A stretch of DNA of 38,145 nt from the IMG/VR virus record IMGVR_UViG_3300036798_000409, positions 1 through 38,145 of that record; one strand, written 5' to 3'. The notes under the pieces were generated by a model. It was not told the DNA's origin, did no database searches, and was given only the letters and a program-made list of their open reading frames with translations. Source of the DNA: a virus. Its lineage: Duplodnaviria > Caudoviricetes. The position numbers and the translations under genes are program-made. This document shows, piece by piece, positions 1 through 38,145 of this stretch; the stretch's first letter is position 1, and the number at the start of each line of letters is the position of its first letter.

Positions 1-1049
1 GTGTCACCTGGCCCCTTGGCTTTGAGCTTGTTGTCGGCCCCGTCCATGTAGATGAAAAAGAAGCCAGCGCCCGGCGTTCCCGGAGCCGATACCGCCGGTA
101 GGGTAATCCCCTGCGTGCCCGTCCCCAGAACAAAGGCATTTGAGCCCGAGGCGAGGTAGAAAAGATTCACATCTGTCCCACCGACACCATGAGCTGTTAC
201 CGCCGTGTTGTTGGGCAAATCGATGGCCGCACCCGAGAACGTCCCGCCGCTGAGATCGAGGCCGTACACAGCGGTACTCGCGCCGCGAAAATCGCTGTCG
301 CTAACCTGAGTACCCGGCGGGACGAAGAACCCCACACGAGATGCCTTAGCGTTAAAGGGGTTCACCATAAAGCCCGCATCGATGATATGCGAACTCGCCC
401 CCTGAGCATTTGTAGCAAGGAAATCAACGGCGAAGTGGTTTTGGTTGAAGCTGGTACTAACCGGAGCGTCGCTGGTGCTGTTTTCGATGTCAGCCTCGCA
501 ACCGACCAAAAACGCCCACGCAGCCCCTCCAGTGTTCTGTCCGAGACAGACAACCCCATCGGCCTGGCCGCCTACGGAACCGACCTGCACCGTGGCATGG
601 AAGCGCCCGCCCTCGACAAAAGTGCCGAATCCGCCGTTGACATCCACGCCCTCGGCAATAATCGCCGTCGCGCGATCGCCGGCGGCGGTGCCGGTCATCG
701 TGTTCGAGACATACAGCGCGCCGTTGGTCTGGCTGCCGCTCGCTAGGCCTGTCCCATATTTCTGAACGATTGAAGTAGAGTTCGTCGTGTTGTCGGGGGT
801 GGCGACAGACCCCAGCGTGTAAACCGTAACGGCCCCAGAAACGGAACCGTTGAAGATCGGAGTTGCCGAAAAGTTGGGCAGTCCCGACACCATAATGCGA
901 TTGAGGGCAGACGCGGGAACCGGGCACCCGTCGATGAATGGCGGGGCGCTCGCGTTCGGGTTCGGTACGCAACCAACCTGAGCCCAGCTGGGCACACTCA
1001 CAAGCAGCGCCACCGCAGCAAGCAACCACGCGCGGACGACATTTTTCAT
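1..1049 (-). CDS. Tail/fibre-like beta-rich protein with N-terminal signal-peptide-like segment (3' truncated by window)
   Basis: Not in ORF track. ATG at 1049 overlaps the upstream stop (ATGA). Hand translation MKNVVRAWLLAAVALLVSVPSWAQVGC...YMDGADNKLKAKGPGD stays open to the window edge; Gly/Ser/Thr/Asn-rich. Confidence 0.75.
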   Translation of the reverse strand, partial: MKNVVRAWLLAAVALLVSVPSWAQVGCVPNPNASAPPFIDGCPVPASALNRIMVSGLPNFSATPIFNGSVSGAVTVYTLGSVATPDNTTNSTSIVQKYGTGLASGSQTNGALYVSNTMTGTAAGDRATAIIAEGVDVNGGFGTFVEGGRFHATVQVGSVGGQADGVVCLGQNTGGAAWAFLVGCEADIENSTSDAPVSTSFNQNHFAVDFLATNAQGASSHIIDAGFMVNPFNAKASRVGFFVPPGTQVSDSDFRGASTAVYGLDLSGGTFSGAAIDLPNNTAVTAHGVGGTDVNLFYLASGSNAFVLGTGTQGITLPAVSAPGTPGAGFFFIYMDGADNKLKAKGPGD

Positions 1050-3586
1050 GGCCCGAGAACCCCTCCTACCGTCTGACCCAGTATCCATTCCTGCGACACC
1101 GGATAGGGTAGTTGATAGCTAAGCACTTCGTCGCGCAGATTGATAGCGCCGAGCTGCAGCGCCGCCGTAGAAGCGCCCGCGATGGAAAGCCGCATCTGTC
1201 GGTAGACCAGAGGGTACGGCCACAGAATAGGACGCTGCGCCGGCACCGAGAACGGTCCGATCCATACATAGGCCTGAGCCAACATCACGCCCATGTCGTC
1301 GGTCACCGTGGCGAGCAGCTCCTCGGAGCCGGATACGAGCCCGACCAACACGGTCGTCTGGCTCATGCTAATCGCCATTTGACCAGGATTGTCCGGCAAG
1401 AGAGCCGTGGTGAAGACCCAGGTGAGCTGAGCGCCGAATTCGCTGTAAGCCGACGCCTGCGATGGGTTCACATCGCTACGGTAGAGACTCCCTCGGGCGG
1501 CCTGCGGTGCGCATAGGAACGTGTTGCCCCGCGGCAACGGCGCGATAAGGTCCATCAGCGATGTATGCGGCCCCGACCAGGTGCCGATGTCGATATGAAA
1601 CCAGAATTCATCCGTGCGCAGCGCCGTGCCCCACACGCTCGCAACCGCAGCCGGAGGCGTCCACCCTACGGTGACCCTATAGACGTTCTCGTTAAACGCA
1701 GCGGCGATCCGGGAATAGTAGAGAGTATTCAGGAACGGCAAGGTAAGGCCCTTGCCGTATGCCCCGATGGGGTCCGACACGGTGCCGTCAAAGCCGATCA
1801 GCCGCAGCCCATCGGTCGCGACGAACAGCAGCCCTTTCGGCGATGGCGAGAGGCTGTTCGGCGACAGGGTTCCGGTTGCAGTCTGAAGCGGATTGACCTG
1901 GATCGTTTGGCTAGCAAAGTCTCCGGTGATCTGCTGAATATTGCTGTCGCCCTGGAATACCATCAGGGATTGGATGATGCCGCCGAGCTGGGTGTTTAGC
2001 CCCAGCCCAGCCGCCGCAGTAACGGGGATCCCATTATCGAACGTAAGCGTCTGCGAGATGTTCGTCTGCTGGCATGGAAGGCCCGCATCGGACGCTTGCA
2101 CGCCGACGCTCAGCGGAATCGTCGCCGAACCGACATAAACATTCACTCCGTAATAGGCGCGATTGGCGAACTGCGAGACGAAGATTGCCGGCCCGTTTGA
2201 GGCTAGCGGATTGATGTTCAAATCCCCCGCCCCCCACAATGGCGCACCAGGAGTCCCGCCCGCTACGGTCAATGTCTCCAAGCTATTAGAGGATGTCGCG
2301 TTCTGCGACATGATGATGAAAGAGCCGGAAAACGTTAGACCGACGCCGCCGATGCTCGATACCGTGGCCGCCTGAGAGATCGTCACCGCATAGGCGGCCG
2401 GGTTGTAGGCGAGAACCGTTGATCCAGGCGGGATGCCTGGCCCCGACACCGTTTGGCCTATGGCGATAGCGCTCTCATATGACGCGCTCGTCAACGTCAG
2501 CGTTTGAGTGCCCACGACGGTAAGCGCGAACACCGGGAAGCTGACATTGTTGAAGCTGATAATTGTTGTGTTGGCTAGGATGCCCGCCCCGGTTATGGAC
2601 ATCCCAGGCTGTAGGCCGACTAAGTTTGGGGAGCCGGTGATTCCTGGAATATCTATTGTAGTATTCCCGATAATATTTGATACGGAAAACCCAGATATAT
2701 CAAGCCACCCAAATTTTATCGCAACCGGCGACCACGCAAAAAGTACAGCGCCGGTCGATGTGCCTGTCGCATTATTTGAAATAGTTATATTGGTCCCGTA
2801 AAATGCTACGGACACGCCCGATATATTCATCGTGAGAGCACTGTTGAATGTAATGGTCGTGCCCGCTACGTTAGATACAATCGCGTTTACTCCAGGGCCG
2901 ATCAATGCCTGGCCGACGGCGATCCCGGTTGCGCTCCCAACCATGACCGTGTTCGCGCCTGATGATCCCGATGCAGTGGTCATCACTGCTGTTGCCACGA
3001 TATTGGTGATCGTCGTATTCGCCGGAATGAGGCCACCAACCCCATCCGATACGAGCGAGCCGATCGCGGCAGAAAACAGAAATGGCCCCGCAAGAACGTT
3101 GGAGCCCGAGGCAATATTTGCCGTAAACCCGATAAAACTTGTGGGCAGCGACGCTCCTCCGGCAAACCCTGGATGGGTGAAAATCACCCGGCTGGTGATC
3201 TCGTCGATTGTCGGTGGCGTCCACTCTCCCGTCGCCAGCGGCGAGTTCGGCAGGTTCGCCGACGACAATCCGGTGATGGGTACGAATGCCCCCGACGCAG
3301 CGTCGTACATAAACGGGGCGTCCTTACCCGCAAATGCCTGCGTCGACGCGAACCCGAAAGCGGTGTTCCCAAGCGTCTTCAGCCCCGTCACCGGGCCGCC
3401 GTTGTAATTTGGAATAGCAGCTACCGATGTCATGGCAGGCCGCGGCACAAAAACCCCGGTGCTGTTCGGCTGCCGGATCACGTTCTGGAGTTGCGACATC
3501 GCCCCCGCGAAGGCGTCCGATCCGTCGACAGCATCGGAGAGTCCCTTGGGCGACCAGCGGCGAGGCTTCTGGTTCTTGCCGGGCAT
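1046..3586 (-). CDS. Tail/head-closure (stabilisation or nozzle-like) protein with inserted beta-rich modules
   Basis: 846 aa, downstream of adaptor. C-terminal half is propeller-like (GTLSPNSLSPSPKGLLFVATDGLRLI); carries GxGIPxxTTI modules. Confidence 0.6.
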   Translation of the reverse strand: MPGKNQKPRRWSPKGLSDAVDGSDAFAGAMSQLQNVIRQPNSTGVFVPRPAMTSVAAIPNYNGGPVTGLKTLGNTAFGFASTQAFAGKDAPFMYDAASGAFVPITGLSSANLPNSPLATGEWTPPTIDEITSRVIFTHPGFAGGASLPTSFIGFTANIASGSNVLAGPFLFSAAIGSLVSDGVGGLIPANTTITNIVATAVMTTASGSSGANTVMVGSATGIAVGQALIGPGVNAIVSNVAGTTITFNSALTMNISGVSVAFYGTNITISNNATGTSTGAVLFAWSPVAIKFGWLDISGFSVSNIIGNTTIDIPGITGSPNLVGLQPGMSITGAGILANTTIISFNNVSFPVFALTVVGTQTLTLTSASYESAIAIGQTVSGPGIPPGSTVLAYNPAAYAVTISQAATVSSIGGVGLTFSGSFIIMSQNATSSNSLETLTVAGGTPGAPLWGAGDLNINPLASNGPAIFVSQFANRAYYGVNVYVGSATIPLSVGVQASDAGLPCQQTNISQTLTFDNGIPVTAAAGLGLNTQLGGIIQSLMVFQGDSNIQQITGDFASQTIQVNPLQTATGTLSPNSLSPSPKGLLFVATDGLRLIGFDGTVSDPIGAYGKGLTLPFLNTLYYSRIAAAFNENVYRVTVGWTPPAAVASVWGTALRTDEFWFHIDIGTWSGPHTSLMDLIAPLPRGNTFLCAPQAARGSLYRSDVNPSQASAYSEFGAQLTWVFTTALLPDNPGQMAISMSQTTVLVGLVSGSEELLATVTDDMGVMLAQAYVWIGPFSVPAQRPILWPYPLVYRQMRLSIAGASTAALQLGAINLRDEVLSYQLPYPVSQEWILGQTVGGVLGP

Positions 3587-4779
3587 TACCGCATCCTCCG
3601 GGCTCGGATCTCGCCGAACGCAGACACCCCAGCGCCAGCGCCCGTAAAAGAGACTTGTGCCAACAGGTAAATGGTGCTGGTTCCCGTGGCGTTTTGCTGC
3701 AACGGGCCGTGGGGCAAGATTGTGAACTCACCGTTGAGGCCGGTAACCGCGGATCCCCACTCGAACGGGAAACTGTCAATTACCGGACTCGCGGTCGAGC
3801 TCGCCGACACCCATCCTGCCATGCTCACGATGGCTGGCGAACCCGACATAGCCAATGCCGTGTCTCCATAAACATCCCAGTCTCCGGCCGTCAAGGGCAC
3901 GCTCGTCACGACCGTAATGACGTTTGACGAGAGCGCAAGGGCCGCGCCGGATGTGACCTTGGCGCTGATGAGCTCGCCGACATCGCCCGCAGCGGCGCTC
4001 GAGCCATCGGTGATCCCCTTGACCTTGATGTTCGTCACCGTGATGGCAGTGGTGCCGCTGCCGCTCGCGTAGCCCGCCAGGGTGATGGTCTGGTTGCCGG
4101 TCAGGTAGTTTTGATTCGTCGCCGCGGTCACGAGCCCCTTGGCGTTGAGGGTAAGGCCCTGGAATACCCCGGTGTTGGCATTGACGGTCGCGAGCGTCAC
4201 CGTGATCGCCGTCGTCCCCGATCCCGTGGCATCGCTCGAAAGGGTAATCGTCTGGTTGCCCGTCAGATAGCCGGCGTTTACCGCCGTGGTCGCTTGTCCC
4301 TGGGCGTTGAACGTGATGCCCTGATACGAGGCAGCCGTGATACCGGTGTTCGAGATCGCGAACGAGCCCGTCTGGGTGATCGTCGTTGGCGTCGCGATGA
4401 GCCCGGTTCCGGCCGTCAGGCTCGTCACGGTCCCGCCGCTGCCGGCCGCCGAGATCGTGATCAGCCCCGTCGTGAACGTGAGCGTGACGCCAGAGCCGGC
4501 CGTCAATGCGGTCGGAATCGGCGCCGCCGCTACGCCGCTCGCATTCGCGAGAATGAGATGCGACGAGATGGCGCCGAATGTCGTGCTGACCGACGTCGTG
4601 CCCGAACCAGTCACCGCGCCAGTGAGCGCTATGCTCTGATTCGCCGAGATCGTCGATGGGTTCGTGCCGCCAGAAAAGGTGACCATCTCCGCGAAGATGG
4701 TCGGAACCCCAATCGTCTCAGGAAGGAAGACTTGGATCTGCCCCGAGTTAGTCTGAACGATGCAGGGCTGGAGGGCCAT
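3586..4779 (-). CDS. Tail fibre-like protein
   Basis: 397 aa, Thr/Gly-rich. Internal repeats YLTGNQTITLxxxAxGSGTTAITVT, GGTVTSLTAGTGL motif, C-terminal domain ending IRARRMR. Confidence 0.7.
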   Translation of the reverse strand: MALQPCIVQTNSGQIQVFLPETIGVPTIFAEMVTFSGGTNPSTISANQSIALTGAVTGSGTTSVSTTFGAISSHLILANASGVAAAPIPTALTAGSGVTLTFTTGLITISAAGSGGTVTSLTAGTGLIATPTTITQTGSFAISNTGITAASYQGITFNAQGQATTAVNAGYLTGNQTITLSSDATGSGTTAITVTLATVNANTGVFQGLTLNAKGLVTAATNQNYLTGNQTITLAGYASGSGTTAITVTNIKVKGITDGSSAAAGDVGELISAKVTSGAALALSSNVITVVTSVPLTAGDWDVYGDTALAMSGSPAIVSMAGWVSASSTASPVIDSFPFEWGSAVTGLNGEFTILPHGPLQQNATGTSTIYLLAQVSFTGAGAGVSAFGEIRARRMR

Positions 4780-4782
4780 CCA

Positions 4783-5112
4783 TTAGACGTGGTGCGTCAG
4801 CAGATACCAGGCCACCGACGCCAGCCCCCCCATCATCAGGACGCACGCGGTCCCCGACGCCTTCAGGATCATGGCGTTGATGGAGGATGTCTGCTGGTCG
4901 AGAGCGCGGCCCATTTCGCTACGGAGTGCCATGAGCTGCTCCGTTCGTTTGGTGTCATTCTCCGCAACCTGGCGAGAGAGACCGTCATGCCGCTCGATAT
5001 AGGCCGAGTACCGATCCCGACACTCCTCGAGGTGATGCTGCAACAACATCTCTAAGCCTACAAGCTTGCCACCACCACTTGAGAACATCTGGCCACGCCT
5101 AAACGAAATCAT
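4783..5112 (-). CDS. Coiled-coil protein with C-terminal transmembrane segment
   Basis: Helical charged body followed by hydrophobic ACVLMMGGLASVAWYLL; stop abuts the next gene. Start may be the ATG at 5088. Confidence 0.55.
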   Translation of the reverse strand: MISFRRGQMFSSGGGKLVGLEMLLQHHLEECRDRYSAYIERHDGLSRQVAENDTKRTEQLMALRSEMGRALDQQTSSINAMILKASGTACVLMMGGLASVAWYLLTHHV

Positions 5113-5180
5113 ACGGCAGGCCAGTGTTGCGAGTTTCCCAATTGAATGTCAACCAGCAATAACGTGAAAAGATCGTGAAA

Positions 5181-5378
5181 TTACCAGCGACACTCGTGCG
5201 GATGCTCCCTGCACCACCATTCGTGGCGACGATGCTCTTCCTCGCGGCGACGATGCTCCTCGCGCCATTCCATGTGACGCTCCGCATCGCCCCATACGCC
5301 AGGCGGCATCCAATGCTCATCGGCCCGCGCCGGCGAGGCGACCAGAAGAGAAAGCAACAACAGTAGTGCGTAAATCAT
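5181..5378 (-). CDS. Small secreted Glu/Arg/His/Trp-rich protein
   Basis: MIYALLLLLSLLVASPARA|DEHW... has a hydrophobic core and an AxA cleavage motif; starts just after the adaptor stop. Confidence 0.6.
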   Translation of the reverse strand: MIYALLLLLSLLVASPARADEHWMPPGVWGDAERHMEWREEHRRREEEHRRHEWWCREHPHECRW

Positions 5379-5380
5379 AC

Positions 5381-6358
5381 TCACCATCCGATGGTTTTTG
5401 TGTTGTTCAGCTTCGAGAAGGCGCGCCCGAACCGCCGCCTGTCAAGGATTACCGTTTGCGCCCGGTTCGTCTTGTCGCCCTCAAACGTCTCGTACGCGCC
5501 GAGCTTCTTCTCCGCTTGCGCCAAGAATTCCTTGCGCCGCGGGTCGGTCGTCGACGAGCTGAGATCGGCGGACAAGCGATCGATGAGGTAGGCCTGATCG
5601 GGGAACCATGGGACGCGGGTGAAATCAAGCAGCGGCGGCATCAGGCGCTGGTAGCGCAGAATCGCGGGGAACGCGCCGGAAGGACCCGGATAGACGTAGG
5701 CGTTCGGCTGTGTGCCGAACATAATGGCGGCGGCGCCGGCACCGGTGACTGATTGGAACGTCGCCGTCGCGGCAGCCGACATCGTGACCGTCTGGTTGCT
5801 CGAGGTGATTGCCGTGATGGTCGCCCCAGCCGGCACACCATTGCCGGCGAGCCCTTGGCCCGTGATCATGTAATTGACGGACGCACAGGTGATCACCGTC
5901 GAGGTCTGGCTCATCGCCGCCGTCGTGGTGCCGACGATGTAATCAGCCGCAGTTGACTCGGGGCTCAAGTCCGTCGCGTAGGCGTAGGGCAGATTTTGAA
6001 TGCCGGGTTGCTGAACCTGCATGTCGATCCGGCCGAGATCCCATGGCTGTAGCGGATAGGGTACGCCGTTGAAGACATAGAAAAAGGCATATTGCACGCC
6101 CTCCGATCCGGAGGTTTCCGAGGTGCGGAGGAAGTCGAGCGGCAGCGGGTAGGGGCCGCCAAAGTTGGTTATTCCGCCGACCGTCGTGATCAGGCCTGGG
6201 TTCAAAGTGAAGTAATAGACGCCGCGAGCGGCCGAGAAGCTGTGCTTCAGGCACAGCTCATCAAGTATGATCTGTAGCTTATTCTGCCCCGCGACAAGGA
6301 AGCCGGGAGCCTGTACGTCCTGTGTCGCCTGCGTGATGAGTTGATTGGCGTTCAGCAT
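5381..6358 (-). CDS. Head-tail adaptor-like protein with inserted beta module
   Basis: Helical N-terminus (NANQLITQATQ...LQIILDEL), YPLPLDFLR and YVYPGP motifs typical of podophage adaptors; position after capsid genes. Confidence 0.6.
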   Translation of the reverse strand: MLNANQLITQATQDVQAPGFLVAGQNKLQIILDELCLKHSFSAARGVYYFTLNPGLITTVGGITNFGGPYPLPLDFLRTSETSGSEGVQYAFFYVFNGVPYPLQPWDLGRIDMQVQQPGIQNLPYAYATDLSPESTAADYIVGTTTAAMSQTSTVITCASVNYMITGQGLAGNGVPAGATITAITSSNQTVTMSAAATATFQSVTGAGAAAIMFGTQPNAYVYPGPSGAFPAILRYQRLMPPLLDFTRVPWFPDQAYLIDRLSADLSSSTTDPRRKEFLAQAEKKLGAYETFEGDKTNRAQTVILDRRRFGRAFSKLNNTKTIGW

Positions 6359-6361
6359 CGC

Positions 6362-6910
6362 TCATGCCGCGAACCGCATCTCGTCGATTACGTCCTCGAG
6401 CTCCTTGGGCTTCACCGGCAATTCGCGGCCGGCGAGTTGCGCGTCGAGGCAGGCGATCTCCCATTCGATGATCGGCACGTCGCGGCGGAAATTGCGGAGC
6501 GCCATCACGCCCTGCTCGATCTGGTCGTCGAATTTCTTGAGCTCGCCCTCGTCCTTTTCCGACAGCTTGAAGTCGAGCCGCCGGCCCGACTTCCGATGCA
6601 GCGCCTCGCGGGTCGCCACATACGCCGCGCGCTGCGCTCGCATGCGTTCCACGTCGCGCTCAGTTTCGATCGGCTGCGCCCGCGCCACCTGGAGGGCCTC
6701 CAGCTTCTCGGCCTTCTTGACCTTCAGGTTCTCGCGATCGCTGACCGCAGTAATCAGGTCCATCGCCTGGAAGAAGTCTTCCTTGCTCGCGGTAAGATCC
6801 ATGGCGAAGCTGAAGGCAAGGTCGTCCTTGCCCTGCTTTAGAATGACTCTACGCTGCACCCCGAGCGAGGAAACCGGGAGCGGCGTCTCGACGGCGGGCA
6901 CACCGGTCAT
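6362..6910 (-). CDS. Hypothetical coiled-coil protein
   Basis: ATG 6910 overlaps the upstream TGA (ATGA); 182 aa, charged and helical. Confidence 0.65.
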   Translation of the reverse strand: MTGVPAVETPLPVSSLGVQRRVILKQGKDDLAFSFAMDLTASKEDFFQAMDLITAVSDRENLKVKKAEKLEALQVARAQPIETERDVERMRAQRAAYVATREALHRKSGRRLDFKLSEKDEGELKKFDDQIEQGVMALRNFRRDVPIIEWEIACLDAQLAGRELPVKPKELEDVIDEMRFAA

Positions 6911-7647
6911 GCGGGGCTCCCATCCGGGTTGAGCGGAATGTGGACATTGCCGAGGCCCATCGCCCGGCCGAGCATCCAGCGGCGACGGCGCATGTTCTGA
7001 CCCTGGAATTCGAGCTCGTGCTGCGCGGCGCGGTACAGCATTTCGCGCCGACTGTCCCACTGTGCCCGAGTCATCTGGTAGCGCATCCCGTGCAGGTAGA
7101 CCACACCATCGATCCGTAGGCCGATGTCTGCGATCTCGCCATGCTCACCGGCCGGCGGCAATTCGATCAGCGCCGTGACGATCTCGGCGTTCCGCTTGGC
7201 GACAGCCATCGCCTCGACGGTCGCGGCCGGCACGAGTCCCGCCTCCATGCGCGCGGCGTTGAGTGCCGCTTCCTCGGCGGCCTTGCGCTTGGTCTTGCGC
7301 TTCTCGGCCAGCGCCTTGGCGAGCTGCTCGGCATAGATGCGGCCGAGCTCTTCCATGCCCAGCAGATCGCGCGTCTCCGCGTCGATGCTGACCAGGAACA
7401 ATTGAAACGGGTCGGCAGGATCGACCGACGAGAGAGGAGCCTCCTCGCCGACGTGCTCAACCGCCGACCCGTAGAGGCCGGCGGCGAGTCCGACCTCTTC
7501 CCCCACAATCTCTTCAGCGATCGCCGCAAGCGGCGTGCCCCTGTCGGTTTTCCGCGCTGCCTTGGCTGTCGCGTTCGCCGAGCGCGTCGCCGCCGCCTTG
7601 GCCCGCGCCTCCCGGCGCTGCTCGGGTGTCCAATCCTTGAAGCTCAT
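6907..7647 (-). CDS. Hypothetical protein
   Basis: 246 aa, ATGA-coupled at both ends; basic Ala-rich N-terminus. Confidence 0.7.
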   Translation of the reverse strand: MSFKDWTPEQRREARAKAAATRSANATAKAARKTDRGTPLAAIAEEIVGEEVGLAAGLYGSAVEHVGEEAPLSSVDPADPFQLFLVSIDAETRDLLGMEELGRIYAEQLAKALAEKRKTKRKAAEEAALNAARMEAGLVPAATVEAMAVAKRNAEIVTALIELPPAGEHGEIADIGLRIDGVVYLHGMRYQMTRAQWDSRREMLYRAAQHELEFQGQNMRRRRWMLGRAMGLGNVHIPLNPDGSPA

Positions 7648-8249
7648 GTAAACGTCCAGATGCTGCCGCTGAGAGCGACCGAATTCCCCGACACCAGGAT
7701 CGGCCAGCCGAAGTTGTCGATCGCCACATAGTCGCCCGGCAGAACCTTGAGCCAGCCGCGGTTCGGGACATAGAGGAGGCCGTTCGGCATAAGGCCAGCA
7801 TTCTCCATGCCGGGCTCGTTCTGCCGCACGAAGGCGACGAAATTGCCGGTCGTCGTGGTCGTGGCGTTCTGGCTCATCACGACGGAATTGCTCGTCGCCG
7901 ACACGACATAGGTGCCGGCTGGCACGCCCTTGCCGAGCACCGCGTCACCCGCAGCGACCTGCGTGATGGCGTTCGAGCTCGGGCCGATCGTCGTTACCGC
8001 CGTCATCGAGGTCGTCGCGTTCGTCACCGTCGCTTGCGCGAGCACCGCCGTCACCCCGAAGGTGTAGCCTTGCAGGATCGTCGCGGTGCTCGACGGCGTC
8101 AGCCCGCCAAGCCCATAAACCAAATCGCTCGTGACCGAGAAGTTGAGCTTGCCCAGATCCTGGTTGATCGTGCTCGTGACGCCGCCCGTCCAAGCCGCCG
8201 AGGCAATCAGCGCCGTGTTGGTTACCGTTCCTAGAGTGTGTAATGCCAC
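7644..8249 (-). CDS. Virion structural/decoration protein
   Basis: 201 aa, Thr-rich, with GKGVPAGTYVVSATSNSVVMSQNAT module; GTG start. Confidence 0.6.
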   Translation of the reverse strand: MALHTLGTVTNTALIASAAWTGGVTSTINQDLGKLNFSVTSDLVYGLGGLTPSSTATILQGYTFGVTAVLAQATVTNATTSMTAVTTIGPSSNAITQVAAGDAVLGKGVPAGTYVVSATSNSVVMSQNATTTTTGNFVAFVRQNEPGMENAGLMPNGLLYVPNRGWLKVLPGDYVAIDNFGWPILVSGNSVALSGSIWTFT

Positions 8250-8259
8250 TTGGTTACAC

Positions 8260-8631
8260 TCACGGGTTGCCGATGGCCCAGTTCTGAATTTGGGTGATCG
8301 CGGCCGAGTTGATCATCGGCGTCCCCGATGCCCCCGCGATGTCGTTGATGCAGTTCGACAGCGCCGTCAGGATGTTCGCCACCGTGACGGACACTTCCGA
8401 CCCGGCCGCGACCGGCACCGGTTCGCCGGCGATGTACTGCGCCACCTGAGAATTGAAGATCGTGCGCGGGTTGGTCCCCGCCGGAGGCGCAACGCCATAC
8501 TGCCCGGAAGCCACGGCCGCCACGGTCGGCTGACCCTGGCCCGGGACGTTGGCCTGAAACTGGCCGAGGAACGCCGGGTTGGCGTTGGGCGCCCAACCGA
8601 TCCGCACCTCCATCTCTACGATTAGCGGCAT
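8260..8631 (-). CDS. Putative virion protein
   Basis: 123 aa, preceded by AGGTAGGA, within the head gene block. Confidence 0.6.
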   Translation of the reverse strand: MPLIVEMEVRIGWAPNANPAFLGQFQANVPGQGQPTVAAVASGQYGVAPPAGTNPRTIFNSQVAQYIAGEPVPVAAGSEVSVTVANILTALSNCINDIAGASGTPMINSAAITQIQNWAIGNP

Positions 8632-8637
8632 TCTGTC

Positions 8638-8772
8638 CTACCTTTGCCGGGGGTTGAGACTGTAGCCCGACCTGCGCCGGCCACTTTTGGAATCCGGCCG
8701 CTCTTGAACGACCGACTGCATTTTGGTGCTGCCGGGGGCTGGTCGCGGCCGCCGTGCTATTGACCTTGCCAC
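8638..8772 (-). CDS. Small basic protein
   Basis: GTG at 8772 after GAGGGAG; MARSIARRPRPAPG...NPRQR, 44 aa (3' part of the tracked 8638..8931 frame). Confidence 0.45.
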   Translation of the reverse strand: MARSIARRPRPAPGSTKMQSVVQERPDSKSGRRRSGYSLNPRQR

Positions 8773-8773
8773 G

Positions 8774-8950
8774 CTACTCTCCCTCGTCCTTTGCGGCCTT
8801 ACCCCGCTTCGGCGGCTCATCGGACTCGGCGAGGGCGCGCGTAGCAAACGCCGCCGCCATCTCTTGCATCGCCTGTTCGAGCTGGGCGACGCGGCCCGCG
8901 AGCAAGATGATGCCGCGCTCGCAGTCGGCAATCCGGTCAGCGACTAGCAT
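8774..8950 (-). CDS. Small coiled-coil protein
   Basis: Not in track. ATG overlaps the capsid stop (TGATG); MLVADRIADCERGIILLAGRVAQLEQAMQE...DEGE, 58 aa. Confidence 0.6.
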   Translation of the reverse strand: MLVADRIADCERGIILLAGRVAQLEQAMQEMAAAFATRALAESDEPPKRGKAAKDEGE

Positions 8951-10314
8951 CAGCCGAAGGTCCCTGTGTTGGAGGCGCTGCTTTCGATTCGGGCCATGAA
9001 CTGGTTGTTAAGCAAAACCCAGCCCTCGAAATACTTGTAACCGATCACCCGCAATTGGTTGAGAGGATCAGACTTATCTGCCTCGAACAACCGCGTCCAG
9101 GTCAGCTCTTCGAGCTTCAGCGCGGCGAATGCTCGCTGCCCGAAGACGAAGGTCGGGAACACCGTCACGCCGGTTGCGGGGGCCGCGGGCGGCACCTGGA
9201 AGAGACCGACGCCGGTCAGCAGGACCGTGGTCGACGGCGGCAGTAGGATCGCTTGACCTGCGTAGGGGCCGACGGTCGGGGCCGCGCTGGAGTTGGTCGT
9301 CGCCAGGTTGATGATCGTGGTCGTGGCGCTGATGCCGCTGGAGATGTAGACGGCATAGGTGAACCCGGTCGTCGACGGCGTGGTGACCGAGATCCCGCCG
9401 TTGGGGCCGGTTACGGAGACGCTCGCCGATACTTGGGTGATGCGGCTCTCGTAAAAATTCTGCGTATCCCAGCCGGTCACCTGAACGTAATAGGTGCCGG
9501 TCGCCAGCGCGCCGCCGGTCGTGCCCGTTCCGGTGACAGCGGCGACTCCGACGAAGCTCGGGATCAGGTTACTTTCGCAGAAGTGCATTCCGCGCCAGTA
9601 ACCCGTCTCGTTGATGTAGAGCCGGGTGATGTCCGAGTACGACCACGCGGTGACGACCGTCGGGTTGTTCGCAAAGTCGTTGAGCACGAGCGGCGAGGCG
9701 ACGGCCATGTAATGTTCGTGCGTCCGCGGGCTCTTCGTCTCGCCGCCCTTGACGTTGTACGAAATGCTGCGCTGCACCGTCTCGCCGGTCTGGCCCGACC
9801 ACATCGGCGCACCGAGCTGCTTTAGGTTCGCGACCGTGCGGTTCACAGTGAACGGGTCGAGCACGTCGCCGGCCAGGACGTTGGCGCGCGAGCCGCGCTG
9901 CGCCACGTAATTGACCTGCGTACCCGCCATCAGCGCGTTGAAGCCGTTGCGTTCGCGGAGCTCGGCCACTTGCATGCCGAGCCGCTCGGTCGCCTCGTGC
10001 AGCAAATCGTGTTGGATCGTGATCGTGGCGACGTCGGTAAACGTCACTTTGTCGCCCCACTGGAGCGCGACGCCCGTCACCTGACTGATCGTCAGCGTCT
10101 CGCCGATCGGCGGCACGCCCTCGGAGAGCGGAGCGGTCGGCAGCGGGAAGCGGTTGAACCGGGTCGCCGTCCACGACGTGCCCATGTGCTTGGGCATCGT
10201 CTTCTTGTCGGCGAATTGGTAAACGACCAGAAATCGCTGGGCGACCTCCAACGTCTCCTTGTCGAGAATGCGCTGGACGTCTGCTTGGAATTGGCCGGAT
10301 GAATTGGTCGCCAT
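8950..10314 (-). CDS. Major capsid protein (N4-gp56-like) with inserted Ig/Fn3-like domain
   Basis: FADKKTMPKHMG, PLSEGVPP, QWGDKVTFTD and C-terminal DKSDPLNQ...IGYK motifs; follows portal and scaffold. Confidence 0.85.
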   Translation of the reverse strand: MATNSSGQFQADVQRILDKETLEVAQRFLVVYQFADKKTMPKHMGTSWTATRFNRFPLPTAPLSEGVPPIGETLTISQVTGVALQWGDKVTFTDVATITIQHDLLHEATERLGMQVAELRERNGFNALMAGTQVNYVAQRGSRANVLAGDVLDPFTVNRTVANLKQLGAPMWSGQTGETVQRSISYNVKGGETKSPRTHEHYMAVASPLVLNDFANNPTVVTAWSYSDITRLYINETGYWRGMHFCESNLIPSFVGVAAVTGTGTTGGALATGTYYVQVTGWDTQNFYESRITQVSASVSVTGPNGGISVTTPSTTGFTYAVYISSGISATTTIINLATTNSSAAPTVGPYAGQAILLPPSTTVLLTGVGLFQVPPAAPATGVTVFPTFVFGQRAFAALKLEELTWTRLFEADKSDPLNQLRVIGYKYFEGWVLLNNQFMARIESSASNTGTFG

Positions 10315-10346
10315 TTTAGGTTATGGCCCTCATCAGGGCCACTCGA

Positions 10347-11108
10347 TCACCAGAGCGGGCGGCCCTGCACCCGCTGAAGTGCTGCTTCGTAGGAATCGCC
10401 TGATGCCGCACGGTCGCGCTGGACGTCGGAGCGCCCCCCCGCTGGTCGCGTGGTCTGGCTCGCAACCCGGCGCTGTGCTGCCTGGCGCTGCCGGCCGGAA
10501 GTGCGGGTCTTTTGCCGTAGGGCTTCCTGCCCGTACAAATATGTGAAGATGACCTCGCGGGTTGGCGCACGGCCGGGGCCGCCGAGATCGCGGAATTGTT
10601 GCTCGACCTGCGCCGACATGCGCTGCCGCACGGGGTCCGATCGGCATGCGGAGTCCCATGTCGAGCGGTCGATCTGGTCGGTAATCTGAGCGTTTTGCGT
10701 TTGAAGCGCTGAGGCGAACTCTCGCCGGTCTCGCTCGCGCCAGTAGTTGATTTGCTGATCGGGGCTGAGCAGCGCCACTTGCTCGCGCTCTTGCGCCTCA
10801 CGCCGCGCCTGCTCGGCGGGGTCAACCCGCGGCGGCGGCTGGTATGATCGGGCAGCAAGCTCACGTTCGTTCCGCTCTAACCTTTCACGCAATTCGCGGA
10901 TTTCCCGCGACTGCCTTTCACGTCGCCCCGGCCGCTGCTGCGTTTTTGCGGCGGTCGGCTCGTCGGTACTCGGCGGCTCATCACCGCCGTCGTCATCGCC
11001 CTCGGCCGGCTGCTCATCGCCGGTATCGGGCTCCTCGAGTTCCTCGTCGAGATCGAGTTCGTCATCCTGTTCGGCCGGCTCTTGCGTGCCGGGGCGATCT
11101 TCGGACAT
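10347..11108 (-). CDS. Capsid scaffolding protein
   Basis: Acidic disordered N-terminus then coiled coil; lies between portal and capsid; GAGGA SD. Confidence 0.7.
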   Translation of the reverse strand: MSEDRPGTQEPAEQDDELDLDEELEEPDTGDEQPAEGDDDGGDEPPSTDEPTAAKTQQRPGRRERQSREIRELRERLERNERELAARSYQPPPRVDPAEQARREAQEREQVALLSPDQQINYWRERDRREFASALQTQNAQITDQIDRSTWDSACRSDPVRQRMSAQVEQQFRDLGGPGRAPTREVIFTYLYGQEALRQKTRTSGRQRQAAQRRVASQTTRPAGGRSDVQRDRAASGDSYEAALQRVQGRPLW

Positions 11109-11178
11109 TCAGTTTTCCTCGGGTTACACGGGCGCCCACCGAAGGGTTAGCGCACAGCCACCTGTGACATTCCGTCGC

Positions 11179-11208
11179 GCTATACGCGGGATGCTTGCAT
11201 CGAGTCAA
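11179..11208 (-). promoter_or_regulatory. Candidate sigma70-type promoter for scaffold/capsid genes
   Basis: Minus strand TTGACT (11208-11203), 18 nt, TATAGC (11184-11179) in the portal-scaffold gap. Confidence 0.4.
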
Positions 11209-11229
11209 GCAGGAGCGTATGAGTGAGCG

Positions 11230-11327
11230 GTCGGGTGGTCCTTAGTCGTCCCTGACCATGGTGTCTTCCTCCTAAGATGCGTCCTCTCAGACGCCACCTC
11301 GGGCCGCTTCGGCGGCCCTTTTTCTTT
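11230..11327 (+). ncRNA. Candidate multi-hairpin sRNA with anti-SD loop
   Basis: Possible promoter TTGCAT-N17-TATGAG (11195-11223); three short hairpins, one with loop CCTCCT; ends in a plus-strand intrinsic terminator. Confidence 0.4.
11301..11327 (+). terminator. Intrinsic terminator, antisense to the late operon
   Basis: GGGCCGC-TTCG-GCGGCCC followed by TTTTTCTTT. Confidence 0.8.
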
Positions 11328-13539
11328 ACCGCCTCGGCATCGGCACCGCACCGGCACGCGGCATCTGGTCCGGGTGTATCGCGCCGGGCGGGCCCTTCAC
11401 GAGCTGCGGCCCGGCCGGCATGGCTCCCTGTCGCGGAGGGGCGCCGCCGCGAGACGGCCTCTGTCCTTGCTGCCCACCTTGCATCCCGGCTTGCTGTTGC
11501 GCCTGCATTTGCGCCTGCCTCTTGATCCCGTCGGCAATGATGTGCCGCCGCATGTGGATATCGTAGGATGGATTGCCGGTCTGCTGCTTGCCTTGCATGT
11601 GGGCCCGCATGTGCGCCTGAAAGTCGTCGAGGACATGCACCGGAAGATCAAATCCCTGATCGAGTAGCTCGTTCTCGAATTCAGCATCGACCGACATGCT
11701 TTCGCGCAAGTCGAGAATTATCTGCGGACCGACATGCGGGCCGAAGATTCCCATGGCGGCCTTTTCGATCGCGACCCCGATCTGGAGCTGTTTGCCTTCT
11801 TTCGCAAGCAACGGCTCAACCCCTCGGGCAATGTTGATAAACCCGATTTGCTGCTGAAACTGTTGGGCATTGCGGGCCATTTGCATGCCCGCCCATTCAA
11901 AGCTGTAGCGGGTGCGGGTCTGCTGCGGCGGGATCGCCTCAAGGATCGCACGCTTGCCCATCAAGCCATAGTGCCTGGCCGTCGTTTCCTTGTCCCGATA
12001 CTGGTAATCGAGATCGACAAACCAGCTCATCAAGTCGGTAAAGATGCCCTCTTCGCCACCCAGCACCGCACCGGCCTCGGTTGTCGTAAGTAGATCGACC
12101 TGCTGCTCTTGCGCGACCTGCGCCTGATTGCGCTTCGATGTTGATGTCTGCTGCGGCAGCATCGAGGGGTTGACGGATAGGCTCTGGAATACTTGCGAAA
12201 TGCAGTATTGAATGCGCTGTATGGCGCGCGGCGTCAGGTCTGGAAACTCGGCGAACTTGACGGCGTTCGGCGGCAGATCCCAGATCGCGCCGATATTCAT
12301 GATCAGCGGCTGCTTGCCGCTCGCAGGGTCACGAATCACGATCGGCATCGCCGCCATGTGCGCAACGTCGGCACCCTCGTTCGCGGCGTCGTTGGCCTCG
12401 TATTGTAGGCTGATCACGCCCTCTACCTGGGACTTGCCCTTGAAGACGCCGCCGATCTTCTCGACCGGCTCGCTAAGCAGCGGCACGCGATCGTTCCAGT
12501 GCGGGTTGCGGACGCAGCCGAGCGGCGACCCGTCGGGACCAAAGAACGTGCGTACGATGCGGCGCGGCCCGTCGTCATCATATTTTCCGTCAGCGCCGAG
12601 CGTGAGTAGATGCCCCGTCTCCCAAACGGTCGCTTCGGAACCCTTCTTGCGAATGCCGACCATCTCGGCAAGGAGCTTCTCGGCATCCGGCGGTGTGCCG
12701 GCTTTCGTCGAGGAAGACGCCTCGCCCATCGCGGCTAGAAGCTTCTTTCCCTCTTCTTTGTTGAGCATGCCAGCATCGCACATAGCCTCGACCTTGGCCT
12801 TCGACCAGCGGCGCACAATCGCGTAACCACCGCCCGCCGCCATAGCTTCGTCAATGGTATCCGCCGACGTCGGCCATATGAGTACGTCACTATCATGTAA
12901 AACCTCGCAAGCTGGCCGGGCCTCGACGTCATCCTCAACAACGATGTCTTCAATGTCCTCTCCGGGAACTTCGATGTCTTCGCCCGCGATCGTGACCGTC
13001 GGTCCGTGTGTTTCCCGTGAAACAACCTGCCGGTCGATCTCCGACCAATCGACGTAGAGGTTGAGCTGACCCTCGACATAGCCGTGCCGAATCAGCGGCT
13101 TGCAGACCCGGGTCTTTAGTTTTCCAGCTCGGATGTACTTGTCGAGCAGCGCAACGATTCCGTGAGGTTCCGAAGGTTCATCAGATACAACATCCACATA
13201 GTGACCTCCTTCGGGGAACAGCTGGTTAGACAATCGTGTAACAACAGCATTGATGGCGTCATGTACAATAGGGACATAGATTTGGGCGTCCCCCTCGTAA
13301 TATTGGTTGTCGTTGAGCCTGCAGTTGTAGGCATCCCAATAATCCATTTGCTTGTCGGCGCGGCCGCTCTGATCCTCGAAGCCCTTTTTGATCGAGGGCC
13401 ACAGCTCGGCGAGTTTCTTGCGGACGCGCGAGCCCTGGCGGCCGAGCAGGTCGCCGCCGCGCTTCAGCGCACGGTCGACGGCCGGCGGGGCATCATCCTC
13501 GGGGATTTCCTCGGCTGGCGGCGTCCGGTCTTCGCTCAA
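11326..13539 (-). CDS. Portal protein
   Basis: 737 aa directly after terminase (ATGA). IYVPIVHDAINA...LFP motif, CVRNPHWNDRVP, Gln-rich C-terminal tail. Confidence 0.85.
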   Translation of the reverse strand: MSEDRTPPAEEIPEDDAPPAVDRALKRGGDLLGRQGSRVRKKLAELWPSIKKGFEDQSGRADKQMDYWDAYNCRLNDNQYYEGDAQIYVPIVHDAINAVVTRLSNQLFPEGGHYVDVVSDEPSEPHGIVALLDKYIRAGKLKTRVCKPLIRHGYVEGQLNLYVDWSEIDRQVVSRETHGPTVTIAGEDIEVPGEDIEDIVVEDDVEARPACEVLHDSDVLIWPTSADTIDEAMAAGGGYAIVRRWSKAKVEAMCDAGMLNKEEGKKLLAAMGEASSSTKAGTPPDAEKLLAEMVGIRKKGSEATVWETGHLLTLGADGKYDDDGPRRIVRTFFGPDGSPLGCVRNPHWNDRVPLLSEPVEKIGGVFKGKSQVEGVISLQYEANDAANEGADVAHMAAMPIVIRDPASGKQPLIMNIGAIWDLPPNAVKFAEFPDLTPRAIQRIQYCISQVFQSLSVNPSMLPQQTSTSKRNQAQVAQEQQVDLLTTTEAGAVLGGEEGIFTDLMSWFVDLDYQYRDKETTARHYGLMGKRAILEAIPPQQTRTRYSFEWAGMQMARNAQQFQQQIGFINIARGVEPLLAKEGKQLQIGVAIEKAAMGIFGPHVGPQIILDLRESMSVDAEFENELLDQGFDLPVHVLDDFQAHMRAHMQGKQQTGNPSYDIHMRRHIIADGIKRQAQMQAQQQAGMQGGQQGQRPSRGGAPPRQGAMPAGPQLVKGPPGAIHPDQMPRAGAVPMPRR

Positions 13540-15572
13540 TGGTGCCTCGCGGGGATGGCGCTCGCGTATCGCCGGCCCTGGCGATCAAAGCTCCAGTTCG
13601 GCTCGGTCTCTTCCTCATCGGTCGTCATCGTCATCAGAGCGGCCCAGCTTTCGATGCCCTCCATCAGGCAGCGGTAGGGGCCGGTCTCGGCCTCGATCGA
13701 GTTCCGGGCGCGACAATACCCGCCCGTGAGCGCTCGCAATGTCCAGCGCGCCGACGAGCCGACCTGGACGACAACCTCGCCGAGCCGCATGCGCTGGAGG
13801 CTATCAGCCAAGTAGGCTCGCCCGTCAGGAAGGGATCCGCCTCTTTGACCCACCGCAGGTAAGCGGTTAATCGCTTGGACAAGTCCGACATTCATCCACC
13901 TATCCCAATGCCAATCCGGGGCTACCCAACTAGGAGCCGCACGCCGCATGACGGGCACCGTATCCGGAATTTTAAGCGCGTCGAATCCACTTGGGCGGGC
14001 GGCGGGTAGCATCCGGTATCCAGCCGAGGCGAGCTGCCCGTCGACGGCAATCGAGGCGACGTGCTCCTCCGGCGGGCCCTCGTACGCCCAATCCGCCACA
14101 ACCACCAGGCGATCCGCCGAATACTGGCAAAGCGCCGCAGTGGTCCATCGGTCGCGAGCGTTAACAGCCAGGTACGACGGCCGCCAGGGTGAAGGCGCAA
14201 GATTTTCGACAACGTGTTCCTCCCGAAAGCCGTCTATCATCGGCATGCCAGGCTTCAGCAGCAGCGCATAGGCGAGCGCGTTCGGCGCGTCAATGGGCGG
14301 CTCGGGGAAGCTCAGCAATTGCGATCGCAGGTCGGGGCAGTCCTCGGCGAACTCGACCTCGCCGGCCTCGAAGAACAGCTGGAGGCCGCGAATGAAGTCG
14401 AGCTTGCGCCGGGGTGCGTTGACGGGCTTCAGAGGGACGACGAGCCCGCGACGGATCTGCTCGGTGCGCAACGGCTCCCGAATCCATTCCGAAAGCCCCG
14501 TATCCTCGACTCCGAGATAGATCGGATCGAACTCTGCGGCGGTGCGAAAGATGTCTTCGACCATCTCGGTGGGCAACCATTTGTGGGCCTCGCCGCGCCA
14601 CACGATGAGCTTGCCACCGACCCAGGACCACACGGCTTTGCCGGTCGTCGCCGAGTTGCGGCCAACCGTGCGGGCCGGGTCGTACATTGCCCAGACCGGC
14701 TCATAGGTCCGGGTCCGCGTCACCCGGCGGAATTTGCTTTCGAGGAACACCCGCGAATCGTCGGCCACGGCTCGGCACATGTATTCCTGCACGTAGGTAT
14801 GCAGGTCACCGCGGTAATCCTGCTTCAGCCTGTCGATGACCGGCAATGGGAACTTCGCCGGCCAGGTCGCGCGGCGCTCACCCTGCTCGTCCAGGTACTC
14901 GATCGGCACCTTGAACACGGGCCATCCCGCCCGCTCTAGCCGCTCGGGAAGGCTGCCTTGCCCGCGCCGGGTGCCGAGCGCCCGAACCCACGACGTGATC
15001 GGATTGTCGAGCGACGGCATAAGGGTCTTCAGCAGCCATTCCCAGGTGGCCTTGCGCTCGACATCGGAGCGTGTTTCCTCGGGATCCTCGACGTCATCGA
15101 TCAGCAACGCATCCGGCCGGGTGTCGAGGTATTTCATGCCGGTCACCGACATGTCGCGACCGAGCGCCTGGATGGCGGTGCCGTTCGTCAGGGTGATCAT
15201 GCCCTCTTGCCACGTCACGCCGCGGACGTTGCCGAATAGGCGCTCGATCTCGCGGTTGACCTCGATCTCTCGCTTGATCGCCGCGAGGCGCTGGATCGCC
15301 AGCGGCCGAAAGTTGGCGCTGACGATGACCATGTATTTGAACTCGCCGAAGAGTGCGCGGAGGAGCGCGGCTTCCTCAAGGTAGGTCGTCTTGCCGACGC
15401 CGCGGAATCCCTCGAACGAGAAGCGGGCGTGCGGGCCGTGGATCAGGTCAACGAGCTCGCGGTGCGCGGGGCAGGATTTCTCGGGGTGGCGGTTGGCGAA
15501 GATCCGCTGGTGAGCGAGCCACCGGTCGCCACGGAGACGGGCGATGACCTCCTCGCGGGTCGGCTCAGGCAA
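13536..15572 (-). CDS. terL: Terminase large subunit with C-terminal extension
   Basis: Walker A FRGVGKTT, Walker B LLIDDVE, coupling motif LGT, QEYMC, nuclease YDPA...GVED...DAPNAL; TTG start. Confidence 0.92.
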   Translation of the reverse strand: MPEPTREEVIARLRGDRWLAHQRIFANRHPEKSCPAHRELVDLIHGPHARFSFEGFRGVGKTTYLEEAALLRALFGEFKYMVIVSANFRPLAIQRLAAIKREIEVNREIERLFGNVRGVTWQEGMITLTNGTAIQALGRDMSVTGMKYLDTRPDALLIDDVEDPEETRSDVERKATWEWLLKTLMPSLDNPITSWVRALGTRRGQGSLPERLERAGWPVFKVPIEYLDEQGERRATWPAKFPLPVIDRLKQDYRGDLHTYVQEYMCRAVADDSRVFLESKFRRVTRTRTYEPVWAMYDPARTVGRNSATTGKAVWSWVGGKLIVWRGEAHKWLPTEMVEDIFRTAAEFDPIYLGVEDTGLSEWIREPLRTEQIRRGLVVPLKPVNAPRRKLDFIRGLQLFFEAGEVEFAEDCPDLRSQLLSFPEPPIDAPNALAYALLLKPGMPMIDGFREEHVVENLAPSPWRPSYLAVNARDRWTTAALCQYSADRLVVVADWAYEGPPEEHVASIAVDGQLASAGYRMLPAARPSGFDALKIPDTVPVMRRAAPSWVAPDWHWDRWMNVGLVQAINRLPAVGQRGGSLPDGRAYLADSLQRMRLGEVVVQVGSSARWTLRALTGGYCRARNSIEAETGPYRCLMEGIESWAALMTMTTDEEETEPNWSFDRQGRRYASAIPARHH

Positions 15573-15694
15573 ATTTCTTCACCCGAATCGCACCAACACG
15601 GATAGCCGCCGCAAACCGAACATGCGACATTTCGTCCCGTCCGATCAAAATAATCGAAGATCCGGTCAAGATCGTGAGCATCGGGAAGAGCCAT
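15443..15694 (-). CDS. Small Cys-motif protein upstream of terL
   Basis: ATG 15694 after AAGGGA; CSVCGGYPCWC; frame overlaps the terL start. Confidence 0.4.
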   Translation of the reverse strand: MALPDAHDLDRIFDYFDRTGRNVACSVCGGYPCWCDSGEEICLSRPARRSSPVSVATGGSLTSGSSPTATPRNPAPRTASSLT

Positions 15695-15706
15695 ACACAA
15701 TCCCTT

Positions 15707-15749
15707 GAGAAAGCGAAAGCCCGGCGAGGGGATGCAGGACCCGCCGGGC
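15707..15749 (-). terminator. Possible terminator or attenuator upstream of the late operon
   Basis: GCCCGGCG/CGCCGGGC stem (15719-15726 with 15742-15749) followed on the minus strand by TTTCGCTTTC. Confidence 0.4.
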
Positions 15750-15814
15750 TCTCGGGAGGCTTGACACGAGGCCAAACCGGGGAGTGAAAAACGTTCTGGC
15801 TAACGGAGGTACGA

Positions 15815-16027
15815 ATGCACCCGGATTACGACGAAATCAAGTCTCTTCGTGCGCGCGGCTGGTCGTTCCTGAAAATCGGCCGGCATTTTGGGGCGGACCC
15901 GACCGGAATCCGGAGAGCAATGTTGCGCGGCGACGCATCGATTCCCGGAACGACCAGATATGGGGCTAATCAGGCCCGCGCGTTTTACCGCTTCCCGATC
16001 AACTCGCACAAGCCGGGGCCGGGATGA
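15815..16027 (+). CDS. Small helix-turn-helix protein
   Basis: GGAGGT SD; IKSLRARGWSFLKIGRHFGADPTGIRRAM fits an HTH pattern; TTGACA at 15761 upstream. Confidence 0.7.
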   Translation: MHPDYDEIKSLRARGWSFLKIGRHFGADPTGIRRAMLRGDASIPGTTRYGANQARAFYRFPINSHKPGPG

Positions 16028-16254
16028 GCGACCTGCCGTTCCCCCACCGGTCGCAGAAGCACTTCTGCTCGAACTGCGGCAAGAGCCTGAGCTACTACGA
16101 GTGCCGGCCGATCTTCGGTGGGCTCTGCCGCAAGTGTCGCGAGCCGACCGAGGAGGCTCAGGAAAAATCGGAACACGGCCGGCGAACCAGTAGGAAAATC
16201 TCGGATGACCAGTTTCTCGCGGCGCTCCGGCGAGCATTTCCGAATCGCGGCTGA
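16024..16254 (+). CDS. Zinc-finger-like protein
   Basis: CSNC...CRKC; ATGA-coupled. Confidence 0.55.
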   Translation: MSDLPFPHRSQKHFCSNCGKSLSYYECRPIFGGLCRKCREPTEEAQEKSEHGRRTSRKISDDQFLAALRRAFPNRG

Positions 16255-16420
16255 GCACGCGGCCTGGTGTCGCGACCAGGGACTGCTGCCGAGGGAAGTC
16301 CTGGCGACGATCGGTGTCAGCTATCCGGAGTTCGCCGGTCATCCTGGGTGGACTGACGTTCACGAGGAGCTGGCGCGCGCCCATTGTCGCTTGACGGGCG
16401 AGCGCGGCGCGGCTATGTGA
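16205..16420 (+). CDS. Hypothetical protein
   Basis: ATG 16205; stop overlaps the next GTG (GTGA). Confidence 0.45.
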   Translation: MTSFSRRSGEHFRIAAEHAAWCRDQGLLPREVLATIGVSYPEFAGHPGWTDVHEELARAHCRLTGERGAAM

Positions 16421-17103
16421 GCGCTCGGAGGGCGTCCGTTCCGGTTGATCCCCGGATAGTCCGCTCGCCGTCTCGACCTCCGGCAAAGGTTTTGACGCCC
16501 TCCGCTTTCAACCGGAGGGGTCGGGAGGTCGCCTTGCCAGACAACCAATCAATCCGTTCAAGGCGTTGCCGCCAGAAAAAGCTTTCGTTGCGCAACGATT
16601 TCGATCGTAGGTTATTGATAGTAGAGCAGGAAATGCTGTCGTTGCGCAACGAAATCGCAACGTTGCGCAACATCCCCCCACACCCCCCTTCTCTAAAGAA
16701 TCCTTCGGATAAGTTATGTAAGAACCCCTCTCCTCCTTCGGAGGAGATCCCCCAGACCGCAAACGGAGCTTTGCATGCGAAACGAGGACAAAGACTTTCG
16801 CCCGATTGGTACCCTTCTCTCGGAAGCCGTAGCTTCGCTGAAGGACTCGGGCTCGACCCCGACGCAACATTCGACCAATTCCGCGACTACTGGACGTCCC
16901 GAGCAGCCGGCGGAACCAAGCTCGATTGGGAAGCTACCTTCCGTGTTTGGTGTCGACACGAAGCCCAACGGGCCAAACCGAACGGCCACGGGAAATTCTC
17001 TGCAGTCGACAAGCTCCACATCGGCGCTCGCCTTGCGGCAGAGTCATTCGAGGCAAAGAGGCGAGCTCGTGAGCAGGCTGCTGAGCCACTTCTGGACGAG
17101 TGA
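16417..17103 (+). CDS. Replication initiator-like protein with DnaT-like C-terminal domain
   Basis: PPHPPSLKN linker; RGQRLSPDWYP...FDQFRDYW...KLDWEATFRVW motif; internal DNA repeats. Confidence 0.7.
   Translation: MSARRASVPVDPRIVRSPSRPPAKVLTPSAFNRRGREVALPDNQSIRSRRCRQKKLSLRNDFDRRLLIVEQEMLSLRNEIATLRNIPPHPPSLKNPSDKLCKNPSPPSEEIPQTANGALHAKRGQRLSPDWYPSLGSRSFAEGLGLDPDATFDQFRDYWTSRAAGGTKLDWEATFRVWCRHEAQRAKPNGHGKFSAVDKLHIGARLAAESFEAKRRAREQAAEPLLDE
16585..16671. repeat. Three palindromic iteron-like repeats (candidate origin)
   Basis: TCGTTGCGCAACGA at 16585-16598 and 16639-16652; CGTTGCGCAAC at 16661-16671; AT-richer spacer between them. Confidence 0.65.
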
Positions 17104-17380
17104 CGACCATCCCACGAGCCGGCAAGCACAGATCGAGGATTGGCTTGAAGACCTCGACGATTACACCCCGCAGCAAGTAGAGGACGCTTGCCGGAAATGG
17201 CGCCGCTCTTCCTCGCGGCGACCGACGCCGCATGACATTCGCAAACTCATCGGAGCTGACGATATGGAGCATTTGCCGACCGATTGGTTGCCATCTGATG
17301 AGTGCCAATCCTATTATCGATCATGCGCCGATCGGTATCGGCTGAAAGGCAAGGTATGCTCAGATCGGTGTCGGACATGA
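17069..17380 (+). CDS. Helicase loader/inhibitor-like protein (G39P or lambda P N-terminal type)
   Basis: WLEDLDDYTPQQVEDACRKW...PTPHDIRK pattern right after the initiator; GTG 17069 with GAGG (the track extends the frame to 16775). Confidence 0.55.
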   Translation: MSRLLSHFWTSDDHPTSRQAQIEDWLEDLDDYTPQQVEDACRKWRRSSSRRPTPHDIRKLIGADDMEHLPTDWLPSDECQSYYRSCADRYRLKGKVCSDRCRT

Positions 17381-17643
17381 ACCCCTGGCTCGGCGCGCTG
17401 ACGGCGTGCGCGATCGCCCTCGCGGCGGCATTCTGCCTCTCCGGCTGCGGCTTGTCGGCAGCCATCGGCGGCACTGGTGCTGCCGGTGGCCTTCTCGGTC
17501 AGGCCGAGAACCTGGTGCCGGAGCTGGTCCTCCAGAAGTACCAAGCGCTCCACAACCTGAAGGTCGGCATGGAAGCGATCGACGCTTCACCGGGGGCAGT
17601 CACGATGATCACCCCGGCGCCGAGGATCGTACCGGCAAGGTGA
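17377..17643 (+). CDS. Putative lipoprotein
   Basis: ATGA-coupled; hydrophobic stretch followed by lipobox LSGC. Confidence 0.6.
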   Translation: MNPWLGALTACAIALAAAFCLSGCGLSAAIGGTGAAGGLLGQAENLVPELVLQKYQALHNLKVGMEAIDASPGAVTMITPAPRIVPAR

Positions 17644-17645
17644 GT

Positions 17646-17813
17646 ATGAGCAACGCCGAGATCGATGAAGCAATTGAGTTGGCGCTAGCTGCCCTAAATC
17701 CCATCAGCGGATTTCTGCGTCGCAGGCCGGCGGTGGCCGAACGCTACCTCGAAAGCGTGCGGATTAAGCTCAGGGCTGCTCAGGAGGAGATCAGGGTGCG
17801 GGGCAAACCATGA
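17646..17813 (+). CDS. Hypothetical protein
   Basis: MSNAEIDEAIELAL...GKP; AAGGTGA upstream. Confidence 0.5.
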   Translation: MSNAEIDEAIELALAALNPISGFLRRRPAVAERYLESVRIKLRAAQEEIRVRGKP

Positions 17814-17923
17814 CCTGGCGCTTCATCATCGCCGCGGGCCTCGCCGGCTATGGCATCGCCGCCTACGCGGCCTGGGAAATCGTCCGCCAGGTCAGCGTCA
17901 TCGCTGCTGTGTGGGCGCCGTGA
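17810..17923 (+). CDS. Small membrane protein
   Basis: MTWRFIIAAGLAGYGIAAYAAWEIV..., 37 aa; overlap-coupled at both ends. Confidence 0.5.
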   Translation: MTWRFIIAAGLAGYGIAAYAAWEIVRQVSVIAAVWAP

Positions 17924-18174
17924 AAACGCATATCGGTCGCTTCTCCGCATTGGATGACCTGCCGCGGAAAATGCGCGGCGACGGGCTCGAGGTGCTTCGC
18001 TTGCTCGCTGAAGTTGGACGATTCTCGTGCTTCGAGGTTGATGGGCCACTCGCCCGCAGCCTAGAGCAGATCAAGCGGCACGGCTGGGCGGTATTCGACA
18101 CCAGTGTGGGCTATCCCTGGACGACGGTCACCGTAACCGACGCTGGGCGCGCCGTGTTGACCCCGGCGCCGTGA
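17920..18174 (+). CDS. Hypothetical, possible winged helix
   Basis: GTGA-coupled; ARSLEQIKRHGWA...VTVTDAGRAVL. Confidence 0.5.
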   Translation: MKTHIGRFSALDDLPRKMRGDGLEVLRLLAEVGRFSCFEVDGPLARSLEQIKRHGWAVFDTSVGYPWTTVTVTDAGRAVLTPAP

Positions 18175-18244
18175 TAATCCGTTGGGCGCATCCTGGTCGG
18201 CCACGCCCTCGACTCGCAGCTAAATCCTACTGATGAGGAGTTTC

Positions 18245-18439
18245 ATGCCGAAAACTAACCATCTCAGCTATTGGTCTCTCCTCGAACACCTGTCGCGTCA
18301 TAATGTCAGAGGATGGTTCGAAGCTGGCACCAAAGCTGAAGACGCCCAAACCATTGCGTGGGCAGTATCCTCAGTAAACGATCGCCAGCTAGCACGACGC
18401 CTTGCTCGCGCGCTTTGTCAGCCGCGTCGCGCCGATTGA
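18245..18439 (+). CDS. Hypothetical protein
   Basis: GAGGAG SD before ATG 18245. Confidence 0.55.
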   Translation: MPKTNHLSYWSLLEHLSRHNVRGWFEAGTKAEDAQTIAWAVSSVNDRQLARRLARALCQPRRAD

Positions 18440-18624
18440 CGCACCGAATCGTTCTCCGCGACGTTCTCCCGGATCAACGAGACGACGTTCGCGAGCTCGG
18501 CTTCAGCCAGTCGGAAGACAACGCCGACATCTGGGTTTGCGAGAGATCGTCGGCAAAAGCGATCCGATTCCTGATTAGGACTTGCAAAAAGCTCGGCATC
18601 CGAGGTAGAGCCTTCCGCATCTAA
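18436..18624 (+). CDS. Hypothetical protein
   Basis: TTG overlapping the upstream TGA (TTGA). Confidence 0.45.
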   Translation: MTHRIVLRDVLPDQRDDVRELGFSQSEDNADIWVCERSSAKAIRFLIRTCKKLGIRGRAFRI

Positions 18625-19024
18625 GCGGCCCGGCCCCAATGAGGGACCCGCAGCCGTACCGTAAGCCCGCGGTGGAGCGGAAACCCGGACCCAGCGCTAG
18701 ACAATAGCGCGGATACCCTCTCTCTTAGGGGGTAAGGGGGTGATTCTCTCTCCCCTTGCTTCACCTATCACCAGCCCGAAGCGATTCCCCAAAAATCTCG
18801 CTGACTTCTGAGATGGGGCAGCAAAATTCACCCTCCCCCCTCCCCGGTCCCGGGAATTTCCCCGAGTAGGACCCCGCCGACGAGGACCACGCTGATATTG
18901 GCCAAACCGTTGGACATAGAGGTGCTGTCACCAGCTAAGCCATTGGAAACGTTGGTGTTACTGTCGTTGGTTGCGTCCTTGATACAGACGCTACGGGCTG
19001 CTCTGAGCGCGCGGACATGTGTTC

Positions 19025-19053
19025 TTGACGAGATGGCTAGGGCCTTTTAACGT
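19025..19053 (+). promoter_or_regulatory. Sigma70-type promoter
   Basis: TTGACG-N17-TAACGT; predicted start is within a few nt of ATG 19063. Confidence 0.55.
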
Positions 19054-19062
19054 GGCTGGGCG

Positions 19063-19377
19063 ATGGCATTGATACCTGCGGTAGAGTGGCGGACGCTGAG
19101 TCCGCGGGCGAAGATCGAGCGGCTGGTTGGTCGCTCTTTGGACGACATTGACGAGATGCTGTCGATACCGCTGCTATCGTGCGAGCCTGCGATGTTGGCG
19201 GCTCGTGTTCAGGTGATTCGGGTGATTCTGATGACGGCAGCGAAGCTAGGGATAGAGCAGCGGCGGGCTGAGGATTGGGCTGGGTACATGCGGGTATTGG
19301 ATCGGGAGGCGGCGGCTTTGGGTAAGGGGAAGCGGTCGAAGCGGCGTTCAGCTGACGCGGTAGACGCGGACGGCTGA
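19063..19377 (+). CDS. Hypothetical helical protein
   Basis: 104 aa right after the promoter; no SD, possibly near-leaderless. Confidence 0.55.
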   Translation: MALIPAVEWRTLSPRAKIERLVGRSLDDIDEMLSIPLLSCEPAMLAARVQVIRVILMTAAKLGIEQRRAEDWAGYMRVLDREAAALGKGKRSKRRSADAVDADG

Positions 19378-19581
19378 GTTTGTGAGGGTCCGGCATGAGA
19401 AGCGTTTACCGAGCTGCTTGCCGAAGGCGCAAACGGACACATGAACGCTGCGAGGCGAGTTGTTTCGGAAGACGCGAGCGCTGCCGACGGGCATTTCGTC
19501 GAGATATTGCTTGTAGCGTCCCCCCGGTTCATTTGGGGCGGCGTTCTCCTCGATTTCGGAGACCCAGGCGTTTTCGGTCAT
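19348..19581 (-). CDS. Small putative DNA-binding protein
   Basis: GRYKQYLDEMPVGSARVF...KRFSCR...VRVYRV resembles a common small phage DNA-binding family; start 19581 or 19590. Confidence 0.55.
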   Translation of the reverse strand: MTENAWVSEIEENAAPNEPGGRYKQYLDEMPVGSARVFRNNSPRSVHVSVCAFGKQLGKRFSCRTLTNSAVRVYRVS

Positions 19582-19697
19582 GCGCGACATTATGGCACAT
19601 GGGCTTTGGCGCGGGAATGGGGATGAATGTGCGGCGCAGCACCGACTGATCATGACGGCGAGCGGGTGCGAGGCCCGCACATCACGAGGAGCGAGAA

Positions 19698-20018
19698 ATG
19701 CACATGAGAGCAATCGTTGCGGCCGCGTGCCTAATCCCTCAGCTGGCGTTTGCCGGGTCGGGATCGATGGTGAGCCACATCTATCCGAACAGCATCTATG
19801 CGCCGAATTGCGTTGCGTTCCAAACCGTTGGTGACGGCACTTCTTACGGGGTGTCGGTGAATGACCCGGCAGCCGCGGTAATTGCGGCGTCGCTGAGTCA
19901 AAGCGAAATCACCGGCCGGCCGGTTTACTTCGATGTGAACAACAACGTGGGGGCGCCCTTCCACGCCGCTGATTGCACGGCGGGAGGAATAAATTACATC
20001 GTTGATTTCGCTGAATAA
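19698..20018 (+). CDS. Secreted protein
   Basis: GAGGAG SD; MRAIVAAACLIPQLAFA signal peptide; two Cys in the mature part. Confidence 0.65.
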   Translation: MHMRAIVAAACLIPQLAFAGSGSMVSHIYPNSIYAPNCVAFQTVGDGTSYGVSVNDPAAAVIAASLSQSEITGRPVYFDVNNNVGAPFHAADCTAGGINYIVDFAE

Positions 20019-20019
20019 T

Positions 20020-20538
20020 ATGACGAAGCTTCGTCAACTTGCTGCCATCGGCCTGGTTGTCACGAGCTGCTGGCAGCCACGGCCGGCGCACGCTTTTCTG
20101 CCGATCGTGCCGTTCATCGCCGCTCAACCCTTGGTCGCCGCTTTCCTCGGCGTCGTGACGGCGACTTATGCCGCCATCATCTACGGGATAGACGTCGGGA
20201 TCAGCAACATGGGGCCGAACACCTACACGTTCAGCGGCGCCTTAAAGCTCCCAGAAAACGCCGGCGGGACCGCGCCCTGCCCCAACGGCAGCTTGGCGGG
20301 CAACCCAAATTTGGGTGTGCTGCTCGAGTTGGCGGCGATCAACTGCAGAGCGACTCTGGAGTTTGGCTTGACGCCTGGGCCGGGTTGCTCCTTGAGGGTC
20401 GAATCGGCAAGCCTGCCGGGCGTGTGCATGGTAGACGGGACGGTCAACAACGCGTCGAAGGCTCAGTGCCAGGCGCTTGTGACAAGCTGCAATGCTATAT
20501 GGCCGGGGCAGTGCACGGGGAATTGTCCTCAGGAATGA
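20020..20538 (+). CDS. Secreted or membrane Cys-rich protein
   Basis: Signal-like N-terminus ending AHA, hydrophobic segment, eight Cys in the C-terminal half. Confidence 0.6.
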   Translation: MTKLRQLAAIGLVVTSCWQPRPAHAFLPIVPFIAAQPLVAAFLGVVTATYAAIIYGIDVGISNMGPNTYTFSGALKLPENAGGTAPCPNGSLAGNPNLGVLLELAAINCRATLEFGLTPGPGCSLRVESASLPGVCMVDGTVNNASKAQCQALVTSCNAIWPGQCTGNCPQE

Positions 20539-20543
20539 ATGCG

Positions 20544-20620
20544 GTCGCGGTGGAGCAGCTTGGTAGCTCGCCAGGCTCATAACCTGGAGGTCGGCGGTTC
20601 GAATCCGCCCCGCGCCCCCA
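20544..20620 (+). tRNA. tRNA with CAT anticodon, initiator-like body, atypical acceptor stem
   Basis: D arm TGGAGCAGCTTGGTAGCTCG, anticodon arm CCAGG-CTCATAA-CCTGG, T arm GGCGG-TTCGAAT-CCGCC, encoded CCA. Confidence 0.9.
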
Positions 20621-20639
20621 CCAAAGGTTCACTTTACGC

Positions 20640-20675
20640 GGGCGGTGCGGCCGTGTATGGCTGTGCCGCCCTTTT
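20640..20675 (+). terminator. Intrinsic terminator after tRNA
   Basis: GGGCGGTGCGGCCG-TGTA-TGGCTGTGCCGCCC (with GU pairs) followed by TTTT. Confidence 0.6.
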
Positions 20676-20693
20676 CATGTGAGGACTCCGTAA

Positions 20694-20987
20694 ATGGCGG
20701 TGCAAAACTTTACGACACAGTTCACTCCGGCTGTGGCTGGGTTCACGTTGAGCAACATGACGATCACCAACGGTGCGGTCGGGACGGTGGTGGGCCTTCT
20801 CACCGCCGTCTTCAACGACCCTACCGTGATGACGGTGGCAGTGTCGCTGGGCGGGCCGGATGCGGCGAAGTTCAGCCTCTCGTCAGCTACGCTCACACCT
20901 TCGGCGAGCGCTTGCAACCTGCAAGTGGCACAGGCCATCTCGGCCTCGGGAACATTCTCGATCAGCGCTTTGGGGACCACGCCATGA
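20694..20987 (+). CDS. Single cadherin/Ig-like domain protein
   Basis: GAGGA SD; GAVGTVVGLL...SLGGPDAAKFSLS...GTFSISA resembles bacterial cadherin-like repeats. Confidence 0.65.
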   Translation: MAVQNFTTQFTPAVAGFTLSNMTITNGAVGTVVGLLTAVFNDPTVMTVAVSLGGPDAAKFSLSSATLTPSASACNLQVAQAISASGTFSISALGTTP

Positions 20988-21304
20988 CCGGGCAAGTTTG
21001 CGCCCAGCCGTTCACGCTGACGGCACATGTTGGCCCCTCGCCGGACGGGACTTACATCTGTCAGCCCAACGGGACGCTGACGATCGCCTCCGGCACGGTA
21101 TCGTGGGGAGCTCCGACGACGGCCACGTCTGCTGGCATTTACCTGAACGGCGCGGCCCTGGACGGTGGTTTGGGCAGCCAGCTGGTGGTGCAGAATGGGG
21201 GCCAGCTGTACACTCTGGGAACAGACCATAATTGGTATGTTTTCGGGTCCGGCGGCCATTGGGTGCTTGGCACTCCGAGCCCGGTTCCCCCCGCTTGCCC
21301 ATAA
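20984..21304 (+). CDS. Tag-bearing beta-domain protein (one SPDG domain)
   Basis: ATGA-coupled; starts MTGQVCAQPFTLTAHVG; 106 aa. Confidence 0.7.
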   Translation: MTGQVCAQPFTLTAHVGPSPDGTYICQPNGTLTIASGTVSWGAPTTATSAGIYLNGAALDGGLGSQLVVQNGGQLYTLGTDHNWYVFGSGGHWVLGTPSPVPPACP

Positions 21305-21471
21305 TCACCGCAACGCCGTTCACGCTCACGGCGCAGATCGATGTGGTGGAAGAGGCGCCGATAGCGCTTCTCGGGCTTGGCTGCGGAATCTGGGTAGCGC
21401 AGAAGATCGAGGAGAACCCGATTGTTCCACGTCGGCGGCTTCTCGGTCTTGAATCGAAGGACGACCCATGA
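21295..21471 (+). CDS. Tag-bearing small protein with hydrophobic segment
   Basis: IITATPFTLTAQI...IALLGLGCGIWVA...NPIVPRRRLLGL; start TTG 21295 or ATA 21301; stop overlaps the next ATG. Confidence 0.55.
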   Translation: MPIITATPFTLTAQIDVVEEAPIALLGLGCGIWVAQKIEENPIVPRRRLLGLESKDDP

Positions 21472-24119
21472 CCATTCTCACCGCGACGCCGTTCGTTGTA
21501 ACGGCGCAGATCGGCATGAGCTCATCTTCGACTCCGGGGTCGCCGTGGCCGATAGGTGTGCCGCCAAACACCCCCGACAGCTTAGTCCAACACACGAGTC
21601 ACGAGGTGTGGAATCAGCCGAGCGCGGGCTACTACGCCAGCGGCGGCCAGGTGATTTTCAATGCCGGCCAGAACGCTGTGATGAGCGGCCAGGTCACCAT
21701 AAACGCGGCTCATTGGAGCTACGGCGGCGGCATAGCACCAGTCGACAACCTCCAAGGCTACTGGCTCATGGATGGGGCGCCGTTTTCTCCGTTGATGACC
21801 GGCCAATCGACGGACGGAGGATCTTTCGCCTACACCTTCGACACGTCGCTGTATCCTGATGGCCCTCATGTATTCACCTTCCAGGTTGTCAATTCCGAGG
21901 TGATTTCTCTCGGACACTACGCAACGAGGGCGATATACATTGTATTTGCCAATCACGGAGCAGCCCCCGACGCTCCGGTGAGGGTGCCGCTGGCGAACTC
22001 GTGGATGGAAGGAGTCCCGAGCGTTCCTGATTGGCACACGTTCACATCCAAGATCCTGCCGCAACACGTCAACGCCGCGATCCCATTTACGCCGGTTTTC
22101 TGTCCCCCGGACCCGGTGAATGGTGCCACGTTGGGCGAATTGGTCATCGAGCCGTTGCGCGGCGCGCCAGGGGCAGGCCCCGGCCGAACGCACGGCCCAC
22201 GCTGGACGATGGGCGACACCGGCGTCGGCTTGTTGCCGGAGGGCGACCTATATTCAGGCAACATCTCTTTGGATGCCGATGGCTATAATTTCAACACCGT
22301 CATGCTCGAGCTCGGGCGCGACGGGGATCGCTTCAACGCTCAGATCTCCGCGCTGACCACCTATGTCGACACCCTCGACGGCACGGGCTGGTGGGGCGTC
22401 AGCATGGACGGCCGCCTGTTCAAGCGCACCTTCGATGGTCACGTCACGACCGTCGCCGGCCGAATATTGGCGCCGAACACCTTTGCTTGGGACCCCCAGG
22501 CCTATCCCTATCTGTCCGAGACTCAAAACTCGGACGCCAGGCTGAACGGGCGCGCGCAATTCATCGGCGATTTCTCCGCTACTCCCGGTGGCAACATGGG
22601 CGGGTGGTGGCTCAAGAATGCCGTCGATCTCTGCGTCGACCCGCGAAACCACGCGATCGTTTACCTCTCGCTCCAGGTGCCGAGCGTCATCGTCAAGGTC
22701 GACACCTCGGTGAGCCCGGCGAGAGTGACGCTCTATGCCGGCACGCTTCAGACCAACCTCGACAACAAGGGAGGCGTGGGCTACGTGGATGGCCCGGCGC
22801 TCTCAGCTCAATTCAGCGAGCAGGCCGGGATCTGCATGCTGTCCGACGGCAGGATGATCGTCGCGGACAGCAACAACGCCGCGATCCGCATGGTTTCGGC
22901 CGATGGATCAACGGTCTCGACCGTCGCAGGCGGGACGGCCAGCTCGCAACCGGCGCCGCCGAGCAGCGACAATCCGCCGACCCGCTCCCCGACCGGCACC
23001 GTCCCTGTGGCGTCCAATTTTGTCGCCTACCCGTATTGGGTCAGGCTGACCTCGCACGGCACGATAGTCCTGATCGAGCAGTACAGCCTGCAGGTTCGCG
23101 AGCTCGACCTCGCGGCGAGAACGCTGCGCTACATCGGCACATTTGGCGACACGCCCGCAAACTCGAACAGCGGGTTTTGGGCTGCGTTGGAGGTCGATAG
23201 CACGGCCACGAACGGCCCCGTGGATCGCATCTATCTGGCCGTGACGGCCGGCGACGTTCCGATGTGGCGTATGGATCTCTCTGGCGCGAACAGCCAGGGA
23301 TGGTTTGGCATCGGCGCGACTGGTCTGTTGAGCGCGTGCGCCGATCGGTCATACACGCCAAACGGTTATTTCCCGTGGATGTTTGCTGTGCACCGGACCC
23401 AGTGCCGGGCGATCGCGACTTGGATCGACGTGGGAACGGTAGAATATCGTGGGCAACCGTATACGCACGACCCTATAGGCGACAACAATAATGCTCAGTA
23501 CGAGATTTGGTGCGCGGGTTATTACGTCTTCATCCTCGGCACCGCCCAATGTTTCCCCTACGGCGCGCGGCCCAGCTTCCTGGCGCTCTACGGCAGCACC
23601 GGGGTAAGCTACCTTGGCCTTTCGGCCACCAACAACTCATTCGAGGAGATCGCCCAGCTCACCCAGGCTGAGCGGTATGCCTTCTACCAGGCGGGGATGA
23701 TCGGCTCGACGCCGCGTCCCGAGCTCACCGGCAACGACCTGCGCAACCTCGACTTCTATGTGATGCGCAACACGTACGCCGGCTCACAGCCCACCCCGTT
23801 CACCCCCGGCCCCGACGATCCTGATACAGGAAACTATCCTCAGCTCTTCGGTGTTGCCGGCACCCGTCTCTCGGCGACGTCGGTGCAGGTTACCTGGACC
23901 ACCGACAAGCCCACGATCGGCCTGGCTGCGGCCACGCCACAAAACGTCACGACCCAAGCGTGGGCCTACGGGCCGTGCAGCCCACTCGAGACGGCGTACG
24001 GGACCAACCACAGCGTCGTGATCTCTGGCCTGCCGCCAAATGTTCAGATCAACGTCACTGCTATGTCGAAGGATGTGGCGGGGAACAGCTCGTACTCTTC
24101 GAATGTCGCCATCCCATGA
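21468..24119 (+). CDS. Large adhesin-like protein: tag, Ig-like domain, NHL-repeat propeller, Fn3-like C-terminus
   Basis: FDTSLYPDGPHVFTF (Ig-like); GYVDGPALSAQF...MIVADSNNAAIRMV...VSTVAGG (NHL); VQVTWTTDKP...HSVVISGL...SKDVAGN (Fn3-like). Confidence 0.8.
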   Translation: MTILTATPFVVTAQIGMSSSSTPGSPWPIGVPPNTPDSLVQHTSHEVWNQPSAGYYASGGQVIFNAGQNAVMSGQVTINAAHWSYGGGIAPVDNLQGYWLMDGAPFSPLMTGQSTDGGSFAYTFDTSLYPDGPHVFTFQVVNSEVISLGHYATRAIYIVFANHGAAPDAPVRVPLANSWMEGVPSVPDWHTFTSKILPQHVNAAIPFTPVFCPPDPVNGATLGELVIEPLRGAPGAGPGRTHGPRWTMGDTGVGLLPEGDLYSGNISLDADGYNFNTVMLELGRDGDRFNAQISALTTYVDTLDGTGWWGVSMDGRLFKRTFDGHVTTVAGRILAPNTFAWDPQAYPYLSETQNSDARLNGRAQFIGDFSATPGGNMGGWWLKNAVDLCVDPRNHAIVYLSLQVPSVIVKVDTSVSPARVTLYAGTLQTNLDNKGGVGYVDGPALSAQFSEQAGICMLSDGRMIVADSNNAAIRMVSADGSTVSTVAGGTASSQPAPPSSDNPPTRSPTGTVPVASNFVAYPYWVRLTSHGTIVLIEQYSLQVRELDLAARTLRYIGTFGDTPANSNSGFWAALEVDSTATNGPVDRIYLAVTAGDVPMWRMDLSGANSQGWFGIGATGLLSACADRSYTPNGYFPWMFAVHRTQCRAIATWIDVGTVEYRGQPYTHDPIGDNNNAQYEIWCAGYYVFILGTAQCFPYGARPSFLALYGSTGVSYLGLSATNNSFEEIAQLTQAERYAFYQAGMIGSTPRPELTGNDLRNLDFYVMRNTYAGSQPTPFTPGPDDPDTGNYPQLFGVAGTRLSATSVQVTWTTDKPTIGLAAATPQNVTTQAWAYGPCSPLETAYGTNHSVVISGLPPNVQINVTAMSKDVAGNSSYSSNVAIP

Positions 24120-25126
24120 TCATCACGGCGACGCCTTTCACTGTGACGGCGCAGATCGGTTCTTCGGGTATCTCTCCGGACGGCTCTTCGCTATTCTTTC
24201 CATCAACGGACGTCCTGACAAACAAGCAAGGGACATGGTCGGTCGGCGATGTCTATGCGGAGGACGACGGAGCTGGTCACGCAGTTTTTCGCATAAAGCT
24301 CAACGGCCGATATGTTGCGGAGATCCAAAACGTACCAGGCGCTGGGTTGGATTTTGGAGTCGTTGCGGTTTCTAGTCTGTGGGTAGACAACGGCGGGTGG
24401 GTTTACGCTTTTGTCAGTGGCGACAACGGCTATGCGATGTACGTCAATGCCGGCTGGGTCGCGAGCGGCGACACGTCCGGTAGGGCGGCGCCCGCAGCCG
24501 GGTATATGCTCTCGCACTTTGCGCCGCCGTACACGAGCTCACCCGATGGCACCAGGATCACGGCCCCCGCCACGAATACGGTGACGAACCAGGACGGCGT
24601 GTGGGGGATCACCAATGGCGTCCTCACCCTGAACGGCGTCGGGATCGTCGACAACCGCGGTGGCAACAACGACAGCTATCCACCGAATGCCTTCCAGGCT
24701 TTGGCGATCGAGATCAACAGTCACGGAACGGCGTTTGTGCAGGCGTCGGACTCGACGTGGCGCAGCTTCGCCGGTTTGGCGGCCAACCCCTCGGCCGGAC
24801 CTACCGCATCCCCGGTCCCCGTGAGCATGACGATCACGCCGCTCAATGGGCAACTCATACCGACCGCGCCCCCGGGGTCTCCGCGGGGAACGAAAGTGGC
24901 AACGCTGACCGTCACGATGAGCGACGGCTCAGTCGTCACTCCGACGACGGCCGAGGTAGCTTTGGTAGCCGACCAAGGGTACCCCGGCGGCCTCGCTTTT
25001 GAATATGTTTCGCCAAATATTCAAAGCAACGGCGTTCCGTTGACGCCAGGCTATGACACATTTCTCGTGCAAGTGACAATAAATGGCACCTCGTTCTGTC
25101 TAGGAACGCTTGTGGGAACCAGCTAA
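24116..25126 (+). CDS. Tag-bearing protein with two SPDG domains and C-terminal cadherin-like domain
   Basis: ATGA-coupled at 24116; MIITATPFTVTAQIG; PRGTKVATLTVTMSDGS; 336 aa. Confidence 0.75.
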   Translation: MIITATPFTVTAQIGSSGISPDGSSLFFPSTDVLTNKQGTWSVGDVYAEDDGAGHAVFRIKLNGRYVAEIQNVPGAGLDFGVVAVSSLWVDNGGWVYAFVSGDNGYAMYVNAGWVASGDTSGRAAPAAGYMLSHFAPPYTSSPDGTRITAPATNTVTNQDGVWGITNGVLTLNGVGIVDNRGGNNDSYPPNAFQALAIEINSHGTAFVQASDSTWRSFAGLAANPSAGPTASPVPVSMTITPLNGQLIPTAPPGSPRGTKVATLTVTMSDGSVVTPTTAEVALVADQGYPGGLAFEYVSPNIQSNGVPLTPGYDTFLVQVTINGTSFCLGTLVGTS

Positions 25127-25534
25127 CTCCGAGACCGTGATGACGAGCTTGGGCTGCTTGCCGTAGACTTTGCGGGGCCGCTTGTATTCGACCACTTGGG
25201 CGTCGTCCAGCCAGACCACGCCCTTTAGTGCGTCTTTGGCCTGCTTGATGTAGTTGTCGAGGTCCGGCTTGCTGGTCGGCCGGATTAGGCCGAGGATTGC
25301 GGCGTTTTTCTTTTTCATCGACCACGAAGCTGGGATTTTGCGCTCCGCGAGGAGCTCCATGACGAGCGCACCCTCGAACGGCTCGCGACCCGACATTTCC
25401 TGCTGGGCGATCAGCCGCAGTGCCGCATGCTCGTTTTTCTGCTTCGACGGCGTGTAGCGGCGCCCTGCTTTGGTTTGCCGATGTGCGAACGGCACAGGCT
25501 CGCCGAGCAGCACGATCGTAACCGGGTCGGTCAT
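25100..25534 (-). CDS. rusA: RusA-family Holliday junction resolvase
   Basis: AGGAGAG SD before ATG 25534; GEPVP, KPDLDNYIKQAKDALKGVVWLDDAQVV motifs. Confidence 0.9.
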   Translation of the reverse strand: MTDPVTIVLLGEPVPFAHRQTKAGRRYTPSKQKNEHAALRLIAQQEMSGREPFEGALVMELLAERKIPASWSMKKKNAAILGLIRPTSKPDLDNYIKQAKDALKGVVWLDDAQVVEYKRPRKVYGKQPKLVITVSELAGSHKRS

Positions 25535-25715
25535 TGTCTCTCCTGGTCTCCCCGCTCGTCGGACCGCGGCGCGGGGAGTGCGTAGCGCGGCCGCGGTACA
25601 CGCCTGCTTTGCACATAGCACAGCGGCGGTAAAATGCACCCGCGACACCCTGTCGCATGGGCAATGGGTGCCGATCGGGAGTATATTGCGATCATACCAA
25701 GCGAAGGAGCTGGAT

Positions 25716-26033
25716 ATGGACAAGTGGCAAGCCCAACAAATCAACGAGTTTATCCGTCGGAATCCGGACGCCCGCGAGGCGGCCGAGCGCAAGCTGCTAG
25801 CGATCACTTCCCCATTCGGGGCCTCATTGAAGCGAGCTGACGCGTTCGAGCATTTCCTTTCTTCGCCAGATCTTCCCCAGCCTTGTGCTGGGGCCTCATT
25901 GAAGCACGTCTGCCCGCACGGCACGCAGCTCGACCTGCAGGATTGCATGCAATGCGCGGACGAGGCCGAGCTCGCGGATCTGTTGCCGCACAGCACGCTG
26001 ACGGCGCGGCTGCGCGCGGGGATGAAGCCATAA
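25716..26033 (+). CDS. Hypothetical protein containing the CRISPR-like unit
   Basis: AAGGAG SD; 105 aa; CPHG...CxxC; TAATG-coupled to the next ORF. Confidence 0.55.
   Translation: MDKWQAQQINEFIRRNPDAREAAERKLLAITSPFGASLKRADAFEHFLSSPDLPQPCAGASLKHVCPHGTQLDLQDCMQCADEAELADLLPHSTLTARLRAGMKP
25805..25905 (+). CRISPR. Mini-array: shortened repeat, 36-nt spacer, full 36-nt type I-G-like repeat
   Basis: R1 CACTTCCCC-ATTC-GGGGCCTCATTGAAGC (25805-25833); spacer 25834-25869; R2 ATCTTCCCCAGC-CTTGT-GCTGGGGCCTCATTGAAGC (25870-25905). Confidence 0.75.
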
Positions 26034-26122
26034 TGACAACATTTGGCTGGATACTTGCGGTTATTACCGTATCCGGTATAGCTCTGTCTATCGTTGGCCT
26101 AATTTATACATTGGTGCGCTGA
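26033..26122 (+). CDS. Small single-pass membrane protein
   Basis: MTTFGWILAVITVSGIALSIVGLIYTLVR; coupled at both ends; AT-richer. Confidence 0.55.
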   Translation: MTTFGWILAVITVSGIALSIVGLIYTLVR

Positions 26123-27001
26123 ATGATCATCCGCGAGACCGCCTCCGCCTACCATGCCCGCGAGGCGGTCTCGGCCGGTTTCGCATGGGACGTCGTGTCG
26201 AGTTGCCCTGCGCAGGCCTACTATAACTCCGTATTTCATCCCGACCATGTCGCCATCCAAGCCCGCAAGGAGGCGAAGCGGCACAGCAACGAGCTCGATG
26301 TCGGCACGGCGGCGCACCTCGCGGTCCTGGAGAGCCACGTCTTCGCGGAGCGGTGCAGCTTGGTCCCTTACTCGGATTGGCGCACCCAGGACTCGCGCAA
26401 CATCCGCGATCAATGCGTGATCGACGGCAGGGTGCCGCTGCTCGCCAAGGATTACGAGCTCGTGACGAAGCTGCGACTCTCGATCGAGAACAGCGACGCG
26501 GCCGAGTATTTCTTCGGCGAGGGCGAGAGCGAGGTCAGCTTCACGTGGGAAGACAACGGGATCGCCTGCAAGGCCCGCGCCGACCGCATCGTGCCCGGCG
26601 CGATCGTCGACCTGAAGACCGCCATCAGCGCGAGCCCGCAGGCGTTCCAGCGCGCGATGGTGCGCTACGGGCACCATCTGCGGGCGGCGTGGTATCTCGA
26701 TGGCTGGCGAGAGGGCAGCGACCCATCGCCGCATGTCTATGAGGTGTTGAAAGACATGCGGTATCTCTACGTCGTGGTCGCGAAGACCGAGCCGCACCTG
26801 GTCTCGATCAACCGCCTCGACGAACGCGCGCTCGAATGGGGCTGGATGCTTTGCCGCAAGGCCCTGTCCGAGATCAGGCGAGCCTGGGAGACCGGAGTGT
26901 GGTCAGGGTACAGCCTGGAGGGCGATAAGATCAACACCGTGTCGCTCCCGGCTTTCGCCGAGCACCAGCTCGCGGACATGGAGGCCAACGATGAGATTTG
27001 A
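26123..27001 (+). CDS. RecE/exonuclease VIII-like PD-(D/E)XK nuclease
   Basis: YHA...GTAAHLAVLE, ESEVSFTW, CKARAD, IVDLKT, F...YGHHLRAAWY motifs. Confidence 0.85.
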   Translation: MIIRETASAYHAREAVSAGFAWDVVSSCPAQAYYNSVFHPDHVAIQARKEAKRHSNELDVGTAAHLAVLESHVFAERCSLVPYSDWRTQDSRNIRDQCVIDGRVPLLAKDYELVTKLRLSIENSDAAEYFFGEGESEVSFTWEDNGIACKARADRIVPGAIVDLKTAISASPQAFQRAMVRYGHHLRAAWYLDGWREGSDPSPHVYEVLKDMRYLYVVVAKTEPHLVSINRLDERALEWGWMLCRKALSEIRRAWETGVWSGYSLEGDKINTVSLPAFAEHQLADMEANDEI

Positions 27002-27173
27002 TCTTGCGCCGCATCAGGTGTTGTTGGTCCGCCACGCGATCTTGGCGATGCACGCCAGCATCAAGCTTTGCCTGCACAATACCAACATGCCCCCGGCCAC
27101 GGAGCACGCCTGCGAGTTCACATGCGAGCAACTCGAAGAGGTGATCGCGATATTCTCGGAGAAGCCGGAATGA
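26991..27173 (+). CDS. Hypothetical protein
   Basis: GGAGG SD; 60 aa; ATGA-coupled to the ERF gene. Confidence 0.55.
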   Translation: MRFDLAPHQVLLVRHAILAMHASIKLCLHNTNMPPATEHACEFTCEQLEEVIAIFSEKPE

Positions 27174-27991
27174 CCCATGATCTCGACACCGGAGAAATCA
27201 CCTACACGCTCTACCGCCGAAGCGCCGATCTCGGTGCCCTCTTTGCCGCGCTTGCGAAAGCCCAAGCCTCGTTCGCTAGTGCCTCACGGGATGCCGAAAA
27301 CGAAGGCTTCAAGCGCGGCGGCAAGGCGAGCCGCTATGCGACTTTGGAGTCCGTGATCGAGGCCACCAAGATGGGGCTTGCGGAGAACGGGCTGGCGTTG
27401 CTGCAAATGCCCGGCAATCAGGGAACGAGCATCACGGTAACGACAATCCTCGGGCACGGCGAATCCGGGCAGTGGGTCGAGAGCACCTTTGCCGTCGCCC
27501 CATCTCGGTTTGATGCGCAGGGCGCGGGGTCTGTTATCACCTATCTGCGCCGTTACTCACGCATGGCCGTCTGCGGCATCGCGCCCGAGGATGACGACGG
27601 CAACGCGGCCTCGATCGAAGCGCCGCAGAAGCTTGGCCGGCCGCCGCCACGCCGCGCAGGGCCGTTCTCCAAAACGTACCCGGCCGAGCAGGGGTTTGTC
27701 ACAGAGCCGGTTCCCGCCAATAGGGAAAATCCTGTATTGGCCGAGTCTCCTACGGTCGTACCTAACGCCACACTGACGACTCGCGCATGGGGAGCTGCGC
27801 GCGATGGTTTGTGGTCGCTCCAGAGTTTTTGCGAATCGCTAACCCGCACCGAGCGAGCGAGCATCAAGCGGCTGGTGGTCGACGAGCTGCAGCCGTTCGC
27901 GCGTCGGGCGGACGAGGATAGAGTTGCAGACGAGCAACGCGACAGGCTCGACGAGCTGACCGAACGCAAACCGGAGGAGATTCCGCTATGA
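27170..27991 (+). CDS. erf: ERF-family ssDNA annealing protein
   Basis: LFAALAKAQ, YATLESV, ESGQW, QGAGSVITYLRRYS...GIAPEDDDGNAA. Confidence 0.9.
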   Translation: MTHDLDTGEITYTLYRRSADLGALFAALAKAQASFASASRDAENEGFKRGGKASRYATLESVIEATKMGLAENGLALLQMPGNQGTSITVTTILGHGESGQWVESTFAVAPSRFDAQGAGSVITYLRRYSRMAVCGIAPEDDDGNAASIEAPQKLGRPPPRRAGPFSKTYPAEQGFVTEPVPANRENPVLAESPTVVPNATLTTRAWGAARDGLWSLQSFCESLTRTERASIKRLVVDELQPFARRADEDRVADEQRDRLDELTERKPEEIPL

Positions 27992-28464
27992 CCGATCTCG
28001 ACGAGCTGCTTGCCAAGCTGAAAGCGGACGTGGCAGCGAAACATGCGCAGGCTGATATCTTGATGCGCGAGGCCGACCTTGTCGCCGCCCGCATCCAGGG
28101 CGTCGAGGAGGCCCGCGCGGCGATGGTGCTTGCCGAGGGAGACGCTGCGCTTCGAGACATAGATGCGCGCGCCGAGCGGCTTAGGAATCGCAAGCCGCGG
28201 CGCGACATCCGGGCGCTCGTGAAGGCTACGGTCGAGAAAAAAGGCTTGTGCTCCGCCGCAACACTTGAAGAGCAAGCTACCGAGATTGCCGAAGAGATTG
28301 GCTGCCGCAAGTCGCAGGTCGAGGCCGCGCTGCGGGCGATGTCAGTAGTCAAGCCCGATGGCGAATCCGTGAGCCTGCAGCTGGGGGAGCTGCCGCGCGA
28401 GCCTCTTCCCGATGTCGTTTCGGTAGAAGGGGCTCGCCGGCATGCTGATCTTGCGGAGGGTTGA
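27988..28464 (+). CDS. Hypothetical coiled-coil protein
   Basis: GGAGGAG SD, ATGA-coupled; 3' end overlaps the PurD-like gene by about 120 nt. Confidence 0.65.
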   Translation: MTDLDELLAKLKADVAAKHAQADILMREADLVAARIQGVEEARAAMVLAEGDAALRDIDARAERLRNRKPRRDIRALVKATVEKKGLCSAATLEEQATEIAEEIGCRKSQVEAALRAMSVVKPDGESVSLQLGELPREPLPDVVSVEGARRHADLAEG

Positions 28465-29622
28465 GTATGCACTTCTTGCTGCAAGCCGCACTGTGGCGCC
28501 TGTTCCCACGCCTATGCCAACGTATCCTCCGGCAGAGGCCAGAGGGGAGTTTTCGCCCGCCTGACACTCGCACGGGTGGAATCCCTCCGTTTCCCCCCAT
28601 AGGGGCACCCCGACAATCTCCTCGTAATCCCGTGGCGGATGAGGGTACGGCGGTATGGCAAGAACTACTCCCACCGCAACCTCATTCATCGTATGGGCCG
28701 CACGCGTCCACTCTCCGGAGGCCAGAGCATGAAGAAACTCGATAGGATCGCAGGCGAAAAGATCGGTCTCGATGTTGAAGGCAGGCCAGCCGAGCCGCAT
28801 GGTCCACTCAAGGGGCCACGGGTGTCCGCTGTCGTCGATGATGCAGTTGACGTCGACGTTGCCGACATAACCGAGCGCCTCAAGCTGCTCTGCGCACGGT
28901 ACAAGGACTTTCTCCGCGAGTTTGCTACGGCGAACATACCGCATGACTGTGCCCGCTTCGCCGCAGTTCTGGCCCAAATCACCCGCAAAGAGCTTCTTAA
29001 ACTCGAAATTCTCCTCGAAGCCCTCCGCGAAGCCGGCAGGGCCGAACCACCCGCCGGCGGCGAACTCAATCCCCTCGATCGCCTCTTGCAATAGGAACGG
29101 ACACGGAGGGCGGCCATGTTTTTTCTTCCACTTCCGAAGCATGAAGGTGGGATCTTCCTCGACGCCCGTCTTTGCGCTCAAGCTTTTGTCCGCAGTATCC
29201 GAGCATGGCTTAGAATAGAAGGGTTCTCCTCGACGCTCGACGAACTTAATTGCCTCGGTGTAATCGTTGAACTCGCGGAAGGGAGGCGCGGGGATGCCGG
29301 CCTTCTTAAAGACCTGCATTCCCTTGGTGCGGTCGAGCTCCCACGCGGCGCTCTCGGGCGTGCCGCCGATGACGAGCATCCCTTCAGCCTGCCACCGGGC
29401 AGCTTCAGTGAGGTAGGCCCCATTGGCCTCAAGGATGATGATGTCAGCCCACCGAAGCCAGGGATGGAAGTCTGGCACAAGATCAACCAGGCCCTTGCCG
29501 ATTGGCCGAGACCGCGCGTCGTACTTACGGACGAAGAACTTGACCTGATGGCCGGCCTTCTCCGACCGGAGAGCAAGGTCTAAGAGTCCGTCCCCGGCGT
29601 CACAAATTAGGAGAACACGAAT
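28342..29622 (-). CDS. PurD-like ATP-grasp ligase (probable ATT start)
   Basis: WELDR..G, FLLQEAIEGIE, GDLGQNCGEAG (cf. PurD GDTGPNTGGMG), PLEWTMRLGWP. Frame extends 48 codons upstream of the tracked GTG to ATT-CGT-GTT-CTC. Confidence 0.85.
   Translation of the reverse strand: MRVLLICDAGDGLLDLALRSEKAGHQVKFFVRKYDARSRPIGKGLVDLVPDFHPWLRWADIIILEANGAYLTEAARWQAEGMLVIGGTPESAAWELDRTKGMQVFKKAGIPAPPFREFNDYTEAIKFVERRGEPFYSKPCSDTADKSLSAKTGVEEDPTFMLRKWKKKHGRPPCPFLLQEAIEGIEFAAGGWFGPAGFAEGFEENFEFKKLFAGDLGQNCGEAGTVMRYVRRSKLAEKVLVPCAEQLEALGYVGNVDVNCIIDDSGHPWPLEWTMRLGWPAFNIETDLFACDPIEFLHALASGEWTRAAHTMNEVAVGVVLAIPPYPHPPRDYEEIVGVPLWGETEGFHPCECQAGENSPLASAGGYVGIGVGTGATVRLAARSAYSTLRKISMPASPFYRNDIGKRLARQLPQLQAHGFAIGLDY
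28467..28745 (+). CDS. Candidate antisense-overprinted ORF 1
   Basis: GGAGGG-N6-ATG, two nt after the previous stop. Confidence 0.35.
   Translation: MHFLLQAALWRLFPRLCQRILRQRPEGSFRPPDTRTGGIPPFPPIGAPRQSPRNPVADEGTAVWQELLPPQPHSSYGPHASTLRRPEHEETR
28729..29094 (+). CDS. Candidate antisense-overprinted ORF 2
   Basis: GGAGG-N7-ATG overlapping the end of ORF 1. Confidence 0.35.
   Translation: MKKLDRIAGEKIGLDVEGRPAEPHGPLKGPRVSAVVDDAVDVDVADITERLKLLCARYKDFLREFATANIPHDCARFAAVLAQITRKELLKLEILLEALREAGRAEPPAGGELNPLDRLLQ
29116..29583 (+). CDS. Candidate antisense-overprinted ORF 3
   Basis: GGAGGG-N5-ATG, 21 nt after the ORF 2 stop. Confidence 0.35.
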   Translation: MFFLPLPKHEGGIFLDARLCAQAFVRSIRAWLRIEGFSSTLDELNCLGVIVELAEGRRGDAGLLKDLHSLGAVELPRGALGRAADDEHPFSLPPGSFSEVGPIGLKDDDVSPPKPGMEVWHKINQALADWPRPRVVLTDEELDLMAGLLRPESKV

Positions 29623-29890
29623 GCCTTACATCCTTCTGCAAAGTCTCGGCATCCCAGCACCGGGAAGCGTCCGGACAGAGGATCTACCATATTGGTATAG
29701 ACGGCAAAATCAAGCGATGGCTCAGGCCACACAAGCTCAAACCTGGGCTCTAAATGCGGTGGCGAATTTCGATCCCGCGATAATCGTTCAACAAATCAAG
29801 GTGAATGAAGAGAATCGTCGGCGCATAGAATTTGCGAGACTGTCAAAGCATTGGCTGAACGCGATGCTCGACGTGGAATTAGGGTTATGA
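29621..29890 (+). CDS. Hypothetical protein
   Basis: AGGAGA SD; 89 aa; ATGA-coupled downstream. Confidence 0.6.
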   Translation: MPYILLQSLGIPAPGSVRTEDLPYWYRRQNQAMAQATQAQTWALNAVANFDPAIIVQQIKVNEENRRRIEFARLSKHWLNAMLDVELGL

Positions 29891-29994
29891 ACGAGGCCCC
29901 CTGGAGCCCGAGAGCGTGTCTCGCCGTCATCGTCACGGCGTCGCTCGTCGGATGGCTGGCCATCTGGCTGGTGGTCGCGGAGATATTCTCATGA
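29887..29994 (+). CDS. Small membrane protein
   Basis: Not in track: MNEAPWSPRACLAVIVTASLVGWLAIWLVVAEIFS; ATGA at both ends. Confidence 0.6.
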   Translation: MNEAPWSPRACLAVIVTASLVGWLAIWLVVAEIFS

Positions 29995-30359
29995 GGCAGC
30001 CACCTTATTACGACTCCTGGCCTGAGTACCTGTGGGAAACGCTGCTGGAAACGACGGCGGGGTTATGCCTGGTTGTGATGGTGTGCGCGGCCTGGTTTGC
30101 GGCGGGCATGTTGGTAGGTGTTGCCCTGATGGCCGCCGCCCATGCGGGCGAGGTCGCCGACTGCGCGCACGATCGCTACCTTGAGGCTATGGACTCGCCG
30201 AAGACCAACACCGTCGCCGGAATCCTGAAGGCCTCAGATTTTGCCGTCACTTTCTGTCTCGGCCAGCATTCGAGCGCGGCGGACAATGCCGAATTCGACG
30301 CCGGCGTGGATCGCGCGTTCGGCGAATTGATGCAAGCACTAAAGGGGCAAAAGCTATGA
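29991..30359 (+). CDS. Membrane or secreted protein
   Basis: Long hydrophobic segment ending AAAHA; ATGA-coupled. Confidence 0.6.
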   Translation: MRQPPYYDSWPEYLWETLLETTAGLCLVVMVCAAWFAAGMLVGVALMAAAHAGEVADCAHDRYLEAMDSPKTNTVAGILKASDFAVTFCLGQHSSAADNAEFDAGVDRAFGELMQALKGQKL

Positions 30360-30565
30360 AACACCTCATCGCGGGCTCGCTCTATAACATTTACAGCGAT
30401 TTGCCGATCCGACGCTCGGTCGCCGCGATGGGGGGTAGCCCACCCCCGGTTTGCAAGACTTGCGGCCTGTCGGCCTGCCCCAATCTTCGTCGGACAGCGC
30501 CGACTGTCGATGAATATAAGCCACGCACCGATGACGGTGTGACCGTATGGGGGCCGCCATCATGA
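30356..30565 (+). CDS. Small Cys-motif protein
   Basis: CKTCGLSAC; ATGA at both ends. Confidence 0.5.
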   Translation: MKHLIAGSLYNIYSDLPIRRSVAAMGGSPPPVCKTCGLSACPNLRRTAPTVDEYKPRTDDGVTVWGPPS

Positions 30566-30897
30566 AATGCTTTATCGTCGCGGTGACGTTCGTGCAAGAC
30601 GGAACCGGCGTCGGCGCGACATCGCTCGGCTTGCGGGTGTGCCGTGCGCCAGAGACGGCGTCGGCCGGCGTCGCCGCCGAGTTTGTCGCCGACCACGGCC
30701 GCGGCTGGGCGATGGAAACCGTCACCGTGCTCGAAGTGCCGAGCGACTCGCTCGGGCGAGCCGTCGAATTGATCCGCAGCGCTGGGCCAGCGCCTGGGCC
30801 GCAAGGCGTCGTCCCGATGCCGCCGCGGTTAGTGCCGCTGCAAGATACCGCGCCGGATCAGACCGGCTATCCGGAACCTGCAGCGTTTGTCCCGTAG
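30562..30897 (+). CDS. Hypothetical protein
   Basis: MKCFIVAVTF..., ATGA-coupled. Confidence 0.6.
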   Translation: MKCFIVAVTFVQDGTGVGATSLGLRVCRAPETASAGVAAEFVADHGRGWAMETVTVLEVPSDSLGRAVELIRSAGPAPGPQGVVPMPPRLVPLQDTAPDQTGYPEPAAFVP

Positions 30898-30906
30898 TAA
30901 AAAATC

Positions 30907-31134
30907 ATGGAAAGCCGTTTTGAGCTTTACTTGCAACAAGTGCCGTTGGGAAAACGAAGGCCGCTGATCGCTGTGTTAGATACAGCCGAACTCGTAAAAA
31001 TGTGGTTAGAGGATCGCAAAGTCGTCCATACGACTGAAAACCTCATAGCTCTTGTAGAGCTAGTCATACAATACGAACAAAATCCGACCTACGTGCGCAG
31101 ATTAGAGGAGTCGAACGACTCCGAGGATCACTAA
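30907..31134 (+). CDS. Hypothetical protein (AT-richer)
   Basis: 75 aa ORF continuing the plus-strand run. Confidence 0.55.
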   Translation: MESRFELYLQQVPLGKRRPLIAVLDTAELVKMWLEDRKVVHTTENLIALVELVIQYEQNPTYVRRLEESNDSEDH

Positions 31135-31147
31135 GGAGTAAAAAGAG

Positions 31148-31225
31148 ATGATGATCGGGGCTCTGATCGGGATTTTTATCGGGGCGACGTACTTCTTGAT
31201 TACGGAGGCGATCAGGGACCGATAG
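31148..31225 (+). CDS. Small membrane peptide
   Basis: AAGGAG SD; MMIGALIGIFIGATYFLITEAIRDR. Confidence 0.45.
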   Translation: MMIGALIGIFIGATYFLITEAIRDR

Positions 31226-33002
31226 TCGATATGCGTTCGGACTCAACTCCAGCCTCCGGCGCGCCTCGGGAGATAGCCGAGCCAATTGCTCGCGCCGCTG
31301 GTTTCTGAATTTGACGGCCTATTGCGCCTCTAGCCGCTTCGGCTAGTCCGGCCCCAGCAGCCCCGCCGGCGGCCGCTCCTATGCCTGCTCCCATCGGGCC
31401 AAATGTTGAGCCAATCCCGGCGCCGGCGGCGCCTCCGATAGTCCCGCCGAGCAAATCGCCGATGAACCGCTGCATCTTTTGCTGATTGATCGGCCGGCCG
31501 CGCATCATGTCGTCTCCAGCCTCGGCGAACCGCCTCATCAGCTCGTCGTCTTTTGAAAGTTGCCGACGGCGTGACGCGCTCGATCCGAGGCTCATGATCA
31601 CGTCGTGGGGCTGGAAAGTACGGCGCGCGTCGGGGTTGCGCTCGGCCGCGGTGTCCATCGTAACGAACCGTCGCCAGGCGGCATTGATGCGTTGCAGCTG
31701 CGGGCCATAATGCGGGTTTTGGTCGATCAGCGTGTCGCGCATGAGCTGCTGAAGCTGACGCAAGTGCTCGCCGAGCATTTGTTGGTCGGGATCTGCGCGC
31801 GGTCCGACGAATTGCCGGGCGCTCGCGCCGATCTGGCTTTCCGCTTTCTTGAAGGCCTCGCCGTCCAAAACGTTTGAAATCTGGTGCGGAGCGCCTCCGG
31901 TTGGAACCGACACACCTTGACTTAGAGGCTTTGTCACGTAGGTTTCGAGGAACTTGGCGAATTGCGTTGCTTTCGCCGGGGACATGATGTTCGAGCCTTG
32001 AACGAGAGACTTTAACCCGGTGGTGAACTTCGGGTCCGCACCGTCGAACATGAGATGCGGCTTTACGGCATTGAAGGCGTCGTCGAGCTTGTCGTCGACC
32101 GCATCGATGAGCGTGTCGCCTGGCTTGGTGTTGCGCGGTATCGAGCCACCGATAGGCTCGAGCACCTGATTCGCCATGGCGCGCTGGAAGCTATCTGCAT
32201 CTCGGCCTTCGGCTCCTGTCGCCATGCGGGCGAGGTGCGGGAACGTCTGTTGAATTTTCTGCAGCGCGGGCGAGAGTGCGGGGCCGATCATGCCGCCTGC
32301 GCCGCCCATGACGGCGCCCCCAGCCCCACCGATCGCAAGCTGCTTCAATTTGTCGGGCCAGTAATCGCCGCTTGGCGGCGCCGGCTGCGTTGCCGCCCCG
32401 CCCGCGCCCATGGCCGCGCCCAGGCCGAGTCGCGCACCCATGCCTCCAGCTGCGGCCCCTGGCATCATCGCGAGAGGGGCTGTCGCTGCGATGTTCCCGC
32501 CGATCCGGCCGGCTCCAGCCATCATCGGATGCGCCATGCGCGCCGGGTTCTGTGCGTAGGCCTGTCCAGATTGCGCGATGCTTTGATCAATTCCGGCTTG
32601 TAATGGTTTCGGCTGAGGTTGCGCCCCCGGCAGATCGGCCCGCGGCATCATCCTCGGACGCGCAATATCCGGCAAGCGGGTCGCAAGTTGCGCCACGCCT
32701 TGCCCTGTCTCGACAACGCCTTTCTTGAGCCCCTCCCACAGCGCCTCAAGTTTGCCGGGCTGCTCTTGCGGTTTTGGTCTCGAATCGAGCCGGTTCCAAA
32801 TTTCATCGATCTTTTGATTGCCGCTCGGGATGCGAGCGGAAGCCGAAGCACCTTCGGGAGACGAGGCTTGCGGAGCGGCAGGCGCAGGTTTGTCGGACAT
32901 CGCCGCCACGACGTTCTGTTGCGCCGCTGGAGTAAGCGGCGTGACGCCAAGCGACTTCAGGCGCTCTTGGATCTCTGCGATCTTTGCAGCATCGTCAGGC
33001 AT
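31212..33002 (-). CDS. Internal virion (ejection) protein
   Basis: 596 aa, Gly/Ala-rich hydrophobic stretches, helical; last gene of the late arm. Confidence 0.65.
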   Translation of the reverse strand: MPDDAAKIAEIQERLKSLGVTPLTPAAQQNVVAAMSDKPAPAAPQASSPEGASASARIPSGNQKIDEIWNRLDSRPKPQEQPGKLEALWEGLKKGVVETGQGVAQLATRLPDIARPRMMPRADLPGAQPQPKPLQAGIDQSIAQSGQAYAQNPARMAHPMMAGAGRIGGNIAATAPLAMMPGAAAGGMGARLGLGAAMGAGGAATQPAPPSGDYWPDKLKQLAIGGAGGAVMGGAGGMIGPALSPALQKIQQTFPHLARMATGAEGRDADSFQRAMANQVLEPIGGSIPRNTKPGDTLIDAVDDKLDDAFNAVKPHLMFDGADPKFTTGLKSLVQGSNIMSPAKATQFAKFLETYVTKPLSQGVSVPTGGAPHQISNVLDGEAFKKAESQIGASARQFVGPRADPDQQMLGEHLRQLQQLMRDTLIDQNPHYGPQLQRINAAWRRFVTMDTAAERNPDARRTFQPHDVIMSLGSSASRRRQLSKDDELMRRFAEAGDDMMRGRPINQQKMQRFIGDLLGGTIGGAAGAGIGSTFGPMGAGIGAAAGGAAGAGLAEAARGAIGRQIQKPAARAIGSAISRGAPEAGVESERISTIGP

Positions 33003-34834
33003 TACTGTCCGCTTTGAAGCTGTTGGAGCCGCTGTTGGATTTTCTGCCCATCCCCTGGGGCTAGTTTGCTGAGATCGCCTGAGGTCAAATCATGAAGCTG
33101 GTCGAGGCTCATCGTCGAGATATCGCCTCCCGCGGCCGGAGCCGCTTGCCCCTCGGCGGGCGAGCCCGCGCGCTTGATCACCTCACGAGTCCGGGGCAGC
33201 AGCTTTTGCTCGAACGCGCCCTCGTCACCCGCGTTGCTGGTCAGGAATTGCTGCTTTAGGCCGCGCATTTGGCCACCCATCAGCTGCTCATATCGGCGAA
33301 TCACACCGGCCATCTGCGGGGGGCTGTTCGCCAGCGCGAGCTGCTCCTCGACTTCCTGACGATCTCCGAGAGCCCCGGCGCCGCCGAGCACCGCCTTAAC
33401 GAGCTCGTCCTTTACGATCGACTTGACGGCACCGAAATCCGTCGGTGCCGGATAGCCGAGCTCTTTCGATATGATGTTGCCCACCTGGTTGAGCCGCTGC
33501 ACATCACCGTTCTGCAAGGCAGATGCCGCATCGGACAGCACGGCGAGATGGTCGATCGCGACATTCAGCGAGCGCACCGTGTCGCCCTGCTTGCCGACGT
33601 CGAATTGCCTGGTCGCCGAGGTTTGCGCCGCCGTCTGAGCAACGAAGTTGCGGATTTCCTCGGATGTCGCCTCCGGATGCTCTTGCAGATACCGTTGTGC
33701 AGCCATCGCCGGCCCCGAGCGAGCCGATCGCCCGCGCTGAATGAATGACTGAATCTCTTCTGCGGTCGCTTCCGGGTGTTCGCCAAGATACTTGTCGAGC
33801 GCCACGTTCGCGGGATTTATCTTCTGGCCGGCTTGCGCAATGCGCTCTTCGCCTTGCCCGACCCGCTGGCGCTGAATGTCAAGTTCGGCCTGCTGGTAGG
33901 GCGTGACCTGCTGCCGCTGTTGCTGCGAGAAGGACTCTCGCTGCTGCAAAAGCTCCCGCTGGAGCGCCTCCCGGTTCTGCATCATCATCATGCGGAACAT
34001 CTGCTGCTCGTCCGGGGCCATCAGCTTGTGCAGCTGCGACACCGCGAGGAACTTCGTTGCCGGGTCGAGCCCCGGGTTCGCCTTGTCGACCGCGGCCGCG
34101 AGGTCCTGCAGGCTCGTCATGCCCCATTGCTGCGGTGGTATCTGCGCGCCGGCTTGCTGCGCTGTCTGGTTCGCCTCCTTGACGACAGGCATCGGAGCGC
34201 CGCCCTGGGCCTGCTTCATCGCCACCGGCCCGGTGATCTGCTTGACCTTGAAGACGGCATCGGTCGGGAAGGTCGAGGGTTGGTAGCCCATCTGCTCGGC
34301 CGCGGTCGCGTTGATGTCAACACCACGGCCGGTCCATTTGGCTGGTCCGATGTCGGTTTGCGTCTCGCGGAATGTGCGGCCTTCGGGAGTCGTGACATCG
34401 AATTGCGAGCCAAGCGTCGAGCGGCTCGGGAGCGCGATGCCGGGCGCCTCGGCTACGGAGCGGCCGCCCGCCTGCAAGCCGCTGTCGCTCGGATCGTGCC
34501 ACCCCGGCGCATTGCCGAACCACGACGCTTTGAGCCCAGCGCCATCCATCGGATTCCCGCCATAAGACGGCACCAGCGGGATCGGCTGCGCCTGCGGTTG
34601 CTGCTGTTGCGGGGCGCCGAAGCTGCTGGAGATGTCCTGTCCCACTCCCTGCTGAATTCCCGTCGGCAGGTTCCCGAGTGCGTTCCCCGCAGCCCCCAGC
34701 GCCTGTTGCTGTTGGGCTTCCTGCTGCATTTGCAGCCGCATCAACTGCTCGCGCAGTCCCGTGTTCTGAATCTGCTGCGCTTGCTGGACGCCGCCGAGGA
34801 TGCCGGCGAGCGGGGCGAGACCGGCGAGAGGCAT
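33002..34834 (-). CDS. Ejection protein with RlpA-like DPBB domain
   Basis: Gln/Ala-rich; KASWFG...IALP..STLG..FDVT...QTDIGP...GRGVDINATAAEQMG matches the RlpA-like pattern. Confidence 0.7.
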   Translation of the reverse strand: MPLAGLAPLAGILGGVQQAQQIQNTGLREQLMRLQMQQEAQQQQALGAAGNALGNLPTGIQQGVGQDISSSFGAPQQQQPQAQPIPLVPSYGGNPMDGAGLKASWFGNAPGWHDPSDSGLQAGGRSVAEAPGIALPSRSTLGSQFDVTTPEGRTFRETQTDIGPAKWTGRGVDINATAAEQMGYQPSTFPTDAVFKVKQITGPVAMKQAQGGAPMPVVKEANQTAQQAGAQIPPQQWGMTSLQDLAAAVDKANPGLDPATKFLAVSQLHKLMAPDEQQMFRMMMMQNREALQRELLQQRESFSQQQRQQVTPYQQAELDIQRQRVGQGEERIAQAGQKINPANVALDKYLGEHPEATAEEIQSFIQRGRSARSGPAMAAQRYLQEHPEATSEEIRNFVAQTAAQTSATRQFDVGKQGDTVRSLNVAIDHLAVLSDAASALQNGDVQRLNQVGNIISKELGYPAPTDFGAVKSIVKDELVKAVLGGAGALGDRQEVEEQLALANSPPQMAGVIRRYEQLMGGQMRGLKQQFLTSNAGDEGAFEQKLLPRTREVIKRAGSPAEGQAAPAAGGDISTMSLDQLHDLTSGDLSKLAPGDGQKIQQRLQQLQSGQ

Positions 34835-35469
34835 CAGGGGTTACTCCACCACGCCTTCAGCTCGTCTACGGTCCCGGCAAACCGGCTGCGATCGCACGCC
34901 CCAATGCCCGGCACCGGCACAACCCCGGACCCAACCTGGCCATCGGTGTGCTGCCACAGCTTCCACGCCGCAAAGCCCGGCGGGCAGATCGGCCGCGTCC
35001 CGTACTCGGCCAGCCACAGCGGGCAGCTGGACAACGTTCGGTTCGGCACCGACAACATGCTGCGGATTGTGTAGAGGACCGGCCATTTCCCGGTTGCGGC
35101 CTGCAAGAACGCTGCCGCCGTCGCGGCCTGCATGACGCTTGCCTGCGAGGACGGGTAAGGCTCCCAATCGAGGGCGAGCCAATCCACACCACCTTCAGAG
35201 AGCGCGACCGTAAGGAAGTGCGAGACCTGCCCGGACGGGCTGCTGCCGTCGAGGAAGTGGTACGCGCCTACCAGCAGCCCCGCGGCTTTCGCCTCGTCGA
35301 CACGCGGCAGGAACGTCGGGTCGACGAAACCGGTGCCCTGCGTCGCCTTGAGGATCACCGCCACGATCCCGCCCTTGACCGTCTCGACGAAGTCCTGGCT
35401 CACATTCTCGTAGTGCGAAATGTCGCACACCACGTCCGACATCACCGGCGGCAAATACGGCGCTGCCAT
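34834..35469 (-). CDS. GH25 lysozyme (endolysin)
   Basis: DISHYE, LKATQG, GAYHF, catalytic DxE (LDWE), LWLAEY, WQHTD motifs. Confidence 0.92.
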   Translation of the reverse strand: MAAPYLPPVMSDVVCDISHYENVSQDFVETVKGGIVAVILKATQGTGFVDPTFLPRVDEAKAAGLLVGAYHFLDGSSPSGQVSHFLTVALSEGGVDWLALDWEPYPSSQASVMQAATAAAFLQAATGKWPVLYTIRSMLSVPNRTLSSCPLWLAEYGTRPICPPGFAAWKLWQHTDGQVGSGVVPVPGIGACDRSRFAGTVDELKAWWSNP

Positions 35470-36662
35470 CAGCCCGCCGCCAGCCCCAGAAAGGAGAGTA
35501 GCCCGCCGCCACCGCCGCCTCCGATCGTGCCGAGATCGATCGCGCCTGCGCCTGTGTCAAAGGCATTACCAAATCCCGACAATGCCCCCGCGTCTCCCGC
35601 AGAGAGCCCGCTCCCGAAGAGCCCCCCGACCAAGCCAGACCCTTGCCCCCCCAAGTTCGCGGCGCTGAAGGGAGAAGACGAGCCGAACAGCGCATTTGAG
35701 CCGAGCATCCCCAGTCCCGTGAGGCCCTGGAGCCCCTGCGTGGCCTGTTGCGAGCCAATCTGACCGAGGTCCGCGGAGCCTAGCGACGCATTCTGGCCGA
35801 GCTTCAGGTAGTTCCCCAGGTTCGACAGCAGGGACTCGGGCAATTGATACTGACCCTGACCGATGTTGAAGCCCCCGGTCGTGGCACCCTGAGACAGGCC
35901 GATCTGGTTGAGATAATTCGACAGCGCCCCCTGGTTTGCCTGCTGTTGACCCAGGTACGCTTGCCCCGGTGCCGTCTTCAGCCCGAGCGCTCCCTGTGCG
36001 AGCGGCGCCAGCCCGCCATAGATGTTGCCGCCGGCCGATGCCGCTCCGGCCGCGCCTTGTGCGCCCTGGAGCTGCCGCTGTAGCTGCTGGTTCTGCCAAT
36101 TGATGTCGAAATTACCGAGCGCCTGGTCGGTTGTGCTCGCCGCATAGGGCCCGGTCACACCAGAAGCCGCGTTTGCCGCGTTCGCTTGCTGCGTGACATC
36201 GTTCTGCATCCGATTGAACAGCGCGTTCTGCGGATCGAACCCCGATGCAAGCAGCTGCGGCGCGGCGCCGATTAGCTGGTTGCCCGCCTGCTCGAGTCCG
36301 GGGATTGCCGCCGTGATGCCGGGCGCCACGTTCTGCGCCAGATACTCGGCTGCGCCGATCCCCTCTTGAGCATACGGGTTGCTGAAGACGTTGTTCAGTG
36401 TGGTGCCGCCCGCGCTACCTCCGCCGCTGATGAGGTTGAACGCCGTATCCGATTGGTTTTGCGCTTGCGGGCCGTATAAAGCCGACGGCGTGTTGCCCGA
36501 GGAATATTGCCCGTACAGCGTGTTGAGTAGGTTCTGATACTGCTGGTCAGCGCCGGGCTGGCCCTGCGGCTGATAGTACTGCGCTTGCGCGTTAGACGGA
36601 GTGCCGGATGTGCCCGCCCCCTGCGGTGGACTGCCGCCCCCGCCCCCGAAGAGCGCCCCCAT
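35469..36662 (-). CDS. Internal virion (pilot/ejection) protein
   Basis: MGALFGGGGGS start; Gln/Gly/Ala/Asn-rich, 397 aa. Confidence 0.7.
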   Translation of the reverse strand: MGALFGGGGGSPPQGAGTSGTPSNAQAQYYQPQGQPGADQQYQNLLNTLYGQYSSGNTPSALYGPQAQNQSDTAFNLISGGGSAGGTTLNNVFSNPYAQEGIGAAEYLAQNVAPGITAAIPGLEQAGNQLIGAAPQLLASGFDPQNALFNRMQNDVTQQANAANAASGVTGPYAASTTDQALGNFDINWQNQQLQRQLQGAQGAAGAASAGGNIYGGLAPLAQGALGLKTAPGQAYLGQQQANQGALSNYLNQIGLSQGATTGGFNIGQGQYQLPESLLSNLGNYLKLGQNASLGSADLGQIGSQQATQGLQGLTGLGMLGSNALFGSSSPFSAANLGGQGSGLVGGLFGSGLSAGDAGALSGFGNAFDTGAGAIDLGTIGGGGGGGLLSFLGLAAG

Positions 36663-36674
36663 TAGGCCGCCCGC

Positions 36675-37190
36675 TCAGAAGCCGAAGCGCACGACGCTCC
36701 CGATGCGCTCGGCCGCTCCGAAATGCCGGAGCCCGACCATGAAGGCCCGGTCGGTGTGCATGAGGTTGATAACCCACGCTTCATGGTAGCCCTGCTCGAC
36801 AAACCAAGCGCGGAGCCGCGCGCCCACGGCTGCGACAACGTGTCGCGGTGCGTGGTCGCTATAGGCGAATCCGACCGTCGGGGCAAGGTAGAAGGCATTC
36901 TGCGGCAGGAACCCGACCGTGACCGCCACGGGCTTGCGCTCGTGGATGCCAAGGAACAGCCCTTGCCACGGCTGCTCGATATCGCGGACGAGCTCGGCGA
37001 TGATCATGGCCGGCTGCGGGAACCCGCACTCCCGAGCGGCACGCAGGATCAGCCCGCTGACGGCCGGATGGCAGATTACCTTGCGCGTGCGGACACGCGC
37101 GGTCTTCCAGTTAAGTTCGGTAGCGGCTGCGGGCGACGAGCTTGATACCGTAGGCTCCGAAAGAATAGGTACGGTCGGCCGCGGTGCCAT
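36675..37190 (-). CDS. Hypothetical, possibly GNAT-fold virion assembly protein
   Basis: LRAWFVEQGYHEAW pattern and position just before the ejection genes; start uncertain. Confidence 0.45.
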   Translation of the reverse strand: MAPRPTVPILSEPTVSSSSPAAATELNWKTARVRTRKVICHPAVSGLILRAARECGFPQPAMIIAELVRDIEQPWQGLFLGIHERKPVAVTVGFLPQNAFYLAPTVGFAYSDHAPRHVVAAVGARLRAWFVEQGYHEAWVINLMHTDRAFMVGLRHFGAAERIGSVVRFGF

Positions 37191-37332
37191 CGTGCGCCTT
37201 CACCTTCATGCTAACCTCGCCCGTCTCCTCATCGGCAGAGATGATCTCGCCGGGGACTGATGCGCCGTTGTAGAGGCTCACAACCTCCCACTTCGCCTTT
37301 TCTTCAGCGGAATGCTGCGAGGTGATCTTCAT
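37111..37332 (-). CDS. Hypothetical protein
   Basis: 73 aa, ATGA-coupled, GGAG SD. Confidence 0.6.
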   Translation of the reverse strand: MKITSQHSAEEKAKWEVVSLYNGASVPGEIISADEETGEVSMKVKAHDGTAADRTYSFGAYGIKLVARSRYRT

Positions 37333-37688
37333 GATTGTCTCCGTTGACGGGGGTCATGCAAATGCGGCTCGATCGCCGCCCACTCAGGCTGGAGGCAATA
37401 GACTTTATCTTCTCTAGGCGGTCCGAGGTTGGAGACGATGCGCCAACCCGTGGTCGCCAGCTTTTCCCTTATGTGATAGATGCGGACGGCCAAGTTCACA
37501 TCTAACGGAGAGCTCGGAGCTCTTCCCCAGATCAGATCCCACAACCGGGCCGAAGCGACCGGCTTGCCCCTATGCTTCCATAGATGCTCAAGCAGCCGCC
37601 ACTCCGTCATAGAAAGCCGCACCAGCGCGCCGTCGCGCCGGATAAGACAATGGCTGGTCACGTCGAAGGGAGGCGTCTCGTCTCTCAT
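37329..37688 (-). CDS. Stand-alone OmpR/PhoB-type winged-helix DNA-binding protein
   Basis: ATG 37688 (ATGA); VRLSMTEWRLLEHL...LWDLIWG...LAVRIYHIREKL; no receiver domain. Confidence 0.8.
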   Translation of the reverse strand: MRDETPPFDVTSHCLIRRDGALVRLSMTEWRLLEHLWKHRGKPVASARLWDLIWGRAPSSPLDVNLAVRIYHIREKLATTGWRIVSNLGPPREDKVYCLQPEWAAIEPHLHDPRQRRQS

Positions 37689-37870
37689 GGCGGTGGTGGC
37701 GCTAGACGGCCCTGCACGCCGCGTGCTGCCGCGATGAGCCCTCCGACGCATACCACACTGACCTGATAGGTATTCGGCAGCGTTGTGCCGCCAAGCGCCG
37801 TGTACGCCGTCCCTGCCGTAATCACGAAGTCGACCACCGCCGAGATACCGAGGGCCACCCACTTATTCAT
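37685..37870 (-). CDS. Holin-like small membrane protein
   Basis: MNKWVALGISAVVDFVITAG...VVCVGGLIAAA, two hydrophobic segments, 61 aa; GTAGGA upstream. Confidence 0.5.
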   Translation of the reverse strand: MNKWVALGISAVVDFVITAGTAYTALGGTTLPNTYQVSVVCVGGLIAAARGVQGRLAPPPP

Positions 37871-38145
37871 TGTCCTACCCCTCTCAATGTCCGCATCGGT
37901 GTCGCGGCCGCAGCGCCGCCGGTAGGCGTGTAGGTGATGACGATGATGCCCTGCGCGCCGTTCCCGCCCGAGCCGGTCCCGGTGTCGCCGCCACCGGCCC
38001 CGCCGCCGCCGCCGTAGAGTCCGCCGTTCCCGCCGTTCCCCGTAGTAGTTGTATTCGCTCCAGGGACTGATCCCCCACCGCCGCCGGCACCATGTGAGGC
38101 ATCCCACTCCGTACCGGCTCCGCCATTGCCCCCGCTCGTGGTGGT
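37867..38145 (-). CDS. Glycine-rich virion/tail protein (5' truncated by window)
   Basis: Hand translation TTTSGGNGGAGTEWD...GGLYGGGGAGG...GNGAQGIIVITY...GVGQ*, a typical Gly-rich domain ending. Confidence 0.75.
   Translation of the reverse strand, partial: TTTSGGNGGAGTEWDASHGAGGGGGSVPGANTTTTGNGGNGGLYGGGGGAGGGDTGTGSGGNGAQGIIVITYTPTGGAAAATPMRTLRGVGQ

What the first reader, a model, noticed from the sequence alone, without database searches (positions are those of the whole stretch)
20694..25126. Five-gene cassette with a shared N-terminal strand tag: candidate donor-strand 'plug-in' fibre system
Seen: four consecutive ORFs begin with nearly the same peptide: QVCAQPFTLTAHVG (20984), IITATPFTLTAQID (21301), ILTATPFVVTAQIG (21468), IITATPFTVTAQIG (24116). 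Codons vary synonymously, which points to protein-level selection. The first gene is a 97-aa cadherin-like domain that stops at GTFSISALGTTP, where such domains usually have one more xxPFTLTV-type strand, and it starts with a similar strand (AVQNFTTQF). Inference: the 97-aa subunit has an open groove, polymerises by donor-strand complementation and accepts interchangeable cargoes (small beta domain, membrane anchor, NHL propeller, SPDG-cadherin protein). None has a Sec signal, so virion fibres or a lysis-released matrix are plausible.
Basis: partly seen in the sequence, partly recalled or inferred. Interest (0 to 1): 0.85.

Follow-up and report, generated by a model that had tools for sequence, protein, structure and literature searches.

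The report
Plug-and-socket cadherin cassette in soil phage
A soil phage carries a small cadherin-like protein that is predicted to lack its last strand, followed by four genes whose products all start with the same short strand, so they would likely snap into it like plugs into one socket, and related bacteria and phages carry exported versions of the same arrangement.

Summary
The shared N-terminal peptide is real: four copies, each at the start of a coupled ORF, and nowhere else in this podovirus-like genome. The 97-aa gene 1 is a cadherin-like repeat. A middling model and most profile alignments end it at strand F; pairwise tests were undecided. The tags (PFTxTAQI) match the G strand of the nearest intact subfamily (PFTQxETI). 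In relatives the same cargoes are fused behind complete or tandem cadherin-like repeats. In the order of a Stellaceae MAG, and in its phages, exported 'sockets' stop exactly after strand F. They are often followed by exported proteins that start with a G-like strand. One genome has both fused, and 'signal + G + A-F' subunits mirror gene 1. A signal peptide between stop and strand argues for assembly in trans. Best reading: chaperone-free donor-strand plug-in (about 0.55). Polymerisation, virion location and the gene 3 anchor are untested; gene 3 starts at ATA. The scan noted the exported pair earlier on other DNA (e1-6230222). One socket with four plugs and no signal peptides was not found in the literature searched.

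The parts
20694..20987 (+). g1, 97 aa: N-terminal strand (residues 1-12) plus cadherin-like strands A-F; predicted 'socket' lacking strand G; no signal peptide
   Evidence: HMM of nearest intact subfamily E 9e-5 (P0002: 1.6e-8), hhalign prob 95%; AF2 pLDDT 63; fold matches stop about 20 residues short of the end of several single-domain chains; stand-alone 95-aa homologs P0002/P0035
20681..20685 (+). Shine-Dalgarno-like GAGGA before g1
   Evidence: sequence
20984..21304 (+). g2, 106 aa: tag plus one small beta domain of the unnamed 'SPDG' type also found in g5; GGGGA at 20972-20976
   Evidence: hhalign to g5-family alignment, prob 96%, E 1e-9
20984..21034 (+). tag of g2 (MTGQVCAQPFTLTAHVG)
21301..21471 (+). 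g3, 56 aa from an ATA codon: tag plus short hydrophobic stretch; may be weakly translated or a relic
   Evidence: no Pfam or PHROG hit
21301..21342 (+). tag of g3 (IITATPFTLTAQID)
21468..24119 (+). g4, 883 aa: tag plus cargo with an NHL-like propeller and a C-terminal FN3-like domain; AAGGA at 21457-21461
   Evidence: weak Pfam NHL and Pur_ac_phosph_N hits; family in soil metagenomes, MAGs and phages
21468..21515 (+). tag of g4 (MTILTATPFVVTAQIG)
   Evidence: lies where the last strand of a fused cadherin-like domain lies in P0048, 78% identical
24116..25126 (+). g5, 336 aa: tag, two SPDG domains and a complete cadherin-like domain (residues 232-336, nt 24809-25123)
   Evidence: AF2 pTM 0.80; Z 9.1, rmsd 2.4, 90 aligned to desmoglein-3, many other cadherins at Z 8-9
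24116..24160 (+). tag of g5 (MIITATPFTVTAQIG), unstructured in the monomer model
   Evidence: pLDDT under 50 for residues 1-16
20640..20675 (+). terminator-like hairpin (14 pairs, then TTTT) between the tRNA gene and g1
   Evidence: folding z -3.4
20544..20620 (+). tRNA gene, anticodon CAT, upstream neighbour

Best explanation
Gene 1 encodes a cadherin-like repeat that is predicted to stop after strand F, and genes 2-5 encode separate proteins whose shared N-terminal peptide likely supplies the missing G strand in trans, so one socket would take four interchangeable plugs without a chaperone. Shown: the tags, the coupled ORFs, the lack of signal peptides, the fusion of the same cargoes behind complete cadherin-like repeats in relatives, and exported socket/plug gene pairs of the same domain family. 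Inferred: that g1 lacks G, that the tags bind it, and that g1's own N-terminal strand lets it chain head to tail. Such a chain would rebuild, from a 294-nt gene, the tandem-repeat stalk that relatives encode in one long ORF, with a cargo capping the growing end. Most likely purpose (inferred, weak): display of sugar- or surface-binding domains outside the cell after assembly in the cytoplasm and release by lysis, free or on the virion.
For: (1) Nearest intact subfamily of g1 has G = SPFTQ(A/P)ETI. The tags read TPFT(L/V)TAQI with the same spacing and score 14.6-17.6 against its G segments but 3.1-6.5 against its F segments (8 domains). (2) P0048, 78% identical to g4, has a cadherin-like domain fused in front, its last strand at the tag position. 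L071 has five tandem repeats, g4 and g5 in one ORF; L001, L002, L007 and L032 have one or two complete repeats before the g4 cargo. (3) Of 89 distinct domains of this family located in fetched loci and proteins, 44 stop within 7 residues of the end of F (one further row is a mis-call; sample biased towards sockets). (4) In 11 of 15 loci of the type 'signal + N-terminal domain + socket', the next ORF has a signal-like leader and then a G-like strand such as STSGNLAINVT or SISQNFAITVT, before unrelated cargoes. (5) L139 is a natural fusion: socket, G strand and cargo in one ORF. (6) 'Signal + G + A-F' subunits with g1's layout occur in 7 of 244 genomes of that order (6 were seeds of the profile) and in 11 viral loci with 6 distinct sequences. 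Their profile aligns end to end with each L071 repeat cut at the F-G turn (E 8e-9 to 6e-7). Several are followed by tagged cargo (L150, L160, L177, L203); the L160 tag contains LTAQI. (7) The AF2 model of g1 aligns to 1kb5_B 1-97 of 117, 9lxg_A 2-77 of 96 and 2cry 14-99 of 122, leaving the last strand unmatched; g5's complete domain reaches the ends of cadherin chains. (8) The g5 tag is unstructured in its own protein. (9) g1, g2 and g4 have their own Shine-Dalgarno-like sites, and the 95-aa homologs are also stand-alone.
Against: Pairwise global alignments do not decide whether g1 ends at F or G (17-20 versus 18-19 of about 38 intact domains). One of four hhalign runs placed g1's last strand on G. 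The g1 model is middling (pLDDT 63, pTM 0.49, 2 sequences), its best Z is 6.5, and one target (7daa_A) was covered whole. Single-tag shuffle tests are weak (P 0.02-0.14; P 0.08-0.57), and against the g5-type profile the tags fit F as well as G. g1 matches the exported-subunit profile only weakly (E 0.5; hhalign P 0.006), so the layouts may be parallel inventions. 18 of 27 socket-ending loci show no tagged neighbour. L100 has a socket followed by SPDG domains with no G in cis, and L165 has a G-like N-terminus after a complete domain, so six-stranded domains may be stable alone. No second copy of this five-gene cassette was obtained as DNA.
Confidence: 0.55

Rival explanations
1. g1 is a complete small cadherin-like domain, or a stable six-stranded one. 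The tags are left-over G strands copied with gene fragments when a long modular adhesin gene was split and partly duplicated; they dock nowhere, or on some other partner.
For: F-versus-G test undecided; one global alignment puts GTFSISAL on G; many sockets have no tagged neighbour; g3 has an ATA start, no ribosome site and an internal repeat-like look; g4 and g5 are fused without a tag in P0008, P0011, P0014, P0019 and others.
Against: Tag differences are concentrated at third codon positions (13 of 21). The tag was added in front of g5, whose relatives have none. Exported socket/plug pairs and a natural fusion exist. The model lacks a G equivalent.
Confidence: 0.22
2. Ribosomes shift -1 at the CCA-stop junctions, so g1 is completed in cis by the g2 strand and longer read-through chains are made, like frameshifted Ig-like extensions of phage structural proteins.
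For: All four junctions are CCA + stop with the next ORF in -1. The baseline is 4 of 36 ATGA overlaps in related loci and 2 of 8 others in the window. J2-J4 read C CCA, which allows CCA-to-CCC re-pairing; this would explain the ATA of g3. g1 plus the g2 start reads like an intact F-G hairpin. Four of six viral exported subunits also end CAG CCA TGA over a second socket gene. Frameshifted Ig-like extensions are known in phages (PMC5009743, passages).
Against: The Pro-stop cases in those passages are +1 at CCC_UGA, not -1 at CCA. The g1-g2 junction (G CCA TGA) cannot re-pair, and the homologs end in Ser. No stimulator 3' of any junction (z -0.2 to -1.1). Read-through leaves the tags of g3-g5 without a domain to complete. 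Terminal Pro is common in sockets with no overlap and in close g4 relatives. g2 and g4 have ribosome sites.
Confidence: 0.1
3. The 45-nt tag repeats are recombination points: deletion between copies, helped by the phage's ERF-type recombinase, moves a different cargo next to g1, like orphan toxin-tip cassettes.
For: Direct repeats at every cargo start; ERF and DUF3799 genes lie 1-3 kb away.
Against: Only 73-80% identity, with synonymous divergence that erodes DNA homology. Every cargo has its own coupled start. No tag-to-tag joint in the one run laid (contigs only, weak). It still needs the tag to meet g1 across a stop codon.
Confidence: 0.08
4. The tag is a docking peptide for a virion protein or other scaffold rather than for g1.
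For: Short conserved N-terminal docking peptides are known for phage tailspikes (recalled, not checked). None of g1-g5 has a signal peptide.
Against: The tag resembles the G strand of g1's own family. The domain profile found no clear second socket-like ORF in the window. The cassette is on the strand opposite the structural genes.
Confidence: 0.05

Closest known systems
Chaperone-usher pili (Fim, Pap): donor-strand complementation and exchange (established knowledge; named as a comparison in PMC9674648, passages)
   Same: Incomplete Ig-like fold lacking strand G, completed by an N-terminal strand of another chain; several minor subunits share a related N-terminal extension; subunits with a strand but no free groove end the chain, as the cargoes here would.
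   Different: Cadherin-like rather than pilin family; no signal peptides; no chaperone or usher gene beside the cassette; phage-encoded; the plugs carry large unrelated cargoes and have no socket of their own.
TasA/TapA fibres of Bacillus subtilis (PMC9674648, passages)
   Same: Polymer in which an N-terminal strand completes the neighbour's beta-sandwich; an accessory protein (TapA) has an N-terminus similar to the donor strand.
   Different: Camelysin-derived fold, secreted, Gram-positive; TapA is proposed to prime the fibre, whereas the tagged proteins here would cap it, and there are four.
L-ENA endospore appendage with L-BclA tip (PMC11362473, passages)
   Same: Small cluster of shaft subunit, anchor and tip cargo; the cargo docks through its N-terminus by mimicking subunit docking; assembled without export.
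   Different: Jelly-roll rings and disulphides; the paper found no sequence homology between the cargo and subunit N-termini.
Ig-like extensions added to phage capsid or tail proteins by ribosomal frameshifting (PMC5009743, passages)
   Same: Phage, Ig-like domain, overlapping frames, proline codon before a stop.
   Different: The cases seen extend a structural protein by a whole domain, with +1 at CCC_UGA for Pro-stop sites; here the break is inside a domain, the frame is -1 and the strand is repeated four times.
Tandem bacterial cadherin-like repeats in soil alphaproteobacterial surface proteins (L071, L002, L007)
   Same: Same domain family, same g4 and g5 cargoes.
   Different: One polypeptide there; here one repeat cut at the F-G turn and separate tagged cargoes.

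Membership tests
Chaperone-usher pilus | Subunits with Sec signal peptides | tested here: not met
   No basic N-terminus or leader-like hydrophobic stretch in g1-g5 (hydropathy scan; no dedicated predictor run)
Chaperone-usher pilus | Chaperone and usher genes in the cluster | tested here: not met
   Neighbours are a tRNA gene, two small hypothetical ORFs and rusA; no such hit among 27 proteins in Pfam or 25 in PHROGs (not every ORF was scanned)
Chaperone-usher pilus | Ig-like subunit lacking strand G | tested here: inconclusive
   Model and most profile alignments say A-F only; pairwise test undecided
Chaperone-usher pilus | Free N-terminal extension with alternating hydrophobic residues | tested here: met
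   Tags of g2-g5; g5 tag unstructured in the monomer
Donor-strand polymer (any kind) | Strand of one chain bound in the groove of another; filament formation | not testable with these tools
   Needs binding assays and electron microscopy
Cadherin domain (PF00028) | Pfam match above cut-off | tested here: not met
   No cadherin family hit for g1 or g5 at E 0.05; Atlas look-alikes of g1 are cadherin clusters at 0.78-0.82, a lead only
Cadherin domain (PF00028) | Seven-stranded cadherin fold | tested here: inconclusive
   Met for g5 232-336 (Z 9.1); g1 alone gives general Ig-like matches, best Z 6.5
Cadherin domain (PF00028) | Calcium-binding motifs (DxD, LDRE, DxNDN; motifs recalled) | tested here: not met
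   Not present in the g1 sequence
Frameshifted phage Ig-like extension | Known shift site (CCC_UGA +1, or slippery heptamer with stimulator) on a structural gene | tested here: not met
   Junctions are CCA + stop, frame -1, no 3' structure; g1 is not a capsid or tail gene
Frameshifted phage Ig-like extension | Fused product detected | not testable with these tools
   No RNA or proteome data
Orphan-cassette switching (Rhs/CDI type; features recalled) | Near-identical DNA homology between orphan starts and the expressed gene | tested here: not met
   73-80% over 45 nt among the tags, none to the 3' end of g1
TasA/camelysin or ENA (DUF3992) fibres | Family fold or Pfam match | tested here: inconclusive
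   No such Pfam hit; not among the listed fold matches

The most novel reading that the evidence does not exclude
A new class of chaperone-free 'split-cadherin' fibres: a one-repeat subunit polymerises by donating its N-terminal G strand, and any protein that starts with the 14-residue strand caps the fibre. It would be a natural plug-in display system, exported in soil Alphaproteobacteria and their prophages and moved to the cytoplasm in this phage, where one socket serves four cargoes on virions or in lysis-released material.
Probability: 0.33. Interest if true: 0.88.

Novelty: new variant of a known kind. Interest (0 to 1): 0.7.

Why it matters
Donor-strand assembly is known from pili, TasA and archaeal filaments. 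It was not found described for cadherin-like repeats or for a phage-encoded, signal-less set in the six literature searches made (open-access library only). If right, it shows how a long repetitive adhesin gene can be replaced by one short repeat gene plus tagged cargoes, with stalk length and tip chosen at assembly. It gives a testable role to many 'truncated' cadherin-like and DUF4082 proteins in soil Alphaproteobacteria. It would also offer a small natural peptide-tag and socket pair for protein display. All parts are small and can be tested in E. coli.

Tried and rejected
Complex prediction of g1 (3-row alignment) with the g4 tag (30 residues, 4-row alignment): no answer, score 0.03 against a mark of 0.32, controls not folded; not used either way. 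No DNA of a second g1 locus: viral scans with g1, g4, a CCA-stop + tag pattern and the terminase found nothing. A metagenome scan with the g1 alignment found nothing, nor did tblastn against cultured phages or a search for longer g1 homologs (weak). A short tag pattern in viral contigs gave 4 matches, none at a gene start with this layout. Genome searches with the g1 alignment: 1 of 244 (intact domain, L074) and 3 of 401 (one genome with classical cadherin repeats, two hits broken by stops); none in 4 handles. Foldseek of the g1 model found nothing at E 0.001 in PDB or BFVD. The G-strand matrix test was weak: tags 0-4.3 against a median of -4.6 for 33 other phage N-termini, shuffle P not significant. 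About four of 23 'donor' and five of 21 control anchors hit the wrong ORF, so its donor-versus-control P is not used; donors were re-read. BLASTP of g2 against the tagged SPDG protein of L203 was not significant. No RNA holder listed. No sigma-70-like promoter before g1 and no RNA family other than the tRNA. A small hairpin within the tag DNA follows from the P-F..T-A codons and is broken in g5; rejected as a signal.


Full report
Setting. The window is a whole 38,145-nt virus record held in a soil metagenome run. It has a terminase, a portal-like gene, a major head protein and tail genes on the minus strand, plus ERF, DUF3799, RusA and a GH25 lysozyme, which reads as a podovirus-like phage (inference). 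The five genes lie on the plus strand between a tRNA gene with CAT anticodon (20544-20620) and a convergent rusA. A terminator-like hairpin (20640-20671, z -3.4) sits 10 nt before g1's ribosome site.

Observation. The ORFs and peptides are as reported. The tag pattern occurs 4 times in the six frames of the window, always at these starts, and not in the related loci held. Differences among the g3-g5 copies fall 4, 4 and 13 of 36 at the three codon positions. One contig of the listed run matches 20768-25500 without a difference (likely the source sample). g3 starts at ATA and has no ribosome site; g1, g2 and g4 have one; g5 has none. All four upstream genes end in CCA + stop.

What g1 is. g1 has two stand-alone 95-aa homologs, 71-72% identical and ending in Ser. 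A genome search led to its nearest intact relatives, cadherin-like domains in genomes of the order of a MAG titled Stellaceae. Their profile matches g1 at E 9e-5 and P0002 at 1.6e-8; hhalign gives 95%. Where g1 ends is the key question. Global profile alignments to the two broad domain sets end it at the F-G turn (positions 80 of 94; 85 of 105). One alignment to the narrow set put its last strand on G. Pairwise scores split about 19 to 18. The AF2 model (pLDDT 63, pTM 0.49) has six long strands. It aligns to 1kb5_B 1-97 of 117, 9lxg_A 2-77 of 96 and 2cry 14-99 of 122, though it covers 7daa_A whole and the best Z is 6.5. By contrast g5's C-terminal domain is a complete cadherin fold (Z 9.1, rmsd 2.4, 90 aligned). 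I put the odds that g1 lacks G at about 0.7.

What the tag is. The G strand of the nearest subfamily is SPFTQ(A/P)ETI; the tags are TPFT(L/V)TAQI. They score three to five times higher against G than against F segments for three tags and about twice for g4's (8 domains; shuffle P 0.02-0.14 each). A broader matrix did not discriminate. In the g5 model the tag is unstructured while the rest folds (pTM 0.80, 20 sequences); relatives of g5 have a signal peptide or the g4 module in its place. P0048, 78% identical to g4, carries a cadherin-like domain in front whose last strand occupies the tag position. L071 has five tandem repeats, g4 and g5 in one ORF; L001, L002, L007 and L032 have complete repeats before the g4 cargo. 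g2 is one SPDG domain like those of g5. So this phage has separated what relatives fuse, and put the same strand in front of each piece.

An exported counterpart. The loci of the nearest relatives showed the same logic. ORFs with a leader, DUF4082 and a cadherin-like domain stop right after strand F, and the next ORF begins, after its leader, with a G-like strand. A socket profile matched 41 of 244 genomes of that order and 3 of 401 sampled from the class; these matches include intact domains. Of 27 socket-ending loci, 9 are directly followed by such a protein and 18 are not. Counting only the type with a leader, an N-terminal domain and an ...ATQ-like end, and adding loci, it is 11 of 15. Several lie in polysaccharide gene clusters. 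L139 has socket, G strand and cargo fused in one ORF. Proteins with g1's layout, leader + G + A-F, occur in 7 of 244 genomes (six seeded the profile) and in 11 viral loci with 6 distinct sequences. Their profile aligns from position 2 to 91-92 with each L071 repeat cut at the F-G turn. Tagged cargoes follow them in L150, L160, L177 and L203. A cleaved leader between a socket's stop and the strand makes fusion by frameshift implausible there (inference; leaders judged by eye and hydropathy). Against: g1 matches the exported-subunit profile only weakly, many sockets lack a tagged neighbour, L100 has a socket with no G in cis, and L165 has a G-like start after a complete domain.

Mechanism. Most likely the five proteins are made by translational coupling, and each tag completes g1 as strand G. 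In tandem cadherin repeats G runs straight into the next A strand, and g1's 12-residue N-terminus sits in that position. A g1 chain would therefore rebuild the tandem stalk, with a cargo closing the open end (structural reasoning, untested; the N-terminus alone is not a significant G match, P 0.65). All four plugs would compete for the same end, so g3 cannot both anchor a chain and let it carry cargo. With no leaders, assembly would be cytoplasmic and release by lysis. Virion attachment is open: no other socket or plug was seen in the genome. Cargo function is inferred only from the company it keeps: DUF4082, pectate-lyase-like and polysaccharide loci in relatives, and an SPDG-like fold in a GH5-containing cluster (lead only).

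Rivals. Frameshifting: CCA + stop at 4 of 4 junctions exceeds the 4 of 36 baseline and would explain the ATA. But the Pro-stop cases in PMC5009743 (passages) are +1 at CCC_UGA, the first junction cannot re-pair, homologs end in Ser, no stimulators were seen, and terminal Pro is common in sockets. Recombination cassettes: the repeats are short and eroding at silent sites, and no joints were seen in contigs. Relic or complete-domain reading: kept at 0.22.

Known systems and novelty. It works like chaperone-usher pili, TasA/TapA (PMC9674648, passages) and L-ENA with its tip protein (PMC11362473, passages), but fails the membership tests for them. Searches for donor strand + phage + cadherin-like (0 papers), donor strand complementation + bacteriophage + Ig-like, DUF4082 + cadherin, two partial-match searches and split cadherin-like domain in trans listed nothing describing this. 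Those hits were seen as listings only, no supplements were read, and subscription journals are not covered. Verdict: a new variant of donor-strand assembly, well supported as a pattern and unproven as a binding event; interest 0.7.

Noticed in passing
window 20544-20620: The CAT tRNA has an initiator-like D arm but a paired 1-72 position, a 2-71 mismatch and only two G-C pairs at the foot of the anticodon stem (features recalled). Its identity (fMet, Met or Ile2) is unclear, which is curious beside the ATA start of g3.
   Followed up: partly
window 20640-20675: Strong terminator-like hairpin with only four T, just before g1's ribosome site: the cassette may depend on partial read-through or antitermination.
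   Followed up: partly
window 19698-20538: Two small ORFs upstream of the tRNA (106 and 178 aa) with leader-like hydrophobic N-termini and several cysteines; no Pfam or PHROG hit.
   Followed up: no
L001 3880-9080 and P0004, P0006, P0007, P0021, P0026, P0027: In other phages the g4- and g5-like proteins have Tat- or Sec-like leaders followed by a short shared motif (ARLLxP.G in four neighbouring L001 genes; xRGG in others): possibly a different shared N-terminal tag.
   Followed up: no
L196-L199, L202-L206, L142, L150: Exported G + A-F subunits overlap (CCA TGA or CCG TGA) a second socket gene that has neither a clear leader nor a G strand; how the second protein is exported is unexplained.
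   Followed up: partly
L107-L121: A conserved exported protein (QELP.GGG start, proline-rich linker, C-terminal socket) in about 13 genomes, with no tagged neighbour.
   Followed up: no
L152, L154-L159: Small, partly lipoprotein-like proteins with a two-cysteine cadherin-like domain that also ends at strand F (..CTVTAIK).
   Followed up: no
L203 2890-3522: One protein carries leader, G-like tag, SPDG domain and a C-terminal socket, so it could be both plug and socket.
   Followed up: partly
window 21521-21747 and 22713-23465: Short contigs of the same run show diverged relatives of g4 in the sample.
   Followed up: no
window 8950-10314: The major head protein (454 aa) has an insertion of about 100 residues rich in Thr/Gly relative to its PHROG family, possibly an Ig-like domain.
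   Followed up: no

Follow-up and report, generated by a model that had tools for sequence, protein, structure and literature searches.

CRISPR mini-arrays have been described in the viruses SPV1 and SPV2 (Medvedeva et al. 2019, PMC6858448; PMC11656645; PMC7099407), and the phage locus reported here resembles them, as far as the available parts of these papers go. It has one spacer and no cas genes, its repeat is an array repeat of the same community, its spacer matches co-occurring DNA, it has no evident host-type leader, and recombination is the likely route of capture. It differs in that the phage unit lies inside a conserved reading frame, is of type I-G and has a first repeat that is partial and apparently hybrid, and in that its candidate target is not established as a closely related virus. 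When the two repeats are compared with those of the host, as is done for mini-arrays, the second (R2) equals an array repeat from the soil sequencing run that we call run X1, and the first (R1) equals it in the last 16 nt only.

For type I-G itself, the best point of comparison is the system of Thioalkalivibrio sulfidiphilus (bioRxiv 10.1101/2022.08.08.503147; CRISPR-DR16). According to the available part of that account, its repeats are 36 nt long with a 7-bp stem, Csb2 cuts 4 nt below the stem to give an 8-nt handle, the PAM is TTN, and cutting by Csb2 is demonstrated only on a 7-bp stem. The phage unit is alike in its 36-nt repeat, 7-bp stem, 8-nt ATTGAAGC handle and, at the candidate target, a TTN PAM. 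It differs in the lack of cas genes and in an R1 stem of only 4 bp.

Solitary repeat units, or RNA anti-CRISPRs (PMC10651486, available text), are like the phage unit in being phage-borne mimics of a host repeat without cas genes. Here, by contrast, there are two repeats and a full spacer that has a PAM-flanked match, and the unit is intragenic, whereas that search covered intergenic sequence only. A solitary repeat is defined as single, intergenic and with no partial repeat within 100 bp; the phage carries two repeats 72 nt apart within an open reading frame. CreA/CreR and phage Cracr (PMC10120712; bioRxiv 10.1101/2024.10.29.618823, both in their available parts) likewise have a two-repeat unit with one degenerate repeat. 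The phage unit departs from them in its full-length spacer, which has a near-complete match to foreign DNA and no seed match to a cas promoter in the loci tested.

We consider it reasonably probable that the locus is a cas-less, single-spacer type I-G mini-array, a host unit captured by recombination, which yields one crRNA from a gene's mRNA against a co-occurring element. Virus mini-arrays are already published; judged by sequence, the variation here would lie in the type I-G repeat, the in-frame position and the hybrid first repeat. No type I-G phage mini-array and no in-frame one is described in the literature searched, which consisted mostly of open-access main texts (supplements, for example Table S10 of PMC10120712, may list type I-G cases).

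The repeat unit and the gene that contains it

The window, by which we mean the whole stretch of DNA analyzed, is an entire linear virus record of 38,145 nt. A scan of 52 ORFs gave matches to terminase, major head/capsid protein, tail fibre, endolysin, RusA, exonuclease VIII and Erf. No cas genes were found among these 52 ORFs of a contig that is ~88% complete, and ten type I-G Cas queries gave a best E of 0.015 on the window versus values down to 1e-104 on a control locus (L011). These results agree with the sequence-only reading, which had described the array as cas-less.

That reading had also reported two copies of a 16-mer exactly 72 nt apart around a 36-nt spacer, and this anatomy held up. 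The 16-mer, GGGGCCTCATTGAAGC, begins at 25818 and again at 25890. The short first repeat, R1 (25803..25833, + strand), shares its 3' 16 nt (25818-25833) with R2 and carries the 8-nt handle at 25826-25833. It is followed by the spacer (25834..25869, +), which is identical to the one quoted earlier, and then by R2 (25870..25905, +), the full 36-nt type I-G repeat. Relative to R2, R1 has two extra bases at its 5' end, and its 5' part corresponds to codons 30-34 of ORF 25716-26033.

Folding bore out the two hairpins that had been proposed. In R2, a stem of 7 bp closes a 5-nt loop (-13.1 kcal/mol, z -1.93), a fold equalled by 11 of 200 shuffles. R1 forms a 4-bp CCCC/GGGG stem (25810-25821) with a 4-nt loop ahead of its 8-nt handle; its folding energy of -7.2 kcal/mol (z -0.37) is unremarkable on energy alone. 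The pattern TTCCCC..GGGGCC occurs at just two sites in the whole window, 25808 in R1 and 25873 in R2, and of 300 Markov-resampled windows, one contained an exact repeat of at least 16 nt within 120 nt. The 5' arm of the R1 hairpin uses uncommon codons (ACT, TCC and CCA, which make up 6.7%, 14% and 11.7% of the codons for their amino acids) in a comparison that was chosen after the fact. A second phage with the repeat-spacer unit was not found in the collections searched, which leaves a single occurrence. An IMG/VR contig (L026) that seemed to carry a second short repeat of the R1 type was rejected as a chance match within an unrelated gene.

The sequence-only reading was right about the repeats and missed their setting: the entire R1-spacer-R2 unit is embedded, in frame, in a conserved gene of 105 codons (25716..26033, +). 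The encoded protein has a helical N-terminus, a variable linker with the array inside it and a conserved CxH...CxxC C-terminal module. This module is common to its 17 short homologues (two long, weak matches, P0008 and P0009, are left out of all homologue counts). The protein has no Pfam, PHROG or PADLOC match, its AlphaFold model is of low confidence (pLDDT 64.7, pTM 0.28), and the ESM Atlas returned only unnamed clusters, under 0.9. P0002-P0020 are small proteins of an unnamed family in which the CxH...CxxC module is conserved and the N-terminus varies; P0004 carries the module twice.

A Shine-Dalgarno-like GAAGGAG (25703..25709, +) stands 6 nt before the ATG of the gene. Two sigma-70-like promoter candidates lie further upstream (25608..25635 and 25658..25687, both +); they are defined by consensus match only, with 9 of 12 positions matching and two sites observed against 0.3 expected in shuffles. 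The repeat unit is on the + strand downstream of both, and its orientation agrees with that of the ORF. On the upstream side, the gene for the RusA Holliday junction resolvase (25100..25534, -; PF05866, E 2.4e-26) is divergent from the array gene. Downstream follow a 29-codon ORF (26033..26122, +) whose ATG overlaps the array-gene stop codon (TAATG), an exonuclease VIII/DUF3799 gene (26123..27001, +; phrog_412, E 9.6e-60; PF12684) and a gene for an Erf single-strand annealing protein (27170..27991, +; phrog_2324, E 2e-33; PF04404).

Several features elsewhere in the window deserve mention in their own right. A phage tRNA-Met gene (CAT anticodon) occupies 20544-20620 (+); an attP suspected at 20577-20611 was rejected, because that sequence belongs to the full tRNA. 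A 45-nt sequence is present in three copies that are 73-80% alike (21296-21340, 21469-21513 and 24114-24158), two of them at the starts of long + strand ORFs (21468-24119 and 24116-25126), and the copies are possible swap points for adsorption genes. At 16573-16657, a 31-nt sequence occurs twice at a distance of 54 nt, and both copies contain an identical 14-nt palindrome; they may be replication origin iterons or operators. The - strand of this 38-kb phage carries a phosphoribosylglycinamide synthetase-like ATP-grasp gene (28342-29478; GARS_A, GARS_C) and an ORF with an OmpR-type Trans_reg_C DNA-binding domain (37329-37862).

R2 among bacterial type I-G repeats

R2 has type I-G geometry, with a stem of ~7 bp and an 8-nt ATTGAAGC-type handle 4 nt below it. 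It matches Rfam family CRISPR-DR16 with 28.6 bits (E 3.3e-4), under the gathering score of 35. A motif based on R2 retrieved 20 bacterial contigs in GTDB genomes and one IMG/VR contig, and type I-G cas genes lie within the fetched stretch at 11 of these 21 loci, where relatives of R2 adjoin csb2, cas7g, cas8g, cas3g and cas4g/1g (NCBIfam names). R2 equals the dominant repeats of the host loci at 28-32 of 35-36 positions; an exact copy was found at none of the GTDB-motif loci examined. The host-locus repeats are 36-37 nt long and have the same ends as R2, which is not independent evidence because the search motif fixed those ends. Judged by these comparisons, R2 is a real type I-G repeat, as had been claimed from its ends. 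Of the outcomes that the sequence-only reading had named as speaking against its interpretation, two were looked for, dissimilarity of R2 to I-G arrays and conservation of the repeat peptide among homologues. Neither was seen: R2 does resemble real I-G arrays, and ASLK is absent from all 17 homologous proteins.

Among the 20 GTDB contigs, 16 are titled Alphaproteobacteria or members of that class (Elioraea, Roseomonas, Rhodovarius, Azospirillum). Since R2-like repeats sit mostly in Alphaproteobacteria, the phage host is likely alphaproteobacterial. Host prediction from the terminase and exonuclease genes gave distant matches only, and none of 314 host spacers matched the window at up to 9 mismatches.

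The fetched loci also yielded observations on type I-G repeats at large. In locus L011, from an alphaproteobacterial MAG, the stretch immediately before cas7g (75-281) carries several type I-G repeats that are degenerate and separated by very short spacers, an arrangement that looks like a CreR-type regulatory unit. In an Acetobacteraceae MAG (L017), the 13 kb fetched contain a two-repeat type I-G unit (10000-10110) and no cas gene. In the type I-G array of Azospirillum soli (L009, 10000-12500), stem sequences vary strongly and pairing is kept. The end of the IMG/VR contig (L001, 1501-1917) has six type I-G repeats adjoining phage-like genes, which are either phage-borne or part of a host array that borders a prophage.

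An array repeat and a candidate target in run X1

Run X1, one public soil run and possibly the window's own source, was the only run found with this phage region, and all the evidence for a target and for an array with the identical repeat comes from it. It was available as assembled contigs only, and seven of these aligned on 25500-26250, two of them being the phage itself. In record 4 (102 nt, depth 24.7), an exact R2 is followed by another spacer, also of 36 nt, and by a further repeat with a single difference, which gives the same 72-nt period. The phage spacer has the same length as this array spacer, and its 72-nt period falls within the host range of 70-79. Record 5 resembles R2, with three differences; record 6 carries a relative, of P0007 type, of the array-bearing gene; and record 7 corresponds to the beginning of the exonuclease gene. 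Record 4 bears directly on the idea that the two copies are a chance duplication of coding sequence, unrelated to CRISPR. That both copies share a reading frame, and that R2 scores under the Rfam gathering threshold, would fit such a duplication. The exact R2 in an array contig refutes it unless the contig is an artefact, and close repeats beside I-G cas genes, together with the absence of ASLK from 17 of 17 homologues, leave it a negligible probability.

Record 3 (456 nt, depth 4.3) contains spacer positions 3-32 exactly, a 30-nt match at the contig end. Before the exact match, position 1 matches, position 2, in the seed, is a mismatch, and TTC stands at -3 to -1. Thus 31 of 32 visible positions match; the contig ends inside the spacer, with positions 33-36 and the 3' flank beyond it. 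The register of the unaligned letters of record 3 was validated with record 6, whose own unaligned letters translate to the residues preceding His-Gly in P0007. We estimate the chance of a 30-nt match in 3.8 Gb at below 1e-8, and that of a TTN at this place at 1 in 16. The remaining 426 nt of record 3 gave no alignment to 25500-26250 at 80%. Phage contig depths on both sides (10.8, 9.6 and 10.7) are not raised along the 12 kb downstream, as a contribution of the 4.3x record-3 molecule would require; this even depth argues that the molecule does not share most of that stretch. Record 4 and the phage contig both contain all of R2, and yet the contig breaks at the spacer. Taken on the alignment, record 3 is a candidate protospacer with a TTC PAM on foreign DNA, whether phage, plasmid or chromosome; it may also be a sibling phage that shares the spacer and R2. 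By the rules of type I-E, the seed mismatch at position 2 could block interference.

The match backs competition between elements, one of the functions first suggested for the unit. The spacer search proposed along with that suggestion succeeded with record 3 and came back empty in the phage and metagenome collections and host genomes. In INPHARED phages the best E was 0.4 and no match covered 80% of the spacer; a degenerate codon motif of the spacer had no match in IMG/VR; and 0 of 5 host genomes contained the spacer with up to 3 mismatches. One IMG/VR match to an 18-mer of the spacer was put down to chance, and three matches of ~21-23 nt to a 20-mer in JGI metagenome contigs lay in unrelated genes and were rejected. 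A protein search with residues 25-64 of the array gene found only itself. No host spacer against the phage was among the run X1 matches listed over 20 kb.

Because no cas genes were detected and the guide matches different DNA flanked by TTC, the phage likely borrows host CRISPR machinery. In the mini-array reading, an early mRNA from an upstream promoter would double as pre-crRNA. Host Csb2 would cut 4 nt below each hairpin, before 25826 and before 25898, and release a 72-nt crRNA (25826..25897, +) that is predicted from Csb2 cut geometry to consist of the 8-nt handle, the 36-nt spacer and a 28-nt 3' hairpin part; when folded, this predicted RNA retains the R2 hairpin. The crRNA would steer host type I-G Cascade-Cas3 to interference with, or priming against, the record-3 element. 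The phage's own copy of the spacer would be spared, because its flank is the repeat (AGC) rather than TTN. The 4-bp hairpin of R1, which has no inner stem, counts against this guide function.

Were R1 left uncut, R2 could act as a solitary repeat, and the repeats might then mainly soak up Csb2 and Cas7 during infection, with the spacer incidental. A Racr-like decoy of this kind would suit the early-region position and the lack of cas genes, and solitary repeats do inhibit cognate systems (PMC10651486, available text). We regard it as improbable in view of the two repeats and the normal-length spacer with a PAM-flanked match. SRUFinder, moreover, classes a full repeat with a near-identical partial one within 100 bp as a mini-array (same source and extent), and general annotation of the window, made without an Acr library, identified no anti-CRISPR neighbour.

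A regulatory role could take two forms, silencing of a promoter by partial pairing, as in CreR or Cracr, or cutting of the mRNA by Csb2 as a sensor that tunes exonuclease VIII and Erf. Phage regulatory mini-arrays exist (PMC10120712; bioRxiv 10.1101/2024.10.29.618823, available parts), and cutting would sever the ORF message upstream of the recombination genes. CreA/CreR-like silencing, which had been offered as an option from the sequence, found no backing: a TTN followed by a 9-of-10 seed match was present neither in the window nor in 25 fetched loci (312 kb in all), among which the cas promoter of the true host is not included. The best self-match, at 17253, was rejected, since 64 of 500 shuffled spacers reach it and its flank is TCG, not TTN. 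Spacers of type I-F Cracr are shortened (bioRxiv 10.1101/2024.10.29.618823, available part), whereas the phage spacer has its full 36 nt. Regulation in either form appears very improbable.

Origin of the unit and of its first repeat

The repeat peptide ASLK occurs in 0 of 17 homologues. The 5' half of R1 encodes I-T-S-P-F-G-A, and the motif S-P-[F/C]-G is kept in five homologues, from four clusters, that do not have the repeat peptide. After this motif, the linker measures 30 residues in the phage gene, 34 in P0002, and 4, 9 and 9 in short alleles; subtracting one 24-codon unit from the phage linker leaves 6 residues. GC3 is 0.52 in the insert versus 0.76 and 0.90 in its flanks. The absence of ASLK, the short linkers of other alleles and the lower GC3 suggest that the spacer and R2 are a lineage-specific insert, and that the 5' half of R1 is older.

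The sequence-only reading had taken R1 for a repeat trimmed in this phage. Since five homologues without the repeat peptide keep the peptide of its 5' half, R1 is probably instead a hybrid of an older repeat-like site in the gene and the end of a host repeat. The case rests on peptides because no DNA of homologous genes was found in IMG/VR, JGI metagenomes, INPHARED or genomes of two orders (0/244 and 0/401), and the ancestral R1 site may be either a fossil repeat or a lucky coding sequence. The uncommon codons of the R1 5' arm lean towards a repeat origin or selection. In frame, a P0007-type linker is alike to the 3' 16-mer of the repeat at 10 of 16 positions by hand count, a weak likeness and a lead only.

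Integration by Cas1-Cas2 would yield two equal repeats. We envisage that the variable linker of the gene already contained a repeat-like site and that a repeat and spacer from a host array recombined into it, with the crossover falling in the 3' end that the two repeats have in common; the neighbouring exonuclease VIII/Erf pair is a plausible agent. The outcome would be an R1 that keeps the gene's own 5' part and an R2 that is the full host repeat. Erf/Exo pairs recombine 78%-identical DNA (PMC3945230), and recombination with host arrays is a proposed route for leaderless phage mini-arrays (PMC6858448, PMC7099407), according to the available parts of these papers.

Recombination could also have left a mere scar, a piece of a host array acquired for example in repair after CRISPR attack and tolerated in frame within a hypervariable linker, with R1 unprocessed and no function as a guide. 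Of 311 host repeat-spacer units, 107, or a third, would likewise stay in frame and open by chance, so the in-frame position is weak evidence of selection. Given the recent look of R2 and the spacer, selection need not have played a part, and in homologues this linker accommodates unrelated inserts of 4-34 residues. The adjacent recombination genes and the single occurrence of the unit, with no second phage, are what a scar would predict as well. We nevertheless find a scar unlikely: the handle of R1 is complete, the 5' arm of its hairpin depends on three uncommon codons, the orientation is right for transcription, and the spacer has its PAM-flanked match in run X1.

When the spacer is read in the frame of the gene, it has 5 of 12 residues in common, in register, with the insert that P0002 carries at this point (permutation p 7e-4 in register and 0.02 at any offset). 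This likeness may be coincidental, may stem from an earlier spacer derived from the same target, or may mean that the guide is aimed at a linker segment of relatives. The last of these would make the unit part of a conflict between alleles, by homing or by cut-and-rescue, in which cutting plus Erf recombination spreads or protects the array allele. Relatives do co-occur in run X1, where record 6 is a P0007-type allele, and adjacent genes in related viruses are frequent targets of published mini-arrays (PMC7099407, available part). However, record 3 has no DNA likeness at 80% to the conserved 5' part of the gene, so homing arms are not evident. The P0002 segment is too diverged to be the present target and the short alleles have no such segment, which makes a conflict of this kind quite improbable. 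A broader proposal, which we put forward tentatively and with considerable doubt, is that the S-P-[F/C]-G motif is a fossil type I-G repeat preserved as coding sequence, a reusable landing pad into which Erf recombination swaps fresh host repeat-spacer units. One mRNA would then give both a protein and a renewable guide against the equivalent segment of rival phages, a protein-free allele-conflict element powered by host Cas proteins.

The mini-array reading remains the one we favor, and a single sample here links a phage mini-array, an array with an identical repeat and a PAM-flanked candidate type I-G target. The locus is a plausible snapshot of the birth of a mini-array by recombination into a repeat-like coding site. 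It also indicates that mini-arrays can hide inside genes, outside the scope of the published search for intergenic repeats (PMC10651486, as its available text describes it). R1, with its 4-bp stem, is a natural probe of how small a hairpin Csb2 will still cut, which would be useful for the design of compact type I-G guides.

Follow-up and report, generated by a model that had tools for sequence, protein, structure and literature searches.

The DNA analysed here, referred to as the window, is the whole 38,145-nt record of a soil-metagenome phage (IMG/VR IMGVR_UViG_3300036798_000409), in which a terminase, a major head protein, an endolysin, RusA, a RecE-like exonuclease and ERF are encoded, as judged from Pfam and PHROGs. 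Among its 299 mechanically called ORFs, cas families were detected in none of the 48 compared with Pfam and PHROGs and in none of the 26 compared with PADLOC. The early operon is arranged as follows.

25100..25534, minus strand: rusA resolvase gene, divergent from the operon (Pfam RusA, E 2.4e-26; phrog_140)
25608..25687, plus strand: two sigma-70-like promoter candidates (25608-25635 and 25658-25687), by consensus match only
25704..25709, plus strand: Shine-Dalgarno (SD) sequence AAGGAG, 6 nt upstream of the ATG at 25716 (duplex -8.0 kcal/mol)
25716..26033, plus strand: 105-aa ORF (P0001), placed by its homologues in a mosaic family of small proteins that has no name
26033..26122, plus strand: 29-aa hydrophobic peptide, the start of which overlaps the stop of the 105-aa ORF (TAA/ATG)
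26123..27001, plus strand: RecE-like exonuclease VIII (phrog_412, E 9.6e-60; SD -1.2 kcal/mol)
27170..27991, plus strand: ERF single-strand annealing protein (Pfam ERF, E 5.7e-17)

The TGA of the 29-aa peptide abuts the ATG of recE (26123), and a 60-aa ORF separates recE from erf. The first-pass annotation, made from the letters alone, had described a strong SD opening a 105-aa ORF that is coupled to an operon of a membrane peptide, RecE and ERF, and this layout was confirmed in both respects. The SD energy at recE is -1.2 kcal/mol, compared with -5.7 to -9.5 kcal/mol at the other five starts; recE thus lacks a useful SD and is therefore likely to depend on translational coupling. The two promoter candidates, each agreeing with 9 of 12 consensus positions, compare with 0.7 expected by consensus scoring, the only scoring applied. 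The divergent control region also contains a GC-rich inverted repeat with 15-nt arms (25548-25578), immediately ahead of the rusA start, and a 378-aa ATP-grasp protein with GARS_A and GARS_C matches (PurD-like; 28342-29478, minus strand) is opposed to the operon. A 45-nt repeat occurs three times elsewhere in the window (21296-21340, 21469-21513 and 24114-24158), two of the copies being at the starts of genes for 883-aa and 336-aa proteins. Searching IMG/VR with the major head protein gave 12 relatives (L046-L057; 51-80% identity), most of them fragments and one at least 90% complete; none of these mostly fragmentary relatives contained the family of the 105-aa ORF, the type I-G repeat described below or the phage's recE, so that the early module looks swapped.

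The 105-aa ORF itself matched nothing in Pfam, PHROG or PADLOC, and the Atlas and PDB gave nothing usable for its product. Protein searches and a cluster look-up yielded 16 homologues (P0002-P0007 and P0010-P0019), two weak matches in much longer proteins (P0008, 3,277 aa; P0009, 1,100 aa) being left out of this count. The homologues have their start and the region of their stop in common with the ORF, and a C-x-H...C-x-x-C module is conserved among them. Family members are built from an N-module with SP[FC]G at its end, then a linker, then the C-x-H-G...C-x-x-C module, which occurs on unrelated N-termini too. The two modules are located in the window as follows.

25716..25823, plus strand: N-module, residues 1-36, ending in the ancestral SP[FC]GA; common to P0002, P0005 and P0006 and in part to P0004 and P0007
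25908..26033, plus strand: C-module with C-x-H-G...C-x-x-C, putatively metal binding, joined in the family to many different N-termini

GC contents at the first, second and third codon positions are 0.69, 0.38 and 0.76 in the N-module (25716-25802) and 0.71, 0.45 and 0.88 in the C-module. A spurious ORF was ruled out by these codon-position values together with the homologues; on homology, the 105-aa gene is a real one. From SP[FC]G to the first cysteine the linker measures 4 residues in P0005, 9 in P0004 and P0007, 30 in both P0006 and the ORF of the window (P0001) and 34 in P0002, and this range of 4-34 residues across the family indicates that the site tolerates insertions. In the structure model of the 105-aa protein, which is of low confidence (pLDDT 54.9, pTM 0.21), almost all of residues 31-65 fall below a pLDDT of 50. 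The C-x-H-G...C-x-x-C motif is tandemly doubled in P0004; with the unrelated N-termini of P0004 and P0011-P0019, it appears as an unnamed mobile module.

Judged from these alignments, it is the hypervariable linker of this small phage gene that is filled by a repeat-spacer-repeat array. An exact 16-nt repeat is present at 25818-25833 and 25890-25905 with a period of 72 nt, and the elements of the unit are the following.

25805..25833, plus strand: R1, degenerate repeat with a 4-bp stem (25810-25821), the 3' end of the repeat and an 8-nt handle
25834..25869, plus strand: spacer of 36 nt, encoding residues 40-52
25870..25905, plus strand: R2, type I-G repeat of full length (36 nt), made up of a 7-bp stem, a 4-nt link and an 8-nt handle among its parts
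25826..25897, plus strand: predicted mature crRNA of 72 nt, requiring cuts at both repeats, from the Csb2 cut rule in the available text of 10.1101/2022.08.08.503147

Because 72 nt equals 24 codons, the peptide GASLK is encoded twice, at residues 35-39 and 59-63; the ORF then continues into C66-P-H68-G...C77-x-x-C80, and both the read-through of the two repeats and this motif had been correctly noted in the first pass. Among the three forward frames, that of the ORF is the only one open across the array. The 16-nt repeat is the sole 16-mer of the contig to recur at a distance of 60-85 nt, and none of 200 third-order Markov simulations produced one. A 14-nt motif was also present twice, and at least two matches to it with no more than two mismatches were found in 6 of 100 shuffles. 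A chance repeat was ruled out by the simulations, the Rfam match and the agreement with natural I-G arrays.

R2 matched Rfam CRISPR-DR16 with an E value of 2.4e-4 (28.6 bits, under the gathering score of 35), R1 only weakly (E 4.3). Scanning GTDB genomes with the stem and 3' end of R2 gave eight loci (Azospirillum, Rhodovarius, Gammaproteobacteria and Ectothiorhodospiraceae). Compared with the repeat of the Rhodovarius metagenome-assembled genome, R2 differs in the loop alone; its loop differs from those of all natural repeats fetched, which fits drift, and in some natural arrays the first bases differ as well. Of the 20 ORFs scanned from L003-L006, L008 and L010, cas matches were confined to L006/L010 and L008, where arrays of the R2 family adjoin cas4g/cas1g, with csb2 in L010. 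By its geometry and by these arrays beside csb2 and cas4g/cas1g, R2 is a type I-G repeat. The spacer of 36 nt falls within the 35-45 nt of natural spacers of this repeat family. Furthermore, the one public run in which the phage DNA was found, a soil metagenome that may be its source, includes a separate contig carrying repeat, 36 nt and repeat, at a depth of 24.7 against approximately 10 for the phage, so that the run contains a candidate host array. Its repeat appears to differ from R2, since the phage contig passes R2 unbroken.

As far as the available text of the report goes, Csb2 cuts the 36-nt I-G repeat 4 nt past its 7-bp stem to leave an 8-nt handle (10.1101/2022.08.08.503147), a geometry that R2 fits exactly. 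Folding of the full ORF mRNA predicts both stems, with pair probabilities of 0.85-1.0 (0.97 for the R1 stem), and places the R1 and R2 hairpins in the register at which Csb2 is reported to cut. R1 keeps the 4-nt link and the 8-nt handle; with a stem of 4 bp only, it may stay uncut, and it differs in this from the Csb2 substrates of that report, as does the RNA as a whole, which would here be a predicted translated mRNA.

The relatives suggest how R1 arose. Repeat peptides of the form A[SP]LK or G[LP]IE[AT] were found in none of the 16 homologues and, since the third frame of the repeat contains a stop, no homologue ORF carries an intact I-G repeat end. As the insert-free relatives encode SP[FC]G, the stem of R1 is likely to be the gene's own codons. 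Judged from protein comparison alone, R1 is therefore likely a chimera in which the stem is ancestral coding sequence and only the last 10 nt come from a repeat, with the junction in GGGGCC. Homologue DNA was sought in IMG/VR, JGI metagenomes, GenBank phages, plasmids, the 12 capsid relatives and 401 genomes of the order of G001, and none was found; a RecE-based scan of viral contigs confirmed nothing either.

An open frame through such a unit needs no regulatory design. Among 106 distinct natural I-G units, the period is a multiple of three in 34, the register of the array is stop-free in 51, and 19 (18%) combine both. The comparison was extended to 15 distinct short phage I-G arrays, which remained from 30 loci after the removal of two duplicates, four at contig ends and nine long arrays. 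Seven of these 15 are likewise spanned by an ORF, and the ORF over the array was accordingly ruled out as special in itself; none of the 15 combines the spanning ORF with both an ATG and an SD motif. Seven of the 15 resemble the array of the window in that the first stem is the weaker one and the repeat behind it is full. The gating of crRNA release by translation, put forward in the first pass, is not supported; an open frame is what 19 of 106 natural units would give.

The companion proposal was that the phage senses host CRISPR, cutting by Csb2 or ribosome traffic over the hairpins tuning recE and erf to the CRISPR status of the host. The SD-poor recE does stand at the end of a coupled chain located downstream of the cut sites, and expression is likely to be affected incidentally to some extent; the expected sign of the effect, however, is wrong. 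With recE lacking a useful SD, a cut would tend to lower RecE and ERF, leaving less recombinase when CRISPR is present, whereas phage recombinases help CRISPR escape according to the accessible part of PMC10132644. The homologues, none of which encodes the repeat peptides, function without an array. Among the 15 arrays, erf- or gam-like genes within 2 kb were matched for one only (95 of 110 candidate ORFs scanned) and were absent from the matches of the other 14. In that one (L030, the same as L011), an I-G array stands just upstream of membrane peptide, gam-like and erf genes, a neighbourhood that favours sensing, but two short ORFs, each in its own frame, extend over it instead of one gene. 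Sensing is therefore regarded as very unlikely. The dual-use RNA of the first-pass annotation is retained in part: the homologues of the gene and the predicted hairpins in Csb2 register support a transcript of two uses, and the sensing or gating role attached to it is not supported.

The L030 locus (1979-2163, equal to L011:1498-1682; IMGVR_UViG_3300046526_000209) contains three different I-G repeats with intact but differing stems and two spacers that are alike by eye. Two ORFs in different frames extend over the array, just upstream of the membrane peptide, gam-like gene and erf: one of 21 aa, which is coupled to the gene before it, and one of 54 aa, which overlaps the start that follows.

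Phage protospacers are known to recombine with host spacers. The preferred reading, held tentatively and at somewhat less than an even chance, is that a captured host I-G unit turns the early mRNA into a leaderless pre-crRNA, the guide being most likely directed against a related phage. It follows reports of leaderless phage mini-arrays (PMC6858448; 10.1101/2023.03.03.530964), which, according to the portions available of PMC6858448, are directed against related viruses and may acquire spacers when they recombine with arrays of the host. What is observed comprises the repeats and their subtype, the gene family and the place of the array in its linker, the open frame and the coupling of the operon; the remaining steps are envisaged as follows. 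A unit of a host array would have recombined into the variable linker, probably through a GGGGCC common to the ancestral Gly-Ala codons and the repeat. The frame would have been kept since any stop or frameshift would interrupt the coupling through which the SD-poor recE is reached; given the likely dependence of recE on coupling, a frame-breaking insert would be purged. Host Csb2 would then cut the early mRNA 4 nt past each stem, releasing a 72-nt crRNA to be loaded into host Cascade, with a related or rival phage as the probable target, and the loss of some operon transcripts by cutting would be a cost and not a sensor. In favour of this reading were counted the match of R2 to natural repeats, the predicted stems, the tolerant linker, SP[FC]G in insert-free relatives, the weaker first stem in seven of the 15 short phage arrays, the full-length spacer, the candidate host array and the contig break inside the spacer described below; against it, the lack of a protospacer in the sets searched, the short stem of R1, the loop of R2, the likeness of the spacer peptide to the linker of P0002 and the fact that this is a single case, with repeat peptides in none of the 16 homologues.

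Virus-borne mini-arrays are already known, and the novelty is the intragenic, in-frame placement in a gene with insert-free homologues. According to the accessible parts of the reports, the cas-less arrays of SPV1, SPV2 and phages likewise consist of one spacer between host-type repeats with no viral cas found (PMC6858448; 10.1101/2023.03.03.530964); the window, too, has one spacer between two repeats and no viral cas among the ORFs scanned. The phage mini-arrays described there are leaderless (PMC6858448), like the array in the 105-aa gene. The SPV arrays, by the same partial account, are intergenic and have leaders, whereas this array lies in frame within a conserved gene on a polycistronic mRNA, and the DNA upstream of it is the conserved coding N-module in place of intergenic DNA with a host-like leader. 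In the literature available, no account of an in-frame intragenic phage I-G array was found, although supplementary Table S10 of 10.1101/2023.03.03.530964 and Table S2 of the Cracr report may hold cases.

Repeat mimics offer a second comparison and a different function. By analogy, Racr and solitary repeat units are phage-borne repeats that a Cas6-type enzyme could bind, as this one might be; as described in the part of PMC10651486 available they are solitary and intergenic, whereas the array here comprises two repeats and a full spacer inside a gene. Viral Cracr or crlRNA units share with it the order of a degenerate first repeat, a spacer and a second repeat in a phage, and differ in that the present array is of type I-G, lies inside a gene and, in the fetched cas loci, has no seed match of 9 or more nt to a cas promoter beside a PAM (10.1101/2024.10.29.618823, available part). 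On this model the early mRNA would be a decoy or silencing RNA, its hairpins holding Csb2 or loading Cascade with a useless or cas-silencing guide. Csb2 remains on the cut hairpin with a KD of 43 nM, according to the text available of 10.1101/2022.08.08.503147, the pair of a degenerate and a full repeat is the crlRNA layout, and a position at the head of the early operon would imply immediate expression. The unit, however, is not solitary and its spacer is of full length; no seed match beside cas genes was found in 195,646 fetched bases, a set not tied to an identified host, the best run being 9 nt in a phage locus; and the Cracr survey, in the part available, lists types V-A, I-B, I-C, I-E and I-F without mention of I-G (10.1101/2024.10.29.618823). 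A decoy role, which is compatible with the captured guide and not exclusive of it, is considered unlikely.

The spacer was compared with possible targets at several levels. IMG/VR gave two matches to an 18-nt piece, but with 14 mismatches over the 36 nt, and no convincing match was found in 50,697 phages and 72,556 plasmids, nor in the fetched loci and the 12 capsid relatives. Self-targeting was rejected, the best other match within the phage contig being 22 of 36 nt. In four of five I-G genomes 11-nt matches to the spacer occurred, counted irrespective of their position relative to cas genes. In the soil run, two phage contigs overlap by 30 nt at 25836-25865, wholly within the spacer, and this is the only break in 4,001 bases; in a 31-mer graph such a break suggests a second DNA sharing the core of the spacer, and an artefact of assembly or a tip of low depth could also account for it.

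At the protein level the spacer peptide agrees with the linker of P0002 at 5 of 12 positions in exact register, a match that a random captured spacer does not predict. Scores as high were reached by 1 of 7,041 phage 12-mers, by 10 of 76,214 12-mers from the six frames and, among 106 natural spacers, by 1. Of two explanations, one makes P0002 a decayed copy of this array and the other derives the spacer from the gene family. The insert of P0002 ends in FIET, a motif absent from 7,235 phage residues, and this could, on the residues concerned, be the remnant of a repeat end; LIEA occurs in P0017 away from the linker.

Were the spacer derived from the gene family, it would be the family's own linker, once acquired by a host, and a phage would have recombined with the host array at the spacer. 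The PAM side and the far flank would thereby be replaced by repeats, giving escape from targeting together with a guide against unconverted siblings, and RecE and ERF could turn that guide into homing. In its full form the phage would have written a piece of its own gene into the spacer, which would serve as both protein and sibling-directed guide, with RecE and ERF copying the cassette and the PAM erased; such an element would be a protein-free, RNA-guided homing element using host Cascade. Conversion of this kind accounts for the 5/12 likeness in register and makes selection unnecessary for the open frame; a sibling allele in the soil sample would fit the break between the two phage contigs, and I-G targeting in the presence of a donor leads to homology-directed repair in the available part of PMC10482374. 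But one of the 106 natural spacers also attains 5/12, and the best-case DNA identity between the spacer and the homologues, back-inferred from protein, is 22-26 of 36 nt. The top value of 26 at the insertion site of P0005 is, in this protein-level comparison, barely above the 22-25 of unrelated positions elsewhere. Moreover, chance would have to have placed GGGGCC at precisely 10 nt ahead of the protospacer, and FIET in P0002, if a decayed repeat end, would make the array ancestral. Templated conversion is thus judged distinctly unlikely, and its full form, with the phage's own gene piece as a homing guide, equally so.

A captured unit might instead be a relic that a disordered linker tolerates, functionless as RNA and turning into ordinary coding sequence, of which P0002 could be the end state. 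The hypervariability of the linker, the values below pLDDT 50 for most of residues 31-65 in the low-confidence model, the 18% prior of an in-frame unit, the altered loop of R2 and the absence of the array from relatives all suit it. Against it, the stem of R2 and both 16-nt ends are intact, and the ends identical, though the loop differs from known repeats. The third-position GC of the array is 0.57 against the 0.76 and 0.88 of its coding-like flanks, indicating that the array has not been recoded. Loss of function to this degree is accordingly held to be improbable, and the captured guide is preferred to it.

That a complete I-G repeat can sit in a real phage gene suggests that such arrays are undercounted, since surveys of viral repeat mimics, as far as their available texts go, focus on intergenic DNA, and one of them, SRUFinder, masks ORFs and deems intragenic matches probable false positives (PMC10651486). 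If a guide is made from the captured unit, the phage mRNA would double as a pre-crRNA, with ribosomes and the Cas6-type enzyme competing for one transcript. The apparent GGGGCC junction offers a rare view of the acquisition of leaderless arrays by phages.

Several of the other phage loci deserve mention in their own right. In L023 (1897-2241), two I-G repeats 75 nt apart encode APLK twice in a 114-aa ORF that has an ATG and no SD motif and directly follows a DNA methyltransferase gene; this may be another array in frame. In the phage I-G units of L017 (minus strand, near 2001-2087) and L027 (1185-1293), the first repeat is degenerate and the second full, and each has a terminator-like hairpin; with a promoter-like sequence in L017 as well, these are stand-alone versions of the same anatomy. 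In L014 (1495-1684), a phage array beside an HTH gene carries I-G repeats that decay progressively.
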